Shown here: positions 1 through 64,000 of the stretch, in pieces
How the letters are laid out: each line of letters starts with the position of its first letter
Position numbering within the stretch: the first letter of the stretch is position 1
Origin: Escherichia coli
GTDB taxonomy: Bacteria > Pseudomonadota > Gammaproteobacteria > Enterobacterales > Enterobacteriaceae
Assembly (NCBI RefSeq): GCF_003334385.1
Contig: NZ_QOWN01000023.1
Reading direction: 5' to 3' (one strand)
DNA: 64,000 nucleotides
Notes under the pieces: model-generated
Seen by the model: the letters and a program-made list of their open reading frames with translations, nothing else
The model's database searches: none
What the model was told of the DNA's origin: nothing
Program-made: the position numbers and the translations under genes

Positions 1-87
1 ATCGTGAGAGTAATTCATCGGCACGTTAAATCATATCAGGCGTAATACCACAACCCTTAAGTTAGCGCTTATGGGATCATTCCCTGG

Positions 88-537
88 TTGGGCGTTGACG
101 AAAATACAGTGCTGACCAATCGGCAAAAAATCAGCGCCAACGGTGTGCTGCAATGGTCCACCATCCGCCGCCTGACCGAAGAGGTGATGCAGCGGATGAC
201 GGTCAAGGCCGCCAGTAGCGAAACACCCATCGGCACGCTTTCTGGTGGCAATCAGCAAAAAGTGGTGATCGGTCGTTGGGTCTATGCTGCCAGCCAGATT
301 TTGTTGCTCGACGAGCCAACGCGCGGCGTCGATATCGAAGCCAAACAGCAGATTTACCGTATTGTCCGTGAGCTGGCTGCCGAAGGAAAAAGCGTGGTGT
401 TTATCTCCAGTGAAGTGGAGGAGTTGCCGCTGGTGTGTGACCGCATCCTGTTATTACAGCACGGCACGTTCTCGCAGGAGTTTCACGCTCCGGTCAATGT
501 GGATGAGCTGATGTCCGCCATTCTGTCTGTGCACTGA
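88..537 (+). CDS. yphE: Sugar-type ABC transporter ATP-binding protein, C-terminal part only (second nucleotide-binding domain); reading frame is closed upstream by TAA at 43-45 and 58-60
   Basis: ABC signature LSGGNQQK and Walker B LLLDEPTRGVD in translation; 24 bp upstream of the permease gene; the frame has in-frame stops within the first 60 nt of the window. Confidence 0.7.
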   Translation: MGVDENTVLTNRQKISANGVLQWSTIRRLTEEVMQRMTVKAASSETPIGTLSGGNQQKVVIGRWVYAASQILLLDEPTRGVDIEAKQQIYRIVRELAAEGKSVVFISSEVEELPLVCDRILLLQHGTFSQEFHAPVNVDELMSAILSVH

Positions 538-561
538 TGAATTTTACCGAGGAACCTGAAG

Positions 562-1560
562 ATGTCTGCTTCGTCATTACCATTGCCGCAGGGCAAGAGC
601 GTCTCGCTCAAACAATTTGTCAGTCGCCATATTAATGAGATCGGTTTGCTGGTGGTGATTGCCATTCTTTATCTGGTCTTCTCCCTGAACGCGCCTGGCT
701 TTATCTCATTGAATAACCAGATGAACGTGCTGCGCGATGCCGCCACCATTGGGATTGCCGCCTGGGCGATGACGCTGATTATTATCTCCGGTGAAATTGA
801 TGTCAGCGTTGGGCCGATGGTGGCTTTTGTCTCGGTGTGCCTGGCATTTTTGCTGCAATTTGAAGTTCCGCTGGCGGTGGCGTGCCTGCTGGTGTTGCTG
901 TTAGGCGCGCTGATGGGAACGCTGGCCGGGGTGCTGCGCGGCGTGTTTAATGTACCAAGTTTCGTTGCCACACTGGGGCTGTGGAGCGCCCTGCGCGGAA
1001 TGGGGCTGTTTATGACGAACGCACTGCCAGTGCCGATTGATGAAAACGAGGTGCTGGACTGGCTGGGCGGACAATTTCTCGGTGTGCCGGTATCCGCGCT
1101 GATCATGATTGTGTTGTTTGCGCTGTTTGTGTTCATCAGCCGCAAAACCGCCTTCGGGCGCTCGGTTTTTGCCGTTGGCGGTAATGCTACGGCGGCGCAG
1201 TTGTGCGGCATCAACGTTCGTCGGGTGCGCATTCTTATCTTTACCCTTTCGGGATTATTAGCGGCGGTGACCGGCATTTTGTTGGCGGCGCGCCTCGGTT
1301 CTGGTAACGCAGGTGCCGCAAACGGTCTGGAGTTTGACGTCATCGCCGCGGTCGTGGTCGGCGGTACGGCACTTTCCGGCGGTCGCGGTTCCCTGTTCGG
1401 TACATTGCTTGGTGTGCTGGTGATTACGCTAATCGGTAACGGTCTGGTGCTGCTCGGTATTAACTCCTTTTTCCAGCAGGTGGTACGCGGCGTCATCATC
1501 GTGGTGGCGGTGCTGGCGAATATCTTGCTGACCCAGCGAAGCAGTAAAGCGAAACGCTAA
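562..1560 (+). CDS. yphD: ABC transporter permease (ribose/xylose-type, multi-TM)
   Basis: 332 aa hydrophobic ORF directly downstream of ATPase gene; start codon at 562 preceded by GAGG. Confidence 0.88.
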   Translation: MSASSLPLPQGKSVSLKQFVSRHINEIGLLVVIAILYLVFSLNAPGFISLNNQMNVLRDAATIGIAAWAMTLIIISGEIDVSVGPMVAFVSVCLAFLLQFEVPLAVACLLVLLLGALMGTLAGVLRGVFNVPSFVATLGLWSALRGMGLFMTNALPVPIDENEVLDWLGGQFLGVPVSALIMIVLFALFVFISRKTAFGRSVFAVGGNATAAQLCGINVRRVRILIFTLSGLLAAVTGILLAARLGSGNAGAANGLEFDVIAAVVVGGTALSGGRGSLFGTLLGVLVITLIGNGLVLLGINSFFQQVVRGVIIVVAVLANILLTQRSSKAKR

Positions 1561-1625
1561 ACCTTAACGCCCCTGGCGCGGGTGCGGCAGGGATGAAAAT
1601 TAATCGTATTGTTAATGAGGGATTT

Positions 1626-2687
1626 ATGAAAACGATGCTGGCAGCTTATTTACCAGGAAATTCGACCGTCGATCTGCGGGAAGTTGCGGTGCCGACGCCG
1701 GGGATTAACCAGGTACTGATCAAAATGAAATCCTCCGGGATTTGCGGAAGCGATGTCCACTATATCTATCATCAACACCGTGCCACAGCGGCGGCACCCG
1801 ATAAACCGTTATACCAGGGCTTTATCAACGGTCATGAACCGTGCGGGCAGATTGTGGCGATGGGGCAAGGCTGCCGCCATTTTAAAGAGGGCGACCGCGT
1901 GCTGGTGTATCACATTTCTGGCTGTGGTTTTTGCCCGAACTGCCGTCGCGGTTTTCCTATTTCTTGTACTGGCGAAGGAAAAGCGGCTTACGGCTGGCAG
2001 CGTGACGGCGGTCATGCCGAATACTTGCTGGCGGAAGAAAAAGATCTGATCCTCCTGCCGGATGCGCTGAGCTACGAAGATGGTGCGTTTATCAGTTGCG
2101 GCGTTGGTACAGCGTATGAAGGAATTTTGCGCGGCGAAGTTTCCGGCAGTGATAACGTGCTGGTGGTCGGTCTGGGGCCAGTCGGCATGATGGCGATGAT
2201 GCTGGCGAAAGGTCGCGGTGCAAAACGGATCATCGGCGTTGATATGCTGCCGGAACGTCTGGCGATGGCAAAACAGTTAGGGGTGATGGATCACGGCTAT
2301 TTAGCAACCACCGAAGGTCTGCCGCAGATTATCGCCGAACTCACCCACGGTGGCGCGGATGTTGCGCTCGATTGTTCCGGTAATGCCGCAGGTCGCTTGC
2401 TGGCACTGCAATCCACCGCTGACTGGGGACGGGTGGTTTACATTGGTGAAACCGGAAAAGTGGAATTCGAGGTCAGCGCCGATCTGATGCACCATCAACG
2501 GCGGATTATCGGCTCCTGGGTGACCAGTCTGTTCCATATGGAAAAATGCGCCCATGATCTGACGGACTGGAAGCTGTGGCCGCGTAACGCCATTACCCAT
2601 CGCTTCTCGCTGGAACAGGCAGGTGATGCCTATGCGCTGATGGCGAGCGGCAAATGCGGGAAAGTTGTGATTAACTTCCCGGATTAA
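1626..2687 (+). CDS. yphC: Zn-dependent alcohol/threonine dehydrogenase-family oxidoreductase
   Basis: GHEPCG zinc motif and GLGPVG Rossmann motif; start chosen at internal Met (MKTMLAAY) giving 353 aa; longer ORF begins at 1593. Confidence 0.85.
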   Translation: MKTMLAAYLPGNSTVDLREVAVPTPGINQVLIKMKSSGICGSDVHYIYHQHRATAAAPDKPLYQGFINGHEPCGQIVAMGQGCRHFKEGDRVLVYHISGCGFCPNCRRGFPISCTGEGKAAYGWQRDGGHAEYLLAEEKDLILLPDALSYEDGAFISCGVGTAYEGILRGEVSGSDNVLVVGLGPVGMMAMMLAKGRGAKRIIGVDMLPERLAMAKQLGVMDHGYLATTEGLPQIIAELTHGGADVALDCSGNAAGRLLALQSTADWGRVVYIGETGKVEFEVSADLMHHQRRIIGSWVTSLFHMEKCAHDLTDWKLWPRNAITHRFSLEQAGDAYALMASGKCGKVVINFPD

Positions 2688-2698
2688 GGAGTTAGCGG

Positions 2699-3571
2699 AT
2701 GACCATCTATACCTTATCCCACGGGTCGCTAAAGCTGGACGTTTCTGACCAGGGCGGCGTAATCGAAGGCTTCTGGCGCGATACGACGCCGCTCTTACGT
2801 CCTGGTAAAAAAAGCGGTGTGGCAACCGATGCCTCATGTTTTCCGCTGGTGCCATTTGCAAACCGGGTGAGCGGCAATCGTTTTGTCTGGCAGGGGCGTG
2901 AGTATCAACTGCAACCGAATGTTGAGTGGGATGCGCACTATCTACACGGCGATGGCTGGCTGGGCGAGTGGCAATGTGTCTCGCACAGCGATGATAGTTT
3001 GTGTCTGGTGTATGAACATCGCAGCGGTGTCTATCACTATCGGGTAAGTCAGGCGTTTCATTTAACGGCGGATACGCTGACGGTGACGCTCTCTGTCACC
3101 AATCAAGGGGCAGAGACGCTGCCATTTGGTACCGGCTGGCATCCTTATTTTCCGTTGTCGCCGCAAACGCGGATTCAGGCACAGGCGAGCGGTTACTGGC
3201 TGGAGCGGGAGCAGTGGCTGGCGGGTGAGTTTTGCGAGCAGCTACCGCAGGAACTGGATTTTAACCAGCCCGCGCCGTTGCCGCGCCAGTGGGTGAACAA
3301 TGGTTTTGCCGGATGGAATGGTCAGGCCCGCATCGAGCAGCCGCAGGAAGGTTATGCCATCATCATGGAAACGACGCCACCTGCACCGTGTTATTTCATC
3401 TTTGTTTCCGACCCTGCGTTTGATAAAGGATATGCGTTTGATTTCTTCTGTCTGGAACCGATGAGCCATGCGCCGGATGATCATCATCGCCCGGAAGGGG
3501 GTGATCTCATTGCGCTAGCACCAGGGGAATCAACAACTTCAGAGATGTCGTTGCGGGTAGAGTGGCTGTAA
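2699..3571 (+). CDS. yphB: Aldose 1-epimerase (mutarotase) family protein
   Basis: 290 aa ORF, position after yphC; family call from recognition of sequence. Confidence 0.8.
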   Translation: MTIYTLSHGSLKLDVSDQGGVIEGFWRDTTPLLRPGKKSGVATDASCFPLVPFANRVSGNRFVWQGREYQLQPNVEWDAHYLHGDGWLGEWQCVSHSDDSLCLVYEHRSGVYHYRVSQAFHLTADTLTVTLSVTNQGAETLPFGTGWHPYFPLSPQTRIQAQASGYWLEREQWLAGEFCEQLPQELDFNQPAPLPRQWVNNGFAGWNGQARIEQPQEGYAIIMETTPPAPCYFIFVSDPAFDKGYAFDFFCLEPMSHAPDDHHRPEGGDLIALAPGESTTSEMSLRVEWL

Positions 3572-3622
3572 TTTATTAAATGCCGGATAAGGCGTTCACG
3601 CCGCATCCGGCATCTTTCCTAA
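3572..3622. repeat. Single REP palindrome between convergent yphB and yphA
   Basis: GCCGGATAAGGCGTTCACGCCGCATCCGGCA. Confidence 0.8.
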
Positions 3623-4041
3623 CGCCGATCGAGAGAAATTGCCCCCGGCCCGGTAATTGCCAATAGCAAGAACGCGCCAGCGATACTGACATTCTTCCAG
3701 AAATTAATCATATTTGGCCCAACCGCATCGCCGGTCATATCCCAGTAATGGTGACCAATCACCGCCGTACCCAGCGTGTAGAAAATAAACAGCACCGCCA
3801 GCGGACGGGTGAAAAAGCCAAGCACGATTAATATCGCGGCGGGCACTTCCATAACTACCGCAATAATCGCTGCCAGCATCGGCATTGGCGCGCCCAACGA
3901 GGCCATATATTGGACCGTACCGTCAAAGCCCATCATTTTGGGAAAACCAAAAATAATGAAAATTAAGACCACGGCGATACGGGCAATTAATAACAAAACG
4001 GGGCGGGCACCTCCAAAATCAAAATAACGTAGTGTGTTCAT
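3619..4041 (-). CDS. yphA: DoxX-family small inner membrane protein
   Basis: Hydrophobic 140 aa product from internal Met ([11 protein letters not shown]); longer ORF extends to 4113. Confidence 0.8.
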
Positions 4042-4137
4042 AACCAATCCCTTTGCAAGATAATGTGATTTAAACGTAATACACACTCTTGCACCTCGCC
4101 ACGCCCCAGGCATTGAGATATTCGCTAATTATCCTGG

Positions 4138-5349
<1,212 letters not shown>

Positions 5350-6162
5350 TTAAAGATCCAGCCCAGCCGCTACGTGGCGAATGCCGCGAATCGCTAAACC
5401 CGCATCAGCGTTGATCATCACACCGCTTAATGCGCGATTATTGCGCCGCGATGTCAACATCACATACGGCCCCGTAAAATCCGCCGGTTGCGGGAAAAAT
5501 TGCAGCGGTAAAATGGCGGCAATTTTCTCCGGCGTCAGAGACTGCATTATCGAGGTTTCACTTTGCCCGAGCGCCTGTGGGCCGCGCAGGTCGCTGGCCA
5601 TACCACACGGGCCGACGCCATTCACCCGCACTTTCGGTGCCAGTTCATAAGCCAGTTGGCGAATAAGTCCGGTTGCGGCATGTTTACTGGCGGTGTACAG
5701 CGGGCCACCGCCGCCAGGATACCAGGCGGCATTTGACAGTGTGAAAATCATGCTGCCTTCACTGGCGATTAACGCCGGAGCGCAGGCTTTTGCGCCCAGC
5801 AGGTAACCGAGAACATTGACGTTAAACAGCTCGTGGAAGCCGGTTTCGAGCGTCTCTGCGGGAGTATTAACCAGTGAGGCATTGTGATCCCAGATGCCTG
5901 CATTGCCGATAAAACAATCCAGCTTGCCGGAACGAGTCAGGATCTGATCGACCGCGCGTTGATAATCGGCATAACAGGTCACGTTACCTTCCACCGCCAG
6001 AATATGTTCGCCAAATCGCTGACGCAGACTGGCGACTTTTGCCGCCGACAGTTCCAGCGTGGCAACCTGCGCGCCTTCTTCGATAAATCGCTCGACCAGC
6101 GCCAGCCCTAATCCCGATCCGCCGCCGGTAATAAAAATGGACTCGTTATGCAGATCGCTCAT
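5350..6162 (-). CDS. hcaB: 2,3-dihydroxy-2,3-dihydrophenylpropionate dehydrogenase (short-chain dehydrogenase)
   Basis: SDR N-terminal motif ITGGGSGLG; 4-nt overlap with upstream hcaC. Confidence 0.92.
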
Positions 6163-6478
6163 GGCTGCGCCTCCGGTAAGTCGATGAAAATGTCACCACC
6201 TTCAACGTGTACTGGATAAGTGGTGAGCGGATCGGTGGCGGGCAGGCATAACGCTTTCCCCGTTTTCAGGCAAAAACTGGCGGCGTGTAGCGGGCACTCC
6301 ACCGTGGCGTCATCTTCCAGATACCCTTCTGACATTGACGCATTACCATGGCTGCAACGATCGTTAATGGCATAAAACTCGCCGCCAACGTTGAACAGGG
6401 CGATGACGGGCGAGGTATCGATCCGGAGAGCCTCACCCTCCGGCACATCCGCAACGGGACACGCATAAATTCGATTCA

Positions 6479-6479
<1 letters not shown>
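6159..6479 (-). CDS. hcaC: Rieske-type ferredoxin of the dioxygenase system
   Basis: Rieske CxH...CxxH pattern (CSHGNAS ... CPLHAA); 106 aa. Confidence 0.92.
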
Positions 6480-8391
<1,912 letters not shown>

Positions 8392-8490
8392 CTATTTTTG
8401 TGCCATAAGGATGTTGCTGGTTGGTTGCTAATATGTGAAATAGTTAATTTCTACCAGCTGAGACGTTTTTTCGATAACAAGGGGAAGGTG

Positions 8491-9381
8491 ATGGAACTAC
8501 GGCATTTACGCTATTTCGTCGCAGTGGCGCAGGCACTGAACTTTACCCGTGCGGCGGAAAAACTGCATACCTCACAGCCTTCGTTAAGCAGCCAGATCCG
8601 CGATCTTGAAAACTGTGTCGGTGTTCCGTTACTGGTGAGGGATAAGCGCAAAGTCGCGTTGACGGCGGCGGGAGAATGTTTTCTCCAGGACGCGCTGGCA
8701 ATCCTCGAACAAGCGGAAAATGCCAAATTACGGGCGCGGAAAATTGTTCAGGAAGACAGACAATTAACCATTGGCTTTGTGCCATCGGCGGAAGTGAATT
8801 TACTGCCAAAAGTATTACCGATGTTTCGTCTCAGACAGCCAGACACCTTGATTGAGCTGGTGAGTTTAATCACCACGCAACAGGAGGAAAAAATTCGCCG
8901 TGGTGAACTCGACGTCGGCTTAATGCGCCATCCTGTTTATAGCCCGGAGATTGATTATCTGGAGCTTTTTGACGAACCATTAGTGGTTGTGTTACCGGTT
9001 GATCACCCTTTAGCACATGAAAAAGAGATCACCGCCGCGCAACTGGATGGCGTGAATTTCGTCAGTACCGATCCGGTGTATTCCGGTTCGCTTGCGCCGA
9101 TCGTTAAAGCGTGGTTTGCGCAAGAAAACAGCCAGCCAAATATCGTCCAGGTGGCAACGAATATTCTGGTGACCATGAATCTGGTGGGCATGGGGCTGGG
9201 CGTCACTTTGATACCCGGTTATATGAATAATTTTAATACCGGACAGGTTGTTTTTCGTCCCATTGCCGGAAATGTGCCTTCCATTGCTTTACTGATGGCG
9301 TGGAAGAAAGGGGAGATGAAGCCGGCATTACGCGATTTCATCGCCATTGTGCAGGAACGTTTGGCAAGCGTAACGGCATAA
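8491..9381 (+). CDS. hcaR: LysR-type transcriptional regulator, divergent from hcaE
   Basis: N-terminal LysR HTH (MELRHLRYFVAVAQALNFTRAAEKLHTSQPSLS); start taken at internal Met for 296 aa. Confidence 0.9.
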   Translation: MELRHLRYFVAVAQALNFTRAAEKLHTSQPSLSSQIRDLENCVGVPLLVRDKRKVALTAAGECFLQDALAILEQAENAKLRARKIVQEDRQLTIGFVPSAEVNLLPKVLPMFRLRQPDTLIELVSLITTQQEEKIRRGELDVGLMRHPVYSPEIDYLELFDEPLVVVLPVDHPLAHEKEITAAQLDGVNFVSTDPVYSGSLAPIVKAWFAQENSQPNIVQVATNILVTMNLVGMGLGVTLIPGYMNNFNTGQVVFRPIAGNVPSIALLMAWKKGEMKPALRDFIAIVQERLASVTA

Positions 9382-9540
9382 TTACGCATTATTTTTGCAA
9401 CATGCGTCGCGGATCTCAGTTTTTTAGTGCTTGTGAACTGGCGTTACAGACATCGGGAAGCAGGCTCGAATATTCTTATTTTTCAACTTGCACCAACATT
9501 CGATTAACCCCAGACTAACGCCTCCTGACGGGAGGGACTC

Positions 9541-10680
9541 ATGGTTTTGCAATCCACGCGCTGGTTGGCGCTCGGCTATTTCACATACTTTTTTAGTTAC
9601 GGCATTTTTCTACCTTTCTGGAGCGTCTGGCTTAAAGGGATTGGTTTAACGCCAGAAACCATCGGCCTGTTATTGGGGGCAGGTCTGGTTGCCCGTTTCC
9701 TCGGGAGTTTGCTCATCGCGCCCCGCGTCAGCGATCCTTCCCGCCTGATTTCCGCCTTGCGCGTGCTGGCACTGCTGACACTTCTCTTTGCTGTCGCCTT
9801 CTGGGCGGGGGCGCACGTAGCGTGGCTGATGCTGGTGATGATTGGCTTTAACCTCTTTTTCTCACCACTGGTACCGTTGACCGATGCACTGGCGAATACG
9901 TGGCAAAAGCAGTTCCCGCTTGATTACGGCAAAGTGCGACTGTGGGGCTCGGTGGCGTTTGTCATTGGCTCGGCGCTGACGGGCAAACTGGTCACTATGT
10001 TTGATTATCGGGTGATCCTCGCGCTGTTGACGTTGGGCGTGGCATCCATGCTGCTCGGCTTTCTCATCCGTCCGACGATTCAGCCACAAGGGGCAAGTCG
10101 CCAGCAGGAGAGCACCGGTTGGTCTGCGTGGTTGGCGCTGGTTCGCCAGAACTGGCGCTTTCTGGCCTGCGTTTGTTTATTGCAGGGGGCACATGCGGCC
10201 TATTACGGTTTTAGCGCCATTTACTGGCAGGCAGCTGGCTACTCGGCCTCGGCGGTGGGGTATTTGTGGTCGCTGGGCGTGGTGGCGGAAGTCATTATCT
10301 TTGCGCTGAGTAATAAACTTTTCCGCCGTTGTAGTGCACGCGATATGCTGTTGATCTCGGCGATTTGCGGCGTAGTGCGCTGGGGCATTATGGGAGCAAC
10401 TACGGCGTTGCCGTGGTTGATAGTGGTGCAAATTCTGCATTGCGGCACCTTCACGGTCTGCCACCTGGCCGCCATGCGTTATATTGCTGCTCGCCAGGGT
10501 AGCGAAGTCATCCGTTTACAGGCGGTTTACTCTGCCGTCGCGATGGGCGGCAGTATCGCTATCATGACCGTTTTCGCCGGTTTCCTGTATCAATATCTGG
10601 GCCACGGCGTGTTCTGGGTAATGGCGCTGGTGGCGCTTCCGGCAATGTTTTTGCGCCCGAAAGTTGTTCCCTCATGCTGA
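9541..10680 (+). CDS. hcaT: MFS-family transporter (probable phenylpropionate permease)
   Basis: 379 aa, 12-TM-like hydrophobic profile; last 9 nt overlap the 3' end of convergent csiE. Confidence 0.88.
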   Translation: MVLQSTRWLALGYFTYFFSYGIFLPFWSVWLKGIGLTPETIGLLLGAGLVARFLGSLLIAPRVSDPSRLISALRVLALLTLLFAVAFWAGAHVAWLMLVMIGFNLFFSPLVPLTDALANTWQKQFPLDYGKVRLWGSVAFVIGSALTGKLVTMFDYRVILALLTLGVASMLLGFLIRPTIQPQGASRQQESTGWSAWLALVRQNWRFLACVCLLQGAHAAYYGFSAIYWQAAGYSASAVGYLWSLGVVAEVIIFALSNKLFRRCSARDMLLISAICGVVRWGIMGATTALPWLIVVQILHCGTFTVCHLAAMRYIAARQGSEVIRLQAVYSAVAMGGSIAIMTVFAGFLYQYLGHGVFWVMALVALPAMFLRPKVVPSC

Positions 10681-11952
10681 TTCGAGCATTTTGCGGATCT
10701 GCTCCTGTTGATGTGTTGTCAGCGTCAGGTCCGTATAGATCAGCGGTGGTGAAAAGAGCGGTAATGGCATGGTATAAGGCGCAATAATCAGTGCCGCGCC
10801 ACGCGGAGCGCCTGTCTGCAAAAATGCCTTTACCGACATATGCTTAATGTTGAGCGGCAGTAACGTTAGTTCGCGTAACTGCTGCTCAATCTGCGCTTCT
10901 CGCTCGCTATCATTCCCGGTAAGAAGAATAATCTGTTTTTCATGCAGATCGTTTTCCTGCATTAGCCAGGCACCGAAAATCACCGCGACCAGACCACTTT
11001 CCTCATCAGAAAGATGGACGCCGTATTCACTTTCAAATCCGGCCAGCGCCGCGCGGGTGGTGCGCACCAGGCGTGGGTACAGTCTGGCGAACTCTTCCGG
11101 CAGGGTATTATCAATACCGATGGCAAACAAACTGCGATTTAACGCCTGGGCGAGGTGGGTATAAAGCTGATCACATAACCCCTGTTCATCATAAAAACGA
11201 ACATTTCCCAGCTCACGAAAATGGTTTACCAGACGTTTGATAGACTGACGCAATTGTCTGTCCCGCTGATGCGCATCCCGCAATGGATCGGGAACCCGCA
11301 ACATGGAAAAAAGTAGTGCCATAAACAGTGGCTCATCAGGTGGTACAGGCTGGAGCGCCCGACGCTGCCAGTGGCGTCCAATTTCCTGCGCTACCTGAAA
11401 TTCAAGGCAGGATTCCGCCCAGCGACGTTGGAGCGGATTAAACTGAGGCGTAATTCCAGCGTGGTGCTGCAGCAAACAATATTGCAGATACAGACACAGG
11501 AAATGAATATCGCGCGATTCAAAGCGTTTTTGCAGCCGTCGGGAGCAGAGATTCACTAACGCTTGTAGATTGGTATCGTCGTAAAAGTTACGCGCAATTC
11601 CGCGCCGCTTCAGTTCACTCTTCAGGGCGGGGGTGAATTGGCTGGTAATAAATGACGGACACAGACGGAAACCACGTCGTAGCCAGTGAAATAAACACAA
11701 ACGTTGGTTAAGCACTGTACCTTCAACCCGGTAGCTACCGTCATAACCAGTCGTCAGTGTGAGTTGATGATAGCGCAGGATCTCCCGTCCTGTTTCGCTG
11801 ATATCAAGACTGGCAATATCATCATCCACACCATTAAGCTCGCTGAAGGTTGCCATGGTGGCGGTCAACCCCGGCTGAAAGAGCGTCAGCAAGATCTGGC
11901 AGCGGCGCTGGGGAGCCGAAAGGACAGATGGTGGAGCAAGCGTAGGCATCAT
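10672..11952 (-). CDS. csiE: Stationary-phase inducible protein CsiE
   Basis: 426 aa from second Met (MMPTLAPP); matches my recollection of CsiE; convergent with hcaT. Confidence 0.85.
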   Translation of the reverse strand: MMPTLAPPSVLSAPQRRCQILLTLFQPGLTATMATFSELNGVDDDIASLDISETGREILRYHQLTLTTGYDGSYRVEGTVLNQRLCLFHWLRRGFRLCPSFITSQFTPALKSELKRRGIARNFYDDTNLQALVNLCSRRLQKRFESRDIHFLCLYLQYCLLQHHAGITPQFNPLQRRWAESCLEFQVAQEIGRHWQRRALQPVPPDEPLFMALLFSMLRVPDPLRDAHQRDRQLRQSIKRLVNHFRELGNVRFYDEQGLCDQLYTHLAQALNRSLFAIGIDNTLPEEFARLYPRLVRTTRAALAGFESEYGVHLSDEESGLVAVIFGAWLMQENDLHEKQIILLTGNDSEREAQIEQQLRELTLLPLNIKHMSVKAFLQTGAPRGAALIIAPYTMPLPLFSPPLIYTDLTLTTHQQEQIRKMLESA

Positions 11953-12142
11953 CTGTAGATCTCCCATAAGCATAATTGATAAGAATAGCTAAAGTTTGCT
12001 CAAGGAAATGGCGAAGGGAATGCTAATCATCAGAAATGTTGGCAAGCGTCACAGAATTTTTCTCATCTTAAACTGTTCTGACCAGTGGATTAGCATGTCT
12101 TAAGGTGGTTTTGTGAATGATTATCGTGCTAGCGATCATGGG

Positions 12143-12997
12143 TTAGTTCTGCGGATTCAACGCGCTAAGGATAAAGTCCACCATCTGTTCGCGATAAACA
12201 TCGCCGTGACGATCGGAAAAAGCATCAATGTGTTCGCCATCCGGGATTAGGATCAACCGTTTTGGCTCTTTTGCCAGGCTATACAACTTTTCGCTGTGCT
12301 GCCATGGGATAACGTGATCAGCTTTACCGTGAATGAGTAAAAGCGGGATCGGGCTGACGCTGGCGATATAATTTTCGCCGCTGTAACTCTCATCAAGTAA
12401 GTAGCCACTGCCGGGGATCATCTGGTTGGCGATGGTTGCATAAGAGGCAAATGTGGAGTCGAGGATCACCGCACGTATGCCTTTACGATCACCCCGACCA
12501 ATAACATCCAGAATATTCGCCCCGCCAATACTCTGCCCGAACAGCACCAGACGTTGTGGGTTTACATCACTGCGATGGCGCACCACATTGATGGCACTTT
12601 GCGTATCGTCCAGCAATCCGGCCTGGGACGGCGTGCCTTTTGATTTACCAAACCCGCGATAATCAAACATAAAAACGTTGAAATTACGCTCGGGTAACCA
12701 ACTGACCAGCGGCCAGTGGGCGGACATATTTCCGGCATTGCCGTGAGCATGAATGATGGTTGCGATGGCGTTGTCAGCAGGGCCCGTCGAAGAAGGGATA
12801 AACCAGCCTTGCAGACGAGTACCGTCCTTAGCCGTAAATTCGACGGATTCCGCCGACCAGGGATCGGGACCGTAAATTTTATCGTCGGGATAATAGAAGA
12901 AGTTGATGGCAACGCGCGGCACTAAATAAACGCAGAAGGCAACAACAAAGAGAATAAACAGAATTTTGGGAACGCGTTTGTTCACTGGCAGTGCCAT
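12143..12997 (-). CDS. yfhR: Alpha/beta-hydrolase family protein with N-terminal membrane anchor
   Basis: Catalytic-serine nucleophile elbow GQSIGG; hydrophobic N-terminus; start could also be 13024. Confidence 0.82.
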   Translation of the reverse strand: MALPVNKRVPKILFILFVVAFCVYLVPRVAINFFYYPDDKIYGPDPWSAESVEFTAKDGTRLQGWFIPSSTGPADNAIATIIHAHGNAGNMSAHWPLVSWLPERNFNVFMFDYRGFGKSKGTPSQAGLLDDTQSAINVVRHRSDVNPQRLVLFGQSIGGANILDVIGRGDRKGIRAVILDSTFASYATIANQMIPGSGYLLDESYSGENYIASVSPIPLLLIHGKADHVIPWQHSEKLYSLAKEPKRLILIPDGEHIDAFSDRHGDVYREQMVDFILSALNPQN

Positions 12998-13141
12998 AAC
13001 CTTTCCTTGCGACTTCTTTATCATCCATTAATCGGGGAAAGATGGTGGGAGAGTGACGAAAGAAAGTAAAGCAGTGAGGAAGTATTTCGGAATAGCGCCT
13101 GAAAGGCGAGGGCGGGTGAGTGATATCACCCGCCTGAGTCA

Positions 13142-13945
13142 TTAACGCTTCAGAGCGTCGCTTAACTCGTCACGCATGTTCGCCAGCATGGCTTTAACAA
13201 CGCGCGGGTTACCAGCAACGATGTTACCGGTCAGCATGTAGTTATGACCACCGGTGAAGTCGCTGACGATGCCGCCCGCTTCACGAACCAGCAGCTCGCC
13301 TGCGGCGAAGTCCCACGGGCGCAGACCGATTTCAAAGAAACCGTCAACACGACCCGCAGCGACGTAAGCCAGATCCAGCGCCGCAGAACCGGTACGACGG
13401 AAGTCTGCACATTCGTTGAACAGTTTGCCGACGATGTTGATGTAGGTAGTGGCGTACTGTTTTGCTTTGAACGGGAAGCCGGTCGCCAGAATAGTACCGT
13501 CGAGATCGCGAGCGGTGCTGCCGCGCAGTCGGTAGCCGTTCAGCTGTGCGCCCTGACCGCGAGTGGCGGTGAACAGTTCGTTACGCATAGGATCGTATAC
13601 CACAGCAACTTCGGTGCGGCCTTTGATACGAACAGCGATAGATACCGCGAAGTGCGGCAGACGTTTGATAAAGTTGGTAGTGCCATCCAGTGGATCGATA
13701 ACCCATTGAACATCCTGATCAGTACCTTCAAGTTCACCGCTTTCTTCGGTGATGATGGTGTGCTGTGGGTAAGATTTACGAATCGTGTCGATAATCACCG
13801 CTTCGGCAGCTTTATCTACGTTGGTCACGAAATCGTTACTGCCTTTCTGGCTCGCTTCTACAGCGTCCGGGGTTTCATAGTTTTTGGCAATTAAATTACC
13901 CGCCTTGCGCGCTGCGCGCACGGCGATGTTCAGCATCGGATGCAT
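13142..13945 (-). CDS. suhB: Inositol monophosphatase family protein SuhB
   Basis: IMPase motifs WVIDPLDGT and metal-binding region; 267 aa. Confidence 0.93.
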   Translation of the reverse strand: MHPMLNIAVRAARKAGNLIAKNYETPDAVEASQKGSNDFVTNVDKAAEAVIIDTIRKSYPQHTIITEESGELEGTDQDVQWVIDPLDGTTNFIKRLPHFAVSIAVRIKGRTEVAVVYDPMRNELFTATRGQGAQLNGYRLRGSTARDLDGTILATGFPFKAKQYATTYINIVGKLFNECADFRRTGSAALDLAYVAAGRVDGFFEIGLRPWDFAAGELLVREAGGIVSDFTGGHNYMLTGNIVAGNPRVVKAMLANMRDELSDALKR

Positions 13946-14063
13946 CGGTCTCTCTCACTGGATGTTAAAGAACGGGAAAACGGCGCAGAGTATAGCAGCG
14001 AGATCGGCATCTGTCTTCGTTTTATGATAAGATGCGTGAATAATCTTTAGATGAAGAAAGACA

Positions 14064-14803
14064 ATGCTGCAAAATATTCGAATTGTGCTGGTGGAGACGT
14101 CACACACCGGCAATATGGGTTCTGTTGCCCGTGCCATGAAAACAATGGGATTAACCAATCTGTGGCTGGTTAATCCACTGGTGAAACCCGACTCCCAGGC
14201 GATTGCCCTGGCAGCAGGGGCCAGCGATGTGATTGGTAATGCTCACATCGTCGATACGCTCGACGAAGCGTTAGCCGGTTGTAGCCTGGTGGTGGGCACC
14301 AGCGCACGTTCCCGCACGCTGCCATGGCCGATGCTCGACCCGCGCGAATGCGGCCTGAAAAGCGTCGCTGAAGCGGCAAATACCCCGGTGGCGCTGGTGT
14401 TTGGTCGCGAGCGCGTCGGCTTGACCAATGAAGAGTTGCAGAAATGCCATTATCATGTCGCGATTGCGGCTAACCCGGAATACAGCTCGCTGAACCTGGC
14501 GATGGCGGTTCAGGTTATTGCCTATGAAGTGCGCATGGCCTGGCTGGCAACTCAGGAAAACGGCGAGCAGGTCGAGCATGAAGAGACGCCGTATCCGCTG
14601 GTCGATGATCTGGAGCGTTTTTATGGTCATCTGGAACAAACGCTGCTGGCAACCGGTTTTATCCGTGAAAACCATCCGGGGCAGGTGATGAATAAATTGC
14701 GCCGTCTGTTTACCCGTGCGCGCCCGGAAAGCCAGGAGTTGAATATCCTGCGCGGGATTCTGGCTTCTATTGAGCAGCAGAATAAAGGTAACAAGGCCGA
14801 ATA

Positions 14804-14804
<1 letters not shown>
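14064..14804 (+). CDS. trmJ: tRNA (cytidine/uridine-2'-O)-methyltransferase (SPOUT)
   Basis: 246 aa SpoU-type product; immediately upstream of isc region. Confidence 0.9.
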
Positions 14805-15180
<376 letters not shown>

Positions 15181-15238
15181 ACGCCACGATAAAAAAATGG
15201 CACTGAAGGTTAAATACCCGACTAAATCAGTCAAGTAA

Positions 15239-15263
15239 ATAGTTGACCAATTTACTCGGGAAT
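15239..15263 (+). promoter_or_regulatory. IscR type-1-like binding site in iscR promoter region
   Basis: ATAGTTGACCAATTTACTCGGGAAT matches the type-1 IscR consensus as I recall it at about 22 of 25 positions; lies ~85-110 bp upstream of iscR ATG. Confidence 0.5.
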
Positions 15264-15346
15264 GTCAGACTTGACCCTGCTATGCAATACCCCCACTTTT
15301 ACAATAAAAAACCCCGGGCAGGGGCGAGTTTGAGGTGAAGTAAGAC

Positions 15347-15835
15347 ATGAGACTGACATCTAAAGGGCGCTATGCCGTGACCGCAATGCTTGACGTTGCG
15401 CTCAACTCTGAAGCGGGCCCGGTACCGTTGGCTGATATTTCCGAACGTCAGGGAATTTCCCTTTCTTATCTGGAACAACTGTTTTCCCGTCTGCGTAAAA
15501 ATGGTCTGGTTTCCAGCGTACGTGGACCAGGCGGTGGTTATCTGTTAGGCAAAGATGCCAGCAGCATCGCCGTTGGCGAAGTAATTAGCGCCGTTGACGA
15601 ATCTGTAGATGCCACCCGTTGTCAGGGTAAAGGCGGCTGCCAGGGCGGCGATAAATGCCTGACCCACGCGCTGTGGCGTGATTTGAGCGACCGTCTCACC
15701 GGTTTTCTCAACAACATTACTTTAGGCGAACTGGTTAATAACCAGGAAGTGCTGGATGTGTCTGGTCGTCAGCATACTCACGACGCGCCACGCACCCGCA
15801 CACAAGACGCGATCGACGTTAAGTTACGCGCTTAA
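15347..15835 (+). CDS. iscR: Fe-S cluster assembly transcriptional regulator (Rrf2 family)
   Basis: 162 aa; N-terminal [19 protein letters not shown]; cluster-ligand cysteines in [13 protein letters not shown]. Confidence 0.95.
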
Positions 15836-15946
15836 TAAAAAGAATTCAGAATCAGGCCGGAGTGCTAAATACTCCGTAAACACGGTCGTACATCCAGCCG
15901 GTAGCCTGATTCCTTGCATTGAGTGATGTACGGAGTTTATAGAGCA

Positions 15947-17161
15947 ATGAAATTACCGATTTATCTCGACTACTCCGCAACCACGCCGGTGGACCCGCGT
16001 GTTGCCGAGAAAATGATGCAGTTTATGACGATGGACGGAACCTTTGGTAACCCGGCCTCCCGTTCTCACCGTTTCGGCTGGCAGGCTGAAGAAGCGGTAG
16101 ATATCGCCCGTAATCAGATTGCCGATCTGGTCGGCGCTGATCCGCGTGAAATCGTCTTTACCTCTGGTGCAACCGAATCTGACAACCTGGCGATCAAAGG
16201 TGCAGCCAACTTTTATCAGAAAAAAGGCAAGCACATCATCACCAGCAAAACCGAACACAAAGCGGTACTGGATACCTGCCGTCAGCTGGAGCGCGAAGGT
16301 TTTGAAGTCACCTACCTGGCACCGCAGCGTAACGGCATTATCGACCTGAAAGAACTTGAAGCAGCGATGCGTGACGACACCATCCTCGTGTCCATCATGC
16401 ACGTAAATAACGAAATCGGCGTGGTGCAGGATATCGCGGCTATCGGCGAAATGTGCCGTGCTCGTGGCATTATCTATCACGTTGATGCAACCCAGAGCGT
16501 GGGTAAACTGCCTATCGACCTGAGCCAGTTGAAAGTTGACCTGATGTCTTTCTCCGGTCACAAAATCTATGGCCCGAAAGGTATCGGTGCGCTGTATGTA
16601 CGTCGTAAACCGCGCGTACGCATCGAAGCGCAAATGCACGGCGGCGGTCACGAGCGCGGTATGCGTTCCGGCACTCTGCCTGTTCACCAGATCGTCGGAA
16701 TGGGCGAGGCCTATCGCATCGCAAAAGAAGAGATGGCGACCGAGATGGAACGTCTGCGCGGCCTGCGTAACCGTCTGTGGAACGGCATCAAAGATATCGA
16801 AGAAGTTTACCTGAACGGTGACCTGGAACACGGTGCGCCGAACATTCTCAACGTCAGCTTCAACTACGTTGAAGGTGAGTCGCTGATTATGGCGCTGAAA
16901 GACCTCGCAGTTTCTTCAGGTTCCGCCTGTACGTCAGCAAGCCTCGAACCGTCCTACGTGCTGCGCGCGCTGGGGCTGAACGACGAGCTGGCACATAGCT
17001 CTATCCGTTTCTCTTTAGGTCGTTTTACTACTGAAGAAGAGATCGACTACACCATCGAGTTAGTTCGTAAATCCATCGGTCGTCTGCGTGACCTTTCTCC
17101 GCTGTGGGAAATGTACAAGCAGGGCGTGGATCTGAACAGCATCGAATGGGCTCATCATTAA
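15947..17161 (+). CDS. iscS: Cysteine desulfurase IscS
   Basis: PLP-lysine motif [12 protein letters not shown] and active-site region SSGSACTS; 404 aa from [16 protein letters not shown]. Confidence 0.96.
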
Positions 17162-17188
17162 TCGGTATCGGAATCAGGAGAATTTATA

Positions 17189-17575
17189 ATGGCTTACAGC
17201 GAAAAAGTTATCGACCATTACGAGAATCCGCGTAACGTGGGTTCCTTTGACAACAACGACGAGAACGTCGGCAGCGGCATGGTGGGGGCACCGGCCTGTG
17301 GCGACGTGATGAAGTTGCAGATTAAAGTCAACGATGAAGGTATCATTGAAGACGCGCGTTTTAAAACTTACGGCTGCGGTTCCGCTATCGCTTCCAGCTC
17401 CCTGGTCACCGAATGGGTGAAAGGGAAGTCTCTCGACGAAGCGCAGGCGATCAAAAACACCGATATTGCTGAAGAACTTGAACTGCCGCCGGTGAAAATT
17501 CACTGTTCTATTCTGGCAGAAGACGCGATCAAAGCCGCCATTGCGGACTATAAAAGCAAACGTGAAGCAAAATAA
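17189..17575 (+). CDS. iscU: Fe-S cluster scaffold protein IscU
   Basis: Conserved cysteines in GAPACGDVMKL and LPPVKIHCS; 128 aa. Confidence 0.96.
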   Translation: MAYSEKVIDHYENPRNVGSFDNNDENVGSGMVGAPACGDVMKLQIKVNDEGIIEDARFKTYGCGSAIASSSLVTEWVKGKSLDEAQAIKNTDIAEELELPPVKIHCSILAEDAIKAAIADYKSKREAK

Positions 17576-17591
17576 GAGTTGAGGTTTGGTT

Positions 17592-17915
17592 ATGTCGATT
17601 ACACTGAGCGACAGTGCAGCAGCGCGAGTAAATACCTTTCTGGCTAACCGCGGTAAAGGGTTTGGCCTGCGTCTGGGCGTGAGAACCTCCGGGTGTTCAG
17701 GTATGGCTTATGTACTGGAATTTGTTGACGAACCGACGCCGGAAGACATCGTGTTTGAAGACAAAGGCGTGAAAGTCGTGGTCGATGGCAAGAGCCTGCA
17801 ATTTCTGGACGGTACGCAGCTGGACTTCGTAAAAGAAGGCCTGAACGAAGGGTTTAAATTCACCAACCCGAACGTCAAAGATGAGTGTGGTTGCGGCGAA
17901 AGCTTCCACGTTTGA
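17592..17915 (+). CDS. iscA: A-type Fe-S carrier IscA
   Basis: C-terminal CGCGESF motif; 107 aa. Confidence 0.95.
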
Positions 17916-18010
17916 TGCGCATACCGATAACCCCACCGTGGTCGCCTGCGCGTGGGGTTTGTTTTACCTGATTCGCCGTTATCGCGGCGGATCGCAGCCC
18001 TGAGAATGTT

Positions 18011-18526
18011 ATGGATTACTTCACCCTCTTTGGCTTGCCTGCCCGCTATCAACTCGATACCCAGGCGCTGAGCCTGCGTTTTCAGGATCTACAACGTCAG
18101 TATCATCCTGATAAATTCGCCAGCGGAAGCCAGGCGGAACAACTCGCCGCCGTACAGCAATCTGCAACCATTAACCAGGCCTGGCAAACGCTGCGTCATC
18201 CGTTAATGCGCGCGGAATATTTGCTTTCTTTGCACGGCTTTGATCTCGCCAGCGAGCAGCATACTGTGCGCGACACCGCGTTCCTGATGGAACAGTTGGA
18301 GCTGCGCGAAGAGCTGGACGAGATCGAACAGGCGAAAGATGAAGCGCGGCTGGAAAGCTTTATCAAACGTGTGAAAAAGATGTTTGATACCCGCCATCAG
18401 TTGATGGTTGAACAGTTAGACAACGAGACGTGGGACGCGGCGGCGGATACCGTGCGTAAGCTGCGTTTTCTCGATAAACTGCGAAGCAGTGCCGAACAAC
18501 TCGAAGAAAAACTGCTCGATTTTTAA
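18011..18526 (+). CDS. hscB: J-type co-chaperone HscB
   Basis: J-domain with HPD tripeptide (RQYHPDKFA); 171 aa. Confidence 0.95.
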
Positions 18527-18542
18527 TTTCTGGAAGCTAAAC

Positions 18543-20393
18543 ATGGCCTTATTACAAATTAGTGAACCTGGTTTGAGTGCTGCGCCGCATCAGCGTCGTC
18601 TGGCGGCCGGTATTGACCTGGGCACAACCAACTCGCTGGTGGCGACAGTGCGCAGCGGTCAGGCCGAAACGTTAGCCGATCATGAAGGCCGTCACCTGCT
18701 GCCATCTGTTGTTCACTATCAACAGCAAGGGCATTCGGTGGGTTATGACGCGCGTACTAATGCAGCGCTCGATACCGCCAACACAATTAGTTCTGTTAAA
18801 CGCCTGATGGGACGCTCGCTGGCTGATATCCAGCAACGCTATCCGCATCTGCCTTATCAATTCCAGGCCAGCGAAAACGGCCTGCCGATGATTGAAACGG
18901 CGGCGGGGCTGCTGAACCCGGTGCGCGTTTCTGCGGACATCCTCAAAGCACTGGCGGCGCGGGCAACTGAAGCCCTGGCAGGCGAGCTGGATGGTGTAGT
19001 TATCACCGTTCCGGCGTACTTTGACGATGCCCAGCGTCAGGGCACCAAAGACGCGGCGCGTCTGGCGGGCCTTCACGTCCTGCGCTTACTTAACGAACCG
19101 ACCGCTGCGGCTATCGCCTACGGGCTGGATTCCGGTCAGGAAGGCGTGATCGCCGTTTATGACCTCGGTGGCGGGACGTTTGATATTTCCATTCTGCGCT
19201 TAAGTCGCGGCGTGTTTGAAGTGCTGGCAACCGGCGGTGATTCCGCGCTCGGCGGCGATGATTTCGACCATCTGCTGGCGGATTACATTCGCGAGCAGGC
19301 GGGCATTCCTGATCGTAGCGATAACCGCGTTCAGCGTGAACTGCTGGATGCCGCCATTGCAGCCAAAATCGCGCTGAGCGATGCGGACTCCGTGACCGTT
19401 AACGTTGCGGGCTGGCAGGGCGAAATCAGCCGTGAACAATTCAATGAACTGATCGCGCCACTGGTAAAACGAACCTTACTGGCTTGTCGTCGCGCGCTGA
19501 AAGACGCGGGTGTAGAAGCTGATGAAGTGCTGGAAGTGGTGATGGTGGGCGGTTCTACTCGCGTGCCGCTGGTGCGTGAACGGGTAGGCGAATTTTTCGG
19601 TCGTCCACCGCTGACTTCCATCGACCCGGATAAAGTCGTCGCTATTGGCGCGGCGATTCAGGCGGATATTCTGGTGGGTAACAAGCCAGACAGCGAAATG
19701 CTGTTGCTTGATGTGATCCCACTGTCGCTGGGCCTCGAAACGATGGGCGGCCTGGTGGAGAAAGTGATTCCGCGTAATACCACTATTCCGGTGGCCCGCG
19801 CTCAGGATTTCACCACCTTTAAAGATGGTCAGACGGCGATGTCTATCCATGTAATGCAGGGTGAGCGCGAACTGGTGCAGGACTGCCGCTCACTGGCGCG
19901 TTTTGCGCTGCGTGGTATTCCGGCGCTACCGGCTGGCGGTGCGCATATTCGCGTGACGTTCCAGGTCGATGCCGACGGTCTTTTGAGCGTGACGGCGATG
20001 GAGAAATCCACCGGCGTTGAGGCGTCTATTCAGGTCAAACCGTCTTACGGTCTGACCGATAGCGAAATCGCTTCGATGATCAAAGACTCAATGAGCTATG
20101 CCGAGCAGGACGTAAAAGCCCGAATGCTGGCAGAACAAAAAGTAGAAGCGGCGCGTGTGCTGGAAAGTCTGCACGGCGCGCTGGCTGCTGATGCCGCGCT
20201 GTTAAGCGCCGCAGAACGTCAGGTCATTGACGATGCTGCCGCTCACCTGAGTGAAGTGGCGCAGGGCGATGATGTTGACGCCATCGAACAAGCGATTAAA
20301 AACGTAGACAAACAAACCCAGGATTTCGCCGCTCGCCGCATGGACCAGTCGGTTCGTCGTGCGCTGAAAGGCCATTCCGTGGACGAGGTTTAA
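18543..20393 (+). CDS. hscA: Hsp70-type chaperone HscA
   Basis: Hsp70 signatures IDLGTTNS and DLGGGTFD; 616 aa from MALLQISEP. Confidence 0.96.
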
Positions 20394-20394
20394 T

Positions 20395-20730
20395 ATGCCA
20401 AAGATTGTTATTTTGCCTCATCAGGATCTCTGCCCTGATGGCGCTGTTCTGGAAGCTAATAGCGGTGAAACCATTCTCGACGCAGCTCTGCGTAACGGTA
20501 TCGAGATTGAACACGCCTGTGAAAAATCCTGTGCTTGCACCACCTGCCACTGCATCGTTCGTGAAGGTTTTGACTCACTGCCGGAAAGCTCAGAGCAGGA
20601 AGACGACATGCTGGACAAAGCCTGGGGACTGGAGCCGGAAAGCCGTTTAAGCTGCCAGGCGCGCGTTACCGACGAAGATTTAGTAGTCGAAATCCCGCGT
20701 TACACTATCAACCATGCGCGTGAGCATTAA
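20395..20730 (+). CDS. fdx: [2Fe-2S] ferredoxin of the isc operon
   Basis: Cysteine cluster [12 protein letters not shown]; starts 1 nt after hscA stop. Confidence 0.95.
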
Positions 20731-20741
20731 CAGAGGTTAGT

Positions 20742-20942
20742 ATGGGACTTAAGTGGACCGATAGCCGCGAAATTGGCGAAGCACTGTACGATGCGTATCC
20801 CGATCTTGATCCGAAAACGGTTCGATTCACCGATATGCATCAGTGGATTTGCGATCTGGAAGATTTCGACGACGACCCGCAGGCATCCAACGAGAAAATC
20901 CTCGAAGCGATTTTGTTAGTCTGGCTGGACGAGGCCGAATAA
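20742..20942 (+). CDS. iscX: Small acidic Fe-S assembly protein IscX
   Basis: 66 aa acidic product [24 protein letters not shown]. Confidence 0.9.
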
Positions 20943-21119
20943 TTTCCGCGTCATGCTTCACGCCGCAGATGCGTTGGCTGCGCTCGTTCACCCCAGTCAC
21001 ATAGTTATCTATGCTCCTGGGGCTTCACTCACTTGCCGCCTTCCTGCAACGCGAATCATTTAGCGGAAAAATCCTGGGGCTGCCAACTGGCGGCCCTTTT
21101 ACAAAGAAGGATAACTAAA

Positions 21120-22403
21120 ATGACAGAAGCGATGAAGATTACCCTCTCTACCCAACCTGCCGACGCGCGCTGGGGAGAAAAAGCAACTTACAGCATTAAT
21201 AATGACGGCATTACCCTGCATTTGAACGGGGCAGACGATCTGGGGCTGATCCAGCGTGCGGCGCGCAAGATTGACGGTCTGGGCATCAAGCATGTTCAGT
21301 TAAGCGGTGAAGGCTGGGATGCGGATCGCTGCTGGGCATTCTGGCAAGGTTACAAAGCCCCGAAAGGCACGCGTAAAGTGGTGTGGCCGGATCTGGACGA
21401 TGCCCAGCGCCAGGAACTGGATAACCGCCTGATGATCATCGACTGGGTGCGTGACACCATCAACGCACCGGCAGAAGAATTGGGACCATCGCAACTGGCA
21501 CAGCGTGCTGTTGATCTGATCAGCAACGTCGCGGGCGATCGTGTGACTTATCGGATCACCAAAGGCGAAGATCTGCGTGAGCAAGGTTATATGGGGCTGC
21601 ACACAGTCGGACGCGGTTCAGAACGTTCTCCGGTATTGCTGGCGCTGGATTACAACCCAACTGGCGATAAAGAAGCGCCAGTGTACGCGTGCCTGGTAGG
21701 TAAAGGTATCACTTTTGACTCCGGCGGCTACAGCATCAAACAGACTGCGTTTATGGACTCGATGAAGTCGGACATGGGCGGCGCGGCAACGGTTACCGGG
21801 GCGCTGGCATTTGCCATTACGCGCGGACTGAACAAGCGCGTGAAGCTGTTCCTCTGCTGTGCGGATAACCTGATTAGCGGCAATGCGTTCAAGCTGGGCG
21901 ATATCATCACCTATCGCAACGGTAAAAAAGTTGAAGTGATGAACACTGATGCCGAAGGGCGTCTGGTGCTTGCCGATGGTCTGATTGATGCCAGTGCGCA
22001 GAAACCGGAAATGATCATTGATGCGGCGACCCTCACCGGGGCGGCGAAAACTGCGCTGGGTAATGATTATCACGCGCTGTTCAGTTTTGACGATGCGCTG
22101 GCCGGTCGCTTGCTGGCGAGTGCCGCGCAGGAGAACGAACCGTTCTGGCGTCTGCCGCTGGCGGAGTTCCACCGCAGCCAGCTGCCGTCTAACTTTGCCG
22201 AACTGAACAATACCGGAAGCGCGGCGTATCCGGCAGGCGCGAGCACGGCGGCGGGCTTCCTGTCGCACTTTGTTGAGAACTATCAGCAAGGCTGGCTGCA
22301 TATCGACTGCTCGGCGACTTACCGTAAAGCGCCGGTTGAACAGTGGTCTGCGGGCGCTACGGGACTTGGTGTGCGCACGATAGCTAATCTGTTAACGGCG
22401 TAA
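21120..22403 (+). CDS. pepB: Aminopeptidase B (M17 leucyl aminopeptidase family)
   Basis: M17 signature NTDAEGRL; 427 aa from [11 protein letters not shown]. Confidence 0.93.
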
Positions 22404-22512
<109 letters not shown>

Positions 22513-22544
22513 GCGCCCCGAACGTTGAATGAATTGTGGTTCTT

Positions 22545-23321
22545 ATGTCCGAAACAAAAAACGAACTTGAAGACCTGCTGGAAAAAGCAGCAACTGAACC
22601 GGCGCACCGCCCGGCCTTTTTCCGTACTCTACTGGAATCCACCGTCTGGGTGCCTGGTACGGCGGCGCAGGGCGAGGCTGTGGTTGAAGATAGCGCGCTT
22701 GATTTACAGCACTGGGAAAAAGAAGACGGCACCAGCGTCATTCCTTTTTTCACCTCGTTAGAAGCACTTCAACAGGCGGTTGAAGACGAACAGGCATTTG
22801 TCGTAATGCCCGTTCGCACGCTGTTTGAGATGACACTTGGCGAAACGCTCTTCCTTAATGCCAAACTGCCAACCGGTAAAGAATTTATGCCGCGTGAAAT
22901 CAGTTTGTTGATTGGTGAAGAGGGAAATCCGCTGAGCAGCCAGGAAATCCTGGAAGGCGGTGAATCGCTGATATTATCGGAAGTCGCAGAGCCGCCAGCA
23001 CAAATGATTGATTCACTCACCACCTTATTTAAAACCATTAAGCCGGTGAAGCGTGCTTTTATTTGTTCAATTAAAGAGAACGAAGAGGCACAGCCTAATT
23101 TACTTATTGGCATTGAAGCCGATGGTGATATCGAAGAAATTATTCAGGCGACGGGAAGTGTAGCGACCGATACATTACCTGGCGATGAACCAATCGATAT
23201 TTGTCAGGTGAAAAAAGGGGAAAAAGGAATTAGCCACTTTATTACCGAACATATTGCGCCATTCTATGAACGTCGCTGGGGTGGTTTTTTGCGTGACTTT
23301 AAACAGAATCGGATAATCTAA
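22545..23321 (+). CDS. sseB: Enhanced serine sensitivity protein SseB
   Basis: 258 aa from MSETKNELEDLL; gene order pepB-sseB. Confidence 0.88.
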   Translation: MSETKNELEDLLEKAATEPAHRPAFFRTLLESTVWVPGTAAQGEAVVEDSALDLQHWEKEDGTSVIPFFTSLEALQQAVEDEQAFVVMPVRTLFEMTLGETLFLNAKLPTGKEFMPREISLLIGEEGNPLSSQEILEGGESLILSEVAEPPAQMIDSLTTLFKTIKPVKRAFICSIKENEEAQPNLLIGIEADGDIEEIIQATGSVATDTLPGDEPIDICQVKKGEKGISHFITEHIAPFYERRWGGFLRDFKQNRII

Positions 23322-23625
23322 AATATGCCGCCCAAAGGGCGGCATTCGGGCTTACTTGCTGCTCTGAAGGTTGTTAACCACCAGTAAATTGTCGCCGGAG
23401 AGACTCCGGTTATTATTTACCTCGGTTAACAGCGCACCAGAAACAATAAGTACGATACAAAAGCACCGTATCTTCATTGTGCGGTCCATGCGAAGACCGC
23501 ATCACGACAGCACCACTGGCGATATTGCCGCGATAGCAAGCGCTGTGAAACACCTGCATTTACGGCCACGGAACATCCTTTCCTAAAGCCAGCGCCCGTT
23601 TGCGAGACGGCGGAAAGGGCCGCAG
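23318..23625 (-). ncRNA. ryfA: Candidate ~300 nt RNA (RyfA-like), minus strand, carrying small ORFs
   Basis: Minus-strand -10 TATTAT (plus coordinates 23629-23634); GC hairpin 23325-23345 followed on the minus strand by AUUUUAG; span fits the ~300 nt RyfA RNA of the sseA-sseB spacer from memory. Confidence 0.4.
23352..23477 (-). CDS. Candidate small hydrophobic protein (41 aa; 45 aa if started at 23489)
   Basis: MKIRCFCIVLIVSGALLTEVNNNRSLSGDNLLVVNNLQSSK: basic N-terminus plus 15-residue hydrophobic stretch; ends 7 nt before terminator hairpin; no obvious SD; same frame as upstream 24-codon ORF (23502-23576) across a TGA. Confidence 0.3.
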   Translation of the reverse strand: MKIRCFCIVLIVSGALLTEVNNNRSLSGDNLLVVNNLQSSK

Positions 23626-23806
23626 TGGATAATACACTAACAGAACAATAATAACTCTCTTTTGCTTGACAAAAAGAGAGTTACTGGCGAGTATTGTCTC
23701 CGCTGAGACGCGCTTGCATTACTACGGTAATACAACCTGCTGGAAAGGCCGCGAACCGGACCAGCAACAAAAAACCGCCTGATTTTGGCGGTTTTTTGTT
23801 TTTTAA
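23609..23806 (+). repeat. Copy 1 of ~196 bp direct repeat: A/T-stem hairpin containing TTGACA (23666-23671) and a factor-independent terminator (23769-23804); candidate small RNA (RyfB-like)
   Basis: Near-identical core AACTCTCTTTTGCTTGACAAAAAGAGAGTTACTGG and CTGCTGGAAAGGCCGCGAACC shared with copy 2; GC stem plus T-run. Confidence 0.6.
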
Positions 23807-23930
23807 AGGAAAATGAATTTACATGTTTAAGTAATATCTTTTACCGGTTAGAATTTTTAATTTTGAGCAGGATTTGTTTATATTTGTCTGAATTCGGACT
23901 AATAAGCCAGGTTATTTTATTACCGAACAC

Positions 23931-24126
23931 GGCGGAAAGGGCCGGTGTCGATAATACGCTAAATAAACAATAATTACTCTCTTTTGCTTGACAAAAAGAG
24001 AGTTACTGGTGAGTATTGTTTTGCTGTGAAGCACCTGCGTTGCTCATGTAACACAAGTCAACCTGCTGGAAAGGCCGCGAACCAGACTAGCAATAAAAAA
24101 CCGCCAAATTCGGCGGTTTTTTATTG
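23931..24126 (+). repeat. Copy 2 of the same ~196 bp unit (TTGACA 23988-23993; terminator 24095-24123); candidate sibling small RNA (RyfC-like)
   Basis: Offset 322 bp from copy 1; diverged central segment, conserved ends and terminator. Confidence 0.6.
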
Positions 24127-24138
24127 CCTGTAAAATAC

Positions 24139-34633: not shown

Positions 34634-35647
34634 ATGAATACTGAAGCCACGCACGACCAAAATGAAGCACTTACTACCGGCGCTCGCCTGCGTAATGCTC
34701 GCGAACAACTAGGACTTAGTCAGCAGGCCGTTGCCGAGCGACTTTGCCTGAAGGTTTCCACGGTACGCGACATTGAAGAAGATAAGGCACCCGCCGATCT
34801 TGCTTCAACATTCCTGCGCGGATATATCCGCTCTTATGCGCGTCTGGTACATATTCCAGAAGAAGAACTGCTGCCAGGGCTGGAAAAGCAGGCTCCACTT
34901 CGGGCTGCAAAAGTTGCGCCGATGCAGAGTTTTTCCCTCGGTAAACGCCGCAAAAAACGCGACGGCTGGCTGATGACCTTCACTTGGCTGGTGTTGTTTG
35001 TGGTTATCGGCCTGAGCGGTGCCTGGTGGTGGCAAGACCACAAAGCTCAGCAGGAAGAGATCACCACTATGGCCGATCAATCTTCGGCGGAACTGAGCAG
35101 TAATAGCGAGCAGGGGCAGAGTGTTCCATTAAATACGTCGACAACTACAGACCCGGCTACAACGTCCACGCCGCCAGCGTCTGTGGATACTACCGCAACC
35201 AACACGCAAACACCTGCCGTAACTGCGCCAGCACCAGCTGTTGATCCGCAACAGAATGCGGTTGTTTCGCCTTCGCAGGCAAATGTTGATACCGCCGCGA
35301 CCCCGGCACCAACGGCAGCAACAACGCCAGATGGTGCTGCGCCGTTGCCAACCGATCAGGCTGGCGTGACCACGCCGGTGGCTGATCCGAATGCGCTGGT
35401 GATGAACTTTACTGCCGATTGCTGGCTGGAGGTCACTGATGCTACCGGTAAAAAATTGTTTAGCGGTATGCAGCGTAAAGACGGTAATTTGAACTTAACC
35501 GGCCAGGCACCGTACAAACTGAAAATTGGTGCGCCAGCCGCAGTACAGATCCAGTATCAAGGGAAACCTGTCGATCTGAGTCGTTTTATCAGAACTAACC
35601 AGGTTGCGCGTCTGACCCTCAATGCCGAACAATCACCGGCGCAGTAA
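34634..35647 (+). CDS. rodZ: Cytoskeleton protein RodZ (HTH, single TM, Pro/Thr/Ala-rich periplasmic linker)
   Basis: Xre-type [25 protein letters not shown]; TM segment [16 protein letters not shown]; low-complexity linker; 337 aa. Confidence 0.93.
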
Positions 35648-35673
35648 CAGACGGGTAACGCGGGAGATTTTTC

Positions 35674-36792
35674 ATGCATAACCAGGCTCCAATTCAACGT
35701 AGAAAATCAACACGTATTTACGTTGGGAATGTGCCGATTGGCGATGGTGCTCCCATCGCCGTACAGTCCATGACCAATACGCGTACGACAGACGTCGAAG
35801 CAACGGTCAATCAAATCAAGGCGCTGGAACGCGTTGGCGCTGATATCGTCCGTGTATCCGTACCGACGATGGACGCGGCAGAAGCGTTCAAACTCATCAA
35901 ACAGCAGGTTAACGTGCCGCTGGTGGCTGACATCCACTTCGACTATCGCATTGCGCTGAAAGTAGCGGAATACGGCGTCGATTGTCTGCGTATTAACCCT
36001 GGCAATATCGGTAATGAAGAGCGTATTCGCATGGTGGTTGACTGTGCGCGCGATAAAAACATTCCGATCCGTATTGGCGTTAACGCCGGATCGCTGGAAA
36101 AAGATCTGCAAGAAAAGTATGGCGAACCGACGCCGCAGGCGTTGCTGGAATCTGCCATGCGTCATGTTGATCATCTCGATCGCCTGAACTTCGATCAGTT
36201 CAAAGTCAGCGTGAAAGCGTCTGACGTCTTCCTCGCTGTTGAGTCTTATCGTTTGCTGGCAAAACAGATCGATCAGCCGTTGCATCTGGGGATCACCGAA
36301 GCCGGTGGTGCGCGCAGCGGGGCAGTAAAATCCGCCATTGGTTTAGGTCTGCTGCTGTCTGAAGGCATCGGCGACACGCTGCGCGTATCGCTGGCGGCCG
36401 ATCCGGTCGAAGAGATCAAAGTCGGTTTCGATATTTTGAAATCGCTGCGTATCCGTTCGCGAGGGATCAACTTCATCGCCTGCCCGACCTGTTCGCGTCA
36501 GGAATTTGATGTTATCGGTACGGTTAACGCGCTGGAGCAACGCCTGGAAGATATCATCACTCCGATGGACGTTTCGATTATCGGCTGCGTGGTGAATGGC
36601 CCAGGTGAGGCGCTGGTTTCTACACTCGGCGTCACCGGCGGCAACAAGAAAAGCGGCCTCTATGAAGATGGCGTGCGCAAAGACCGTCTGGACAACAACG
36701 ATATGATCGACCAGCTGGAAGCACGCATTCGTGCGAAAGCCAGTCAGCTGGACGAAGCGCGTCGAATTGACGTTCAGCAGGTTGAAAAATAA
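35674..36792 (+). CDS. ispG: 4-hydroxy-3-methylbut-2-enyl diphosphate synthase (IspG/GcpE)
   Basis: Fe-S cysteines in [10 protein letters not shown] and GCVVNGPGE; 372 aa. Confidence 0.95.
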
Positions 36793-36890
36793 TAACGTGA
36801 TGGGAAGCGCCTCGCTTCCCGTGTATGATTGAACCCGCATGGCTCCCGAAACATTGAGGGAAGCGTTGAGGGTTCATTTTTATATTCAGA
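36793..36890 (+). ncRNA. sroE: Candidate 3'-UTR-derived small RNA in the ispG-hisS spacer (SroE-like)
   Basis: Stable hairpin GGGAAGCG-CCT-CGCTTCCC at 36802-36820 right after ispG stop; an sRNA is known at this position from memory; ends not determinable from sequence. Confidence 0.35.
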
Positions 36891-36902
36891 AAGAGAATAA
36901 AC

Positions 36903-38177
36903 GTGGCAAAAAACATTCAAGCCATTCGCGGCATGAACGATTACCTGCCTGGCGAAACGGCCATCTGGCAGCGCATTGAAGGCACACTGAAAAACGTGCT
37001 CGGCAGCTACGGTTACAGTGAAATCCGCTTGCCGATTGTAGAGCAGACCCCGCTATTCAAACGTGCGATTGGTGAAGTCACCGACGTGGTTGAAAAAGAG
37101 ATGTACACCTTTGAGGATCGCAATGGCGACAGCCTGACTCTGCGCCCTGAAGGGACGGCGGGCTGTGTACGCGCCGGCATCGAGCATGGTCTTCTGTACA
37201 ATCAGGAACAGCGTCTGTGGTATATCGGGCCGATGTTCCGTCACGAGCGTCCGCAGAAAGGGCGTTATCGTCAGTTCCATCAGTTGGGCTGCGAAGTTTT
37301 CGGTCTGCAAGGTCCGGATATCGACGCTGAACTGATTATGCTCACTGCCCGCTGGTGGCGCGCGCTGGGTATTTCCGAGCACGTAACTCTTGAGCTGAAC
37401 TCTATCGGTTCGCTGGAAGCACGCGCCAATTACCGCGATGCGCTGGTGGCATTCCTTGAGCAGCATAAAGAAAAGCTGGACGAAGACTGCAAACGCCGCA
37501 TGTACACTAACCCGCTGCGCGTGCTGGATTCAAAAAATCCGGAAGTGCAGGCGCTTCTCAACGACGCTCCGGCATTAGGTGACTATCTGGACGAGGAATC
37601 TCGTGAGCATTTTGCCGGTCTGTGCAAACTGCTGGAGAGCGCGGGGATCGCTTACACCGTAAACCAGCGTCTGGTGCGTGGTCTGGATTACTACAACCGT
37701 ACCGTTTTCGAGTGGGTGACTAACAGTCTCGGCTCCCAGGGCACCGTGTGTGCAGGCGGTCGTTATGACGGTCTTGTGGAACAACTGGGCGGTCGTGCAA
37801 CACCGGCTGTCGGTTTTGCGATGGGCCTCGAACGTCTTGTATTGTTAGTACAGGCCGTTAATCCGGAATTTAAAGCCGATCCTGTTGTCGATATATACCT
37901 GGTGGCTTCAGGTGCTGATACACAATCTGCGGCTATGGCATTAGCTGAGCGTCTGCGTGATGAATTACCGGGCGTGAAATTGATGACCAACCACGGCGGC
38001 GGCAACTTTAAGAAACAGTTTGCCCGTGCTGATAAATGGGGTGCCCGCGTTGCTGTGGTGCTGGGTGAGTCTGAAGTGGCTAACGGCACAGCAGTAGTGA
38101 AGGATTTGCGCTCTGGTGAGCAAACGGCAGTTGCGCAGGATAGCGTAGCCGCGCATTTGCGCACGTTACTGGGTTAA
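36903..38177 (+). CDS. hisS: Histidyl-tRNA synthetase
   Basis: GTG start; class II motifs ([14 protein letters not shown]); 424 aa. Confidence 0.95.
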
Positions 38178-38194
38178 GGAAGGAGAAGGACAGC

Positions 38195-38815
38195 GTGGAA
38201 ATTTACGAGAACGAAAACGACCAGGTAGAAGCGGTTAAACGCTTTTTTGCTGAAAATGGCAAAGCACTGGCTGTTGGGGTGATTTTGGGCGTTGGCGCAC
38301 TGATTGGCTGGCGCTACTGGAACAGCCATCAGGTTGATTCTGCACGCTCCGCTTCTCTTGCCTATCAAAATGCGGTTACCGCAGTGAGCGAAGGCAAACC
38401 GGATAGCATCCCGGCGGCGGAAAAATTTGCTGCTGAAAATAAAAATACTTATGGTGCGCTGGCTTCTTTGGAACTTGCGCAGCAATTTGTTGACAAAAAT
38501 GAACTAGAGAAAGCTGCCGCCCAGTTACAACAGGGGCTGGCAGACACGAGCGATGAAAATCTCAAAGCCGTGATAAATCTGCGTCTTGCTCGCGTTCAGG
38601 TACAGCTCAAGCAGGCTGATGCCGCGCTGAAAACCCTTGATACCATCAAAGGTGAAGGGTGGGCTGCCATTGTTGCCGACCTGCGTGGTGAAGCATTGCT
38701 GAGCAAAGGTGATAAGCAAGGTGCGCGTAGTGCATGGGAAGCAGGCGTGAAAAGCGATGTTACTCCGGCACTGAGCGAAATGATGCAGATGAAAATTAAT
38801 AATTTGTCCATCTGA
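38195..38815 (+). CDS. yfgM: Membrane-anchored TPR-like protein YfgM
   Basis: GTG start; N-terminal TM anchor then helical repeats; 206 aa. Confidence 0.88.
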   Translation: MEIYENENDQVEAVKRFFAENGKALAVGVILGVGALIGWRYWNSHQVDSARSASLAYQNAVTAVSEGKPDSIPAAEKFAAENKNTYGALASLELAQQFVDKNELEKAAAQLQQGLADTSDENLKAVINLRLARVQVQLKQADAALKTLDTIKGEGWAAIVADLRGEALLSKGDKQGARSAWEAGVKSDVTPALSEMMQMKINNLSI

Positions 38816-38825
38816 GAGGGACCCG

Positions 38826-40004
38826 ATGCAATTGCGTAAATTACTGCTGCCAGGACTGCTTTCCGTTACCCTTTTAAGCGGCTGTTCGCTGTTTAACAGC
38901 GAAGAAGATGTGGTAAAGATGTCCCCATTGCCAACCGTTGAAAACCAGTTTACGCCGACCACGGCGTGGAGCACTTCCGTTGGTAGCGGCATTGGCAACT
39001 TCTATTCCAATCTTCATCCGGCACTGGCGGACAACGTTGTCTATGCAGCGGACCGCGCTGGTTTAGTAAAAGCGCTGAATGCGGATGATGGCAAAGAAAT
39101 CTGGTCTGTCAGCCTGGCCGAGAAAGATGGCTGGTTCTCTAAAGAGCCTGCATTACTTTCTGGCGGTGTGACCGTGTCTGGTGGGCATGTCTACATTGGC
39201 AGCGAAAAGGCGCAGGTTTACGCGCTGAATACCAGCGATGGTACTGTGGCATGGCAAACTAAAGTCGCGGGTGAAGCACTTTCGCGCCCGGTGGTCAGCG
39301 ACGGTCTGGTGTTAATCCACACCAGTAACGGTCAGTTACAAGCGCTGAACGAAGCTGACGGCGCTGTCAAATGGACAGTTAACCTCGATATGCCTTCGCT
39401 CTCTTTGCGTGGCGAGTCTGCGCCGGCAACGGCTTTTGGTGCGGCCGTCGTGGGGGGCGATAATGGTCGCGTCAGCGCAGTGCTGATGGAACAGGGCCAG
39501 ATGATTTGGCAGCAGCGTATTTCCCAGGCGACCGGTTCTACCGAAATTGACCGTCTGAGCGATGTTGACACGACTCCCGTCGTTGTTAACGGCGTTGTTT
39601 TCGCGCTGGCCTATAATGGTAACCTGACGGCGCTTGATCTGCGCAGTGGTCAGATTATGTGGAAACGCGAACTGGGTTCGGTGAATGATTTCATCGTCGA
39701 CGGCAATCGCATCTATCTGGTCGATCAAAATGACCGGGTGATGGCGTTGACCATTGATGGCGGCGTTACGCTGTGGACACAAAGCGATCTGCTGCATCGC
39801 CTGCTGACTTCTCCGGTGCTGTATAATGGCAACCTGGTGGTCGGTGACAGTGAAGGTTATCTGCACTGGATTAACGTCGAAGATGGTCGTTTCGTTGCCC
39901 AGCAAAAAGTTGATAGTTCCGGTTTCCAGACTGAACCGGTTGCCGCTGACGGCAAACTGCTGATCCAGGCAAAAGACGGAACCGTGTACTCTATTACACG
40001 TTAA
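38826..40004 (+). CDS. bamB: Outer membrane protein assembly lipoprotein BamB (PQQ beta-propeller)
   Basis: Lipobox LLSGCSLF; repeated propeller blades; 392 aa. Confidence 0.95.
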   Translation: MQLRKLLLPGLLSVTLLSGCSLFNSEEDVVKMSPLPTVENQFTPTTAWSTSVGSGIGNFYSNLHPALADNVVYAADRAGLVKALNADDGKEIWSVSLAEKDGWFSKEPALLSGGVTVSGGHVYIGSEKAQVYALNTSDGTVAWQTKVAGEALSRPVVSDGLVLIHTSNGQLQALNEADGAVKWTVNLDMPSLSLRGESAPATAFGAAVVGGDNGRVSAVLMEQGQMIWQQRISQATGSTEIDRLSDVDTTPVVVNGVVFALAYNGNLTALDLRSGQIMWKRELGSVNDFIVDGNRIYLVDQNDRVMALTIDGGVTLWTQSDLLHRLLTSPVLYNGNLVVGDSEGYLHWINVEDGRFVAQQKVDSSGFQTEPVAADGKLLIQAKDGTVYSITR

Positions 40005-40028
40005 TCGTCTCTGTCGTTCACTTTGAAA

Positions 40029-40062
40029 ACGGCTCCTGGACAGGGGCCGTTTTCCTGTTTTT
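40029..40062 (+). terminator. Intrinsic terminator after bamB
   Basis: Stem ACGGCTCC/GGGGCCGT followed by TTTCCTGTTTTT. Confidence 0.65.
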
Positions 40063-40121
40063 AACAACGACGCGAATATAGCGTGCGTTGTCTGATGATT
40101 TATAAAAATGAGGCTTTAAAC

Positions 40122-41594
40122 ATGGTACCTGTGGTCGCGCTTGTCGGGCGCCCTAACGTAGGAAAATCCACGTTATTTAACCGTCTAACTCGCACCCGAG
40201 ATGCGCTGGTTGCGGATTTCCCGGGTCTGACTCGTGACCGTAAGTACGGTCGTGCGGAAATTGAAGGCCGTGAGTTTATCTGTATTGATACCGGCGGGAT
40301 TGATGGCACAGAAGACGGTGTAGAAACCCGCATGGCGGAACAGTCGCTGCTGGCGATTGAAGAAGCGGACGTCGTACTGTTTATGGTGGATGCGCGCGCG
40401 GGCCTGATGCCGGCAGATGAAGCGATTGCCAAACATCTGCGCTCCCGTGAAAAACCGACCTTCCTGGTGGCAAACAAAACTGACGGTCTGGATCCCGATC
40501 AGGCAGTGGTTGATTTCTACTCGCTTGGTTTAGGTGAAATCTACCCGATCGCCGCGTCTCACGGTCGTGGCGTATTAAGTCTGCTGGAGCATGTGCTGCT
40601 GCCGTGGATGGAAGATCTCGCACCGCAAGAGGAAGTCGACGAAGACGCTGAATACTGGGCGCAATTTGAAGCGGAAGAGAACGGCGAAGAAGAAGAGGAA
40701 GACGACTTCGACCCGCAAAGTCTGCCGATCAAACTGGCGATTGTGGGTCGTCCGAACGTAGGTAAGTCTACACTCACTAACCGTATTCTTGGTGAAGAGC
40801 GCGTTGTTGTTTACGACATGCCTGGCACGACGCGTGACAGCATCTACATCCCAATGGAACGCGATGGACGTGAGTATGTGCTCATTGACACCGCTGGCGT
40901 ACGTAAACGCGGCAAAATCACCGATGCTGTAGAGAAATTCTCCGTAATCAAAACGTTGCAGGCCATTGAAGACGCCAACGTGGTGATGTTAGTGATTGAT
41001 GCGCGCGAAGGTATTTCCGATCAGGATCTCTCGCTGCTGGGCTTTATTCTCAATAGTGGGCGCTCACTTGTCATTGTGGTGAATAAGTGGGATGGCCTGA
41101 GTCAGGAAGTGAAAGAGCAGGTGAAAGAAACGCTGGACTTCCGTCTGGGCTTTATCGATTTTGCTCGTGTGCACTTTATCTCTGCCTTGCACGGCAGTGG
41201 TGTTGGTAACTTGTTTGAATCAGTACGTGAAGCGTATGACAGCTCCACCCGTCGTGTGGGGACCTCTATGCTGACGCGCATCATGACGATGGCTGTTGAA
41301 GATCACCAACCGCCGCTGGTACGCGGTCGTCGTGTGAAGCTGAAATATGCCCACGCCGGTGGTTATAACCCGCCGATTGTGGTGATTCACGGTAATCAGG
41401 TGAAAGACCTGCCTGATTCCTACAAGCGCTACTTGATGAACTACTTCCGCAAATCGCTGGACGTAATGGGATCGCCGATTCGTATTCAGTTCAAAGAAGG
41501 GGAAAACCCGTATGCGAATAAGCGTAACACCCTGACGCCAACCCAGATGCGTAAACGTAAGCGTCTGATGAAGCACATCAAGAAAAATAAATAA
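40122..41594 (+). CDS. der: Ribosome-associated double-GTPase Der (EngA)
   Basis: Two G domains each with P-loop GRPNVGKST; acidic linker [28 protein letters not shown]; KH-like C-terminus; 490 aa. Confidence 0.95.
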
Positions 41595-41663
41595 TTATCC
41601 GTAAGTATTTTATCTGCCATTCCCTCTATGAATGTAGAGGGAATGGCTACCGGAGGAATTCAT

Positions 41664-43276
<1,613 letters not shown>

Positions 43277-43358
43277 TTATTCAGTCGATAGTAACCCGCC
43301 CTTCGGGGATAGCAAGCATTTTTTGCAAAAAGGGGTAGATGCAATCGGTTACGCTCTG

Positions 43359-43364
43359 TATAAT
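43359..43364 (+). promoter_or_regulatory. Candidate guaB promoter -10 (TATAAT) followed by GC-rich discriminator GCCGCGG
   Basis: Perfect TATAAT 44 bp upstream of guaB ATG; upstream GCAATCGGTTACGC (43341-43354) resembles a PurR half-operator (about 10 of 14). Confidence 0.45.
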
Positions 43365-43407
43365 GCCGCGGCAATATTTATTAACCACTCTGGTCGAGAT
43401 ATTGCCC

Positions 43408-44874
43408 ATGCTACGTATCGCTAAAGAAGCTCTGACGTTTGACGACGTTCTCCTCGTTCCTGCTCACTCTACCGTTCTGCCGAATACTGCTGACCTCAGC
43501 ACCCAGCTGACGAAAACTATTCGTCTGAATATCCCTATGCTTTCCGCAGCAATGGATACCGTAACGGAAGCGCGCCTGGCTATTGCTCTGGCTCAGGAAG
43601 GCGGTATCGGCTTTATCCACAAAAACATGTCCATTGAACGCCAGGCAGAAGAAGTTCGCCGTGTGAAAAAACACGAATCTGGTGTGGTGACTGATCCGCA
43701 GACTGTTCTGCCAACCACGACGCTGCGCGAAGTGAAAGAACTGACCGAGCGTAACGGTTTTGCGGGCTATCCGGTCGTTACCGAAGAAAACGAACTGGTG
43801 GGTATTATCACCGGTCGTGACGTGCGTTTTGTTACCGACCTGAACCAGCCGGTTAGCGTTTACATGACGCCGAAAGAGCGTCTGGTCACCGTGCGTGAAG
43901 GTGAAGCCCGTGAAGTGGTGCTGGCAAAAATGCACGAAAAACGCGTTGAAAAAGCGCTGGTGGTTGATGACGAATTCCACCTGATCGGCATGATCACCGT
44001 GAAAGACTTCCAGAAAGCGGAACGTAAACCGAACGCCTGTAAAGACGAGCAAGGCCGTCTGCGTGTTGGTGCAGCGGTTGGCGCAGGTGCGGGTAACGAA
44101 GAGCGTGTTGACGCGCTGGTTGCCGCAGGCGTTGACGTTCTGCTGATCGACTCCTCCCACGGTCACTCAGAAGGTGTACTGCAACGTATCCGTGAAACCC
44201 GTGCTAAATATCCGGATCTGCAAATTATCGGCGGCAACGTGGCAACAGCTGCAGGTGCACGCGCTCTGGCAGAAGCTGGTTGCAGTGCGGTTAAAGTCGG
44301 CATTGGCCCTGGCTCTATCTGTACAACTCGTATCGTGACTGGCGTCGGTGTTCCGCAGATTACCGCTGTTGCTGACGCAGTAGAAGCCCTGGAAGGCACC
44401 GGTATTCCGGTTATCGCTGATGGCGGTATTCGCTTCTCCGGCGACATCGCCAAAGCTATCGCCGCTGGCGCAAGCGCGGTGATGGTAGGTTCCATGCTGG
44501 CGGGTACTGAAGAATCTCCGGGTGAAATCGAACTCTACCAGGGCCGTTCTTACAAATCTTACCGTGGTATGGGTTCCCTGGGCGCGATGTCCAAAGGTTC
44601 CTCTGACCGTTATTTCCAGAGCGATAACGCTGCCGACAAACTGGTGCCGGAAGGTATCGAAGGTCGCGTAGCCTATAAAGGTCGCCTGAAAGAGATCATT
44701 CACCAGCAGATGGGCGGCCTGCGCTCCTGTATGGGTCTGACCGGCTGTGGTACTATCGACGAACTGCGTACTAAAGCGGAGTTTGTACGTATCAGCGGTG
44801 CGGGCATTCAGGAAAGCCACGTTCACGACGTGACCATTACTAAAGAGTCCCCGAACTACCGTCTGGGCTCCTGA
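43408..44874 (+). CDS. guaB: IMP dehydrogenase
   Basis: Catalytic-cysteine loop [11 protein letters not shown]; CBS pair; 488 aa from [16 protein letters not shown]. Confidence 0.96.
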
Positions 44875-44942
44875 TTCTCTTCGCCCGACTTCATGTCGGG
44901 CGATTTATATTATCTGTTTCACTTGCCTCGGAATAAGCGTCA

Positions 44943-46520
44943 ATGACGGAAAACATTCATAAGCATCGCATCCTCATTCTGGACTTCGGTTCTCAGTACA
45001 CTCAACTGGTTGCGCGCCGCGTGCGTGAGCTGGGTGTTTACTGCGAACTGTGGGCGTGGGATGTGACAGAAGCACAAATTCGTGACTTCAATCCAAGCGG
45101 CATTATTCTTTCCGGCGGCCCGGAAAGTACTACTGAAGAAAACAGTCCGCGTGCGCCGCAGTATGTCTTTGAAGCAGGCGTACCGGTATTCGGCGTTTGC
45201 TATGGCATGCAGACCATGGCAATGCAGTTGGGCGGTCACGTTGAAGCCTCTAACGAACGTGAATTTGGCTACGCGCAGGTTGAAGTCGTAAACGACAGCG
45301 CACTGGTTCGCGGTATCGAAGATGCGCTGACCGCAGACGGTAAACCGCTGCTCGATGTCTGGATGAGCCACGGCGATAAAGTTACCGCTATTCCGTCCGA
45401 CTTCATCACCGTAGCCAGCACCGAAAGCTGCCCGTTTGCCATTATGGCTAACGAAGAAAAACGCTTCTATGGCGTACAGTTCCACCCGGAAGTGACTCAC
45501 ACCCGCCAGGGTATGCGCATGCTGGAGCGTTTTGTGTGTGATATCTGCCAGTGTGAAGCCCTGTGGACGCCAGCGAAAATTATCGACGATGCTGTAGCTC
45601 GCATCCGCGAGCAGGTAGGCGACGATAAAGTCATCCTCGGCCTCTCTGGTGGTGTGGATTCCTCCGTAACCGCAATGCTGCTGCACCGCGCTATCGGTAA
45701 AAACCTGACTTGCGTATTCGTCGACAACGGCCTGCTGCGCCTCAACGAAGCAGAGCAGGTTCTGGATATGTTTGGCGATCACTTTGGTCTTAACATTGTT
45801 CACGTACCGGCAGAAGATCGCTTCCTGTCAGCGCTGGCTGGCGAAAACGATCCGGAAGCAAAACGTAAAATCATCGGTCGCGTTTTCGTTGAAGTATTCG
45901 ATGAAGAAGCGCTGAAACTGGAAGACGTGAAGTGGCTGGCGCAGGGCACCATCTACCCTGACGTTATCGAATCTGCGGCGTCTGCAACCGGTAAAGCACA
46001 CGTCATCAAATCTCACCACAACGTGGGCGGCCTGCCGAAAGAGATGAAGATGGGCCTGGTTGAACCGCTGAAAGAGCTGTTCAAAGACGAAGTGCGTAAG
46101 ATTGGTCTGGAGCTGGGCCTGCCGTACGACATGCTGTACCGTCACCCGTTCCCGGGACCAGGCCTTGGCGTTCGTGTTCTGGGTGAAGTGAAGAAAGAGT
46201 ACTGTGACCTGCTGCGCCGTGCTGACGCCATCTTCATTGAAGAACTGCGTAAAGCGGACCTGTACGACAAAGTCAGCCAGGCGTTCACTGTGTTCCTGCC
46301 GGTACGTTCCGTTGGCGTAATGGGCGATGGTCGTAAGTATGACTGGGTTGTCTCTCTGCGTGCTGTCGAAACCATCGACTTTATGACCGCACACTGGGCG
46401 CATCTGCCGTACGATTTCCTCGGTCGCGTTTCCAACCGCATTATCAATGAAGTGAACGGTATTTCCCGCGTGGTGTATGACATCAGCGGCAAGCCGCCAG
46501 CTACCATTGAGTGGGAATGA
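44943..46520 (+). CDS. guaA: GMP synthase (glutamine-hydrolysing)
   Basis: GATase catalytic Cys in GVCYGMQ; ATP-PPase motif SGGVDSSV; 525 aa. Confidence 0.96.
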
Positions 46521-46546
46521 TTTGACCCTGCACTATGAATGAACAA

Positions 46547-46576
46547 AACCCTCTGTTACTACAGAGGGTTTTTTAT
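46547..46576 (+). terminator. Intrinsic terminator after guaA
   Basis: Stem AACCCTCTGT/ACAGAGGGTT followed by TTTT. Confidence 0.75.
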
Positions 46577-46612
46577 CTTCAAGAATTATAGGATTGAAGT
46601 TACTAACATCGA

Positions 46613-47152
46613 TTAATTAAACCAGCTGTCCGATTTGTTCTCTTCTGCTTTGCCCACGCTTTTCATCAGATCGCGACCGCCTTCAGTCATATTTCTGTTG
46701 GCGTCAGCTTCAGATTGCACCACATCGGTTTGCGCAGCTTTGTGCTTCAGTTCCTGATCGATAAATTCGTTTTCTCGCTTAACGCGGGCTTCTTCTTTCG
46801 CCAGCGCCAGTTTTTGTTTCTGAATCTCTAAGCTGCGTAGCTCATCTTCATAACTTTGATCGCGTTTTTTGTCCGCAGAGGCTTCGGCGTCCAGTTTATC
46901 CTGACGAGCTTTCTTATTTGCCGCTGCCGTTGCCGCTCTTTTGTTAGCGGCGGCCTGGGCATTTGCGCGACGTTGCTTCTCTTGCTGGATTTCCCTGTTG
47001 CGCTCCGCGACCCATTCGTCATGCTGCCTTTGCTCTTCATTTTTACCTTGCTGTTCCGCTTCTGCGACAGCAGAGAGTTGATCCTGCAATGATGAGGCGA
47101 TAGCCGGATAGCTTAAGGAGGCTAAGATGGCGCAAAGAAAAACTTTCTTCAT
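46613..47152 (-). CDS. yfgI: Secreted charged coiled-coil protein YfgI
   Basis: Signal peptide MKKVFLCAILASLSYPAIA then Lys/Glu/Gln-rich helical region; 179 aa. Confidence 0.82.
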   Translation of the reverse strand: MKKVFLCAILASLSYPAIASSLQDQLSAVAEAEQQGKNEEQRQHDEWVAERNREIQQEKQRRANAQAAANKRAATAAANKKARQDKLDAEASADKKRDQSYEDELRSLEIQKQKLALAKEEARVKRENEFIDQELKHKAAQTDVVQSEADANRNMTEGGRDLMKSVGKAEENKSDSWFN

Positions 47153-47167
47153 GACTCCTCCTGATTA

Positions 47168-47686
47168 TTAGCTCTTTTCAGGACATTTGGTATTTGGCTG
47201 AATACGCGTTTCGTTATACGTCGTGGTAATAACAACGGCTAAACCTGTCGTAAACTGGCACTCTTTACCCACCTGGGTAGAGGTATACACTTTGGTGCCT
47301 TCCTTATAGGTTAAAGAAACACCTTCCACTAAGGTTTTATCATTCACCATAGAACCCGCTGCCGCGCCTACAGCTCCGCCGCCAACTGCACCTGCCGTCG
47401 TTCCGGAATTGCTGCCAGACCCGACGTTGTGGCCGATAACACCGCCAGCGACTGCGCCAATAAGCGCGCCGAAGGCTTGTGCGTTCCGTTTATTTTGGGA
47501 GTTGTCTACGGCAACTTTTGCGGGAAGAATGGAAATAATATTAACGGTTTTAGTTTCTTGTTTGGTATTCAGTTGATCGGTTTGATAAACATCGGCAGCA
47601 TGATCGTCAGCATTTGACTGGCATCCTGCCAGAGTGAATGACGCTAACATTGCCACAGGCAGAAGACATTTTTTAAATTTCATCAC
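47168..47686 (-). CDS. yfgH: Lipoprotein with glycine-zipper segment YfgH
   Basis: Lipobox LAGC; Gly-rich tract GALIGAVAGGVIGHNVGSGSNSGTTAGAVGGGAVGAAAGS; 172 aa. Confidence 0.82.
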   Translation of the reverse strand: MMKFKKCLLPVAMLASFTLAGCQSNADDHAADVYQTDQLNTKQETKTVNIISILPAKVAVDNSQNKRNAQAFGALIGAVAGGVIGHNVGSGSNSGTTAGAVGGGAVGAAAGSMVNDKTLVEGVSLTYKEGTKVYTSTQVGKECQFTTGLAVVITTTYNETRIQPNTKCPEKS

Positions 47687-47996
47687 TATTCCTTGTTATA
47701 CACATTACGAAAAATAAGACATTTAAGATCATCAAAAGAGGAAAGTAAATGTATTGCGTATAAAGGGATAGATTAAATTTATTAAAATTCACGCAGGGAA
47801 TAATTTATAAAAATATATCATTACAACATATATATTAATTTTATATTTATTTCGCAGCCAAACAGGATAAACATCAGTCAGGATAAAGACGTAAAATTTA
47901 AGATGAAAGAATATCTGCCGCTTTGATAATCCCAAACAGCAAAAGCATCCGACAGCGAAGTGCCGTTATGTTCTGTGAAAGTGGAGAAGGTAACCG

Positions 47997-48188
47997 CTAA
48001 CGTTGTACCGGTGATTCGACGGAGAGTGTGGATTGCTGAGCTTCTTTTTTGCTCTGATGGTGCTGCCAGGCACCGACGGACGAGTAGATAAAACGGCCAA
48101 AGAAGAAGATAAAGCTGATGAGCAGTACGATACGGGTCATGCGACTGTTAAATCGGTGTCGTTTTCGCATACTGGTTGCCTGACTCAC
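47997..48188 (-). CDS. yfgG: Small membrane protein YfgG
   Basis: 63 aa with one hydrophobic helix (IVLLISFIFFFGRFIY); in AT-rich spacer. Confidence 0.65.
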   Translation of the reverse strand: MSQATSMRKRHRFNSRMTRIVLLISFIFFFGRFIYSSVGAWQHHQSKKEAQQSTLSVESPVQR

Positions 48189-48398
48189 AAAAGGTTCCTT
48201 GAAGTATGTCCCACGCTGTGGACGGTACTTACATTAAGGCACAACAGGACAAAATGGTCAATTCTTCGTTATGTAAAAAAGCGTCAGTGGATACATATTT
48301 TAATGTTATGGAAGTTAATTTAATTATTTACAATGATGATGTAATAATGATGAATTAACATGATAAACGTAATAATTCATTAATCAGGGTTATTTTGT

Positions 48399-48412
48399 TT
48401 GATATATATCAA
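48399..48412 (+). promoter_or_regulatory. FNR-type binding site, perfect consensus half-sites TTGAT-N4-ATCAA
   Basis: TTGATATATATCAA, ~128 bp upstream of pdeF ATG; TAGAAT -10-like hexamer at 48434-48439 gives a class II arrangement. Confidence 0.6.
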
Positions 48413-48539
48413 TTGGTACTTTCATATGACACTTAGAATCAATGCTCTCTATAGTGATGAATAATCATCATTCGAAGTCAGGTGGGATGCCTGTCTGAAT
48501 ACACCTCCTTCAGGATGTGGGGGATTCTGCTGAGCATCT

Positions 48540-50783
48540 ATGAAACTGAATGCAACTTATATAAAAATACGTGATAAATGGTGGGGGCTTCCGCTGTTCC
48601 TGCCTTCTTTAATCTTGCCCATTTTCGCCCACATTAATACTTTCGCGCATATTTCTTCCGGTGAGGTTTTTCTCTTTTATCTGCCTCTGGCACTGATGAT
48701 CAGCATGATGATGTTTTTCAGCTGGGCGGCATTGCCAGGGATCGCCTTAGGGATTTTTGTCCGCAAATATGCAGAGCTGGGTTTTTACGAAACGCTATCA
48801 TTAACGGCTAATTTTATTATCATTATCATTCTCTGTTGGGGCGGTTACAGGGTCTTTACTCCCCGGCGTAACAACGTTTCACATGGTGATACCCGTTTAA
48901 TTTCCCAGCGTATATTCTGGCAGATTGTGTTTCCTGCAACGCTGTTTCTGATACTTTTCCAGTTTGCTGCATTTGTAGGATTACTGGCGAGCAGAGAAAA
49001 TCTGGTCGGTGTCATGCCTTTTAACCTAGGGACTTTAATCAATTATCAGGCCTTACTGGTGGGTAATCTGATCGGTGTCCCGCTGTGCTACTTCATCATT
49101 CGGGTAGTGCGAAATCCATTTTATTTACGTAGCTATTATTCGCAATTAAAACAGCAGGTTGATGCCAAAGTCACCAAAAAAGAGTTCGCGCTCTGGCTAC
49201 TGGCATTAGGTGCTTTATTGTTGCTGTTATGCATGCCGTTAAATGAAAAAAGCACAATTTTTAGCACCAATTATACCTTGTCATTATTGCTGCCCCTGAT
49301 GATGTGGGGAGCGATGCGCTATGGTTATAAGCTGATTTCGCTGCTCTGGGCGGTCGTGTTGATGATCAGCATCCACAGCTATCAAAATTACATTCCCATT
49401 TATCCTGGCTATACCACGCAGCTGACCATAACCTCCTCCAGTTATCTGGTATTCTCTTTTATTGTCAATTATATGGCTGTACTGGCAACCCGTCAGAGAG
49501 CGGTAGTCAGACGCATTCAGCGGCTTGCGTATGTGGACCCGGTGGTTCATCTGCCAAATGTTCGCGCCCTGAATCGCGCGTTGCGTGATGCCCCCTGGTC
49601 TGCGCTTTGTTATTTACGCATCCCTGGCATGGAAATGCTGGTTAAGAACTATGGCATCATGCTGCGGATTCAATACAAGCAAAAACTTTCTCACTGGCTG
49701 TCACCCTTGCTGGAACCGGGTGAAGATGTTTATCAGCTTTCGGGTAACGATCTCGCGCTGCGACTGAATACAGAATCGCACCAGGAGCGCATTACCGCAC
49801 TGGATAGCCATCTCAAGCAATTTCGTTTCTTTTGGGATGGCATGCCGATGCAACCGCAGATTGGCGTCAGTTACTGCTATGTGCGCTCGCCAGTGAATCA
49901 TATCTACCTGCTGCTGGGAGAGCTAAATACGGTCGCCGAACTTTCCATCGTGACCAACGCCCCGGAAAATATGCAGCGTCGCGGGGCAATGTATTTGCAA
50001 CGCGAATTGAAAGATAAAGTCGCGATGATGAATCGACTACAGCAGGCGCTGGAACACAACCATTTTTTCCTGATGGCCCAGCCGATTACCGGTATGCGTG
50101 GTGATGTTTACCATGAAATTCTTCTGCGCATGAAAGGTGAGAATGATGAACTGATCAGCCCCGATAGCTTCTTGCCGGTCGCGCACGAATTTGGTTTATC
50201 GTCGAGTATCGACATGTGGGTCATTGAGCATACGCTGCAGTTTATGGCTGAAAACAGAGCGAAGATGCCCGCTCACCGTTTTGCTATTAATCTGTCTCCA
50301 ACCTCGGTATGTCAGGCTCGTTTTCCTGTTGAAGTCAGTCAGTTGCTGGCTAAATATCAGATTGAAGCGTGGCAACTTATTTTTGAAGTCACCGAAAGTA
50401 ATGCTCTGACCAATGTTAAGCAGGCGCAAATCACCTTGCAGCATCTTCAGGAATTAGGCTGCCAGATTGCGATTGATGATTTCGGCACCGGCTACGCCAG
50501 CTATGCGCGGCTTAAAAATGTGAATGCCGATCTGCTTAAAATTGACGGCAGTTTTATCCGCAATATTGTGTCAAATAGTCTGGATTATCAGATAGTGGCA
50601 TCGATTTGCCACCTGGCGCGAATGAAGAAAATGCTGGTAGTGGCAGAGTACGTTGAAAACGAAGAGATCCGCGAGGCGGTGCTCTCTTTGGGGATCGATT
50701 ATATGCAGGGTTATCTTATTGGTAAGCCGCAGCCGTTAATTGATACGCTGAATGAAATCGAACCCATTCGCGAAAGTGCCTGA
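48540..50783 (+). CDS. pdeF: Membrane c-di-GMP phosphodiesterase (MASE1 - degenerate GGDEF - EAL)
   Basis: N-terminal multi-TM region; degenerate GGDEF position (SGNDL); EAL-type motif EILLR and DDFGTGYAS; 747 aa. Confidence 0.92.
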   Translation: MKLNATYIKIRDKWWGLPLFLPSLILPIFAHINTFAHISSGEVFLFYLPLALMISMMMFFSWAALPGIALGIFVRKYAELGFYETLSLTANFIIIIILCWGGYRVFTPRRNNVSHGDTRLISQRIFWQIVFPATLFLILFQFAAFVGLLASRENLVGVMPFNLGTLINYQALLVGNLIGVPLCYFIIRVVRNPFYLRSYYSQLKQQVDAKVTKKEFALWLLALGALLLLLCMPLNEKSTIFSTNYTLSLLLPLMMWGAMRYGYKLISLLWAVVLMISIHSYQNYIPIYPGYTTQLTITSSSYLVFSFIVNYMAVLATRQRAVVRRIQRLAYVDPVVHLPNVRALNRALRDAPWSALCYLRIPGMEMLVKNYGIMLRIQYKQKLSHWLSPLLEPGEDVYQLSGNDLALRLNTESHQERITALDSHLKQFRFFWDGMPMQPQIGVSYCYVRSPVNHIYLLLGELNTVAELSIVTNAPENMQRRGAMYLQRELKDKVAMMNRLQQALEHNHFFLMAQPITGMRGDVYHEILLRMKGENDELISPDSFLPVAHEFGLSSSIDMWVIEHTLQFMAENRAKMPAHRFAINLSPTSVCQARFPVEVSQLLAKYQIEAWQLIFEVTESNALTNVKQAQITLQHLQELGCQIAIDDFGTGYASYARLKNVNADLLKIDGSFIRNIVSNSLDYQIVASICHLARMKKMLVVAEYVENEEIREAVLSLGIDYMQGYLIGKPQPLIDTLNEIEPIRESA

Positions 50784-50788
50784 ATAAT

Positions 50789-50815
50789 GCGGGCCGACAT
50801 TTCTCGTCGGCCCGC
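50789..50815. terminator. Hairpin between convergent pdeF and ppx (possible bidirectional terminator, weak U-tracts)
   Basis: 10-bp GC stem GCGGGCCGAC/GTCGGCCCGC. Confidence 0.45.
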
Positions 50816-50821
50816 AAAGTA

Positions 50822-54434
<3,613 letters not shown>

Positions 54435-54605
54435 TACCACTTTTACTCCGTTTTATTCACGGGACACTGCCTGGATATTATGGCGAGCAATATTGGCAGA
54501 TGTCCAACTATGCCAGAAAAGGGGGAAAAAAACTGCTGGAGCTTGCGATTTACAGGTGAATTGAAAAACGCCAGCGGCAGAGCTGGCGCTTTAATTACGG
54601 GGGTA

Positions 54606-55243
54606 TTACTCGTCGGCAGCGTAGCCCTGCGGCGGCAGACGTTGACCATCCAGCCACGCGGCGTTTTCGTGCATTTTCAGACGACCATCGGCAAACCAGC
54701 TAATCACCAGTGGATAAATGGCGTGTTCCTGGGTTTGCACGCGGGCGGTGATGTCATCTTCCGAATCACCAGCAAATACCGGGACTTTCGCCTGTAAAAT
54801 AACCGGGCCACCGTCCAGTTCATCGGTGACGAAATGCACCGATGTACCGTGCTCTTCATCGCCATTTTCCAGCGCCTGACGATGGGTGTGTAATCCGGGA
54901 TATTTCGGCAGCAGAGAAGGGTGAATGTTCAGCAAACGCCCGGCATAGTGGGAGACAAACGCCGGGCTGAGAATGCGCATAAAACCAGCCAGCACGACCA
55001 CATCGGGTGCGTACATGTCGATTTCATGAATCAACTCCCGGTCATAGGCTTCACGACTGTCAAACGCGCTGGCGATGAGCGTATGCGTTGCAATACCCGC
55101 CTGGCGGGCGCGTTCAAGGCCGAACGCGTCGGCCTTATTGCTGAAAACTGCCCGTACGGTGCCTTTAATTTTGTTGGTTTTACAGGCGTCAATAATTGCC
55201 TGTAAATTACTTCCGTTGCCGGAAATAAGCACCACAATATTCA

Positions 55244-55244
<1 letters not shown>
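54606..55244 (-). CDS. purN: Phosphoribosylglycinamide formyltransferase
   Basis: MNIVVLISGNGSNLQAII N-terminus; 212 aa; 1-nt overlap with purM stop. Confidence 0.95.
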
Positions 55245-56299
<1,055 letters not shown>

Positions 56300-56344
56300 T
56301 TACTTGCGGTAGAAAAATAAAATTCGGCGCAATTCTAACAGGGA

Positions 56345-56360
56345 AAGCAAACGTTTGCGA
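56345..56360. promoter_or_regulatory. PurR operator (pur box) upstream of purMN
   Basis: AAGCAAACGTTTGCGA with 12-bp palindromic core GCAAACGTTTGC, ~65 bp upstream of purM start. Confidence 0.7.
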
Positions 56361-56535
56361 GACTGCTTTACACAACCTTTTTGCACGTCTTTTCCCCAGG
56401 CGCGCGGCGAAAGAAGACTTGTGCCAGGGTAAAGGTTAGTTTTCGGATGGAATAATCTTCTTTCATAACCATCTGAATATAAAATAACTTTATCTCAAAC
56501 CGTTATCATTTTGACTAAAGTCAACGAAAAGAATA

Positions 56536-56578
56536 TTGCCGCCTTGAAGAAAGGAGGTATAATCCGTCGATTTTTTTT
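56536..56578 (+). promoter_or_regulatory. upp promoter with T8 initially-transcribed tract (UTP-sensitive reiterative-transcription type)
   Basis: -35-like TTGCCG, 16 bp spacer, TATAAT at 56558-56563, then CCGTCGATTTTTTTTG. Confidence 0.6.
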
Positions 56579-56605
56579 GTGGCTGCCCCTCAAAGGAGAA
56601 AGAGT

Positions 56606-57232
56606 ATGAAGATCGTGGAAGTCAAACACCCACTCGTCAAACACAAGCTGGGACTGATGCGTGAGCAAGATATCAGCACCAAGCGCTTTCGCGAACTCGC
56701 TTCCGAAGTGGGTAGCCTGCTGACTTACGAAGCGACCGCCGACCTCGAAACGGAAAAAGTAACTATCGAAGGCTGGAACGGCCCGGTAGAAATCGACCAG
56801 ATCAAAGGTAAGAAAATTACCGTTGTGCCAATTCTGCGTGCGGGTCTTGGTATGATGGACGGTGTGCTGGAAAACGTTCCGAGCGCGCGCATCAGCGTTG
56901 TCGGTATGTACCGTAATGAAGAAACGCTGGAGCCGGTACCGTACTTCCAGAAACTGGTTTCTAACATCGATGAGCGTATGGCGCTGATCGTTGACCCAAT
57001 GCTGGCAACCGGTGGTTCCGTTATCGCGACCATCGACCTGCTGAAAAAAGCGGGCTGCAGCAGCATCAAAGTTCTGGTGCTGGTAGCTGCGCCAGAAGGT
57101 ATCGCTGCGCTGGAAAAAGCGCACCCGGACGTCGAACTGTATACCGCATCGATTGATCAGGGACTGAACGAGCACGGATACATTATTCCGGGCCTCGGCG
57201 ATGCCGGTGACAAAATCTTTGGTACGAAATAA
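56606..57232 (+). CDS. upp: Uracil phosphoribosyltransferase
   Basis: 208 aa from [20 protein letters not shown]; PRPP-binding loop [10 protein letters not shown]. Confidence 0.96.
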
Positions 57233-57247
57233 AGAATAAAAATAATT

Positions 57248-57278
57248 AAAGCCGACTTTAAGAGTCGGCTTTTTTTTG
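57248..57278 (+). terminator. Intrinsic terminator/attenuator between upp and uraA
   Basis: Stem AGCCGACT/AGTCGGCT followed by TTTTTTT. Confidence 0.7.
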
Positions 57279-57317
57279 AGTAAAGCGCCTATAACACATA
57301 ATACAGAGGATAATACT

Positions 57318-58607
57318 ATGACGCGCCGTGCTATCGGGGTGAGTGAAAGACCGCCACTTTTACAGACAATCCCGCTTAGTTTGCAACATTTGTTCGCCAT
57401 GTTTGGTGCAACCGTCCTGGTGCCCGTCTTATTTCATATTAACCCGGCGACTGTACTGTTATTTAACGGTATTGGAACGCTGCTGTATCTCTTCATCTGT
57501 AAAGGGAAAATTCCGGCTTATCTTGGTTCCAGCTTTGCCTTTATTTCACCGGTATTGTTACTGTTGCCGTTAGGGTATGAAGTCGCGCTGGGCGGCTTTA
57601 TTATGTGCGGCGTGCTGTTCTGCCTGGTTTCTTTTATCGTGAAGAAAGCGGGGACCGGCTGGCTGGACGTGCTGTTTCCACCTGCGGCAATGGGCGCAAT
57701 CGTTGCCGTCATCGGTCTGGAGCTGGCGGGCGTAGCTGCCGGTATGGCGGGTTTACTCCCGGCTGAAGGGCAAACGCCAGACTCCAAAACCATCATCATC
57801 TCTATTACCACCCTGGCGGTCACGGTTTTAGGTTCCGTGCTGTTTCGTGGTTTCCTAGCAATTATCCCGATTTTAATTGGCGTGCTGGTGGGGTACGCGC
57901 TCTCTTTCGCAATGGGAATTGTCGATACCACGCCGATTATTAATGCTCACTGGTTTGCGCTGCCAACCCTCTATACGCCGCGCTTCGAGTGGTTTGCCAT
58001 TCTGACTATTCTGCCAGCGGCGTTAGTGGTTATTGCCGAACACGTAGGGCACCTGGTAGTAACGGCTAATATCGTCAAAAAAGATCTGCTGCGCGATCCA
58101 GGTCTGCACCGTTCGATGTTTGCTAATGGCTTGTCGACCGTGATTTCCGGCTTCTTTGGCTCTACGCCAAATACTACTTACGGAGAAAACATTGGCGTGA
58201 TGGCGATCACCCGTGTTTACAGTACCTGGGTTATCGGCGGGGCGGCGATTTTCGCTATCCTGCTTTCCTGCGTCGGTAAACTGGCTGCCGCTATCCAGAT
58301 GATCCCATTGCCGGTGATGGGCGGCGTTTCGCTGCTGCTTTATGGTGTCATCGGTGCTTCCGGTATTCGTGTTTTGATCGAATCGAAAGTGGATTACAAC
58401 AAAGCACAGAACCTGATCCTGACTTCCGTGATTTTGATCATCGGCGTCAGTGGCGCGAAGGTAAACATCGGCGCGGCGGAGTTAAAAGGTATGGCGCTGG
58501 CGACCATCGTCGGTATCGGCTTAAGTTTGATCTTCAAACTGATCAGTGTGCTGCGCCCTGAAGAAGTGGTGCTGGACGCAGAAGACGCGGATATAACAGA
58601 CAAATAA
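57318..58607 (+). CDS. uraA: Uracil:proton symporter (NCS2 family)
   Basis: 429 aa from [17 protein letters not shown]; multi-TM. Confidence 0.94.
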
Positions 58608-58656
58608 TGTACCGACCGGGCAGTGTTGCTGCCCGGTTCAAACATCATGGGATTCT

Positions 58657-59403
58657 GTGGTAAACTTCTCGCGATTTTGTGAAATCCTGGTTGAGGTATC
58701 TCTGAACACACCGGCACAGCTCTCTTTGCCACTTTATCTTCCTGACGACGAAACCTTTGCAAGTTTCTGGCCGGGGGATAACTCCTCTTTACTGGCCGCG
58801 CTGCAAAACGTGCTGCGTCAGGAACATAGCGGTTACATCTATCTCTGGGCACGCGAAGGCGCGGGGCGCAGCCATCTGCTGCACGCGGCTTGCGCGGAAT
58901 TGTCGCAGCGTGGCGATGCGGTGGGCTATGTCCCGCTGGATAAACGCACCTGGTTTGTTCCGGAAGTGCTCGACGGTATGGAGCATTTGTCGCTGGTCTG
59001 TATCGACAACATTGAGTGTATTGCAGGCGATGAGTTGTGGGAGATGGCGATTTTCGATCTCTACAATCGAATTCTGGAATCGGGCAAAACACGGTTGTTG
59101 ATCACCGGCGATCGTCCACCGCGGCAGTTGAATCTGGGATTACCGGATCTCGCGTCGCGACTCGACTGGGGGCAGATCTACAAATTGCAGCCACTTTCTG
59201 ATGAAGATAAGTTGCAGGCGCTACAGTTACGCGCGCGTTTGCGTGGTTTTGAACTGCCGGAAGATGTGGGGCGTTTCTTGCTGAAGCGGCTCGACAGAGA
59301 AATGCGCACGCTATTTATGACGTTGGATCAGTTGGATCGTGCGTCGATTACCGCGCAACGTAAGCTGACCATTCCGTTTGTGAAAGAAATTCTGAAGTTG
59401 TAG
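58657..59403 (+). CDS. hda: DnaA-inactivating AAA+ protein Hda (likely true start at CTG 58702)
   Basis: AAA+ motifs (Walker A-like [10 protein letters not shown]; box VII); longest ORF from 58657, but from memory translation starts at a CUG 15 codons downstream. Confidence 0.88.
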
Positions 59404-59404
59404 A

Positions 59405-59522
59405 TAAGGTGTTTATTGTCGGATGCGGCGCGAACGCCTTATCCGAACTACGCGAAGTTAATCCATAGTATTCGTAGGCCGGATAAGACGTGGCAAGCGT
59501 CGCATCCGGCAATGTGCTTCAA
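59405..59522. repeat. Two REP palindromes (BIME) between hda and yfgD
   Basis: TGTCGGATGCGGCGCGAACGCCTTATCCGAACTAC ... GTAGGCCGGATAAGACGTGGCAAGCGTCGCATCCGGCA. Confidence 0.85.
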
Positions 59523-59540
59523 CTAGCGATGGAGCACATC

Positions 59541-59900
59541 TTAACCCACGATTTCCAGTACCTGCTCCGGTGGACGACCAATCCGCGCTTTGCCATTCGC
59601 GACCACAATCGGGCGCTCCATCAGCTTCGGATTATCCACCATTGCCTGAATCAGCGCCTCTTCGCTAAGCGAACTGTCAGCCAGGTTCAGTTCTTTATAA
59701 AGATCCTCTTTCTGGCGCATCAATTCACGGGCGCTATTCATCCCCAGTATTTTCAGCAAATCGCGCAGCGTTGCCGCATCGGCGGGTGTCTCAAGGTAGA
59801 GCACCACTTCTGGCTCCACGCCGTTTTCTTTCAGCAGGTTCAGCGTTTCCCGGCTCTTTGAACAGCGTGGGTTATGGTAGATTTTTACCTGTTTGGTCAT
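59541..59900 (-). CDS. yfgD: ArsC/Spx-family thiol reductase-like protein
   Basis: N-terminal YHNPRCSKSR motif; 119 aa. Confidence 0.85.
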   Translation of the reverse strand: MTKQVKIYHNPRCSKSRETLNLLKENGVEPEVVLYLETPADAATLRDLLKILGMNSARELMRQKEDLYKELNLADSSLSEEALIQAMVDNPKLMERPIVVANGKARIGRPPEQVLEIVG

Positions 59901-59920
59901 TGTTCTTCCTTTAATGCGAA

Positions 59921-61384
59921 TTACATCTTGGTATAAGGCTTAAAGCGTTCCTGCAGCTGGCGCAACTGGTCGATGCGCGCATCGTAACGCGCTTGTTGCA
60001 GGCTGCCTAATTTCACCTGCGAACTGGCGCTACTCAACAGCGAAATGGCCTGATCGAGTCGTCCGGCGAGCGCATAACCTTCTGCTCGCGCAGCCAGCTC
60101 CTGATCGCGGTTATTTAGCGCGGCTTCCGCCTGTGCCAGCAAATCCCAGCCGTTGCTGTCATCTTTATTATTAAAGGTGTAGCGATTCAGAATATTGGCC
60201 GCTTCTTGTGGTTGACCGCCTTGCAAATAAGCGTTCGCCAGGTTGAGCTGCAACACCGGATTGGTGCGTAAATCGCGGGCATTTTTCAGACGATTGATCG
60301 CCTCATTGGCTTTGTTTTGCCCAAGATCGATATCAGTAGCCAGATCGAGATACCATGCGTTGCCAGGTTCTGCCGCCAGTAACGGTTGCAGCGTTTTACG
60401 CGCCTCGTCGTATTTATTGGCTTCCATCGCCTGTAAAGCACGACCATATTGTGCTGCTCGTTGCTGACGAACGTTTCCTTTCGCCCATTCATCCAGCAAA
60501 TCACTGGTGAGCTGGTTACGTCCGGAATTATACATCCCCAGTGTGCGCGCTTTCGCCAGATAGAAATCTTCCGACGACTGCACCACCATCGGGCGCATCT
60601 GATTAGCACGGTTGCGGGCATCTGCCAGACGACTTTCCGGCAACGGGTGAGTCAATAAAATTTCCGGCGGGCGCGAGGAGTAACGCGCCTGATCGAGTAA
60701 TTTTTCGAGGAAGGTTGGCATCGCCTGCGGATCGAATCCCGAGCGTTGCAGCACCTGAATACCAATGCGGTCCGCTTCCTGTTCATTTTGCTGGGTGAAA
60801 CTGATCATCCCCTGACGCGTTCCCGCCAGTGTACCGGTCAGCGCCGCCATCCCCGCCTGCGGACTGGCCATCGCCAGTAAAATAGAACCTAACGCGCCGA
60901 CCCAGGTCAGCGGCGCGCTGCGCTGCTGATCTTCCATCGCTCGCGCCAGGTGACGTTGGGTGACGTGGGAGATTTCGTGCGCCATAACTGAAGCCAGTTG
61001 ACTTTCGTTATCGGAATAACGGAACAGGGCAGAGTGCAGCACCACGTTGCCGCCAAAGAAAGCAAAGGCGTTAATTTCGTCGTTGTTGATCAGAAAAAAA
61101 TGAAACGGTGTCTTAACCGAATTGGCATGCGAAACCAGACGCATCCCCAGCGAATTAATATATTGCGTTAACAGCGGGTCATTAATTAACGGCGCGCTGC
61201 CGCGTAGCTGGCGGACATAATAGTCGCCCATCTGCATTTCCTGACCAATGGAAAGCGTGCTTCCTGCGGAGGTTCCCATATCCGGCAAGGTGTCTGCGCT
61301 GTCGGCAAACGCCGGGGCTACCTGACCAATGGTCATAGCAGCAATGAGGGTTGCAACCAGGTTTTTTTTCAACTGCCTGAACAT
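59921..61384 (-). CDS. bepA: Periplasmic M48 metalloprotease/chaperone with TPR domain (BepA)
   Basis: Signal peptide; zinc motif HEISH ([14 protein letters not shown]); TPR repeats at C-terminus; 487 aa. Confidence 0.93.
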
Positions 61385-61596
61385 AACCTCTATCCTGTAT
61401 TTCTGGAGATAGTCATTTGACCGATACTGTGAAATATCGTTCCCACCGCGCCGCCTTTGAGTGTAACGGCGAAGATTAGCCCACTCAAATGACTTTTCAG
61501 TTTCCTGAATCCGTCATAAAAAGCGAAGTCTTTTTTGTGACATTTCGATACAATTGCGGATCGCAATCCCGCTCTTGAGGTTCAGGGAAGGTCTTT

Positions 61597-62658
61597 ATGC
61601 TCGAAATGTTGATGCAATGGTATCGCCGCCGTTTTAGCGACCCGGAAGCGATTGCCTTGCTGGTTATTTTAGTTGCCGGATTTGGCATTATCTTTTTCTT
61701 TAGTGGCCTGCTTGCTCCGTTGCTGGTGGCTATTGTGCTGGCCTATTTGCTGGAATGGCCAACCGTGCGTCTGCAATCTATTGGCTGCTCCCGCCGCTGG
61801 GCGACGTCGATTGTATTGGTGGTTTTCGTCGGTATATTGCTACTGATGGCGTTCGTGGTACTGCCTATCGCCTGGCAACAGGGCATCTACTTAATCCGCG
61901 ATATGCCGGGGATGCTCAATAAGCTTTCTGACTTTGCCGCCACGTTGCCGCGCCGCTATCCGGCGTTAATGGACGCGGGCATTATTGATGCAATGGCCGA
62001 AAATATGCGCAGTCGGATGCTGACCATGGGCGATTCGGTGGTGAAAATTTCCCTCGCCTCGCTGGTCGGTTTGCTGACCATAGCCGTCTATCTGGTGCTG
62101 GTGCCATTGATGGTCTTCTTCCTGCTGAAAGACAAAGAGCAGATGCTGAACGCCGTTCGCCGGGTGCTGCCGCGTAACCGTGGGCTGGCAGGACAGGTGT
62201 GGAAGGAGATGAATCAACAAATCACCAACTATATCCGCGGCAAAGTGCTGGAGATGATCGTGGTGGGGATCGCCACCTGGCTGGGGTTCTTGCTCTTCGG
62301 GCTGAACTATTCGCTGCTGCTGGCAGTGCTGGTCGGCTTCTCGGTTCTTATTCCGTACATTGGCGCATTTGTGGTGACCATTCCGGTGGTTGGCGTGGCG
62401 CTATTCCAGTTTGGCGCAGGTACTGAATTCTGGAGCTGCTTCGCGGTGTATCTGATTATTCAGGCGCTGGACGGCAACCTGTTAGTGCCGGTGTTGTTCT
62501 CCGAAGCGGTTAACCTGCATCCGCTGGTGATTATTTTATCGGTGGTGATCTTCGGTGGTTTGTGGGGATTCTGGGGCGTATTCTTCGCCATTCCGTTGGC
62601 GACGCTGATCAAAGCCGTGATTCATGCCTGGCCCGATGGGCAAATCGCGCAAGAATAA
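61597..62658 (+). CDS. perM: AI-2E family (PerM-type) inner membrane transporter
   Basis: 353 aa, ~8 TM segments. Confidence 0.85.
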   Translation: MLEMLMQWYRRRFSDPEAIALLVILVAGFGIIFFFSGLLAPLLVAIVLAYLLEWPTVRLQSIGCSRRWATSIVLVVFVGILLLMAFVVLPIAWQQGIYLIRDMPGMLNKLSDFAATLPRRYPALMDAGIIDAMAENMRSRMLTMGDSVVKISLASLVGLLTIAVYLVLVPLMVFFLLKDKEQMLNAVRRVLPRNRGLAGQVWKEMNQQITNYIRGKVLEMIVVGIATWLGFLLFGLNYSLLLAVLVGFSVLIPYIGAFVVTIPVVGVALFQFGAGTEFWSCFAVYLIIQALDGNLLVPVLFSEAVNLHPLVIILSVVIFGGLWGFWGVFFAIPLATLIKAVIHAWPDGQIAQE

Positions 62659-62695
62659 TCTTCAGCCCGACGAACTGTTTCGCCGGGCTGATTTT

Positions 62696-64000: not shown

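Follow-up and report, generated by a model that had tools for sequence, protein, structure and literature searches.

The window analyzed in this work, a 64,000-nucleotide stretch of Escherichia coli DNA, opens inside a mobile element: its left edge very probably records the transposition of an IS186 copy into codons 350 to 353 of yphE, which split that gene. Positions 1 to 72 (minus strand) correspond to the terminal 72 nt of the element at its transposase-proximal end. At 72/72 positions they match the final 72 nt of the IS186 copy (1337 bp) that lies between pdeA and nupC in K-12, and they share nothing with yphE. The yphE sequence resumes at base 73, i.e., at nt 1048 of the 1512-nt gene, and from there on it agrees with K-12 yphE (nt 1048 to 1512) at 100% identity. 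The first-pass annotation had presented a yphE pseudogene and non-native leftmost bases, such as those of an insertion junction, as alternatives. Both hold together: the leftmost 72 bases are an IS186/IS421 end, and the IS insertion turns yphE into a pseudogene.

The IS186 end and the yphE junction

RefSeq labels the element 'IS4-like element IS421 family' and annotates an IS421-family transposase over the stretch equivalent to positions 1 to 72 in eight genomes; in the literature, IS186 and IS421 are grouped under the name insL (PMC12844343). Translated on the minus strand, positions 1 to 18 hold the first six codons of the transposase gene insL (MNYSHD), which reads leftward out of the window. 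In L001, one of the loci from other genomes with the same insertion, the start of the transposase coding sequence is annotated at position 6018, which corresponds to window position 18. As the transposase starts at position 18 on the minus strand, insL is antisense to yphE in the orientation of the window. Positions 51 to 72 form a perfect 22-bp terminal inverted repeat, CAACCCTTAAGTTAGCGCTTAT. Direct comparison of the element ends, ATAAGCGCTAACTTAAGGGTTG ... CAACCCTTAAGTTAGCGCTTAT, established that the inverted repeats are perfect over 22 bp, and in L001, L002, and L007 to L010 the element terminates at its opposite end in the reverse complement of these 22 nt. The window holds only this end of IS186, and the element continues leftward past base 1.

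Complete copies are available elsewhere. The copy in L002 is the same as the K-12 IS186 copy across all 1337 nt, and the element measures 1336 to 1338 bp in five other genomes that carry the yphE insertion. The full 370-residue transposase, WP_001300563.1, of which the window shows six codons only, is present in genomes with the same insertion, and it scores 133.3 bits against NF033592 (NCBIfam, IS4 family; cut-off 115). Two orientation-A IS186 copies, at L001 4735 to 6072 and L007 2237 to 3572, have single-base length changes: that of L001 has one C more in a run of five C at element position ~918 (locus orientation), and that of L007 is one base shorter. The transposases of both copies are annotated as frameshifted by RefSeq. 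These length changes may reflect either genuine loss-of-function mutations or sequencing errors in homopolymers.

Translation of the window bore out the earlier observation that no forward frame is open at its left edge. Frame 1 contains TAA at 43 to 45 and 58 to 60, frame 2 has stops at 5 to 7 and 11 to 13, and frame 3 has stops at 27 to 29 and 63 to 65. Frame 1 reads IVRVIHRHVKSYQA*YHNP*VSAYGIIPWLGVDENTVL..., with asterisks for stops. The first-pass annotation had also proposed a short deletion at around positions 61 to 110. On that account, yphE would have degenerated at its own locus by a small deletion together with point mutations around residues 340 to 355, and the leftmost bases of the window would be degraded yphE. 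The stretch YGIIPWLGVDENTVL is superficially shorter than the motif region of RbsA and XylG. No deletion was found, as positions 73 to 1572 align to K-12 with 0 mismatches, and the residues supposedly lost are not missing, since K-12 YphE natively reads ...PENRKEAGIIPWLGVDENTVL; in the window, only the 'Y' directly before Gly350 and what lies to its left are foreign to yphE. Intact YphE does have the 'missing' PENRKEAG motif, right before the point of insertion; the protein reads ...GYTPENRKEAGIIPWLGVDENTVL... there, with GIIPWLGVDENTVL natively placed directly after PENRKEA. Nor is the frame restored by a compensating frameshift upstream, as in all eight genomes that bear the junction an IS element parts the two gene halves. 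In-place decay or a short deletion of yphE is refuted by the IS186 identity of positions 1 to 72 together with the intact sequence from 73 to 537, and we regard its probability as negligible.

An open reading frame at 88 to 537 (plus strand; TTG start, 149 residues) appears in the open-reading-frame list as a mechanical product inside the yphE remnant. As previously noted, it carries two motifs, the signature LSGGNQQK at YphE residue 405 and the Walker B sequence LLLDEPT at residue 427; both belong to the second PF00005 domain of YphE, residues 278 to 432. We rejected it as a stand-alone gene because within YphE its TTG is merely the codon of Leu356 and because RefSeq annotates a partial pseudogene here. 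In practice, no gene should be annotated at 88 to 537, and the left window edge should be recognized as repeat (IS) sequence.

Target site and flanking duplication

The 12 nt that follow the element, GGGATCATTCCC (positions 73 to 84), encode Gly350-Ile-Ile-Pro353 of YphE and represent the right-hand copy of a target-site duplication. Comparison of the repeats showed that GGGATCATTCCC flanks the element at either end in each of the five sequenced insertions that were compared (L001, L002, L007, L008, and L009), and intact K-12 yphE contains it once. As the sequence is duplicated at the ends of the element, no yphE bases were deleted. The repeat can be read equally well in two ways, with 12 duplicated bp flanking an element of 1337 bp (ATAAGC...GCTTAT) or with a duplicated core of 6 bp and CCC/GGG assigned to the ends of the element, and the yphE site fits both readings alike. 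Assigning CCC/GGG to the element around a 6-bp core is the wording of an earlier study (PMC5009759), and '+12 bp' was reported by breseq for lon::IS186 (PMC3861542).

The target of IS186 is a highly specific palindrome, 5'-GGGG(N6/N7)CCCC-3' (PMC5009759; PMC6925257), of which K-12 has only 54 perfect sites (PMC5009759). The element inserts in either orientation at a site, and some sites are used repeatedly (PMC5009759; PMC6925257); 7 of 59 recovered sites were off the consensus by one or two bases (PMC5009759). The empty yphE site of K-12 reads GCG GGG ATC ATT CCC TGG (codons Ala-Gly-Ile-Ile-Pro-Trp), where GGGG-ATCATT-CCCT agrees with the IS186 target at seven of the eight specified positions, not at all eight. 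No further GGGG-N6-CCC or GGG-N6-CCCC motif occurs elsewhere in the 64-kb window, which makes the yphE site the sole near-consensus target of the region.

The insertion very probably occurred at this spot because the yphE codons spell seven of the eight specified bases of the IS186 target. The IS186 transposase was drawn to GGGG-ATCATT-CCCT as a near match of its preferred palindrome, and insertion duplicated GGGATCATTCCC. The outcome is a split gene, with a 5′ part that would lead to residues 1 to 353 followed by 19 IS-derived residues and a 3′ part devoid of a natural start. At the left edge of the window, IS sequence comprising the 5′ region of the transposase gene and the inverted repeat, on the opposite strand, borders on the final third of yphE, which is unchanged.

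The resident IS186 of K-12 (L010 62 to 1398, between pdeA and nupC) occupies a perfect GGGG-AATTAT-CCCC site and has the 12-nt repeat GGGAATTATCCC on both sides. On the opposite strand this repeat is GGGATAATTCCC, which differs at one position from the yphE repeat GGGATCATTCCC. Because of this resemblance, BLAST alignments in thousands of genomes continued for 17 nt beyond the end of the IS. In genomes H48 (NZ_CP135671.1) and H108 (NZ_CP134370.1), IS186/IS421-family copies abut or interrupt acrR, and their flanks resemble the yphE target. As the acrR product represses the AcrAB efflux pump, these copies could be relevant to efflux-mediated resistance.

Recurrence of the insertion in complete genomes

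We searched 5426 complete E. coli genomes with positions 1 to 1600 of the window using megablast. The matches fell into three classes, starting from base 73 (intact yphE, including K-12), from base 51, or from base 1. For the base-51 and base-1 classes, RefSeq places an IS421-family transposase between two partial yphE pseudogenes, and the matches beginning at base 51 come from genomes in which the element is inverted relative to the window. Six genomes match the whole query at 100%. The right junction of the window type was found in 8 of the 5426 genomes, and the paired left junction is present in the same genomes (8/8); in NZ_AP023286.1, the offset between the left and right junctions is 1338 bp. 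The same site harbors the IS in the opposite orientation in nine genomes, such that it is occupied in 17/5426 in all. The paired junctions, together with elements of 1336 to 1338 bp, indicate that the carrier genomes have simple insertions.

The window begins inside the element, with the other side out of view, and the IS186 end might therefore be real and yet mark an IS-mediated rearrangement, i.e., a deletion or an inversion between two IS186 copies. Recombination between IS copies is common in E. coli, with 98 events recorded in one study (PMC5009759), and the genomes that bear the junction have up to ~20 places matching the query. Such a rearrangement is nevertheless very unlikely: all eight complete genomes with the junction have the paired left junction and the same 12-nt repeat, and a right junction lacking its left counterpart occurs in none of the 5426 genomes. 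We infer that the 5′ half of yphE lies directly beyond the element in the source genome.

Similar evidence bears on a repeat-induced mis-join of an IS186 end to yphE. IS copies are classic sites of mis-assembly. However, the same junction is present in eight independently sequenced complete genomes, along with the second junction and the duplication, and it is mirrored in nine others. It also falls exactly at the terminal base of the element and at a target of the IS186 consensus type. An assembly artefact is thus highly improbable, and simple insertion of IS186 into yphE remains by far the best account of the left edge.

The right flanks of five examples have 0 to 51 mismatches per 1500 nt relative to K-12, and differ from one another by up to 51. 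As the flank haplotypes differ and the element is found in two orientations, the insertions represent several independent events, and the sequence comparison points to at least four to five of them at the yphE site. Opposite IS186 orientations have been described at one position of the lon promoter (PMC3045373). Repeated insertion at yphE is what an IS186 target is expected to show, the lon promoter being another example, and target preference alone suffices to account for it. We consider it unlikely that the yphE site is a recurrent hot spot whose occupation is selected, or a reversible switch that operates by insertion and precise excision, although switching of this type has reportedly been seen for lon::IS186. 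If it were, a selected or switch-like IS186 site would silence, in some lineages, the uncharacterized yphFEDCB cluster for sugar uptake and catabolism.

Flanking sequences were also compared between L001 and L002. On the right side of the IS, 1500 nt covering the 3′ part of yphE and yphD are identical to K-12 in both loci. On the left side, 1000 nt covering the 5′ part of yphE and yphF have 7 to 10 mismatches per 1000 nt relative to K-12, and the left flanks of the two loci are nine mismatches apart. This pattern suggests that a recombination mosaic boundary lies close to the yphE insertion site in L001 and L002.

Disrupted yphE, its surroundings, and comparison with known insertions

The 3′ yphE remnant (73 to 537, plus strand) is a pseudogene fragment that comprises nt 1048 to 1512 of the gene, coding for residues 350 to 503 and the stop codon, and RefSeq annotates this part as 'incomplete; missing N-terminus'. 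Its orthology to yphE is established by 100% nucleotide identity over nt 1048 to 1512 and by gene order, with yphD, yphC, yphB, yphA, and the hca genes downstream. Intact K-12 YphE has PF00005 domains at residues 26 to 178 and 278 to 432. The remnant, with residues 350 to 503 only, does not have this architecture of two PF00005 domains in ~500 residues: it lacks the first nucleotide-binding domain (NBD1) and the Walker A motif of the second (NBD2), and it keeps the signature and Walker B motifs of NBD2. In profile searches it aligned from its first residue to positions ~350 to 490 of the XylG, AraG, MglA, and RbsA models, and its scores were far under every family cut-off.

The break falls between the Walker A motif of NBD2 (residue 295) and the signature and Walker B motifs of the same domain. 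In L001, the 5′ part would encode 372 residues, 353 of YphE and 19 encoded by the element, and the 3′ part has no natural start. Because the Walker A motif of NBD2 is severed from the signature and Walker B, the ATPase should be non-functional, and with it the predicted YphDEF sugar transporter. For annotation purposes, yphE is here a pseudogene interrupted by an IS, and the predicted YphDEF transporter is best regarded as inactive.

The first gene after the disrupted yphE is yphD (ABC permease; 562 to 1560, plus strand), which is intact according to the open-reading-frame list and RefSeq. As yphD, yphC, and yphB all lie on the same strand as yphE, a polar effect of the insertion on these three genes is plausible. 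A consensus scan of the plus strand over positions 1 to 700 detected no outward sigma-70-like promoter for yphD, which constitutes weak evidence.

The gene order in the window is yphE (3′ part)-yphD-yphC-yphB, then yphA, hcaD, hcaB, and onward to hyfR. Relative to K-12 MG1655 (L005 and L006), positions 73 to 64000 differ by 18 substitutions, e.g., at 4010, 8313, 12422, 23813, and 57857, and by one extra 91-bp repeat unit; the source is thus closely related to K-12 but distinct from MG1655. The trmJ-iscR intergenic region contains a tandem array of four 91-bp units with 98% matches at 14804 to 15170, where MG1655 has three units, and three Rfam matches to naRNA4 (CssrE, a nucleoid-associated ncRNA) are found in this array. 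The difference in the trmJ-iscR array is one of copy number of a REP-type repeat. The sseB-sseA intergenic region (23320 to 24122) has Rfam matches to ryfA (23320 to 23623, minus strand) and to the IS128 sRNA (23755 to 23963, minus strand). It also contains an internal direct repeat of ~195 nt (23607 to 23797 versus 23929 to 24122; ~82.7% identity), and the small toxin gene timP is annotated in its K-12 counterpart.

A literature search for yphE together with IS186 or insertion sequences found no paper, and this particular site may be unreported in the searchable literature. The insertion is ordinary in kind, with a standard IS186 at a near-consensus target that is annotated by RefSeq in 17 complete genomes. 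It makes a small addition to IS186 biology, in that yphE is a natural recurrent target one base off the perfect G4-N6-C4 palindrome.

The closest known system is the IS186 of K-12 (IS186A/B/C; iso-element IS421; IS4 family), with which the window has the 72-nt end and the 22-bp inverted repeat in common; the full element of L002 is identical to it (1337 bp, transposase WP_001300563.1). The copy between pdeA and nupC likewise has a GGGG(N6)CCCC-type target and a 12-nt flanking repeat, and the use of both orientations at one site applies to yphE as it does to described IS186 insertions. Only the location differs from K-12, where yphE codons 350 to 353 are unoccupied, and in contrast to the perfect palindrome the yphE target ends in CCCT rather than CCCC. 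The lon promoter, fimA, and menC contain hot spots at which independent IS186 insertions hit one exact position in both orientations, guided by the palindromic G4/C4 motif (PMC5009759; PMC3045373; PMC3861542). Those hot spots came from laboratory selections or mutation-accumulation lines, whereas the yphE site is occupied in natural isolates (17/5426), and, unlike them, it is associated with no known phenotype or selection. Intact YphE is a sugar ABC ATPase with tandem NBDs, of the same architecture as RbsA, XylG, MglA, and AraG; the 154-residue remnant corresponds to residues 350 to 503 of K-12 YphE, about two-thirds of the protein being cut off by the element.

Follow-up and report, generated by a model that had tools for sequence, protein, structure and literature searches.

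Two pairs of convergent genes in a stretch of Escherichia coli DNA, hcaT/csiE and yfgJ/xseA, share the last nucleotides of their coding sequences. We consider that both overlaps are incidental, with a probability of about 0.75: convergent genes have been packed without a spacer, their stop codons have drifted and their transcripts are ended inside the partner gene. The overlaps are real, ordinary and already known, since they are part of the reference annotation, belong to a class that has been described statistically since the 2000s and are formed by gene pairs that have been listed as excludons.

The window (the whole stretch of 64,000 nucleotides that was analysed) is E. coli K-12-like DNA, corresponding to the reverse complement of MG1655 at ~2.613-2.677 Mb. 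It matches MG1655 at 99.9-100% identity in reverse orientation, with the sole exception of one extra 91-nt repeat unit located far from both overlaps. The first pair comprises hcaT, encoding a putative 3-phenylpropionate MFS transporter (9541..10680, plus strand, stop TGA at 10678-10680), and csiE, encoding a stationary-phase-inducible protein (10672..11952, minus strand, stop TGA appearing as TCA at 10672-10674 on the plus strand). RefSeq places the start of csiE at 11952, and its reading frame stays open to 11973. The 9 nt shared by both genes, TCATGCTGA (10672..10680), provide TGA stops on both strands. The second pair comprises yfgJ, encoding a double zinc-ribbon protein and the last gene after der (41664..41879, plus strand, stop TAA at 41877-41879), and xseA, encoding the large subunit of exonuclease VII (41876..43246, minus strand, stop TAA appearing as TTA at 41876-41878 on the plus strand). 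Here the shared sequence is TTAA (41876..41879), with TAA stops on both strands. The MG1655 RefSeq annotation agrees for csiE (2665435-2666715) and hcaT (2666707-2667846) as well as for xseA (2634232-2635602) and yfgJ (2635599-2635814), the locus tags being listed as the pairs b2535/b2536 (csiE, hcaT) and b2509/b2510 (xseA, yfgJ). The overlaps of 9 and 4 nt reported in an earlier note on this DNA are therefore exact in coordinates and size, according to the open reading frame listing, the raw sequence and MG1655 RefSeq alike.

Both pairs are short stop/stop overlaps between convergent coding sequences, that is, the genes lie on opposite strands, are supported by homologues and have both stop codons within the shared bases. 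Such overlaps are common. E. coli has about 704 convergent pairs, and 58 (Lillo & Krakauer 2007, PMC2174442) or 75 (PMC4161906) convergent overlapping pairs have been counted in K-12, resulting in an overlap rate of ~8-11%. Of the eight convergent protein-coding junctions in the window, six have spacers (37, 137, 38, 92, 30 and 47 nt) and two are the overlaps described here. By our own arithmetic, the binomial probability of at least two overlaps in eight junctions at the genome-wide rate is ~0.19; two overlaps in the window are not more than chance. [quoted passage not shown] Compared with the short tail-to-tail overlaps of this literature (Lillo & Krakauer 2007, Huvet & Stumpf 2014), yfgJ/xseA is an exact TTAA case from the tetramer set and hcaT/csiE is a longer, 9-nt form of the same kind, and neither pair differs from the class in any material way. 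The stop-codon-mutation model for these overlaps expects stop positions to drift between species, which is seen at both pairs.

At hcaT/csiE, this drift takes place against a background of conserved gene order. Of 5426 complete E. coli genomes, all but one (5425) contain a 701-nt segment that crosses the junction (window 10300-11000). Scanning for CsiE with one genome per species resulted in 36 loci from Escherichia, Citrobacter, Salmonella (arizonae, diarizonae), Kosakonia, Leclercia, Enterobacter, Pseudescherichia, Silvania, Cedecea, Buttiauxella and others, and hcaT is the convergent neighbour of csiE in 35 of them. The spacing between the two genes lies between -14 and 0 nt in 32 of these 35 loci, with values of -9 nt (most Escherichia loci, the C. 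amalonaticus/sedlakii group, Pseudenterobacter, Intestinirhabdus), -6 nt (Salmonella, several Citrobacter), -4 nt (Kosakonia, Leclercia, Silvania, P. vulneris and others), -14 nt (most Buttiauxella) and 0 nt (two loci). The remaining three loci have spacers of +38, +89 and +186 nt, one locus each. E. coli E69, for example, has gained an earlier TAA in csiE, which brings the spacing to 0. Because the genes abut in 32 of 35 loci while the length of the overlap varies, spacer-free abutment is old and the stop positions drift. Selection could be one reason why the genes have stayed without a spacer across so many lineages.

The neighbourhood of yfgJ and xseA is far more variable. The K-12 arrangement is found in 3668 of the 5414 E. 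coli genomes with a match, and about 1690 E. coli genomes match the xseA part at only 80-90% identity; in about a third (31%) of E. coli genomes, as in many genera, yfgJ and xseA are not neighbours. The alternative order in E. coli is der, yfgJ (another allele), sinH, sinI, a giant adhesin and xseA. In this haplotype, the yfgJ allele has 65-68% amino-acid identity, an IS4 remnant takes its place in some genomes, and identity to K-12 xseA falls to only about 55-65% over the final ~150 nt of the gene. The idea that the K-12 3' end of xseA is a fusion with another gene was rejected: the two XseA tails are homologous as proteins. The sinH island between yfgJ and xseA corresponds, in E. coli, to the CS54 island of Salmonella, the boundaries of which were reportedly described by Kingsley and colleagues in 2003, and it is also present in E. 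albertii and Salmonella. In Enterobacter, Klebsiella aerogenes and C. sedlakii, an operon of emfourin and an M4 protease separates yfgJ from xseA, and the emfourin gene too overlaps yfgJ by TTAA. Other, metagenomic variants carry REP-like inserts of 37-43 nt between the two genes. Furthermore, the K-12 allele of YfgJ is an outlier within Escherichia, which suggests that the K-12 haplotype may have arisen by replacement of an island-bearing segment. Among the sequences compared, the nearest relatives of the K-12-type yfgJ allele (P0012, P0014) are 73% identical to it. Because the junction is the insertion point of a sinH/CS54-like island, the overlap belongs to one E. coli haplotype and not to the species, and it is clearly dispensable.

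Where the transcripts end was taken from a published Term-seq and DirectRNA-seq study with and without bicyclomycin (Adams et al. 2021, PMC7815308), with the 3' ends placed on the window by coordinate conversion from MG1655. The 3' end of the csiE mRNA maps to position 10625 on the minus strand (MG1655 2666762, plus strand; supplementary file 1), inside hcaT and 47 nt beyond the csiE stop, and is classified there as 'primary csiE / antisense hcaT'. Judging from its place in the supplementary file, it is listed only in the tab for LB at OD600 2.0, which fits a stationary-phase gene. For yfgJ, a Rho termination region annotated as 'antisense xseA' maps to ~41968 on the plus strand (MG1655 2635510, minus strand; supplementary file 2), inside xseA and about 89 nt beyond the yfgJ stop, with a Rho score of 3.8 (p = 2.3e-6; positional resolution is low, because windows of 800 nt are compared). 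On the yfgJ strand, bicyclomycin thus raised read-through downstream of the stop. The cells behind the Rho dataset were at OD 0.5, a stage with hardly any csiE expression, so that we only infer Rho dependence for the termination of csiE. The curated Term-seq lists contain no 3' ends for hcaT or xseA (PMC7815308), and neither the gene names nor the coordinates of the two pairs were found in the SMRT-Cappable-seq supplements. In the supplements of the REP preprint, csiE is present only as rows of differential expression.

The earlier note had argued that, without room for terminators between the genes, the transcripts of each pair must be antisense to the 3' ends of their partners. As there is no intergenic DNA, full-length mRNAs are therefore complementary at their 3' ends, and the measured ends reach well past the minimal overlap. 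Antisense extension into the partner is borne out for csiE (+47 nt) and yfgJ (~+89 nt), two of the four transcripts, and transcripts ending before the overlap, the outcome that had been named as speaking against the claim, are not seen in the published 3'-end data. The premise of missing room holds for the intergenic DNA and overlooks signals embedded in coding sequence, namely a palindrome at yfgJ/xseA composed of A6, stem, loop, stem and T7, and a stem-loop in hcaT with the csiE end 1 nt after it. That terminators at convergent overlaps must sit inside the partner gene was already pointed out in 2007, in a study that predicted a rho-independent terminator within the partner for about 20% (23 of 116) of the E. 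coli genes that overlap convergently (PMC2174442).

At hcaT/csiE, the embedded signals are slight. The stem-loop, located in the last codons of hcaT (10626..10643), is weak and is not followed by a U-tract at the csiE end. It forms part of a larger hairpin on the hcaT-sense strand (about 10597-10652) that is followed by TGTTTTTG 26 nt before the hcaT stop and takes 14th place among the window's 330 U-tract sites. The published data report no 3' end at this larger hairpin (PMC7815308), and translation would be expected to suppress it as a terminator. A consensus promoter and terminator scan found only weak hairpins of 5-7 bp at this junction, all in coding sequence, and no canonical intrinsic terminator at yfgJ/xseA; Rfam at gathering thresholds returned no family at either junction. 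A conserved embedded terminator or stabiliser for csiE was ruled out, since RNAalifold predicted 0 pairs in the 88 nt around the csiE stop of 18 species and 60-nt junction folds from 36 loci had a median z of -0.54 (z = 0.02 in E. coli). We conclude from these folds that hcaT/csiE has no dedicated embedded terminator. The most plausible reading of the csiE end at +47 is that a factor terminates the transcript and that the mapped end results from processing or pausing. Base composition is uninformative on rut sites: in the first 200 nt past the stop, the C/G ratios are 1.19 for yfgJ, 1.23 for xseA, 1.11 for csiE and 0.74 for hcaT, unremarkable values in a window with a median of 1.0 and a 75th percentile of 1.17.

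Under our preferred explanation, convergent genes come to abut without a spacer and, as the species comparison suggests, the exact stop drifts by point mutation. With no terminator between the genes, each RNA polymerase would pass its own stop and enter the antisense strand of the partner, where the ribosome is gone and the untranslated RNA would be terminated. For the der-yfgJ transcript, the published data place Rho termination about 89 nt into xseA. The csiE end may come from a Rho-terminated or read-through transcript that was trimmed back to the weak stem-loop, and the hcaT and xseA transcripts probably end likewise inside their partners, with Rho as the probable factor for the transcripts other than that of yfgJ. 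The weak palindrome at yfgJ/xseA may add some intrinsic termination in both directions. When both genes of a pair are on, about 50-100 nt or more of 3' RNA would be complementary, which makes the pair a convergent excludon by the transcript-overlap definition.

The alternative that survives best concerns this palindrome, which could be a real, selected intrinsic terminator embedded in coding sequence and serving both genes with the assistance of colliding polymerases, as in the model of Ju and Wang; in that case the overlap would have come about as a side effect, a terminator having been fitted into the C-terminal codons of two genes. We regard this as a tentative possibility with the odds against it. 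The palindrome (41850..41903) lies inside both coding sequences and reads AAAAAA-CGCGT...GTGC-TGGCTTAAT-GCAC...ACGCG-A-TTTTTTT. More specifically, the A6 tract (41850-41855) and the T7 tract (41897-41903) flank an outer stem CGCGT/ACGCG (41856-41860 and 41891-41895) and an inner stem GTGC/GCAC (41868-41871 and 41881-41884), with the TTAA overlap in the loop. Bidirectional intrinsic terminators have such a layout; here it is made up of the KKRVEF codons of yfgJ and the KKSRKK codons of xseA. A second stem-loop of 9 bp, GGCTGGATG...TATCCAGCC, follows in the yfgJ sense on the plus strand (41907..41941), within the coding sequence of xseA.

Folding lends this alternative some weight. Compared to dinucleotide shuffles, the K-12 palindrome reaches z = -2.6 on the plus strand and -2.3 on the minus strand, and on the xseA strand a hairpin of -10 kcal/mol ends exactly at the U6 tract, equalled by 1 of 300 shuffles. 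An identical 4-nt overlap is found at two Citrobacter-type junctions (L051, L170), where the palindrome is much stronger and is built on another inner stem, GCCGGTTTAAACCGGC; the stem reads GCCGGT-TTAA-ACCGGC followed by TTTTT, with z = -5.4 and -5.1. In all three types of junction with an xseA spacing of -4, a hairpin ends at the U-tract (0-1 of 300 shuffles match it), and pairing is kept although the inner stems differ. Embedded rho-independent terminators at convergent overlaps also have precedent (PMC2174442). Against this, the K-12 palindrome itself is weak (about -10 kcal/mol per strand, with an interrupted stem and a long loop). In a crude scan of the window's 330 U-tract sites, it comes 71st and 115th, that is, in mid-field. 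The curated Term-seq lists contain no 3' end at the junction in any of three conditions, hence no defined Rho-independent ends on both strands of the palindrome, and the Rho region lies downstream instead (PMC7815308). Junctions with spacers of +4 or +6 nt (Atlantibacter and others) and most yfgJ/emfourin junctions are without such a hairpin. Furthermore, the A- and T-tracts are forced by the Lys-rich tails (KKR, KKSRKK), which are present even where the genes are not adjacent, and the covariation comes from only three independent sequences. We also considered whether the antisense of the conserved KKR codons of yfgJ (CGCG-U6) acts as a portable half-terminator for any gene converging on yfgJ; this was rejected as a general rule, because the hairpin at the U-tract is found only in the xseA -4 types.

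Comparison with known bidirectional terminators (Ju et al. 2019, SEnd-seq; ynaJ-uspE, Wang et al., bioRxiv 10.1101/2022.10.23.513370) points in both directions. Like them, yfgJ/xseA combines a stem-loop with A- and T-tracts and would be expected to produce a short overlap of two 3' ends. Unlike them, its element lies wholly inside two coding sequences, is weak in K-12 and has no mapped reciprocal 3' ends, whereas hcaT/csiE has no comparable structure at all. The folds make an embedded terminator at the -4 junctions plausible. We hold it as a hypothesis, since it is seen in three sequences, the A- and T-runs are forced by Lys-rich tails and no 3' ends map there. The most specific form of this idea, in which TTAA is the loop of a bidirectional terminator written in the C-terminal codons of two proteins and selected in K-12-type E. 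coli and in Citrobacter, seems to us rather doubtful. If true, the need to terminate two converging transcripts would shape the last residues of both proteins and fix the 4-nt overlap, and the different inner stems of K-12-type E. coli and Citrobacter would lead to different C-terminal residues.

A regulatory role for the overlaps is a less likely alternative still. The earlier note had proposed transcriptional interference or RNase III-type processing. Worked out for these genes, polymerase collision, RNase III cleavage of the 3' duplex or both would act across the overlaps; hcaT would then be lowered when sigma-S and cAMP-CRP induce csiE in stationary phase, and the reverse, and transcription of der-yfgJ would damp xseA. 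Both pairs, as xseA-yfgJ and csiE-hcaT, are named in Table 1 of ExcludonFinder (NAR 2025, PMC12288877) among 165 convergent MG1655 excludons for which the RNA-seq coverage criterion holds in at least half of 58 transcriptomes. Together with the published extensions of csiE and yfgJ into their partners (PMC7815308), this listing places both pairs within the convergent excludons as far as transcript overlap is concerned. The order and abutment of csiE and hcaT are moreover conserved across Enterobacteriaceae, and excludon pairs in general have higher synteny (PMC12288877). In that study, however, the p19 dsRNA check was not applicable to convergent excludons, dsRNA validation having failed for them as a class, and no validation is specific to a pair; a look through the literature likewise found no expression data specific to csiE/hcaT or yfgJ/xseA. 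The length of the csiE/hcaT overlap ranges between 0 and 14 nt, with spacers of 38-186 nt in three species, while a selected device would have to do without the yfgJ/xseA adjacency in about 31% of E. coli genomes and in many genera; both observations argue against a selected regulatory device. There is also no known functional link between the partner genes. With an overlap that changes in length between species, a yfgJ/xseA adjacency that E. coli can do without and partners that are functionally unlinked, we expect any regulatory effect of the overlaps to be small.

With the convergent excludons (the Listeria paradigm; the MG1655 excludome, PMC12288877), both pairs have the overlap of 3' transcripts in common. 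Classic excludons, in contrast, have a long UTR over much of the neighbouring gene, compared to mapped extensions of about 47 and 89 nt here, and are defined by mutually exclusive expression (interference, RNase III), whereas our pairs qualify by transcript overlap alone. The mscL-arfA genes of E. coli are also a tail-to-tail pair with complementary 3' regions, and the title of PMC10070815 reports that arfA antisense RNA regulates MscL; csiE/hcaT and yfgJ/xseA are likened to it by arrangement alone.

Finally, that a stop or a gene was mis-called in each pair, leaving no true coding overlap, can be dismissed: although YfgJ is small (71 aa) and the start of csiE is ambiguous (11952 or 11973), the overlaps are made by stop codons and not by starts, YfgJ matches Pfam PF07191 and has a protein database entry ('Chain A, Hypothetical protein yfgJ'), and homologue alignments refute the idea, with all four proteins having full-length homologues in many genera that end at or near the same residues.

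Both overlaps thus have little importance for biology at large, and what they mean is mainly practical. Deleting one gene at such a junction can damage its partner, as with the published Keio primer for csiE, which also truncates hcaT (PMC9431181), and expression work on csiE, hcaT, yfgJ and xseA should be strand-specific. Beyond this, the yfgJ/xseA junction offers a compact test case for a terminator encoded within two overlapping coding tails.

The junction of yfgJ (plus strand, 41664-41879) and xseA (minus strand, 41876-43246), whose convergent coding sequences share a 4-nt TTAA, is the point at which a sinH-sinI-adhesin (CS54-like) island is inserted or substituted in other strains (41600-42020 in the window), and among complete E. 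coli genomes ~31% carry the island at this position. The island and the yfgJ alleles were compared across loci from other genomes (L004, L005, L042-L048, L053 and L059). The YfgJ proteins of island-type strains are just 65-68% identical to that of K-12, and the final ~150 nt of their xseA genes are ~55-65% identical to the K-12 sequence. Because it is the K-12 YfgJ allele that is the outlier within Escherichia, these comparisons suggest that the K-12-type yfgJ region arose by recombinational replacement.

Between yfgJ and xseA, Enterobacter, Klebsiella aerogenes and Citrobacter sedlakii carry an operon encoding emfourin (PF20242) and an M4 peptidase (L049, L050, L052 and L057, together with many metagenome loci including L083, L099 and L124). 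There the emfourin gene shares a 4-nt TTAA with yfgJ, exactly as xseA does in the window, and this type of overlap therefore recurs with an unrelated partner gene.

In two further loci (L055:1501-1815 and L056:1501-1815) the A6 run of yfgJ (41850-41855 in the window) has lost 1 nt, leaving AAAAA in place of AAAAAA. The shifted frame yields an ORF of 104 aa whose overlap with xseA is 104 nt long, and the deletion is either a true homopolymer frameshift or an assembly error.

At the other, 5' end of xseA, published Term-seq data place sense-strand 3' ends 21 and 58 nt inside the coding sequence, in M63 and in LB at OD 2.0 (Adams et al., 2021, PMC7815308). These map to 43226 and 43189 (MG1655 2634252 and 2634289, respectively) and may reflect premature termination or processing.

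Elsewhere in the window, the iscR-trmJ intergenic region holds a BIME/REP array (14804-15170; 91-nt period, 4.0 copies) with three Rfam naRNA4 matches. MG1655 has one copy fewer, which is the sole length difference across the aligned window. Rfam also matches the ryfA and IS128 RNAs on the minus strand (23320-23623 and 23755-23963). In MG1655 the 3' end of ryfA overlaps the convergent sseB coding sequence by 2 nt; ryfA/sseB is thus a further tail-to-tail overlap in the window, with an sRNA as one partner.

The 9-nt overlap of hcaT and csiE (10672-10680) is touched by the Keio csiE design: the deletion primer, as published, maps downstream of its target and the hcaT 3' end is also removed, and the library holds both correct and incorrect csiE mutants (PMC9431181). 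On the plus strand, an hcaT-sense hairpin of ~-16.5 kcal/mol followed by TGTTTTTG (~10597-10652) lies 26 nt before the hcaT stop and ranks 14th among the 330 U-tract sites of the window. No Term-seq 3' end is reported at this hairpin; were it to terminate transcription, non-stop hcaT mRNAs would result.

Follow-up and report, generated by a model that had tools for sequence, protein, structure and literature searches.

Which letters of the DNA upstream of iscR in Escherichia coli are read by IscR itself, which are read by RNA polymerase, and how far do the two coincide? A first-pass annotation of the window (here, the whole stretch of 64,000 nucleotides that was analysed) had placed at 15239-15263 a sequence, ATAGTTGACCAATTTACTCGGGAAT, matching the type-1 IscR consensus at about 22 of 25 positions, had pointed to a TTGACC just downstream of it, and had taken the arrangement to support autoregulation of the isc operon by holo-IscR. 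The analysis reported here leads us to read 15239-15263 as site B of the E. coli iscR promoter, a type-1 operator that abuts a second one and serves the autorepression of isc by holo-IscR, a reading to which we give a probability of about 96%.

The locus is part of the E. coli chromosome, with the gene order suhB (minus strand), trmJ (plus strand), a repeat array, iscR (plus strand), iscS, iscU, iscA, hscB and hscA, and a 1.2-kb stretch around the site is 100% identical to E. coli K-12 and B strains, in which the flanks are annotated as trmJ and iscR. The iscR gene (15347-15835, plus strand), the first of iscRSUA-hscBA, is an open reading frame of 162 amino acids annotated as IscR WP_001241357.1, and it encodes the very regulator that binds the site. 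The translation of this copy of iscR carries the cluster ligands C92, C98, C104 and H107, together with the discriminating residue E43.

Both ends of this neighbourhood have features of their own. In the gap between trmJ and iscR, four tandem 91-bp units of the REP/BIME type, with matches of 98%, occupy 14804-15170, and Rfam places three copies of naRNA4 (RF02564, a nucleoid-associated ncRNA) at 14866-14937, 14957-15028 and 15048-15119. The segment 14700-15900 is covered to at least 80% in one piece in only 3981 of 5426 E. coli genomes, and for this reason the length of the REP/BIME array appears to be polymorphic. Beyond iscR, the iscR-iscS intergenic region (15836-15945) gives a full-length Rfam match to RF01517, the 'iscR stability element', at 138 bits; according to published work, RyhB binds at a stem-loop that precedes iscS, and the iscR part of the mRNA outlives the degradation of the downstream part.

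Two abutting type-1 sites upstream of iscR

The type-1 IscR consensus, a 25-bp imperfect palindrome, is printed in four papers as ATASYYGACTRWWWYAGTCRRSTAT. Read on the plus strand, 15239-15263 agrees with it at 22 of the 25 positions, the mismatches being positions 10, 17 and 23, and both the position and the count given in the first-pass annotation are thus upheld exactly. The site lies 84-108 nt upstream of the iscR ATG. The match is beyond chance: a site with three or fewer mismatches occurred in none of 100 dinucleotide shuffles, the chance expectation being 0. When the 64 kb were scanned on both strands with up to three mismatches allowed, only two matches were obtained, this one (site B) and ATACCCGACTAAATCAGTCAAGTAA at 15214-15238 (site A), which directly abuts it and agrees with the consensus at 24 of 25 positions. 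The first-pass annotation overlooked site A, the better match of the two. Site B is 'iscRB', the type-1 IscR site of E. coli PiscR that was reportedly described by Giel et al. in 2006 and 2013, and Rajagopalan is said to have used an iscRB probe in 2013.

The distance between these two sites and everything else in the window is large. Over the 128,000 positions scored, the consensus ranking runs 24, 22, then 21 of 25, and then 18 of 25 or fewer. The third entry, AAAGCCGACTTTAAGAGTCGGCTTT at 57248-57272 (21/25 against the consensus, 12.7 bits with the weight matrix described below), was rejected as an IscR site, being an intrinsic terminator: a GC-rich hairpin and a T-run that stand immediately 3' of an open reading frame ending in DKIFGTK and its stop codon, a frame that we take to be upp. 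It exemplifies a false-positive mode of the palindromic type-1 motif.

A scan with a type-1 weight matrix had been named in the first-pass annotation as the way to check the site. We built a log-odds matrix from 91 iscR-upstream sites (at least 20/25 each) outside the Enterobacterales, that is, from a set without any sequence of E. coli or its close relatives. With this home-made matrix, which differs from a curated E. coli matrix and, its orthologous sites having been chosen with the consensus, is not fully independent of it, site B ranked first among the roughly 128,000 positions of the window, at 34.4 bits, the median of the training sites being 28.7. Site A came second by the same non-enteric matrix, with 32.3 bits on the minus strand and 27.3 on the plus strand, and the best match unrelated to either site reached 12.7 bits.

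Two further candidates were met in the immediate surroundings of the pair. Where the two sites join, the right half of A and the left half of B form the inverted repeat GTCAAGTAAATAGTTGAC (15226-15252), and an out-of-register pseudo-site at 15226/15227 matches the consensus weakly, at 15 of 25 positions; this is probably a mere by-product of two abutting palindromes. The literature also names, for E. coli, a third 'minor, nonconserved site C'; a search for it by consensus downstream of site B returned as its best candidates matches of 14-15/25, at 15267 and 15288, which is the background level, so that neither was taken to be site C.

The binding of IscR to this sequence is published. As its iscRB type-1 probe, the Kiley laboratory uses the 30-mer AAATAGTTGACCATTTTACTCGGGAATGTC (PMC12594620), which is identical to 15237-15266 of the window save for one base as printed, CCATTTT against CCAATTT in the genome. 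[2Fe-2S]1+-IscR bound the iscRB probe with a Kd of 22 nM, which rose to more than 1000 nM after oxidation with PMS (PMC12594620), and the type-1 motifs of the isc promoter are described as specific for [2Fe-2S]-IscR (PMC12594620 and others). Published work further reports that holo-IscR represses PiscR-lacZ 32-fold, that apo-IscR is inactive on isc, and that the promoter of the isc operon is repressed by holo-IscR via two type I motifs. The autoregulation of isc proposed in the first-pass annotation is supported by these data on iscRB binding and on repression of PiscR. Binding, its loss on oxidation and the repression of PiscR-lacZ are thus taken from the literature, and the position of the site, its uniqueness, its conservation and the embedded -35 come from the present work.

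Conservation of the operator pair and of its spacing

With a degenerate pattern for the N-terminus of IscR we retrieved 120 iscR loci from a species-level genome collection, 119 of them with enough upstream sequence to be scored. Within 250 nt upstream of iscR, a site of at least 20/25 is present in 96 of the 119 gamma- and betaproteobacterial loci, the highest score in shuffled upstream regions being 18. In five of the 119 loci no site reaches 18/25, and some of these five may be iscR paralogues, as with the second Variovorax locus (L036). In the 96 sites, A8 is found in all, G7 in 94, and T5 and T6 in 89 and 85, respectively; since the consensus had served to pick the sites, conservation within the 25 columns is in part a circular result, whereas the shuffle control and a -10 signal in the flanking DNA (see below) are not.

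At closer range, six Enterobacterales were aligned (E. coli, E. albertii, Citrobacter werkmanii, Superficieibacter electus, an Enterobacter sp. and Yersinia aldovae). Here 14 of the 25 columns of site B are invariant, including ATAGTTGAC and GAAT, and the blocks TAAATAGTTGAC and GAATGnCAGACTT are likewise invariant across all six species. Of 5426 complete E. coli genomes, all but one (5425) contain the 157-bp promoter region, and in 5421 of these its identity is 99% or higher. Only one partial promoter match stands among the matches listed, that of strain 27992, a blood isolate (NZ_CP195627.1). In this strain the left half of site A, with its left end ATACCCG, is lost through a 44-bp deletion at about 2456-2500, corresponding to about 15177-15220 of the window, which spares site B, the core promoter and iscR.

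The pairing of the sites is itself conserved. In enterics, Vibrio, Shewanella and Pseudomonas, site B is preceded, at a distance of exactly 25 bp, by an orthologous site A. A spacing of exactly 25 bp was found in 18 tandem pairs, all from Gammaproteobacteria, and one of mostly 27-30 bp in 31 other pairs, whose loci belong mostly to Betaproteobacteria as read from the record titles: 27 bp in Burkholderia, 28 bp in Bordetella and 29-30 bp in many Burkholderiales. Rheinheimera, with 27 bp, is a gammaproteobacterial exception to the 25-bp rule. One might imagine that a spacing of 27-30 instead of 25 bp places the two IscR dimers on different helical faces, perhaps with another, cooperative or looped, mode of repression, and that isc is partly derepressed in strain 27992, ideas that we consider doubtful.

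The proposed promoter elements at site B and the iscR leader

The left half of site B contains a TTGACC of its own (15243-15248, plus strand), which we read as the -35 hexamer of PiscR and whose first five bases, TTGAC, are invariant in the six Enterobacterales. Across the 96 loci, the otherwise flat base composition downstream of the 25-mer shows an excess of A, A and T at site positions 29, 31 and 33; these would correspond to positions 2, 4 and 6 of a -10 element held at a fixed 17 nt past the -35 (site positions 5-10). In E. coli, the predicted element is an extended -10 at 15263-15271 on the plus strand, made up of TG (15263-15264), one base, and the hexamer CAGACT (15266-15271), 17 nt after the -35. 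A simple sigma-70 scan of 14750-15950 called no promoter, as CAGACT matches the -10 consensus at only three of six positions. The silence of the scan was rejected as evidence for the absence of a promoter, the -10 hexamer being weak and accompanied by the extended TG.

Counting from this putative -10, transcription of iscR would begin near 15279 (a G) and yield a 5' UTR of about 68 nt (15279-15346). Mapped onto the MG1655 record NZ_CP032679.1, this predicted start falls at about 2,662,202 on the minus strand. Presumably, sites A and B occupy -65 to -41 and -40 to -16 relative to the E. coli start, which agrees with the start proposed here. A full-text literature search for the sequence of the iscR promoter or UTR gave no match. 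In Yersinia, Vibrio and Pseudomonas, the distance from the start of site B to the ATG is only about 64-68 nt.

The leader itself was also inspected. The 5' UTR of iscR is a pairing target of the small RNAs FnrS and OxyS (PMC11572966). It contains a small hairpin, CCCC-GGGCA-GGGG (15312-15324), which is preceded by an A-run and looks like a terminator on the minus strand; the outer C-G pair of this hairpin is G-C in Superficieibacter (L101), and the shorter Yersinia UTR does not have it. Compared with shuffled sequences, the iscR 5' UTR as a whole does not fold more stably (z = +1.16).

Alternative readings, mechanism and comparison with known systems

The second TTGACC, at 15271-15276, on which the first-pass annotation had remarked, is indeed there, but it is not significant and is not conserved among enterics. 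Were it the true -35, site B would lie upstream of the core promoter and IscR would act from there without occluding the -35, and the presence of a good -10-like sequence, TACAAT at 15300-15305, might be cited in favour. However, TACAAT stands 23 nt away, no -10 was found 16-18 nt past the hexamer, and the promoter scan calls nothing in the region. Moreover, the hexamer reads TTGATC in E. albertii, TTGCCC in Citrobacter, TTGGCT in Superficieibacter, TTGCGT in Enterobacter and TTCTGG in Yersinia, its first two bases belonging to the invariant block CAGACTT and the remainder being variable; the -10 signal seen across species keeps its phase with the TTGAC of site B; and the short distance to the ATG in Yersinia, Vibrio and Pseudomonas leaves no room for a downstream promoter and a UTR. 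We therefore judge this arrangement to be very improbable. Counting both strands, the window holds 29 copies of TTGACC, and the one at 15271-15276 would fall at about -8 to -3 relative to the predicted start. On the sequence evidence, this copy is coincidental, and the functional one would be the -35 inside site B (15243-15248).

The same embedded hexamer invites the opposite objection, namely that site B is nothing other than a sigma-70 -35 with its spacer, its resemblance to the IscR consensus being a by-product of the promoter. Indeed, TTGACC agrees with the -35 consensus at five of six positions, and no part of the site is better conserved than TTGAC. Yet the right half (positions 15-25, TACTCGGGAAT) belongs to the spacer, whose sequence sigma-70 leaves unconstrained, and it is conserved nonetheless, with T18 in 94 and C19 in 75 of the 96 sites and only A or G at position 20; in addition, binding of holo-IscR to this oligonucleotide is directly published (PMC12594620), and the objection keeps practically no weight. 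If the site is an IscR operator, it could still be one of type 2, bound by apo-IscR as well and so regulated independently of the cluster, given that one protein binds both types and that both have AT-rich ends. Against this, at offsets of -3 to +3 the site matches at best four of the nine specified positions of AxxxCCxxAxxxxxxxTAxGGxxxT, which is background, and its positions 5-6 are TT where type-2 sites have CC, a feature of the half-site that is said to exclude apo-IscR through E43 (PMC8561392); since apo-IscR is, besides, reported to be inactive on isc, a type-2 identity is extremely unlikely. An operator for another regulator, such as the Rrf2 paralogue NsrR, would be in keeping with the binding of Rrf2-family proteins to related AT-rich palindromes, although nothing specific at this locus points that way. 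Against it, the site stands immediately upstream of iscR orthologues in 96 of 119 genomes, and the published binding data are for IscR (PMC12594620), so that we attach next to no probability to it.

The reading of 15239-15263 as site B of a type-1 operator pair suggests how the repression would work. One [2Fe-2S]-IscR dimer sits on each of the two sites. The dimer on site B would cover the -35 (15243-15248) and almost all of the 17-nt spacer, as far as the TG of the extended -10, and the one on site A would cover the region where an UP element or a contact of the alpha-CTD would fall. With site B over the -35 and spacer and site A upstream of it, occupancy by holo-IscR would exclude RNA polymerase and repress iscRSUA-hscBA-fdx, the mode of repression presumably being steric occlusion. 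When the demand for Fe-S clusters rises, or when the cluster is scarce, oxidised or lost, IscR leaves the type-1 sites and the isc operon is derepressed, the outcome being a homeostatic loop of negative feedback.

Site B is already known and established; it is the type specimen itself, and its recognition brings no new E. coli biology. Its value is that of a positive control, in which a textbook operator of Fe-S homeostasis was recognised from raw sequence and then upheld quantitatively. To the first-pass annotation the present work adds that the operator is an abutting pair of which only the weaker consensus match had been reported, that the likely -35 is located within site B, and that the TTGACC downstream is probably a coincidence.

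How, then, does this operator compare with known systems? With 'iscRB' of E. coli PiscR there is no substantive difference, the locus being the same and the 25 bp being identical to those of the window. The type-2 IscR sites (hyaA, sufA, ydiU) are bound by the same protein and also overlap or embed a -35 hexamer; however, they have CC/GG cores and serve regulation by apo-IscR, whereas site B has TT in its left half-site and the low type-2 match already given.

A close parallel is found in Pseudomonas aeruginosa PAO1, in which the transcription start was mapped and footprinting placed site B of iscR, ATAGTTGACCTAATTACTCGGATAA, at -42 to -18 (PMC3899308, PMC6599224). Mutation of that site abolishes both IscR binding and repression, and the authors place it over the recognition elements of RNA polymerase, the -35 and -10 regions (PMC3899308, PMC6599224). 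The P. aeruginosa and E. coli sites B share 20 of their 25 bases, including ATAGTTGACC and TTACTCGG, and both species have the TTGACC hexamer, taken here as the -35, and a further type-1 site at a distance of 25 bp on the upstream side. The promoter geometry proposed for E. coli is consistent with the mapped start and with the footprint of site B in P. aeruginosa. In spite of these similarities, the two systems differ in several respects: the 5' UTR of iscR is about 40 nt longer in E. coli than in P. aeruginosa; and in Pseudomonas the primary site, of high affinity, is B, which favours the binding of IscR to a weak site A (68% match), whereas the E. coli site A is the closer of the two to the consensus (24/25) and the two E. 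coli sites are said to be bound independently of each other.

Follow-up and report, generated by a model that had tools for sequence, protein, structure and literature searches.

The folded spacer between iscR and iscS of Escherichia coli corresponds to the known iscR stability element

Introduction

The stretch of Escherichia coli DNA analyzed here, 64,000 nucleotides long and called the window below, contains iscR and iscS, and the spacer between the two genes carries inverted repeats. What are these repeats for? The original prediction had taken them for a protective structure, which allows the iscR portion of the transcript to survive when the small RNA RyhB pairs near iscS and iscSUA is degraded. 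The span that it gave for the spacer, 15836-15946, runs exactly from the iscR stop codon (TAA, 15833-15835) to the iscS ATG and measures 111 nt. If the proposed mechanism is correct, iscR would be the cistron protected by the element, and iscS the first cistron of the degraded part:

15347..15835, + strand: iscR coding sequence, 162 aa (open reading frame list; iscR annotation in 5425 E. coli genomes)
15947..17161, + strand: iscS coding sequence, 404 aa, with ATG at 15947-15949 (open reading frame list; annotated iscS)

The 701 nt around the spacer are found in one copy in 5425 of 5426 complete E. coli genomes, and are 100% identical to K-12 derivatives, where they lie under annotated iscR and iscS.

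Dependence on RyhB, the role of RNase E and the need for a structure to obtain the iscR fragment are all known from the literature. Passages in PMC11572966, PMC12533949 and PMC7038943 that cite Desnoyers 2009 state that RyhB pairs between iscR and iscS and that the 3' part is then degraded in a manner dependent on RNase E, while the iscR part stays stable and is translated owing to a stabilizing structure in the intergenic region. [quoted passage not shown] In a Northern blot, full-length iscRSUA was down by 90% on RyhB overexpression (PMC11572966), and in an MS2-RyhB pull-down the iscS_iscR intergenic region was enriched 17-fold (PMC12533949).

Results

Identity and fold of the spacer

An Rfam scan of window positions 14700-16300 returned a full-length match of the spacer to RF01517 (model positions 1-110 of 110), with a score of 138.1 bits against a gathering score of 40 and an E-value of 1.7e-37. 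The match is located between the iscR stop and the iscS start on the coding strand. In the RF01517 consensus, the helices P2, P2a and P2b are accompanied by an outer helix, P1, and by a small hairpin on the 3' side, P3. Its source study is reportedly that of Desnoyers, Morissette, Prevost and Masse (2009, EMBO J 28:1551). The features of the folded part are as follows:

15836..15945, + strand: full-length match to RF01517, iscRS, "iscR stability element" (Rfam covariance model)
15849..15857, + strand: 5' arm of P2, GAAUCAGGC, the long-range stem of the original prediction (inverted repeat, fold, covariation)
15858..15876, + strand: P2a hairpin CGGAGU-GCUAAAU-ACUCCG, its local hairpin (inverted repeat, fold, covariation)
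15880..15902, + strand: P2b hairpin AC-CGG / CCG-GU (Rfam consensus structure, covariation)
15886-15897, + strand: 12-nt loop of P2b, UCGUACAUCCAG (part of P2b)
15904..15912, + strand: 3' arm of P2, GCCUGAUUC (inverted repeat, covariation)

Taken together with the mechanism described in PMC11572966, PMC12533949 and PMC7038943, the RF01517 match supports the idea that a protective structure spares iscR while RyhB triggers decay of iscSUA, and it means that the feature is already known. We consider it about 90% probable that the spacer serves as the stability element for iscR in the E. coli iscRSUA mRNA and acts as detailed in the Discussion.

The two arms of P2, GAATCAGGC at 15849-15857 and GCCTGATTC at 15904-15912, are complementary in nine of nine positions, and those of P2a (CGGAGT, 15858-15863, and ACTCCG, 15871-15876) in six of six. 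The exact complementarity claimed for the long-range stem is thus confirmed, as are the coordinates of its 3' arm, but the 5' arm had been placed at 15847-15855 and really lies 2 nt further to the right. The same holds for the hairpin CGGAGT...ACTCCG: it is present and enclosed by the stem as stated, but at 15858-15876, not at 15856-15874. P2 and P2a stack directly on each other. The whole spacer folds at -31.5 kcal/mol (z = -2.84), and folding of the junction recovers the stem with both enclosed hairpins in the minimum free energy (MFE) and centroid structures, as does folding of a 212-nt context. The 64-nt domain 15849-15912 reaches -25.6 kcal/mol, whereas its shuffles average -13.2 (z = -4.24), and none of 500 was as good. 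Of 2000 dinucleotide-preserving shuffles of the spacer, 17 contained a perfect inverted repeat of at least 9 bp. The base-pair probability of P2 is 0.68-1.00 in transcript contexts of 400-1100 nt. Exact copies of the 9-mers GAATCAGGC or GCCTGATTC also occur at window positions 26006-26014, 27193-27201 and 41411-41421 (11 nt), and are probably due to chance or related to REP elements.

Two helices of the Rfam drawing, P1 and P3, are without support. P1 (AAUUC, 15843-15847, with GAGUU, 15933-15937) is 71% paired with zero covariation across 16 taxa, its probability is about zero in longer contexts, and its 5' arm is replaced in the E. coli insertion alleles described below. The structure also loses stability when either helix is added as drawn: its energy of -23.1 kcal/mol becomes -21.3 with P1 and -20.1 with P3. 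These results concern the drawing of the model and leave membership in the family unaffected.

Hairpins that follow a cistron could also be an intrinsic terminator or attenuator, or could conceal an internal promoter for iscS. In Rahnella (L026), the iscR-iscS spacer does contain a terminator-like GC hairpin, GCCCGCGGGAA...UUCCCGCGGGC, which is followed by a U-run and has an A-run at its flank as well. In E. coli, however, 15836-15946 contains no terminator-like and no sigma-70 promoter-like site, direct reading of the sequence shows no U-run after either hairpin, and the full-length iscRSUA transcript is processed after transcription (PMC12533949, PMC11572966). A terminator, attenuator or promoter at this place is therefore hardly credible.

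Conservation and covariation of the folded domain

Loci anchored on IscR were compared for 80 species, plus further genera that were reached via IscR protein clusters; for the Kosakonia IscR P0132, a search for encoding contigs gave none. The spacer measures 100-280 nt in close relatives of Escherichia, and 3-70 nt in Yersinia, Serratia, Dickeya, Proteus, Vibrio, Aeromonas and the Alteromonadales. The RF01517 threshold is reached or exceeded in E. albertii, Citrobacter, Pluralibacter, Enterobacter spp., Pseudocitrobacter, Superficieibacter, Shimwellia and Cedecea, and narrowly missed in Mangrovibacter and Klebsiella sp. BIGb0407.

Helices P2, P2a and P2b are conserved with covariation in two alignments, a MAFFT alignment of 16 taxa (A1) and a 15-sequence alignment of the core clade, with Salmonella, Klebsiella, Raoultella and E. 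hormaechei among its members (A3). P2 is 100% paired in both, with wobble and compensatory changes. In A1, both bases of a pair have changed together twice, from A-U to G-C in Enterobacter Bisph1 and from G-C to A-U in Klebsiella BIGb0407, and four pairs show a wobble change on one side only. Compensatory changes affect five of the six P2a pairs in A1 (four of six in A3) and all five P2b pairs in A1. The covariation score of the whole structure in A1 exceeded that of all 500 column shuffles, and 85% of the A1 cells are paired, versus 36-47% in slid registers; for A3, the proportion of paired cells is 97.4%. P2 is intact in nine of nine positions in 22 of 23 enterobacterial taxa, the exception being Siccibacter (8/9), where the Y-shaped architecture is kept with unrelated inner hairpins. 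The sequence of P2a varies freely with its pairing kept, which fits a purely structural role. Judging by the loci compared, the folded domain is limited to close relatives of Escherichia.

The block that follows the domain has a different distribution. The arrangement GUGAUGUACGGAG(N5-6)GAGCAAUG, which contains the iscS ribosome binding site (RBS) and the RyhB target, is invariant in all taxa that have the element, and is also kept without the folded domain in Serratia, Yersinia, Dickeya, Pectobacterium, Tatumella, Mixta and Rosenbergiella. From this retention it follows that the RyhB/RBS module is older and more widespread than the stabilizer domain, which appears to have been added directly upstream of the block in Enterobacteriaceae proper. 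Because the RyhB/RBS block occurs without a structured domain in Serratia, Dickeya, Mixta and Proteus, RyhB control of iscS as such does not require the domain.

Several lineages have other arrangements after iscR. Taxa without RF01517 often have unrelated stable hairpins there, with z-scores of -2 to -4, as seen in Rahnella (L026), Rouxiella (L030), Erwinia (L029, L036), Pantoea (L033) and Providencia (L043), and the region is essentially unstructured in Serratia, Dickeya, Mixta, Proteus and Rosenbergiella. This suggests that structure at the iscR 3' end was gained repeatedly and independently. In Buttiauxella agrestis (L098, 1090-1420), the spacer is 331 nt long and GAATCAG is present, with the remainder of the P2 domain seemingly replaced and ERIC-like sequence at the flanks. 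In Enterobacteriaceae 4M9 (L099, 1090-1187), it is cut to 98 nt and forms a single hairpin. The element thus appears to have been remodeled or lost in some lineages.

Variation within E. coli

Polymorphism within E. coli is concentrated in the spacer relative to its flanks (seen also in loci L083-L088): its identity is 80-90% in 252 genomes and 90-95% in 1762, against at least 95% everywhere for the 701-nt region. P2a comes in two alleles, CGGAGUGCUAAAUACUCCG and CGGGGCGUAUCGCGCUCCG, the K-12 type and the O157/E. albertii type; both are hairpins, the linked changes keeping the helix. An A/G polymorphism at 15909 in the 3' arm of P2 makes either a U-A or a U-G pair.

A larger change is an insertion of 129 nt directly after the iscR stop, which 490 of 5426 complete E. 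coli genomes (about 9%) carry:

L082 637-765 (E. coli 08_3418): 129-nt insertion; also in L083, L084, L002 (1698-1822) and L098

In these alleles, the sequence that otherwise flanks the element on its 5' side is replaced, and the 5' arm of Rfam's P1 with it. The insertion is one long imperfect palindrome (-45.8 kcal/mol), is 76% identical to the sequence at the same site in Citrobacter werkmanii, and has a median of seven diverged copies (60-80% identity) per E. coli genome. By its resemblance to the consensus, it is a putative ERIC/IRU repeat.

REP elements

REP elements are barriers to 3' exonucleases, and the spacer could be nothing but an ordinary or decayed REP/BIME repeat, a generic stabilizer of the upstream message without adaptation specific to iscR. 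The arms of the stem hold the REP heptamers ATCAGGC and GCCTGAT, which are also present in a REP array at 14780-15202, and the element has been termed a REP structure in the literature (PMC7038943). The order of the heptamers is, however, swapped relative to REP. At E <= 10, the REP-type family RF02564 matches the upstream array, but not the spacer, and a blastn-short comparison of the spacer with the array shows no similarity, the best match in the window being 12 nt long with E = 0.31. The spacer is also single-copy, found at exactly one place per genome in 5425 E. coli genomes, and its orthologous conservation with covariation at one locus across genera likewise speaks against a generic repeat. 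REP identity is rejected on covariance model, BLAST and copy number, and we regard a generic REP-type stabilizer as very improbable. The term "REP" that the literature uses for the element is best understood as an analogy of function.

The array itself is a REP/BIME tandem array between trmJ (14064-14804) and the iscR promoter. Its period is 91 nt, with full matches to RF02564 (naRNA4, CssrE; 72.2 bits, gathering score 59.5) at 14866-14937, 14957-15028 and 15048-15119 and weaker copies at both ends. The repeated spurious open reading frames "MRRVMRLIRPTVNRTV..." are this array read as protein.

RyhB pairing

The RyhB gene is not in the 64-kb window. The 90-nt RyhB sequence used here is a single-copy locus with 100% identity in 5425 genomes and scores 83 bits with RF00057. 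Pairing was scanned with RyhB nt 30-70 against 40-nt target windows, with penalties for opening energies. As the original prediction had anticipated, the best site falls on the RBS of iscS:

15921..15950, + strand: predicted RyhB site over the iscS Shine-Dalgarno sequence (SD; GGAG, 15932-15935) and AUG (15947-15949) (duplex prediction)

All of the best accessibility-corrected duplexes fall on these positions. The best one pairs 15921-15950 with RyhB nt 39-69, with a hybridization energy of -23.4 and a total of -8.3 kcal/mol, and consists of three blocks, GAGUGAUG, GGAGU (the SD) and GAGCAAUG. The last of these (15942-15949, including the AUG) pairs perfectly over 8 bp with CAUUGCUC, RyhB nt 40-47. 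The core of RyhB is thus complementary to the SD/AUG region, and the target block is invariant across Enterobacterales, but energy alone does not discriminate: in a hybridization-only scan of both strands of the 64 kb (mean -12.8, standard deviation 4.3, minimum -33.5 kcal/mol), the iscS site, at about -24 kcal/mol, lies about 2.6 standard deviations under the mean and outside the top 12, with many stronger chance sites. As hybridization energy fails to single out the iscS site, the link to RyhB rests on the literature and on conservation; the computed duplex is compatible with RyhB targeting, and is not proof of it. An unconstrained RNAduplex run of RyhB against the junction was discarded, as the whole molecules zip together at a meaningless -55.7 kcal/mol. 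No public 3'-end map with an end of the iscR fragment at the stem was found, and the supplements of Adams 2021 have no iscR/iscS entry.

Translational control of iscS

Since the structure adjoins the RBS of iscS, one may ask whether it serves mainly for translational control of iscS, for example as an RNA thermometer like Yersinia RF02783, and not as a decay barrier. RF02783 ("IscS-1 ICR thermometer") does match at the same junction in Yersinia, Serratia, Photorhabdus, Hafnia and Dickeya, with 118-218 bits in the Yersinia, Serratia and Photorhabdus loci (L017, L018, L020, L016, L011, around 1596-1779), the E. coli SD is predicted to be paired in a 215-nt context (probability of being unpaired, 0.00), and the conserved P2b loop is complementary to the block next to the SD. 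In window positions 14700-16300, however, RF02783 has no match even at E <= 10. The predicted accessibility of SD and AUG and the probability of P2 are nearly unchanged from 25 to 42 C, and the predicted masking of the SD stems from the downstream coding sequence at 15972-15977, not from P2.

The 3' arm of P2a, ACUCCGUA (15871-15878), is complementary in eight of eight positions to UACGGAGU (15929-15936) in E. coli, and was considered as an anti-SD switch. It was rejected: the pairing is kept in 60.7% across taxa, which is no better than in shuffles (431/500), and its probability is about zero. On these grounds we think a role mainly in iscS translation improbable, and prefer the decay barrier. 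Within 120 nt, CGGAGU and ACUCCG each occur twice, and the SD segment CGGAGU (15931-15936) is complementary in six of six positions to ACUCCG at 15972-15977, iscS codons 9-11, a pairing that is part of the MFE structures of the 212-215-nt contexts.

A candidate pseudoknot

The complementarity between the P2b loop and the RBS can be delimited to the core of the loop:

15887..15894, + strand: core of the P2b loop, CGUACAUC, candidate pseudoknot arm (complementarity, conservation)

It is complementary over all eight positions to GAUGUACG (15925-15932), an invariant stretch overlapping both the 5' edge of the iscS SD and the central part of the RyhB site. Among core-clade taxa, the loop core has a pairwise identity of 0.97, as high as that of the RBS, whereas the P2a loop reaches 0.36 and the junction 0.48. 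The complementarity measures 8-9 nt in each core-clade taxon (p = 0.002-0.025), with Atlantibacter at 6 nt (p = 0.27); changes in the loop flanks stretch it to 9 nt in Klebsiella/Raoultella and in ESNIH1, and the duplex would be worth -9.6 to -12.4 kcal/mol. In outer genera with the same P2 stem, loop/RBS complementarity is absent. As loop core and RBS partner are both invariant, covariation cannot test the pairing. It is possible, if doubtful, that the element is a loop-to-tail pseudoknot in the clade of Escherichia, Salmonella, Klebsiella, Enterobacter and Citrobacter; the P2b loop could instead be a binding site for a protein or a small RNA.

Discussion

Our results, combined with the literature, support a model in which the spacer has two functional parts. 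The 5' two-thirds (15849-15912) form a stable Y-shaped domain, whose 9-bp closing stem P2 bears the hairpins P2a and P2b; the 3' third (about 15919-15949) carries the RBS of iscS and the RyhB site. On iron limitation, Fur repression of ryhB would be lifted, and RyhB, helped by Hfq, would pair over the SD and AUG of iscS. This pairing would block translation and recruit RNase E, and iscSUA would be degraded as a result. Decay that runs back from the cut would halt at the folded domain, which we infer to be a physical barrier to 3'-to-5' exonucleases. A stable and translatable iscR-only mRNA would remain, so that apo-IscR would accumulate, and accumulated apo-IscR could activate suf.

The system is a textbook case of discoordinate operon regulation, where one small RNA turns a polycistronic mRNA into a message for the regulator only. 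The switch couples iron sensing by Fur and RyhB to the change from Isc to Suf Fe-S assembly via apo-IscR. The element is already known; its recovery from raw sequence shows that the original prediction was sound, but adds no new biology. A few additions may help to refine the Rfam model or to design mutants: P1 and P3 lack support, the element is not a REP, its taxonomic range is narrow next to that of the older RyhB/RBS block, a conserved loop is complementary to the RBS, and an ERIC-like insertion allele exists. If the pseudoknot were real, it could hide the processed iscR fragment's 3' tail from exonucleases, a role that Rfam gives to P1, or it could rival the ribosome and RyhB for the iscS RBS and in this way set the threshold of the switch.

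How does the element compare with known systems? From RF01517 there is no essential difference: locus, sequence and the helices P2, P2a and P2b are the same, and E. coli is the organism in which the element was defined. The curated structure does omit the loop-to-RBS complementarity to which our comparative data point. With REP elements, it shares the property of being a stable G+C-rich intercistronic palindrome that shields upstream mRNA from 3' decay, but a REP is a single hairpin, whereas the element is a branched, Y-shaped domain. The RF02783 loci have the same operon junction and the RBS/RyhB block GUGAUGUACGGAG...GAGCAAUG in common with the window, but their spacers are only about 55-70 nt long and lack the P2 domain, and the function proposed for RF02783 is temperature control of iscS translation, in contrast to the stabilization of iscR by RF01517. 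A further parallel is the action of NarS on nirBDC-cysG (PMC7038943), where, as in iscRSUA, a small RNA binds within a polycistronic message, whose downstream portion is degraded and whose upstream portion is stabilized. The NarS case, however, makes use of a transcription terminator, whereas iscRSUA has what that source calls a REP-type structure, and what we describe here as a folded domain that is not a terminator.

Follow-up and report, generated by a model that had tools for sequence, protein, structure and literature searches.

What does the DNA between sseB and sseA encode? In the 64,000-nt stretch of an Escherichia coli contig analysed here (the window), this spacer runs from the end of sseB at 23321 to the end of sseA at 24139, and a first-pass annotation had described it as a gap with no conventional gene that holds a partly duplicated small-RNA module. 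We conclude, with a probability of roughly 85%, that the spacer is the known timP(ryfA)/timR small-toxin/antitoxin-RNA locus of E. coli, a type I toxin-antitoxin system, in its K-12 layout. It contains a RyfA RNA of 304 nt on the minus strand and, on the plus strand, two direct repeats that are 322-326 bp apart, and it lies where RyfA is located in Escherichia, between sseB and sseA. The MG1655 genes ryfA (b4440), timP (b4812) and timR (b4811) map exactly to 23623-23320, 23477-23352 and 24023-24122. The locus itself is thus already known and annotated in MG1655. The new point is that the other repeat copy (copy 1), which is unannotated, is an expressed TimR paralogue with a seed that fits another allele of the toxin mRNA. 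Our analysis draws on identities, coordinates, complementarity, covariation, population frequencies and published transcript ends.

The toxin mRNA on the minus strand

The RyfA RNA, which is the timP mRNA, occupies 23320-23623 on the minus strand and is identical in sequence to b4440. Rfam model RF00126 matches this interval with 314.9 bits (E 1e-87) against a gathering score of 80 bits, over model positions 1-296 of 296, so the minus-strand unit of about 300 nt that the first-pass annotation had delimited is RyfA in its full length. Its intrinsic terminator at 23345-23325 (minus strand) was recovered by a terminator scan as a 9-pair stem with 7 GC pairs, in agreement with the 3' hairpin of the Rfam model, and published Term-seq places the 3' end at MG 2654157, which is window position 23321 on the minus strand. 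The -10 box TATTAT, correctly recognised in the first-pass annotation both here (23634-23629) and in a second place (23956-23951), is read from the sequence; the first of these boxes precedes the annotated RNA start (23623) by 6-11 nt. A start at 23623 puts the timP AUG at +147, compared with +145 in Salmonella.

The gap does hold a conventional gene. The timP coding sequence at 23477-23352 (minus strand) has 41 codons, is a RefSeq CDS in K-12 and other strains, and encodes MKIRCFCIVLIVSGALLTEVNNNRSLSGDNLLVVNNLQSSK, which is identical to the product of MG1655 b4812. NCBIfam model NF040796 (toxic_TimP) matches residues 1-40 of 41 with 86.8 bits, where the curated cut-off is 45 bits. The minus strand makes the mRNA of TimP, a putative 41-aa inner-membrane toxin. 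Salmonella TimP is the only one for which toxicity and inner-membrane targeting have been shown (PMC7667032). Both the timP ORF and a timR deletion had little phenotype in ExPEC strains (PMC8205139, PMC13188913), so toxin-antitoxin behaviour in E. coli itself is putative. If the leader works as in its Salmonella homologue, the timP ribosome-binding site would be locked in stem-loop 4, and translation would require a pseudoknot between stem-loops 1 and 3. The TimR target would be stem-loop 2 (SL2), which folding predicts and into which the published TimR site falls (PMC11228461). In the window this is RyfA nt 64-83, at 23560-23541 on the minus strand, and all 20 of its 20 positions pair with 24022-24041.

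Two TimR genes in the direct repeats

The two direct-repeat copies had been seen correctly, including their common start, ACGGCGGAAAGGGCCG. They align in two blocks, 23607-23697 with 23929-24019 (91 nt, 90%, offset 322) and 23733-23796 with 24059-24122 (64 nt, 84%, offset 326), which flank a diverged middle of 35 nt in one copy and 39 nt in the other. Rfam holds no TimR family, and we built a TimR covariance model (R1) from 10 TimRs, all from genera other than Escherichia. In the 64 kb searched, R1 matches copy 1 with 99.4 bits (E 2e-22) and copy 2 with 77.1 bits (E 5e-17), both over positions 1-99 of 99, and yields no further match. The covariance searches that had been put forward as a check for RyfA and TimR thus bear out both families. 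Each copy has the TimR scaffold of a single-stranded 5' seed, a small hairpin, a conserved GCUGG...CCAGC hairpin and an intrinsic terminator. The GC stems and T runs previously noted at the repeat ends are these terminators, at 23766-23800 for copy 1, where the hairpin is symmetric (A run, stem, T run) with perfectly complementary 14-nt arms, and at 24090-24127 for copy 2. Copy 2 also gives weak Rfam matches below the gathering thresholds, to AgrB (29.6 bits) and OhsC (28.8 bits), and we claim no family membership from these. Open reading frames of 40 and 49 aa with TTG starts inside the repeats were considered and rejected; they have no Shine-Dalgarno sequence and overlap sRNAs that keep their structure from genus to genus.

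The first-pass annotation had placed an A/T hairpin around TTGACA in each repeat. The palindrome is present in both copies. In copy 1, it is an inverted repeat at 23652-23683 with 12-nt arms (23652-23663 and 23672-23683) that are 100% complementary, and the TTGACA at 23666-23671 (plus strand), the likely -35 box of timR copy 1, lies upstream of the RNA 5' ends at both 23623 and 23700. Since it is upstream of both transcription starts, the palindrome belongs to shared divergent-promoter DNA and is outside the repeat-encoded RNAs. In other genera, TTGACA is kept at equal spacing and the palindrome is not. The likely -10 box of copy 1 is GAGTAT at 23689-23694 (plus strand), 17 nt after TTGACA, and the RNA 5' end found by sequencing, at 23700, follows it by 6 nt; equivalent nAnnAT boxes occur in the other genera. 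The second promoter palindrome, at 23976-24005, has its TTGACA at 23988-23993 and GAGTAT at 24011-24016. Cappable-seq supplements contained no coordinates that match the locus. The two plus-strand sRNAs of about 100 nt each share a promoter type (TTGACA, 17 nt, GAGTAT), a two-hairpin scaffold and a terminator.

Copy 1 (23700-23799, plus strand) is expressed in K-12. It corresponds to the published sRNA ECS011/IS129, is unannotated in MG1655 and carries the seed for ryfA allele A, CCGCUGAGACGCGCUUGC. The 71-nt read contig of ECS011 is 23700-23770, and a copy-1-specific northern probe, which maps to 23702-23736, gave published bands at about 95 and 100 nt. Copy 2 (24023-24122, plus strand) is 100% identical to timR b4811, and its 5' end at 24023 is taken from the MG1655 annotation. 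Published K-12 Term-seq gives strand-specific 3' ends for both copies, at 23799 on the plus strand for copy 1 (MG 2653679; three lists, scores 48,000-208,000) and at 24124 on the plus strand for copy 2 (MG 2653354; one list, score 34,005), so the 3' ends expected for these RNAs are found on their strand. The 23799 end could in principle also gather read-through from sseB. Plus-strand transcripts of about 100 nt, as is characteristic of TimR, are thus seen in published data, and in the K-12 data found, judged by Term-seq scores and read counts, the RNA of copy 1 is far more abundant than that of copy 2.

Measured from the timP transcription start, copy 1 begins at an offset of 77 nt and copy 2 at 400 nt, where the offset is 64-82 nt in 15 of the 16 other Enterobacterales loci. 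These loci come from a contig scan whose degenerate SL4 pattern was insufficiently strict: at least 120 loci matched, mostly from unrelated GC-rich genomes, with 16 usable Enterobacterales loci and no Salmonella among the matches listed.

Seed specificity and the role of copy 1

How do the repeat RNAs meet the toxin mRNA? The supported pairing is that of the TimR 5' seed with leader SL2. Among 18 matching RyfA-TimR pairs, drawn from 7 genera and from E. coli alleles, the proportion of paired cells is 95.6%, compared with 28-45% when the partner is slid, and both sides change in 11 of the 20 seed-SL2 pairs. Matching alleles give windowed duplexes of -43.7 (A-A), -42.6 (B-B) and -37.8 kcal/mol (C-C). 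We measured pairing by ungapped helix scans and windowed duplexes; whole-molecule RNAduplex runs of RyfA against each copy were discarded as uninformative, as both gave about -70 kcal/mol with very large interior loops. In Salmonella, where repression of TimP translation by TimR is known, an 18-nt TimR 5' seed was established with compensatory mutants and in vitro translation (PMC7667032), and the mechanism has further support (PMC11228461, PMC13000454). The K-12 TimR sequence used in the alignment of PMC11228461 is not shown in its supplement.

The first-pass annotation had instead proposed that the repeat segment CTGGAAAGGCCGCG pairs with the RyfA 5' end. In this reading, CUGGAAAGGCCGCG of the repeat RNAs would bind the extreme 5' end, GCGGCCCUUUCCGC. 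The two can form 6+5 bp around a one-base bulge, and the TimR motif hardly varies between genera. However, there is no covariation across genera: the RyfA 5' end changes in Rahnella, Pantoea, Yersinia and E. coli allele C with no counterpart in TimR. In Pantoea and two Rahnella, the 3' arm of SL1 within RyfA itself carries a change that matches the one in the RyfA 5' end, and the change in the Pantoea TimR motif is compensated within TimR's own hairpin. CTGGAAAGGCCGCG belongs to the conserved hairpin of TimR, the motif is inside that predicted hairpin, and published probing puts TimR on SL2. We thus consider 5'-end pairing very improbable and retain the seed-SL2 pairing.

A TimR is expected to have at least 16 nt of uninterrupted complementarity to the resident SL2. 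Copy 2 has 19-20 contiguous pairs: its nt 1-19 pair without a break with RyfA nt 64-82, and 20 of 20 positions pair in register over nt 64-83. By analogy with Salmonella, the distal copy 2 would block TimP translation in this strain by binding leader SL2 with its first 19-20 nt, as the matching antitoxin. The view that copy 2 is a partial duplication holds insofar as it has no ryfA body; it is not the lesser copy, being the annotated timR (b4811) and a perfect partner of RyfA, and it is copy 1 that is the diverged paralogue. Against the resident allele-B RyfA, copy 1 pairs at 18 of 20 positions in register with a longest run of 11, short of the 16-nt length. Against ryfA allele A of other strains, it forms 17 contiguous pairs and exceeds this length. 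Allele A, the perfect fit to the copy 1 seed, is absent from this genome. The two mismatches, at RyfA nt 75 and 78, are in or beside the SL2 loop, so copy 1 would at best be a weaker, cross-reacting antitoxin, and we infer that its action on the resident timP mRNA is weak or absent.

It is possible, with the odds against it, that both copies work on the single resident timP mRNA, the abundant and canonically placed copy 1 being the main repressor through wobble-tolerant pairing and copy 2 a back-up. This is because copy 1 keeps 18 of 20 in-register pairs and its Term-seq scores and read counts are well above those of copy 2, so it could dominate despite its mismatches. The duplex of resident RyfA(B) with TimR(A), at -33.4 kcal/mol, lies beyond all 1000 shuffles, which average -18. 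However, the loop in or beside which nt 75 and 78 lie is where pairing is expected to start. In Shigella dysenteriae, RyfB1 lowered RyfA1 only and not RyfA2, and these differ in the same variable region (PMC5333039); in Salmonella, mutations of the predicted pairing region (M6) abolished the rescue from toxicity. The numbers of complete E. coli genomes with the ryfA SL2-B and with the timR-B region are also nearly equal (1975 and 2030 of 5426). We therefore keep copy 2 as the putative matching antitoxin.

The layout of the spacer suggests how two seeds came to lie beside one ryfA. An allele-B ryfA body comes first, then a block of allele-A promoter and timR, then an AT-rich spacer; these are followed by 14 nt left over from sseB, a ryfA stub of 17 nt and a block of allele-B promoter and timR, with segment identities of 98.6% to allele B and 99.4% to allele A. 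The AT-rich spacer (23803-23915) is confined to arrays that have two or more timR genes, and it shares 95.5% identity with its counterpart in L004, a two-module strain. It is found in 2242 of the 5426 genomes, at one or two places each, all chromosomal, and every inspected place is within the sseB-sseA spacer. The remnant at 23916-23929 (plus strand), TTTATTACCGAACA, is what is left of a duplicated sseB 3' end and is identical to sseB 23239-23252. In L004, an 87-bp piece of sseB and then a further complete ryfA come after the AT-rich spacer; in our window, all that remains of a second ryfA is a stub of its first ~17 nt (23945-23929, minus strand), recognised as a repeat match with the ryfA body absent. 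The mosaic may thus have arisen by tandem duplication of the module, later loss of the second ryfA body and recombination between alleles, this order of events being the one that we infer. The sampled layouts are compatible with gene conversion combined with a deletion and with the insertion of an allele-A block.

The stub keeps its -10 box TATTAT (23956-23951, minus strand, read from the sequence) in the promoter sequence of the complete allele-B module of L004, and the computational sRNA candidate IS128 would start here (RF00125, 23963-23755, minus strand, 260.3 bits, above the gathering score). Does this promoter drive a real minus-strand sRNA of ~180 nt, running from ~23945 to the reverse side of the copy 1 terminator at ~23762 and antisense to copy 1? 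The RF00125 match, the native allele-B ryfA promoter sequence and the symmetry of that terminator would allow it, as would folding better than shuffles (z -3.5, mainly from the terminator). However, the RF00125 family was itself defined from a computational prediction made here; its match is a matter of sequence identity and not independent evidence. In K-12, the published strand-specific northern for this strand was negative and the read count zero (PMC3175480), the authors viewing the candidate as an artefact or condition-specific, and the Term-seq lists have no matching 3' end on this strand. Such an sRNA is improbable. IS128 is probably not a stable RNA, and both it and C0614 seem to be predictions of the timR module that were offset or put on the wrong strand.

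Why is copy 1 there? A possible though doubtful answer is that it is a neutral relic, an orphan antitoxin left with no target by recombination between allele-A and allele-B chromosomes and still transcribed because its promoter is intact. The mosaic breakpoints fall exactly at a shared 16-mer, the locus is highly polymorphic, and other orphan timR genes exist, such as those with seed type D in loci L003 and L007, which hold no matching ryfA. Against this, the copy 1 seed region is 100% identical to that of allele-A strains, with no decay, and the layout is fixed in about one third of complete E. coli genomes, the K-12 junction being present in 1774 of 5426; both observations are compatible with recent common ancestry. 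The timR-A region is found in 4540 genomes.

We also advance, tentatively and as an unlikely reading, that ryfA SL2 and TimR seeds form a fast-evolving specificity array in the spacer, co-evolving in three or more matched alleles (A, B and C) plus orphan antitoxins, which are A in the K-12 layout and D elsewhere. Within such an array, it is conceivable, if rather unlikely, that TimR-A (ECS011), an abundant orphan, has been retained for a role other than silencing the resident toxin. If this were so, TimR-A might neutralise an incoming allele-A timP after recombination, or regulate other mRNAs, as is hinted at by APEC data in which TimR is deleterious when RyfA is missing. The two cross-pairings differ in strength: TimR-A reaches -33.4 kcal/mol with RyfA-B through G-U wobbles, whereas TimR-B pairs poorly with RyfA-A (-27.1). 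In a specificity array, this asymmetry would make A a broad-range antitoxin.

Under our main reading, K-12-like strains (about one third of complete E. coli genomes) have two TimR genes and not one. Since one of these is unannotated, seed-mismatched and more abundant in K-12 data, single timR deletions, probes to the shared 3' domain and E. coli 'TimR' phenotypes must weigh both copies and the ryfA allele.

Comparison with known systems

The pairs tisB/istR-1, shoB/ohsC, dinQ/agrB and zor/orz also have a divergent antitoxin that pairs over a limited stretch with the toxin leader, though their toxins are unrelated to TimP. Tandem duplicates with sequence-specific antitoxins are known from zorO-orzO and zorP-orzP. 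The first-pass annotation had likened the spacer to RyfA with RyfB/RyfC in a TimP/TimR-like arrangement. RyfA with divergent antitoxin sRNAs of the TimR/RyfB type is indeed what we find; RyfC does not belong here, as K-12 ryfB and ryfC are listed as separate sRNAs, which we take to be shoB/ohsC at another locus. RyfB1 and RyfB2 are the Shigella name of TimR (PMC5333039).

The copy 1 RNA is exactly ECS011/IS129 of K-12 (Shinhara 2011, PMC3175480), in reads at 23700-23770 and on northern blots at ~95-100 nt. ECS011 had been described as 'cis-antisense to IS128', and these candidates are listed as sRNAs of unknown function; IS128/C0614 (RF00125) are older predictions that overlap the AT-rich spacer and the copy 2 promoter. 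In the literature searched, no link from ECS011/IS129, IS128 or C0614 to TimR or ryfA alleles was found. ECS011/IS129 thus gain an identity, that of a TimR paralogue.

Like the Salmonella and enterobacterial timP-timR systems (Andresen 2020, PMC7667032; PMC11228461; PMC13000454), the locus has a RyfA-family toxin mRNA with four stem-loops in its leader, a TimP-family protein and a divergent antitoxin sRNA whose 18-20-nt 5' seed pairs with leader SL2. It differs in having two TimR genes per timP and no STM2534-like gene. The matching TimR is 400 nt from the timP start instead of ~70-80 nt, and the TimR at the canonical position has the seed of another allele. The ryfA1/ryfB1-ryfA2/ryfB2 modules of Shigella dysenteriae (Fris 2017, PMC5333039) are alike in their tandem duplication at the same chromosomal site, and in sibling sRNAs that differ where the RyfA 'variable region' pairs, with allele-specific regulation. 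A complete two-module form also exists in some E. coli, such as L004. In the window, unlike in Shigella dysenteriae, the second ryfA body is deleted, which leaves one toxin gene with two antitoxin genes.

TimP and two TimR genes between sseB and sseA

The sseB-sseA spacer (23322-24138, 817 bp) is 100% identical to that of strain SCU-104 and differs from MG1655 at two bases, 23813 and 23876. The curated MG1655 record has three features here, ryfA (b4440), timP (b4812, 'putative toxic protein TimP') and timR (b4811, 'putative small regulatory RNA TimR'), which map exactly to 23623-23320(-), 23477-23352(-) and 24023-24122(+). The first-pass annotation had therefore guessed the type of system, RyfA and TimR toxin-antitoxin RNAs, correctly, and the sequence bears out its coordinates, -10 boxes and terminators. 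The minus-strand unit that it drew left of copy 1 is real and matches Rfam RF00126 (ryfA) over its full length (23320-23623(-), 314.9 bits). The view that the gap holds no conventional gene was wrong, since RefSeq annotates the 41-codon timP at 23477-23352(-), with an NCBIfam TimP score of 86.8 bits against a cut-off of 45. The region is matched in all 5426 complete E. coli genomes of the collection, with timP annotated there among the matches listed.

The direct repeat consists of two blocks, 23607-23697 versus 23929-24019 (91 nt, 90%, offset 322) and 23733-23796 versus 24059-24122 (64 nt, 84%, offset 326), separated by a diverged segment of 35 nt in copy 1 and 39 nt in copy 2. Both copies open with ACGGCGGAAAGGGCCG, continue with a palindrome around TTGACA and close with a GC hairpin and a T run. 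Because b4811 maps exactly to 24023-24122(+), the annotated timR is copy 2, which adjoins sseA and lies 400 nt away from the ryfA start. Copy 1 (23700-23799) has no annotation in the curated MG1655 record.

Copy 1 is nevertheless an abundant RNA of about 100 nt, whose 5' end lies 6 nt past a GAGTAT box. This follows from three observations in published K-12 data. The 71-nt sRNA ECS011, sequenced as a re-annotation of IS129 (Shinhara 2011, PMC3175480), is exactly 23700-23770; a probe from that study that recognises only the copy-1 seed region (23702-23736) gave bands of ~95 and ~100 nt; and Term-seq (Adams 2021) places a strong 3' end at the copy-1 terminator (MG 2653679(-), window 23799) in three lists, with scores of 107,037, 48,011 and 208,460. 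The copy-2 terminator has a weaker 3' end (MG 2653354(-), window 24124; one list, score 34,005), and RyfA 3' ends are listed at MG 2654157(+) and 2653940(+). ECS011 was labelled 'cis-antisense to IS128', function unknown (PMC3175480), and we found no link between ECS011 and TimR in the literature searched. IS128 itself (RF00125, 23963-23755, minus strand, 260 bits) would start at the copy-2 stub promoter; in K-12 a strand-specific probe was negative with zero reads (PMC3175480), and the Term-seq lists contain no 3' end for it.

The TTGACA palindrome is perfect, with 12-bp arms (23652-23683 and 23974-24005), and is centred on an overlapping divergent -35 region (TTGACA/TTGTCA). It had been taken as an A/T hairpin within the repeat RNAs, but it lies upstream of the 5' ends, mapped or annotated, of all three RNAs (23623, 23700, 24023) and is therefore promoter DNA. 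TTGACA is kept across genera, and the palindrome is limited to alleles A and B of E. coli, with neither allele C nor the other genera having it. Its form suggests an operator, though no binding factor is known to us.

Elsewhere in the window, Rfam gives sub-threshold matches to naRNA4 (CssrE) and ES036 (CssrF) at 22383-22487, between pepB and sseB, and to the Vibrio antisense RNA AS5 (44.9 bits, gathering score 96) and CssrA (26.3 bits) at 20944-21068(-), on the left edge of the scanned stretch. The AS5 and CssrA matches probably reflect chance or weak similarity.

Seed pairing with the resident RyfA

When RyfA was scanned for ungapped helices with the plus strand beyond the RyfA start, one non-repeat match stood out. 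RyfA nt 64-83, in stem-loop 2 (SL2) of the TimP mRNA leader, pairs at 20 of 20 positions (17 Watson-Crick, 3 G-U) with 24022-24041, starting at the first base of annotated TimR. The homologous copy-1 stretch (23701-23720) forms 18 of 20 pairs, at most 11 of them in a row; RyfA nt 75 and 78, which lie in or next to the SL2 loop, are mismatched. Over 17 nt the copy-1 seed instead matches perfectly a different allele of ryfA, A, carried for example by the single-module strain 442/2. Three matched RyfA-TimR allele pairs exist among the sampled E. coli genomes, with duplex energies of -43.7 (A-A), -42.6 (B-B) and -37.8 kcal/mol (C-C), against -19.7 to -33.4 kcal/mol for off-diagonal combinations and about -18 on average for shuffles. 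The resident RyfA is allele B, copy 2 TimR-B and copy 1 TimR-A.

A minor internal RyfA 3' end in one Term-seq list (23538, RyfA nt 86; MG1655 2653940, + strand there; score 857) falls immediately beyond the SL2 3' arm, bordering the TimR target, and may mark RNA processing or cleavage tied to TimR pairing.

A different contact had been proposed, between CUGGAAAGGCCGCG of the repeat and the RyfA 5' end. The complementarity exists, with a bulge, but a functional contact is unlikely. Changes in the RyfA 5' end across genera find no counterpart in TimR, and those in Pantoea and two Rahnella have their match within RyfA itself, in the SL1 3' arm. The motif sits within a predicted TimR hairpin, and its sole TimR change (Pantoea) is matched inside that hairpin.

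Origin of the layout in E. coli

Segment comparison reveals a mosaic. The ryfA body shares 98.6% identity with allele B (left module of L004, a two-module locus) and 94% with allele A; the copy-1 promoter-plus-timR block is 99.4% identical to allele A (locus L003) and 85% to allele B; and the spacer between the copies is 95.5% identical to that of L004. Beyond the spacer, L004 carries an 87-bp piece of the sseB 3' end and then another complete ryfA/timR module, whereas in the window only 14 nt of the sseB fragment remain (23916-23929), joined straight to the first ~17 nt of ryfA. From these remnants, the K-12 form appears to be a tandem duplication minus the second ryfA body, with the surviving allele-B ryfA beside an allele-A timR. 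The route may have been gene conversion plus deletion, or another.

Among the 5426 complete E. coli genomes, the full-length deletion junction occurs in 1774, the spacer in 2242, the timR-B variable region in 2030, ryfA SL2-B in 1975 and the timR-A variable region in 4540. Further layouts include a single A or C module, A with an orphan seed of type D, two full modules and disrupted forms. A further orphan antitoxin gene has this fourth seed type, D (GACGAGAUACACUUGC; L003 1852-1943, and L007 with the same layout); it lies 3' of the spacer under its own distinct promoter and pairs poorly with every sampled ryfA allele (-14 to -20 kcal/mol). In strain 06-00048 (L006 2501-4282), the allele-C ryfA SL2 region is fused to the timR-C seed, identical in sequence and on the same strand, so that the 5' end of ryfA is lost along with both promoters; an ISEcB1 element lies within the timR terminator. 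This module is disrupted, though timP is still annotated. The right-hand timR terminator of L004 (2336-2397) carries a short internal duplication (TTCGGCGGTTTTTTATTTTCGGCGGTTTTTTATTG), further evidence for slippage or recombination at timR terminators.

TimR across Enterobacterales and known systems

We compared 16 other Enterobacterales loci among the matches listed (Escherichia spp., Citrobacter, Superficieibacter, Yersinia, Rahnella, Erwinia, Pantoea). Fifteen of them have one TimR-like gene each, encoded on the strand opposite ryfA and 64-82 nt from the ryfA start, with a TTGACA -35, a conserved GCUGG...CCAGC hairpin, a terminator and an SL2-complementary seed of 10-22 nt (at least 16 nt outside Escherichia). 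When 18 matched RyfA-SL2/TimR-seed pairs are aligned, 95.6% of cells pair, falling to 28-45% with the partner shifted by 1-3 columns, and both sides change in 11 of 20 pairs.

Covariance searching, a check that the first-pass annotation had proposed, confirmed RyfA (RF00126); its idea that a missing TimR family hit would count against the proposal is unusable, because Rfam has no TimR family. A TimR model built from ten non-Escherichia TimRs only finds copy 1 (99.4 bits) and copy 2 (77.1 bits) at full length and nothing else of full length on the plus strand of the 64 kb; its remaining matches are one of 31.1 bits, to the copy-2 terminator on the reverse strand, and one of 12.5 bits (E 0.33).

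The Pantoea latae TimR homologue (L103 1439-1519) reaches the Rfam gathering score of AgrB, the dinQ antitoxin family (40.7 versus 40 bits), and window copy 2 has sub-threshold AgrB and OhsC matches, reflecting either a common scaffold or cross-hits of short terminator-rich models. The Yersinia similis locus (L076 4340-4837) is rearranged: about 70 nt at the start of the ryfA match are shared with a TimR-like match (4526-4622, minus), and the 5' end of the ryfA match reads as the TimR constant hairpin in reverse complement. Just upstream lies an Rfam Ysr224 match (4361-4467), which may be related to the timP/timR module.

In Salmonella, ryfA encodes TimP, a Sec-dependent inner-membrane toxin, and an 18-nt stretch in the 5' region of the divergent TimR pairs with the timP leader and blocks translation, as shown by compensatory mutants and in vitro translation (PMC7667032). 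The TimR site is SL2, the Shine-Dalgarno is locked in SL4, and timP translation requires a pseudoknot between SL1 and SL3, which is disrupted when TimR binds (PMC11228461, PMC13000454). Shigella dysenteriae has a tandem module duplication, ryfA1/ryfB1 and ryfA2/ryfB2, in which RyfB1 reduces RyfA1 only, with specificity in a 5-nt 'variable region' (PMC5333039). The locus studied here is a known system, already annotated in the reference genome, and our modest addition is that it has two TimR genes. The canonical position is occupied by a paralogue (ECS011/IS129) that is abundantly expressed and carries no annotation; its seed is that of another ryfA allele, and it is either a putative TimP cross-repressor, a relic or an RNA with other targets; the annotated, perfectly matching TimR is the displaced copy.

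Follow-up and report, generated by a model that had tools for sequence, protein, structure and literature searches.

The minus-strand interval studied here, within a 64,000-nucleotide stretch of Escherichia coli DNA (the window), belongs to the ryfA/timP transcript of E. coli and makes up its 5' two-thirds. This transcript is the toxin arm of timP-TimR, a type I toxin-antitoxin-like locus of enterobacteria. Two short peptides can be read from the interval in the same frame, on either side of a TGA codon. We are highly confident that the second peptide is TimP and that the upstream frame is a chance reading across the RNA leader that controls timP translation. The initial annotation took both segments for small membrane-toxin-like peptides. 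This stands for the second, which is TimP by RefSeq annotation and by NF040796; the first is a chance, non-conserved frame. Published work already covers the locus with its toxin and antitoxin RNA, the structure of the leader, and the presence of a non-conserved upstream ORF.

The ryfA/timP transcript and TimP

An Rfam scan returned a full-length ryfA match (RF00126; 314.9 bits, E 4.5e-88, model positions 1-296/296, gathering score 80) at positions 23320..23623 on the minus strand. This RNA is the timP mRNA and comprises a 146-nt structured 5'UTR, the timP ORF, and a terminator. Its predicted fold has a minimum free energy of -129.4 kcal/mol (z = -5.4 against shuffles). On either side of the transcript are sseB (22536-23321, plus strand) and sseA (from 24139, minus strand). 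The same flanking genes are found in Citrobacter and Kluyvera, and the Salmonella copy is flanked by sseB/pepB. The ryfA/timP region is present in 5,426/5,426 complete E. coli genomes. Plasmid copies of the timP locus without annotation were also seen, and an IS128 RNA segment, likely a remnant module, was found in the window by Rfam.

The intrinsic terminator of the timP mRNA (23325..23345, minus strand) was located by a scan (9-bp stem with 7 G-C pairs, then ATTTT) and corresponds to the Rfam 3' hairpin. The frame had been reported to stop 7 nt before this hairpin; the hairpin is indeed 3' of the stop, but the gap is 6 nt (hairpin 23345-23325). A promoter scan matched TTGTCA-16-TATTGT on the minus strand. 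This element was rejected as the timP promoter because it is too distant from the annotated 5' end, and a timP promoter is therefore not claimed.

The downstream frame (23352..23477, minus strand) has 41 codons, encodes the peptide MKIRC...SSK, and stops at a TAA at 23354-23352. In a 100%-identical genome, RefSeq annotates a CDS named timP at identical coordinates. The peptide matches NCBIfam NF040796 (toxic_TimP) at 86.8 bits against a cut-off of 45, with residues 1-40 on profile positions 1-40/40. The RefSeq CDS and the NF040796 match both begin at the ATG of this frame. The downstream frame is thus the known timP gene, intact from its own start codon, and not what is left of a longer gene that was broken. 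A word-indexed protein search yielded close relatives only, nearly all annotated Escherichia or Shigella, and a profile search of a representative library reached TimP of Citrobacter, Kluyvera, Klebsiella, and Salmonella. Over Escherichia and these four genera, the timP ORF is intact and its N-terminal 16 residues are conserved.

The gene formerly called ryfA was renamed timP: the Salmonella ORF gives a 38-aa toxic inner-membrane protein, an ATG-to-AAG mutation of its start abolishes both protein and toxicity, and the divergent sRNA TimR represses it (PMC7667032). Judging from its Salmonella homologue, E. coli TimP probably carries a Sec signal, resides in the inner membrane, and makes the membrane leaky when overproduced. 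Toxicity on overexpression and TimR repression of translation have been described for the Salmonella orthologue only (PMC7667032, PMC11228461).

Studies of UPEC and APEC ascribe ryfA phenotypes to the RNA (PMC8205139, PMC13188913). RyfA could accordingly be mainly a base-pairing sRNA acting in stress resistance, fimbriae, and virulence, with the TimP ORF dispensable or not expressed. We regard this as unlikely, though as deserving real weight. In its favour, the phenotypes of a ryfA deletion in UPEC CFT073 were complemented by three alleles in which the TimP ORF was destroyed (PMC8205139). The APEC study leaves it open whether E. coli ryfA encodes a toxic peptide (PMC13188913), and conservation drops from the leader to the 3' half of the ORF. 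Set against these points are the intact timP and conserved N-terminus over five genera, the third-position bias of timP variation, and the conservation of the cognate TimR and of all RNA elements for regulated translation. This alternative bears on what the transcript does and leaves the upstream ORF aside; a dual-function RNA would agree with it.

Leader structure and TimR genes

Leader positions are numbered as 23624 minus the window coordinate, and all leader elements are on the minus strand. The published elements were mapped on the K-12 allele, and pairs were counted in a 14-sequence alignment with 13 distinct rows. Over SL1-SL4 and the pseudoknot, 97.3% of cells were paired, compared with 35-50% when the partners were slid. 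Compensatory changes occurred at 10 pairs, a count reached in 0/500 shuffles.

SL1 (23578..23617, Rfam consensus structure) has a lower stem formed by CUUUCC (7-12) with GGAAAG (41-46). Pairing in helices 1 and 2 reaches 98-99% and includes compensatory changes, and the lower stem is needed for translation in Salmonella (PMC11228461). Pseudoknot site 1 (positions 30-36, 23594-23588) lies in SL1 and pairs with site 3 (positions 104-110, 23520-23514). The pseudoknot helix is 100% paired, and pair 31/109 occurs as G-U, A-U or G-C. Site 2 (GGCCGU, positions 57-62, 23562..23567) pairs with the 5' flank of SL4. Pairing of site 2 with site 4 (124-129) holds in 98.7% of cells over 13 distinct homologues; no compensatory change was observed, so this pairing is supported by conservation only. 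SL2 (positions 68-87, 23556-23537) holds the TimR site. The TimR-binding site itself was predicted at positions 64-82 (23542..23560) from complementarity to the 5' end of TimR2; it is the hypervariable part of the leader and belongs to repeat family D3. The SL3 helix (positions 90-123, 23501..23534) is 96.8% paired, with 4 compensatory pairs. SL4 (positions 124-143, 23481..23500) is the hairpin that sequesters the timP Shine-Dalgarno (GGA) (PMC11228461, PMC13000454), and its helix 6 is 97.4% paired. An alternative in-frame ATG at 23489 lies in the SL4 loop. By sequence comparison, the window therefore carries SL1-SL4, the pseudoknot, and the site 2-site 4 pairing of a timP-TimR locus.

In Salmonella, the SL1-SL3 pseudoknot is essential for translation and is destabilised by TimR (PMC11228461), and pairing of site 2 with site 4 opens SL4 and frees the Shine-Dalgarno (PMC13000454). 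From the conserved pairings, we infer the same sequence of events for E. coli. SL4 would hold the timP Shine-Dalgarno closed. Translation would depend on the pseudoknot and, in addition, on the site 2-site 4 pairing, which opens SL4. Binding of TimR to SL2 would destabilise the pseudoknot and block initiation. TimP would be translated from its own AUG at 23477.

Two TimR-like sRNA genes, both on the plus strand, were found in the window. For their assignment, comparison of the leader with 400-560 nt of upstream antisense sequence by RNAduplex was too noisy and was replaced by ungapped pairing of the TimR 5' ends. The distal gene, TimR2 (24023..24127), was given a 5' end at the start of complementarity. 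Its first 19 nt pair with leader positions 64-82 through 17 Watson-Crick and 2 G-U pairs, with no mismatch. TimR2 appears to be the best-matching antitoxin for the K-12-type timP allele of the window, and the single-unit strain KFu014 carries a TimR2-type gene beside the same leader allele. The proximal gene, TimR1 (23702..23800), matches the window's timP allele imperfectly and is a far better match to the W-type allele (one mismatch and one G-U in 20 nt). Both genes end in a G+C hairpin followed by a T-run, and the TimR2 terminator is inverted repeat I5. The divergent sRNA of a timP-TimR locus, with a 5' end complementary to the timP 5'UTR and an intrinsic terminator, is thus present. In every species examined, the predicted TimR target co-varies with the upstream antisense sequence.

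The one loose end that merits a specialist's attention is the pair of TimR variants in K-12-type strains, of which the distal one fits the timP leader of these strains better. Conceivably, though with low probability, the two paralogues differ in the strength of timP repression.

The 24-codon frame upstream of timP

ORF translation bears out the reported minus-strand ORF of 24 codons plus TGA at 23502..23576 (leader positions 48-122). It is in frame with timP, reads ATG TTC CGT ... TCG TGA, and encodes MFRGRKCRCFTALAIAAISPVVLS. It ends one nucleotide before SL4 and 24 nt upstream of the timP AUG. The Shine-Dalgarno-like element noticed before it is also real: AGGAAAGG stands immediately 5' of the ATG, although it is the 3' strand of the SL1 stem, since CUUUCC at 7-12 pairs with GGAAAG at 41-46. 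Past the TGA, the same frame continues as CGLRMDRT, then MKIRCFCIVLIVSGALLTEVNNNRSLSGDNLLVVNNLQSSK, to the timP stop. The initial annotation counted 56 further codons; the actual number is 49 sense codons (CGLRMDRT and 41 of TimP).

A protein-family profile search gave no family match for the 24-aa peptide. The leader has 60% G+C, and stop codons are scarce in all its frames. The 146-nt leader was shuffled 5,000 times with dinucleotides preserved; an ATG ORF that had 24 or more codons and its stop inside the leader turned up in 16.5% of shuffles for any frame and in 6.5% for the timP frame. At these frequencies, neither the upstream ORF nor its in-frame relation to timP goes beyond chance. A further ORF in the leader, in frame 2 with a GTG at 23569, has an ATGA overlap.

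Homologous loci were collected from E. coli genomes, from one genome scan, and from exact-protein look-ups following the profile search. The genome scan used the SL4 pattern GCGGTCNNNGCANNGACCGCACNNNNAAG, which was strict: it returned 7 loci, including one chance match (L005), and missed Salmonella. Apart from L005, the collected loci were full-length ryfA Rfam matches where tested. Over 19 loci, the upstream ORF was intact in 9, stopped after 5 codons in 4, lacked an ATG in 4, and was frameshifted in 2, and 1 locus had an incomplete leader. Intact 24-codon ORFs were found in E. coli alleles (K-12-type, KFu014, O157:H7, 21AH004, and SCPM-O-B-8794). Escherichia sp. E1V33, Kluyvera sp. STS39-E, and the C. 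freundii complex have them as well. The sequence MFRDR followed by a stop (TAG at codon 6) was found in E. coli W, E. whittamii, and two sampled W-type variants. The ATG is replaced in Salmonella enterica (ATA), Citrobacter sp. MGH106 (ACA), a Citrobacter MAG (TCG), and a plasmid copy (ATT). Kluyvera georgiana and Klebsiella aerogenes have indels that displace the frame, and C. amalonaticus lacks the leader's 5' part. In Salmonella, two Citrobacter, E. whittamii, K. georgiana, K. aerogenes, and most E. coli, timP and the leader structure are intact although the upstream ORF is broken or absent.

Allele classes were counted among the 5,426 E. coli genomes at >=95% identity to a 91-nt segment of each allele, which gave 2,992 W-type, 1,986 K-12-type, and 589 O157-type genomes with slight overlap. 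Exact 33-mers over codons 1-10 were found in 1,805 genomes for the W-type and 1,646 for the K-12-type. The upstream ORF ends after 5 codons in the commonest allele (W-type, about 55% of the genomes) and is therefore five codons long in roughly half of E. coli. A leader ORF with conserved start, frame, and length was not seen over the 19 loci. The first peptide, unlike TimP, is thus not conserved across orthologous loci, being lost through a stop, a missing ATG or a frameshift. An upstream ORF in the leader had been noted earlier and judged non-conserved (PMC7667032).

A protein-coding substitution pattern was looked for in 13-15 sequences by codon position and by counts of synonymous and nonsynonymous codon differences, and was absent from the upstream ORF. 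Its mean pairwise variability at the three codon positions was 0.189/0.230/0.118, with the third position varying least, compared with 0.165/0.146/0.281 for timP codons 1-19, in which the third varies most. Between K-12 and C. freundii, the synonymous to nonsynonymous ratio was 0:10 for the upstream ORF and 6:5 for timP. When K-12 was compared with the other intact alleles (seven intact alleles compared), the upstream ORF gave 0-1 synonymous to 5-10 nonsynonymous differences. The absence of a synonymous-site pattern, which the initial annotation had named as grounds for refutation, is thus what the upstream ORF displays. RNAcode on the Rfam alignment had likewise detected the timP ORF alone (PMC7667032). 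In the ribosome-profiling supplement of Stringer et al., the sole text match for 'ryfA' falls within a protein sequence.

The 24-codon ATG frame is retained in several lineages, more than would be expected of a random ORF, because SL3 is strongly conserved at the nucleotide level. The parts of the ORF can be assigned to RNA roles: its Shine-Dalgarno is a strand of SL1, codons 4-5 are site 2, codons 6-12 the TimR target, and codons 15-24 with the TGA SL3. The variable 'basic' half of the peptide corresponds to the TimR target. Its invariant 'hydrophobic' half (LAIAAISPVVLS) is a triplet reading of SL3, which itself hardly varies. RNA pairing accounts for the conservation of the upstream ORF. 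In all likelihood, the upstream frame is not a gene but a triplet reading of a G+C-rich, stop-poor, structured leader. Its sharing of a frame with timP, and the TGA between them, are very probably coincidental. Among the three options of the initial annotation, chance is the best for the upstream ORF and its in-frame TGA, since the ORF is not conserved and has no coding signature.

The upstream ORF could alternatively be a regulatory leader ORF, whose ribosomes unwind SL2 and SL3 and are delivered or coupled to timP, with TimR blocking the uORF. This idea was raised in PMC7667032, and several features fit it. The ATG follows the purine-rich AGGAAAGG, and the ORF overlaps the TimR site and ends close to SL4 and the timP AUG. 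The 24-codon length is kept in four lineages (K-12-type, O157-type, C. freundii complex, and Kluyvera sp. STS39-E). However, the ORF is absent, 5-codon or frameshifted in Salmonella, two Citrobacter, most E. coli, E. whittamii, K. georgiana, and K. aerogenes. Moreover, the purine-rich element is one side of the SL1 lower stem, a pairing backed by covariation, and a coding signature is lacking. Translation of Salmonella timP is independent of a uORF, and work with purified components in vitro explains it by the pseudoknot together with the site 2-site 4 switch (PMC11228461, PMC13000454). Mutant M1, altered at the start of the Salmonella uORF (positions 53-55, stop 77-79), showed unchanged timP translation (PMC11228461). 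The uORF mutated there is an 8-codon ORF in another frame than the K-12 ORF and starts at position 55 here and 53 in the paper. A leader-ORF role is therefore very improbable. The option of two coupled small ORFs is unsupported as well, the upstream ORF being truncated, start-less or frameshifted in many relatives and free of a coding signature. It is equally improbable that, in alleles of the K-12 and O157 types, ribosomes now and then translate the upstream ORF and thereby melt the pseudoknot and TimR site and alter exposure of the timP Shine-Dalgarno as an allele-specific layer of control.

The TGA had also been read as the possible mark of a degenerate toxin gene. Orthologous loci were to be checked for a sense codon at this position, and none was found: every full-length homologue examined has a stop there, which is TGA in all except Escherichia sp. 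E1V33, where TAA stands instead (for L017 and L018, which bear indels, the alignment was by position only). Fusion through the TGA occurs in 0/68 TimP-containing database proteins; the longer TimP entries are C-terminal insertions, internal deletions, other-frame fusions or an MDRT-extended start. When a hypothetical 74-aa fusion was compared with NF040796, only residues 34-73 matched the 40-position profile, which begins at the MKIRC methionine. The Rfam scan contained no SECIS-type family at E up to 1. Selenocysteine or programmed read-through at the UGA was rejected on the TAA in E1V33 (which excludes selenocysteine there), the upstream frame broken in many homologues, the lack of a SECIS, and the lack of fused products. 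One ancestral toxin gene of ~74 aa, inactivated by the TGA or expressed by read-through or selenocysteine, would account for the shared frame and for the basic N-terminus and hydrophobic stretch of both segments, but it has a negligible likelihood because the stop is kept in the homologues examined and none of the 68 database proteins is a fusion, and further because the frame is broken further upstream in many homologues and the TimP start is proven by the Salmonella ATG-to-AAG mutation (PMC7667032).

The chance reading of the upstream frame carries two general points. A short basic-then-hydrophobic ORF after a purine-rich motif can arise from a G+C-rich structured RNA leader. Allele sampling within one species, here 5,426 E. 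coli genomes, was enough to expose such a by-product frame.

Comparison with known systems

The closest known system is timP-TimR (ryfA/STnc2070) of Salmonella enterica serovar Typhimurium (Andresen et al. 2020; Holmqvist lab 2024, 2026). Both loci belong to the same Rfam family and share the sseA-sseB neighbourhood, and their TimP proteins are homologous with a conserved N-terminus, MK(I/V)R(C/Y)FC(I/V)VL.VSG. Both have the SL1-SL4 leader with the pseudoknot and site 2-site 4 pairings, and both have a divergent TimR whose 5' end pairs with SL2. They differ in several respects. E. coli TimP has 41 aa and a different C-terminal half, compared with 38 aa in Salmonella. The K-12-type ATG at leader position 48, which opens the 24-codon frame-0 ORF, is ATA in Salmonella. 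Unlike the Salmonella locus, the E. coli window holds two TimR-like genes and an IS128 RNA segment. Translation and toxicity have been demonstrated for Salmonella TimP and are predicted for its E. coli counterpart.

Like hok/mok/sok of plasmid R1 and tap/repA-CopA, the locus has a small toxin or essential ORF with a structurally sequestered ribosome-binding site and an upstream ORF over the antisense target. The leader ORFs of those systems are conserved, overlap or abut the downstream start, and are required for translation. In contrast, the timP upstream ORF is not conserved and ends well before the AUG, and the Salmonella timP uORF is dispensable (PMC11228461).

With tisB-istR-1, zorO-orzO, shoB-ohsC, and dinQ-agrB, the locus shares adjacent divergent toxin and sRNA genes, a structured leader, and an sRNA that pairs far upstream of the toxin ribosome-binding site. 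No sequence homology to this group was found; weak sub-threshold Rfam matches (ohsC, AgrB, OrzO) occurred at the TimR terminator regions only. As in tisB, a leader pseudoknot is needed for initiation. Unlike the group, TimP has a Sec-type signal sequence (PMC7667032), and in the activation of its mRNA a structural switch takes the place of nucleolytic processing (PMC7667032, PMC11228461, PMC13000454).

TimR-like genes, IS128 RNA and neighbouring repeats

Two TimR-like antisense sRNA genes are present at the K-12-type locus in the window, both on the plus strand: the proximal TimR1 (23702-23800) and the distal TimR2 (24023-24127). We found no paper in the literature describing this two-TimR arrangement of the K-12-type locus. 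Against the timP leader of the window, TimR2 forms 17 Watson-Crick and two G-U pairs with no mismatches, and TimR1 has two mismatches. When TimR1 was compared with the W-type leader allele, only one mismatch and one G-U pair were seen across 20 nt. Strain KFu014 has a single TimR2-type unit, which adjoins the same leader allele as that of the window. A full extra TimR-containing unit was found in 1,891 of 5,426 E. coli genomes.

The IS128 RNA (Rfam RF00125, 260 bits) lies on the minus strand at 23755-23963. At its start it repeats the timP promoter region plus the initial ~30 nt of ryfA; a unique AT-rich stretch of 128 nt follows, and the RNA ends in a bidirectional terminator common to IS128 and TimR1. 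The IS128 RNA looks like a remnant of a second timP module. A 30-nt palindrome, ACTCTCTTTTGCTTGACAAAAAGAGAGT, occurs twice (23652-23681 and 23976-24005), with one copy between each TimR-like gene and the timP or IS128 start. The palindrome contains TTGACA, with TTGTCA on the opposite strand; these hexamers may be overlapping divergent -35 elements. Farther away, between pepB and sseB, a REP-like element (22398-22442) matched naRNA4 of Rfam below threshold (40.3 bits vs. a gathering score of 59.5).

ryfA/timP copies away from sseA-sseB

Unannotated ryfA/timP homologues exist away from the sseA-sseB site. One of them (positions 1499-1797 of locus L012, from an E. coli NE88 plasmid; Rfam, 134.7 bits) encodes a 40-aa ORF, MKKYYMCIFIVVTGALF... 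This copy is carried by non-mobilizable E. coli plasmids of ~48 kb, including the ATCC 25922 plasmid, and is annotated in none of its 63 PLSDB records. The L012 plasmid also has C4 antisense RNA and isrK matches, which suggests that it is a phage-plasmid. Another homologue (locus L018) is located on a Klebsiella aerogenes contig, where its neighbours are hha and a umuC-like gene.

Disrupted timP alleles

Disruption of timP occurs in some natural alleles, represented by the database proteins P0001, P0041, P0054, P0031, and P0071 from E. coli and E. albertii genomes. Three of these proteins have in common a C-terminal tail of foreign sequence, GNDSNLLIVFYVQIMPDD..., suggestive of an insertion element within timP in these alleles. 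Two are fusions to leader ORFs in other frames, arising from deletions that remove SL4, the hairpin sequestering the timP Shine-Dalgarno sequence, together with the timP start codon.

Alternative reading frames and the TimP start

A 31-codon ORF on the minus strand (23474-23569), in a frame other than that of timP, begins with GTG in K-12, and its TGA overlaps the timP start as ATGA. The O157-type E. coli, C. freundii, and Kluyvera sp. equivalents start with ATG, the W-type E. coli one lacks a start codon, and those of Salmonella and Citrobacter sp. MGH106 comprise only eight codons. It is this eight-codon Salmonella ORF that was mutated as a uORF with no effect (PMC11228461). Codon-position and synonymous/nonsynonymous comparisons of the alleles revealed no clear coding signature for the 31-codon ORF. 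An in-frame ATG in the SL4 loop (23489, minus strand), four codons 5' of the TimP start, opens a 45-aa ORF (MDRTMKIRC...), the version used in a UPEC study (PMC8205139); a 42-aa equivalent of this extended form is annotated in some RefSeq Citrobacter entries. The downstream ATG as the TimP start is supported by a Salmonella start-codon mutant (PMC7667032).

Follow-up and report, generated by a model that had tools for sequence, protein, structure and literature searches.

We conclude that the spacer between ispG and hisS in this stretch of E. coli DNA is, almost beyond doubt, the sroE locus. This is a correct re-identification of a catalogued small RNA; the RNA is already known, and its finding here is not a discovery. 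The best overall explanation of the feature, to which we assign a probability of roughly 60%, combines this identity with a model for the biogenesis of the RNA and for a role of its DNA in cis. At the centre of the model is the proposal, to which the sequence leads us to give about even odds, that the ispG mRNA leaves SroE as its stable 3' tail, and that the ispG terminator and promoter signals for hisS lie in the same DNA. More than 20 years after its discovery, SroE is without an established function or trans target, and it has repeatedly been called uncharacterised in the literature. The conserved parts of SroE may reflect signals at the DNA level (the terminator of ispG and the promoter of hisS) and not an RNA regulator. 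If this is true, SroE is a by-product of a transcription junction, which would explain why target searches and overexpression screens have come back nearly empty, and also why insertions in SroE are lethal, hisS being an essential gene.

The identity of the feature was evaluated by covariance-model search (cmscan, Rfam). The sroE model (RF00371) matched with 116.6 bits against a gathering score of 51, the E-value being 1.8e-28 for the whole window (the complete 64-kb stretch of DNA that was analysed) and 8.7e-31 locally. The match spanned model positions 1-92 of 92, with both consensus helices included; no non-canonical pairs were flagged in the alignment, and the posterior probabilities were all '*'. 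The spacer region was also 100% identical, base for base, to that of E. coli K-12 MG1655, in which RefSeq places the ncRNA sroE (b4761) at 2640595-2640686, and this corresponds exactly to the SroE interval given in Table 1. The first-pass annotation had named SroE as a known sRNA at this position and had suggested a covariance-model search; the search was positive, and the full-length family match and b4761 on the same bases bear out this identification. At the sequence level we observed no difference between the feature and the SroE family (RF00371, b4761), and this is that RNA. Mihailovic et al. 2018 give these same 92 nt as SroE in their supplement (PMC6172242).

A 501-nt query (36600-37100), which took in the spacer together with the adjoining ends of both genes, was present in 5426 of 5426 complete E. 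coli genomes, and in 5355 of them the identity was at least 99%. A permissive Rfam scan of 36700-37000 (E <= 1) returned no family besides sroE in the spacer, and the minus strand of the spacer gave only a sub-threshold mirror match to sroE (16 bits) and non-conserved ORFs. SroE was reportedly found in the cDNA-cloning ('RNomics') screen of Vogel et al. in 2003. One account gives it as a molecule of 90 nt that came out of an early screen (PMC3632133), and by RNA-seq it was detected in all tested growth and nutrient conditions with no significant change (PMC12266141). In a scan of the whole window at gathering thresholds, sroE was one of seven Rfam matches. The others above the gathering score were ryfA (314.9 bits), IS128 (260.3 bits), the iscR stability element iscRS (138.1 bits) and three tandem copies of naRNA4 (72.2 bits each), the latter spaced 91 nt apart; their coordinates, listed jointly, are 23320-23623 (-), 23755-23963 (-), 15836-15945 (+) and 14866-15119 (+).

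The intergenic region between ispG and hisS is exactly 36793-36902, or 110 nt, with the GTG of hisS at 36903. The ispG reading frame stops at TAA (36790-36792), and the next codon is again TAA (36793-36795). Such tandem in-frame stops (TAATAA) end ispG in E. coli and in three Citrobacter loci, and in most other relatives ispG ends with a single TAA and then CGTG. The three genes ispG, sroE and hisS are all co-oriented on the plus strand, and the layout is the same in MG1655. The features of the region are collected in Table 1.

Table 1. Features of the ispG-hisS region, with positions in the window.
Feature	Position	Strand	Basis and remarks
ispG (gcpE) coding sequence	35674..36792	+	ORF list; MG1655 annotation b2515
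SroE small RNA, 92 nt (Rfam RF00371; MG1655 b4761)	36792..36883	+	Covariance model, MG1655 identity, annotation
TGGGAA, candidate -35 of a hisS promoter, 3/6 matches, overlapping the left arm of hairpin 1	36801..36806	+	Relaxed weight-matrix scan
Hairpin 1, perfect 8 bp: GGGAAGCG-CCU-CGCUUCCC	36802..36820	+	Sequence, fold, alignment
Single-stranded linker GUGUAUGAU, invariant	36821..36829	+	Invariant columns in alignment A2; promoter scan
TATGAT, candidate -10, 5/6 matches, in the linker	36824..36829	+	Scan; predicted start near 36836-36837
Hairpin 2, outer stem UGAACCC/GGGUUCA around an interrupted inner helix	36830..36876	+	Fold, alignment
U-run UUUUUAU, directly 3' of hairpin 2	36877..36883	+	Sequence, annotation, alignment
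AGAGAA, Shine-Dalgarno-like element of hisS, outside SroE	36892..36897	+	Invariant in alignment A2; recognisable in most of 80 loci
hisS (histidine-tRNA ligase), GTG start	36903..38177	+	ORF list; annotation b2514

We observed that the 92 nt of SroE fold with an energy of -40.1 kcal/mol (z = -4.73), and that none of 200 shuffles folded as well. The fold consists of two domains, hairpin 1 and then a long interrupted stem-loop, hairpin 2. Hairpin 1 starts 10 nt past the TAA stop codon of ispG, and is made up of GGGAAGCG (36802-36809), the loop CCU (36810-36812) and CGCUUCCC (36813-36820). It has 6 G-C pairs and a dG of -12.4 kcal/mol, and in the minimum-free-energy fold of the E. coli sequence weaker pairs extend it to 36796-36827. 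Directly 3' of it lies GUGUAUGAUU, so that there is no U-run at this place. The perfect, GC-rich 8-bp hairpin that the first reading of this DNA had placed just after the ispG stop, with no U-tract behind it, was therefore confirmed from the sequence in both respects.

The octamer GGGAAGCG is present twice in SroE, at 36802-36809 and at 36858-36865, and CGCUUCCC could pair with either copy. A riboswitch-like alternative fold, in which CGCUUCCC pairs with the second copy, was rejected: its energy was -22.9 kcal/mol as against -41.6 kcal/mol for the minimum-free-energy fold, and outside E. coli only one Citrobacter has retained the second copy.

A palindrome that arose by chance, or a REP-type repeat, could also account for such a hairpin, and the Rfam match would then be mere identity among close relatives. 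RepRanger does label sroE as containing 'REP' (PMC12306157), and the covariation support for the stems is weak. However, when perfect 8-bp stems (at least 5 G-C pairs, loop of 3-8) were counted, the 64-kb window had 21 such positions, as compared to 3.2 +/- 2.3 in dinucleotide-preserving shuffles. These hairpins are thus about 6 times commoner in the window than in the shuffles, and on these numbers the chance occurrence of one in a given 110-nt spacer is unlikely, and hairpin 1 sits exactly at the end of a gene. Furthermore, different genera share hairpin 1 and the linker unchanged but have a wholly diverged hairpin 2 interior next to them, which points to selection. The sequence also appears to be unlike the canonical REP consensus. 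We regard a chance or REP-type origin as highly improbable.

Hairpin 2 has a dG of about -22.5 kcal/mol, and from its sequence hairpin 2 with its U-run resembles an intrinsic terminator. SroE is annotated as ending at 36883, the last base of the U-run and 7 nt past the stem, and this is where intrinsic termination, or trimming up to the hairpin, would leave it. The first-pass annotation had described the DNA between its hairpin and hisS as ~80 nt of spacer; sequence is indeed present there ahead of hisS, but it is not featureless, as it holds this second stem-loop and then UUUUUAU. The hairpin that had been seen is the 5' hairpin of SroE, whereas the 3' end is set by the second, terminator-like hairpin, which had been overlooked.

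In a simple terminator scan of the E. coli spacer, hairpin 2 failed on account of its long interrupted loop. Its homologue in E. cloacae, a plain 7-bp hairpin followed by UUUUUUG, passed the same scan. The Term-seq tables examined from Adams et al. 2021 list no 3' end between MG1655 2640500 and 2640799 (PMC7815308). This absence speaks against hairpin 2 being an efficient terminator under the conditions of that work, and termination there in vivo is either inefficient or below the threshold of that study. The same tables do list strong 3' ends inside hisS, at window positions 37044 and 37195 (MG1655 2640434 and 2640283), which are 141 and 292 nt past the start codon, and 3' ends inside ispG as well (PMC7815308).

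We further compared the locus across relatives. The C-terminal 180 residues of IspG were used as a query against one-genome-per-species bacterial assemblies, which yielded 80 loci from Enterobacteriaceae, Erwiniaceae, Yersiniaceae, Pectobacteriaceae, Hafniaceae, Morganellaceae, Budviciaceae and Vibrio. In all 80 loci ispG was followed by hisS on the same strand, and hisS started with GTG in 77 of the 80; the spacers were 13-411 nt long. Those of just 13-26 nt were seen in Pantoea sp. 1.19 (L026) and in Acerihabitans, two Vibrio and Zophobihabitans (L061, L063, L067, L079). Since these leave no room for SroE or for a promoter, hisS must be co-transcribed with ispG in these species.

When 19 representative loci were searched with the Rfam sroE model, only Enterobacteriaceae were recognised (E. 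cloacae with 58.2 bits and Siccibacter with 51.0 bits), and the loci of the other families in this set gave no match. Three more loci, with the labels Pseudocitrobacter, Enterobacter sp. R1 and Klebsiella sp. BIGb0407, scored below the threshold. Insertions of ~90-130 nt were seen in the spacers of five loci, L003 and L005 (both about 2056-2160), L038 (about 2110-2240), L057 and L069. These look like ERIC (enterobacterial repetitive intergenic consensus) elements. One of the ERIC-like insertions lies within the loop of hairpin 1 (Pseudocitrobacter) and one within hairpin 2 (Klebsiella sp. BIGb0407), and Rfam returned only weak V_AS5 and isrH matches on them.

The 23 SroE-bearing spacers, all from Enterobacteriaceae, were aligned (alignment A2). 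The elements that were invariant or nearly so were TGGGAAGC-N5-GCUUCC, the linker GUGUAUGAU, GAACCC, GGGUU, the U-run, and AGAGAA...AAC GUG at the start of hisS. Seven of the stem pairs of hairpin 1 were likewise invariant or nearly so; its loop was fixed in length and free in sequence, and there were no indels in this hairpin. At the position of hairpin 2, every one of the 23 had one stem-loop, mostly closed by (U)GAACCC/GGGUUC(A), the variants being GAGCCCA/UGGGUUC in the E. cloacae group and an inner ACCC/GGGU in one Enterobacter (L019). A run of 5-8 U followed it in 22 of the 23, the exception being Superficieibacter (L008) with UAUUU. The base of hairpin 2 was conserved, but its interior was hypervariable, wholly different in sequence and length, and ranged from a simple 7-bp hairpin to helices of ~20 bp of unrelated sequence; the fold energies of the homologues accordingly lay anywhere from -8.6 to -31 kcal/mol. 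Since the base and the U-run are kept while the interior varies freely, the element appears to be terminator-like, and not a leader that binds a ligand or a tRNA.

A like hairpin with a U-run is also present in Serratia, Rahnella, Pectobacterium, Brenneria, Edwardsiella, Hafnia and Pantoea, and the arms of hairpin 2 could not be set in one register across the families. We also estimated covariation in the two conserved stems of the alignment. In these, 95.9% of the cells were paired, only 2 pairs had double changes, and the covariation score was reached by 24 of 500 shuffles. This test is uninformative, since the conserved stems barely vary.

A standard consensus promoter scan found no promoter in 36300-37300, and a relaxed weight-matrix scan of the E. 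coli spacer region gave three candidates with similarly weak scores, against a background of ~2.7 hits of at least 8 bits per kb on one strand of this window. The top E. coli score belonged to a candidate lying over the ispG stop codon, with TTGACG (36767) as the -35 and AATAAT or TAATAA as the -10 at a spacing of 15 or 17 (9.2-9.5 bits; predicted start near 36800-36802). It was rejected as the conserved promoter, since in relatives that bear SroE its -35 is conserved neither in synonymous positions nor in the encoded residues: at this site the Ile codon shifts between ATT and ATC, and Asp is replaced by Ser, Asn or His. This holds even for Citrobacter and Enterobacter, which keep SroE. Another candidate, TTGAGG-21-TATATT, was rejected for its overlong spacer and for a -35 inside the variable region.

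The TTGACG candidate bears on the proposal that SroE is a prematurely terminated hisS leader. The promoter would then lie at the end of ispG with a start near 36792-36802, and hairpin 2 with its U-run would be an attenuator, perhaps sensing tRNA-His or histidine. A T-box-like cis role was proposed by Barquist et al. 2013, SroE being always 5' of the essential hisS (PMC3632133). Salmonella does not tolerate transposon insertions in the SroE region, which was required in the TraDIS screens of two serovars (PMC3632133). The terminator-like hairpin is 20 nt upstream of the hisS start, and the TTGACG candidate predicts a start at the foot of hairpin 1, as this proposal would have it. Apart from the loss of that -35 in close relatives, however, the annotated 5' end of SroE (36792) is upstream of the predicted start. 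The region 36700-37000 gave no T-box or His-leader match at E <= 1, and 92 nt are too short for a T-box. The only upstream ORF (36839-36979, plus strand; 46 aa with several His codons, overlapping the start of hisS out of frame) was rejected as a leader peptide, since its ATG (36839) falls where hairpin 2 is hypervariable and the E. cloacae group lacks it. No pocket for a ligand or a tRNA is conserved inside hairpin 2, and a possible anti-terminator pairing is 19 kcal/mol worse than the minimum-free-energy fold. The existence of species with the 13-26-nt spacers also speaks against an attenuator, and we consider a hisS leader rather unlikely.

The candidate TGGGAA-17-TATGAT agrees with the consensus at 8 of 12 positions and scores 8.5 bits, which is below the threshold of the standard scan. 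Its hexamers, at a spacing of 17 or 18, were invariant in 23 of the 23 aligned Enterobacteriaceae. As inferred from these features, this looks like a weak sigma-70 promoter for hisS. Such a promoter would explain why hairpin 1 is frozen, because its left arm would double as the -35, its right arm would have to stay complementary to the left, and its length would set the spacer. The linker GUGUAUGAU contains the candidate -10, or may alternatively be the seed of an sRNA. Positions 36836 and 36837 lie inside the left arm of hairpin 2, and the outer stem is out of reach for a transcript that begins at either of them. The hisS promoter reporter of the E. coli promoter-fusion collection was active (PMC10665441).

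When we examined the loci outside Enterobacteriaceae and Erwiniaceae, we observed a near-consensus sigma-70 promoter, TTGAnn-18-TATAAT, before hisS in 25 of them, with 13-14 bits in the weight-matrix scan and 10/12 in the standard scan. These loci are from Yersiniaceae, Pectobacteriaceae, Hafniaceae, Morganellaceae and Budviciaceae (L046-L081; e.g. L050 2118-2147 and L049 2102-2131). The distance from the end of the -10 to the GTG of hisS was 32-42 nt in 22 of the 25, and 97-99 nt in three Yersinia spacers that have extra sequence. In Serratia, Rahnella, Pectobacterium, Brenneria and Edwardsiella, the promoter is inside the equivalent of hairpin 2, the order being GAACCCG, the -35 and the -10, CGGGUUCA, and then the U-run. 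With this arrangement, ispG transcripts in these five genera would include the whole hairpin, and those initiated at the hisS promoter would have their 5' end where the right arm ends. E. coli has no internal promoter in hairpin 2, and GUUGAG is found where the -10 would be. Among Enterobacterales, a conserved hairpin of the terminator-like kind thus appears repeatedly to have a hisS promoter inside it or abutting it.

These observations would fit a more general description of the spacer as a 'terminator with an escape promoter', which we put forward tentatively and rate as somewhat short of an even chance. The hairpin and the U-run would stop ispG transcripts, and hisS transcripts, which would begin within the arm or just after it, would escape. 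In Serratia, Rahnella, Pectobacterium, Brenneria and Edwardsiella, the promoter would be inside the hairpin with the right arm CGGGTTCA as its discriminator. In Enterobacteriaceae it would have moved to abut the left arm, which would have freed the interior to drift, and SroE would be a by-product and no regulator.

For E. coli itself, our preferred reading, the ispG 3' tail together with the hisS promoter signals, would work as follows. Part of the ispG transcripts would terminate intrinsically at hairpin 2 and its U-run, or would be trimmed from the 3' side up to that hairpin. An endonuclease would cut around the stop codon, where the RNA is A/U-rich, and would so free the tail (both the cut and the nuclease we infer from position only), and the two hairpins would protect its two ends, so that the tail would accumulate as SroE. 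The linker TATGAT, with TGGGAA of the left arm of hairpin 1 located 17 nt upstream, would provide a weak sigma-70 promoter for hisS, and hisS transcripts would start inside the left arm of hairpin 2 and would be unable to form the terminator. SroE would then be mainly a by-product of the junction between the ispG terminator and the hisS promoter. The earlier idea that SroE is a processed 3'-UTR RNA is plausible.

SroE could also be a trans-acting, Hfq-associated sRNA, with the linker GUGUAUGAUUGAA as its seed and hairpin 2 with the U-tail as an Hfq-binding terminator module. The architecture, a 5' hairpin, a conserved single strand and a terminator-like hairpin with a U-tail, would fit such an RNA. 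SroE was among the Hfq-bound sRNAs in nitrogen-starved E. coli (PMC12539622), and its level was down 1.75-fold in an hfq mutant of Klebsiella pneumoniae (PMC3136514). Only one weak in vitro target has come forward, ligB; nine of the ten predicted targets showed no in vitro binding, and it is the tenth that bound weakly (PMC6172242). Overexpression of SroE gave no biofilm, motility or fimbriae phenotype (PMC4606813), SroE is without the (ARN)x Hfq motif (PMC5575007), and its expression is constitutive and not stress-induced (PMC12266141). The U-tail is short, with five U and then AU. As for the invariance of the linker, a -10 promoter element explains it equally well. Together, these findings make a trans-acting role for SroE quite improbable in our estimate.

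Leader attenuators of aminoacyl-tRNA synthetase genes are known in several forms, such as the T-box in Firmicutes, and the pheST leader-peptide attenuator and the thrS operator in E. coli. SroE resembles these in that it is structured, contains a terminator-like hairpin and directly precedes a synthetase gene. Unlike them, it has no match to a T-box or leader family and no conserved leader ORF, and the interior of its hairpin is hypervariable. The other class to which it can be compared is that of the 3'-UTR-derived sRNAs, such as CpxQ (from cpxP) and SroC (from gltI), which are released by RNase E from the tails of mRNAs. Like these, SroE begins at, or right beside, the stop codon of the gene that precedes it, is co-oriented with its parent mRNA, and has its 3' end at a terminator-like hairpin with a U-run. 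RNAs of the CpxQ and SroC type have defined seeds, targets and a clear Hfq dependence, whereas none of these is established for SroE. What sets SroE apart from them is that its 'terminator' lies directly upstream of an essential, co-oriented gene and overlaps the likely promoter of that gene.

Follow-up and report, generated by a model that had tools for sequence, protein, structure and literature searches.

We report that the DNA between positions 43312 and 43407 of the window, the 64,000-nucleotide stretch of Escherichia coli DNA analysed in this work, almost certainly comprises PguaB, the sigma-70 promoter of the guaBA operon, together with its leader, in a sequence identical to that found in K-12 MG1655, and that it carries a complete 16-bp PurR operator. 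The original prediction had proposed a guaB promoter with a G+C-rich discriminator and a partial match to a pur box, a possible PurR half-operator; the PurR site stands, with a ChIP-supported motif, and its description as partial does not. This DNA lies in the 161-bp xseA/guaB intergenic spacer of the E. coli chromosome, upstream of the operon for GMP synthesis, and comparison of positions 43078-43577 with K-12 MG1655 showed identity at 500 of 500 bases. A 351-bp query over the spacer, with xseA annotated on one side and guaB on the other, was matched once in each complete E. coli genome (5426 of 5426); this region showed 95-99% identity in 1,186 E. coli genomes, and its core of 111 bp was at least 99% identical in 5,423 of 5,424. 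PguaB is already known and is among the better-dissected promoters of E. coli, all of the predicted elements being found in the literature and in RegulonDB-type resources. No difference was seen from the K-12 promoter (Thomas & Drabble; Davies & Drabble, 1996; Hutchings & Drabble, 2000; Husnain & Thomas, 2008; Husnain, Busby & Thomas, 2009), with which it has in common the UP element, the weak -35, the TATAAT, the discriminator, the PurR and DnaA sites over the core, the FIS sites at -11, +8 and +29 and the CRP site at -117.5. Coordinates of all features are given in Table 1. The annotated start of guaB, placed by exact sequence mapping of the K-12 annotation, is the ATG at 43408. It should be noted that an open reading frame listed at 43339..44874 opens at an in-frame ATG at 43339, the first base of the full PurR operator; this ATG was rejected as the guaB start codon, as it lies upstream of the transcription start and of the annotated start.

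Table 1. Features of the xseA/guaB spacer and of the adjoining genes (positions in the window)
Feature	Position	Strand	Relative to guaB +1	Sequence and basis
xseA	41876-43246	minus		Open reading frame; NCBIfam xseA equivalog match far above cut-off
CRP-like site	43243..43264		centred -117.5	ACATGTGAGCGAGATCAAATTC; symmetric about 43253.5; overlaps xseA start codon
xseA transcription start	43281	minus		A
xseA -10	43293..43288	minus		TACTAT
xseA -35	43315..43310	minus		TTGCTA; 16-bp spacer
UP element of PguaB	43312..43333	plus	-59 to -38	GCAAGCATTTTTTGCAAAAAGG; A/T-rich tract
-35 element of PguaB	43336..43341	plus		TAGATG, weak; 3/6 against TTGACA; 17 bp from the -10
PurR operator (pur box)	43339..43354		-32 to -17	ATGCAATCGGTTACGC; complete, 16 bp; central CpG 43346-43347
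FIS site 1	43353-43367		centre -11	Footprinted in vitro (PMC2885671)
DnaA-box-like sequence	43355..43363	minus		TTATACAGA; 1 mismatch to TTWTNCACA; overlaps the -10; pattern scan
-10 hexamer of PguaB	43359..43364	plus	-12 to -7	TATAAT; 6/6 consensus; exact in 74/80 orthologs
Discriminator	43365..43370	plus	-6 to -1	GCCGCG; 6/6 G/C; C at second base past the -10 (43366)
guaB transcription start	43371	plus	+1	G; TSS-seq; alternative reported 5' end A at 43373
guaB leader, 37 nt	43371..43407	plus		Inverted repeat GCAAUAUUU (43371-43379) / AGAUAUUGC (43397-43405)
FIS site 2	43371-43385		centre +8	Footprinted in vitro (PMC2885671)
FIS site 3	43392-43406		centre +29	Footprinted in vitro (PMC2885671)
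guaB coding sequence	43408..44874	plus		IMP dehydrogenase, 488 aa; NCBIfam TIGR01302, 668 bits; K-12 annotation placed by exact sequence match
Perfect DnaA box	43613-43621			TTATCCACA; inside guaB; pattern scan
guaA	44943-46520			NCBIfam GMP synthase equivalog match far above cut-off

The position of the -10 hexamer was confirmed by direct reading and by string extraction, and string extraction likewise placed GCCGCGG at 43365-43371 and GCAATCGGTTACGC at 43341-43354, exactly where they had been predicted. The limits of the UP element, -59 to -38, are reportedly those of Husnain and Thomas in 2008 (J Bacteriol). For conservation we used an ortholog set obtained from a GuaB protein scan with one genome per species, giving 80 loci which were anchored on the -10 and which span Escherichia to Proteus, Photorhabdus and Plesiomonas, the Pasteurellaceae and one member of the Orbaceae. 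PguaB was not called in a consensus promoter scan because of its weak -35, of which the T at position -35 is nevertheless invariant across the 80 loci. According to the literature this weak -35 is compensated by the UP element, which strongly enhances PguaB and is bracketed by construct end points at -59 and -37 (PMC2885671); its A-tract is kept in the orthologs, with an A at -42 in 80 of 80 loci. RNA polymerase would be recruited by a perfect -10, a poor -35 and an UP element contacted by the alpha C-terminal domains, to start at G43371. TATAAT alone is not unusual in the window, where 13 copies on both strands compare with about 20-24 expected, whereas for TATAAT with six G/C bases directly after it the count is two where 0.37 would be expected, and each of the two immediately precedes a mapped 5' end, that of guaB in one case and of ndk in the other. 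The ndk promoter (32552-32565) resembles PguaB in that its upstream tract is A/T-rich, its -35 (TAGTCA) weak, its TATAAT perfect and its discriminator (CCGCGCC) all G/C, and in that it serves a gene for nucleotide (NTP) synthesis; it differs in having no pur box in the matrix scan and in its reported start, which is an A 8 nt past the -10. An extended -10 through the TG at 43357-58 was considered and rejected, as this TG directly abuts TATAAT and is hence not a canonical TGn; the DnaA-like box that overlaps it gives a better explanation.

Mapped 5' ends place the start of transcription downstream of the hexamer. In the TSS-seq data of Kim et al. (2012; PMC3415461, supplementary TSS table) the guaB start is at 2,632,129 of NC_000913.2 on the minus strand, supported by 1,497 reads and giving a 5'UTR of 37 nt; the promoter string given there ends ...TATAATGCCGCGG / ...GGTTACGCTCTGTATAATGCCGCGG, which sets +1 at 43371 of the window. 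This start lies 7 nt 3' of the hexamer, bearing out the claim of a guaB promoter, and is the last G of the predicted GCCGCGG discriminator; the first six bases of that heptamer are accordingly retained as discriminator and the seventh is the transcription start itself. A G is found at +1 in 78 of the 80 loci. The numbering of Husnain & Thomas (2008; PMC2885671), with CRP at -117.5 and FIS at -11, +8 and +29, is compatible only with +1 at 43371.

For the PurR site, for which a matrix scan had been proposed as the check, we built a log-odds matrix from 25 motifs under the ChIP-chip peaks of Cho et al. (2011; PMC3159470, Table 1), leaving out the three ChIP-listed sites located inside the window. 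With this leave-out matrix the 16-mer at 43339-43354 scores 14.9 bits (iid p = 3.4e-6), a score expected 0.44 times per 64 kb on both strands and 0.001 times in the intergenic spacer, and it is the third-best distinct site within the 64 kb. The operator of purMN (56345-56360) scores higher, at 17.4 bits, and the yfgO/yfgC site (61642-61657) lower, at 13.6 bits; purMN and the ChIP-supported yfgO/yfgC site serve as internal positive controls of the scan. Identity of the guaB operator is 13/16 with the ChIP consensus ACGNAAACGTTTGCNT, 13/16 with the purB operator and 11/16 with the ideal palindrome. Published ChIP-chip data demonstrate occupancy by PurR in vivo: the guaB-guaA peak at 2,632,091-2,632,533 is listed with the motif GCGTAACCGATTGCAT (PMC3159470, Table 1), which is the exact reverse complement of positions 43339-43354. 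Of all entries in the ChIP table guaBA has the lowest occupancy (log ratio 0.84), detected only when adenine had been added (PMC3159470), which is consistent with the modest matrix score and with a weak repressor site. According to PMC2885671, with reference to Meng et al. (1990) and Davies & Drabble (1996), the core promoter is overlapped by the PurR site and guaB is downregulated by PurR; repression dependent on purR and on a corepressor is stated there and in PMC12323610, with citation of Meng et al. (1990).

The guaB operator has in common with those of the pur regulon (purB, purMN, purF) that it is a 16-bp imperfect palindrome with a central CpG, situated between -35 and -10. It differs from them in its weaker match (14.9 versus 17-25 bits), in having the weakest ChIP enrichment and in its outer positions, which are GC…AT and not AC/AG…GT, all of which is consistent with modest repression. 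Since the 3' half of the -35 hexamer and the greater part of the spacer lie within the operator, competition with RNA polymerase by a hypoxanthine- or guanine-bound PurR dimer on the -35/spacer DNA would be the natural mechanism, one that is consistent with the report that 44% of PurR-regulated promoters have their motif between -35 and -10 (Cho et al., PMC3159470). With a below-average match and the lowest signal in the PurR table, PurR would act at PguaB as a weak feedback repressor.

Across the orthologous loci the best PurR-matrix site, of at least 10 bits, lies exactly 20 bp upstream of the -10 in 66 of 80. The lineages without a box are the Pasteurellaceae, Budvicia, Rosenbergiella, Arsenophonus and some endosymbionts, and these keep the -10 and the discriminator, which indicates that the operator is a separable element. 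Conservation of the operator columns correlates with the information in the PurR matrix (Spearman 0.54, p = 0.03): the informative positions are conserved, while the degenerate positions -31, -26, -23, -20 and -17 vary. Mean information, 0.37 bits upstream of the UP element, rises to 0.90 within that element, to 1.09 over the pur box and to 1.92 in the -10; it is 1.46 bits in the discriminator and 0.2-0.4 in the loop of the leader.

Two parts of this description, the operator and the exact start, could be read differently. The 16-mer might be conserved merely as the -35/spacer DNA of a strong promoter on which PurR has no action, and indeed it overlaps the -35 hexamer, has five mismatches to a perfect palindrome, scores 14.9 bits where the pur genes score 17-25, and gives the weakest ChIP signal in the table. 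Spacers, however, are normally without sequence conservation, whereas conservation here follows the PurR matrix; the central CpG is retained in 68-73 of the 80 loci, the box is lost in several lineages which keep the -10 and discriminator, a ChIP-chip peak is reported with exactly this motif (PMC3159470) and downregulation of guaB by PurR is stated in the literature (PMC2885671). We therefore regard such an interpretation as extremely improbable and retain the 16-mer as a PurR operator. As to the start, SMRT-Cappable-seq (PMC6131387 supplement) gives the 5' end of the guaB-guaA transcript as 2,634,105 of NC_000913.3, which by exact sequence mapping is A43373, 2 nt further downstream and 9 nt past the -10, and Mendoza-Vargas et al. 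(2009) reported one 454 read that would put the start at -17 from the ATG, for which a sigma-38 -10 was suggested. Were either of these the principal start the discriminator would be 8 bp long and the leader shorter. Against A43373 stand the 1,497 TSS-seq reads at G43371 and the classical footprint numbering, which fits 43371 alone; the start at -17 has a single read as its sole basis and is treated as minor. Searching the Illumina Cappable-seq supplements gave no match to the guaB coordinates. A principal start other than G43371 appears improbable, and G43371 is used as +1 throughout.

The role of the discriminator calls for a similar weighing. In the orthologs it reads GCCGCG at 36 loci and GCCACG at a further 30, together 66 of 80, with a C at -5 in 78 of 80 and at least five of six bases G/C in 71 of 80. 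Discriminators of this type are said, in the work of Travers in 1980 and of Haugen and coworkers in 2006 on rrnB P1, to make poor contact with sigma region 1.2, to form short-lived open complexes and to confer sensitivity to ppGpp/DksA and to the concentration of the initiating NTP. In the same 2006 work a base other than G (a C) on the non-template strand at the second position past the -10 is reportedly what makes the sigma region 1.2 contact suboptimal. By analogy the guaB discriminator, which has C and not G at this position, would make the same poor contact, form short-lived open complexes and be sensitive to ppGpp/DksA, and we infer a kinetic role for it at PguaB on these grounds. A part in stringent control is suggested by the title of the cited paper of Davies & Drabble (1996) together with general knowledge of rrn-type promoters. 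The literature found on guaB with ppGpp or a discriminator dealt with inhibition of the GuaB enzyme or with other organisms, and none of it with the promoter. The original prediction implied that the G+C-rich discriminator is the main determinant of growth-rate control of guaBA, as at the rrn P1 promoters; composition (6/6 G/C), the C at the second base past the -10 and conservation in 66-78 of 80 orthologs all speak for this, but growth-rate-dependent control at PguaB has been mapped experimentally to the UP element and sequences upstream (PMC2885671), so that it cannot be credited to the discriminator on sequence grounds alone. The resemblance to this class of promoter was a reasonable call; that the discriminator is the main determinant of growth-rate control is unlikely, the determinants having been mapped upstream. 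The upstream requirement is reported, in work of Husnain, Busby and Thomas from 2009, to be the CRP site at -117.5, and the discriminator may be necessary without being the mapped determinant. Growth-rate control through PguaB would additionally need the UP element and the upstream CRP site.

In comparison with rrnB P1-type promoters, PguaB has in common the A/T-rich UP element, the G+C-rich discriminator with C second past the -10, the presence of FIS sites and an activity which rises with growth rate. The differences are that PguaB has a perfect TATAAT and a 17-bp spacer (the spacer of rrnB P1 being 16 bp), that FIS binds downstream of or over its core and represses in vitro rather than activates, that its growth-rate control needs the upstream CRP site, and that it also has a metabolite-specific repressor site, that of PurR.

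Further regulatory sites crowd this short spacer. A DnaA site is known to overlap the core promoter (PMC2885671), and the DnaA-like box found by pattern matching may offer an explanation for the T at -14 and the G at -13, which are near-invariant across the 80 loci. With +1 at 43371 the FIS 15-mers all start with G and end with C, matching the critical-position pattern of PMC2885671; position -3 is G in site 3 and T in site 2, and site 1 mismatches at two critical positions. FIS represses PguaB 8- to 10-fold in vitro, direct repression in vivo not having been shown (PMC2885671). DnaA, from a box over the -10, and FIS, from its three sites, would act as further negative inputs. For the divergent xseA promoter, 895 reads mark a start at 2,632,219 (+) and the UTR is 35 nt long (Kim et al., 2012; PMC3415461), the SMRT-Cappable-seq 5' end being 43281/43282. 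The -35 of this promoter shares bases with the distal end of the guaB UP element, and 90 bp separate the xseA start from that of guaB. The minus-strand promoter TCGACT-16-TAGAAT (43288..43261) proposed by the consensus scan was rejected, since the mapped xseA start is at 43281 and its -10 is the TACTAT at 43293..43288.

The leader carries an inverted repeat. It opens with GCAAUAUUU and closes with AGAUAUUGCCC before the AUG, the arms being reverse complements of each other. Within it the repeat GCAAUAUU (+1 to +8) … AUAUUGC, the latter directly before the AUG, is invariant and apparently uncharacterised. The arms GCAATATT and ATATTGC never change among 54 distinct orthologous leaders (Enterobacterales, Pasteurellaceae and Orbaceae), while the loop differs freely in sequence and its length has a range of about 15 nt, for leaders of 34-49 nt. 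The predicted fold pairs +1 to +9 with +27 to +35, with a minimum free energy of -11 kcal/mol that is only mildly better than that of shuffled sequences (z = -1.9), and in such a hairpin the SD-like GAGA (43396-43399) and the bases between it and the AUG would be paired with the 5' end of the mRNA. Covariation was not detected: none of 13 pairs changes on both sides, six never vary, 91% of cells are paired and the shuffle control was not exceeded, a result which follows from the arms never varying. No Rfam family matches the leader, and in the open-access literature nothing was found on a leader hairpin in E. coli, the sole prior mention found being a computational "translational attenuator" entry at 2,632,084-2,632,140 in a RegulonDB-based supplement. 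The variable spacing of the arms speaks against one dimeric DNA-binding site. The arms fall at FIS sites 2 and 3, and these are too degenerate to explain the invariance. With a start at A43373 the stem would lose its two basal G-C pairs, and the exact start therefore matters for the hairpin idea. We consider it a doubtful though not negligible possibility that the repeat forms a 5'-terminal hairpin sequestering the Shine-Dalgarno region and so provides an uncharacterised post-transcriptional control of GMP synthesis. Through a hairpin of this kind the stability of the mRNA or its translation could, for example, be set according to a factor or to the guanine-nucleotide pool.

As a discovery this has small value, PguaB being already well studied and the inverted repeat of the leader being the only loose thread. 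Its interest lies rather in the fact that a reading of bare sequence was able to recover correctly a real promoter, its discriminator and its repressor site, with the "half-operator" corrected to a full and ChIP-supported operator, and in the finding that the discriminator and the register of the operator are conserved across an entire bacterial order, of which the literature cited here holds no such tabulation. If the leader hairpin is true it would help to explain the guanine-specific regulation of gua, which is weakly accounted for by PurR, and if functional as RNA the repeat would add a post-transcriptional layer to the control of GTP synthesis.

The 5' end of the guaB transcript has been placed at G43371 by TSS-seq (Kim et al., 2012; PMC3415461) and at A43373 by SMRT-Cappable-seq (PMC6131387, supplement), i.e., at positions 2 nt apart in two published genome-wide data sets. 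In the same SMRT-Cappable-seq data the ndk transcript also starts with an A (A32565), 8 nt past the ndk -10. The layout of the ndk promoter is like that of guaB: it has an A/T-rich tract (TTTTATTTTAAAAAAA), its -35 (TAGTCA) is weak, its -10 at 32552-57 is a perfect TATAAT, and its discriminator, CCGCGCC, consists of G and C only. Apart from these two promoters, the 64-kb window has no site at which six G/C bases directly follow a TATAAT.

The promoters of xseA and guaB are arranged back-to-back, with the distal part of the guaB UP element sharing bases with the xseA -35, and the xseA start codon is covered by a CRP-like site (43243-43264). A minus-strand consensus-scan call at 43288..43261 was rejected as the xseA promoter since it differs from the mapped one (43281-43315). 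A DnaA-box-like sequence and a perfect DnaA box were found at guaB; the former overlaps the -10, and this may be why T at -14 and G at -13 are invariant in the guaB promoter.

Features of the window
Feature	Position	Strand	Description
ndk promoter region	32498-32565		upstream of ndk (32614-33045)
xseA promoter	43281-43315	minus	-35 TTGCTA, -10 TACTAT; TSS mapped at 43281 (895 reads)
DnaA-box-like sequence	43355-43363	minus	TTATACAGA; 1 mismatch; overlaps guaB -10
Perfect DnaA box	43613-43621		TTATCCACA; inside guaB, 243 nt into the transcript
Top PurR-matrix match of the window (not guaB)	57694-57709	minus	ACGGCAACGATTGCGC; 17.7 bits; inside ORF 57276-58607
Second intragenic PurR-matrix match	59229-59244		ACGCGCGCGTTTGCGT; 13.4 bits; inside ORF 58657-59403

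A minor TSS supported by 40 reads was reported inside guaB, 180 nt upstream of guaA (44943) (Kim et al., 2012), and the SMRT-Cappable-seq data contain a start for b2507 at 2,632,715 (NC_000913.3) that is labelled "novel." Taken together, these two records suggest a weak transcript carrying guaA only.

The guaB leader (43371-43407) contains a perfect inverted repeat, one arm of which, GCAATATT(T), spans +1 to +9 while the other, (A)ATATTGC, lies shortly before the ATG. Both arms are without change in 54 distinct orthologous guaB leaders, and the loop differs in length and sequence; no covariation was found. In the predicted fold an SD-like GAGA lies within the 5'-terminal hairpin. A search of Rfam with the leader returned no family, and the sole earlier mention found of it is a database prediction of a "translational attenuator."

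The ORFs which contain the two intragenic PurR-matrix matches are presumably uraA (57276-58607) and hda (58657-59403), names that we took from gene order. Neither match is present in the PurR ChIP-chip table (PMC3159470), and both are therefore probably non-functional.

In the guaB upstream regions of three Rodentibacter loci (Pasteurellaceae; L073, L075, and L077), positions -32 to -17 hold no pur box. These loci instead carry a PurR-like site of up to 16.8 bits (ACGAAAACGTTTGCTG) which begins some 121 nt before the ATG and is located upstream of the core promoter. The TATAAT, the G+C-rich discriminator and the leader arms are all retained in these three loci.
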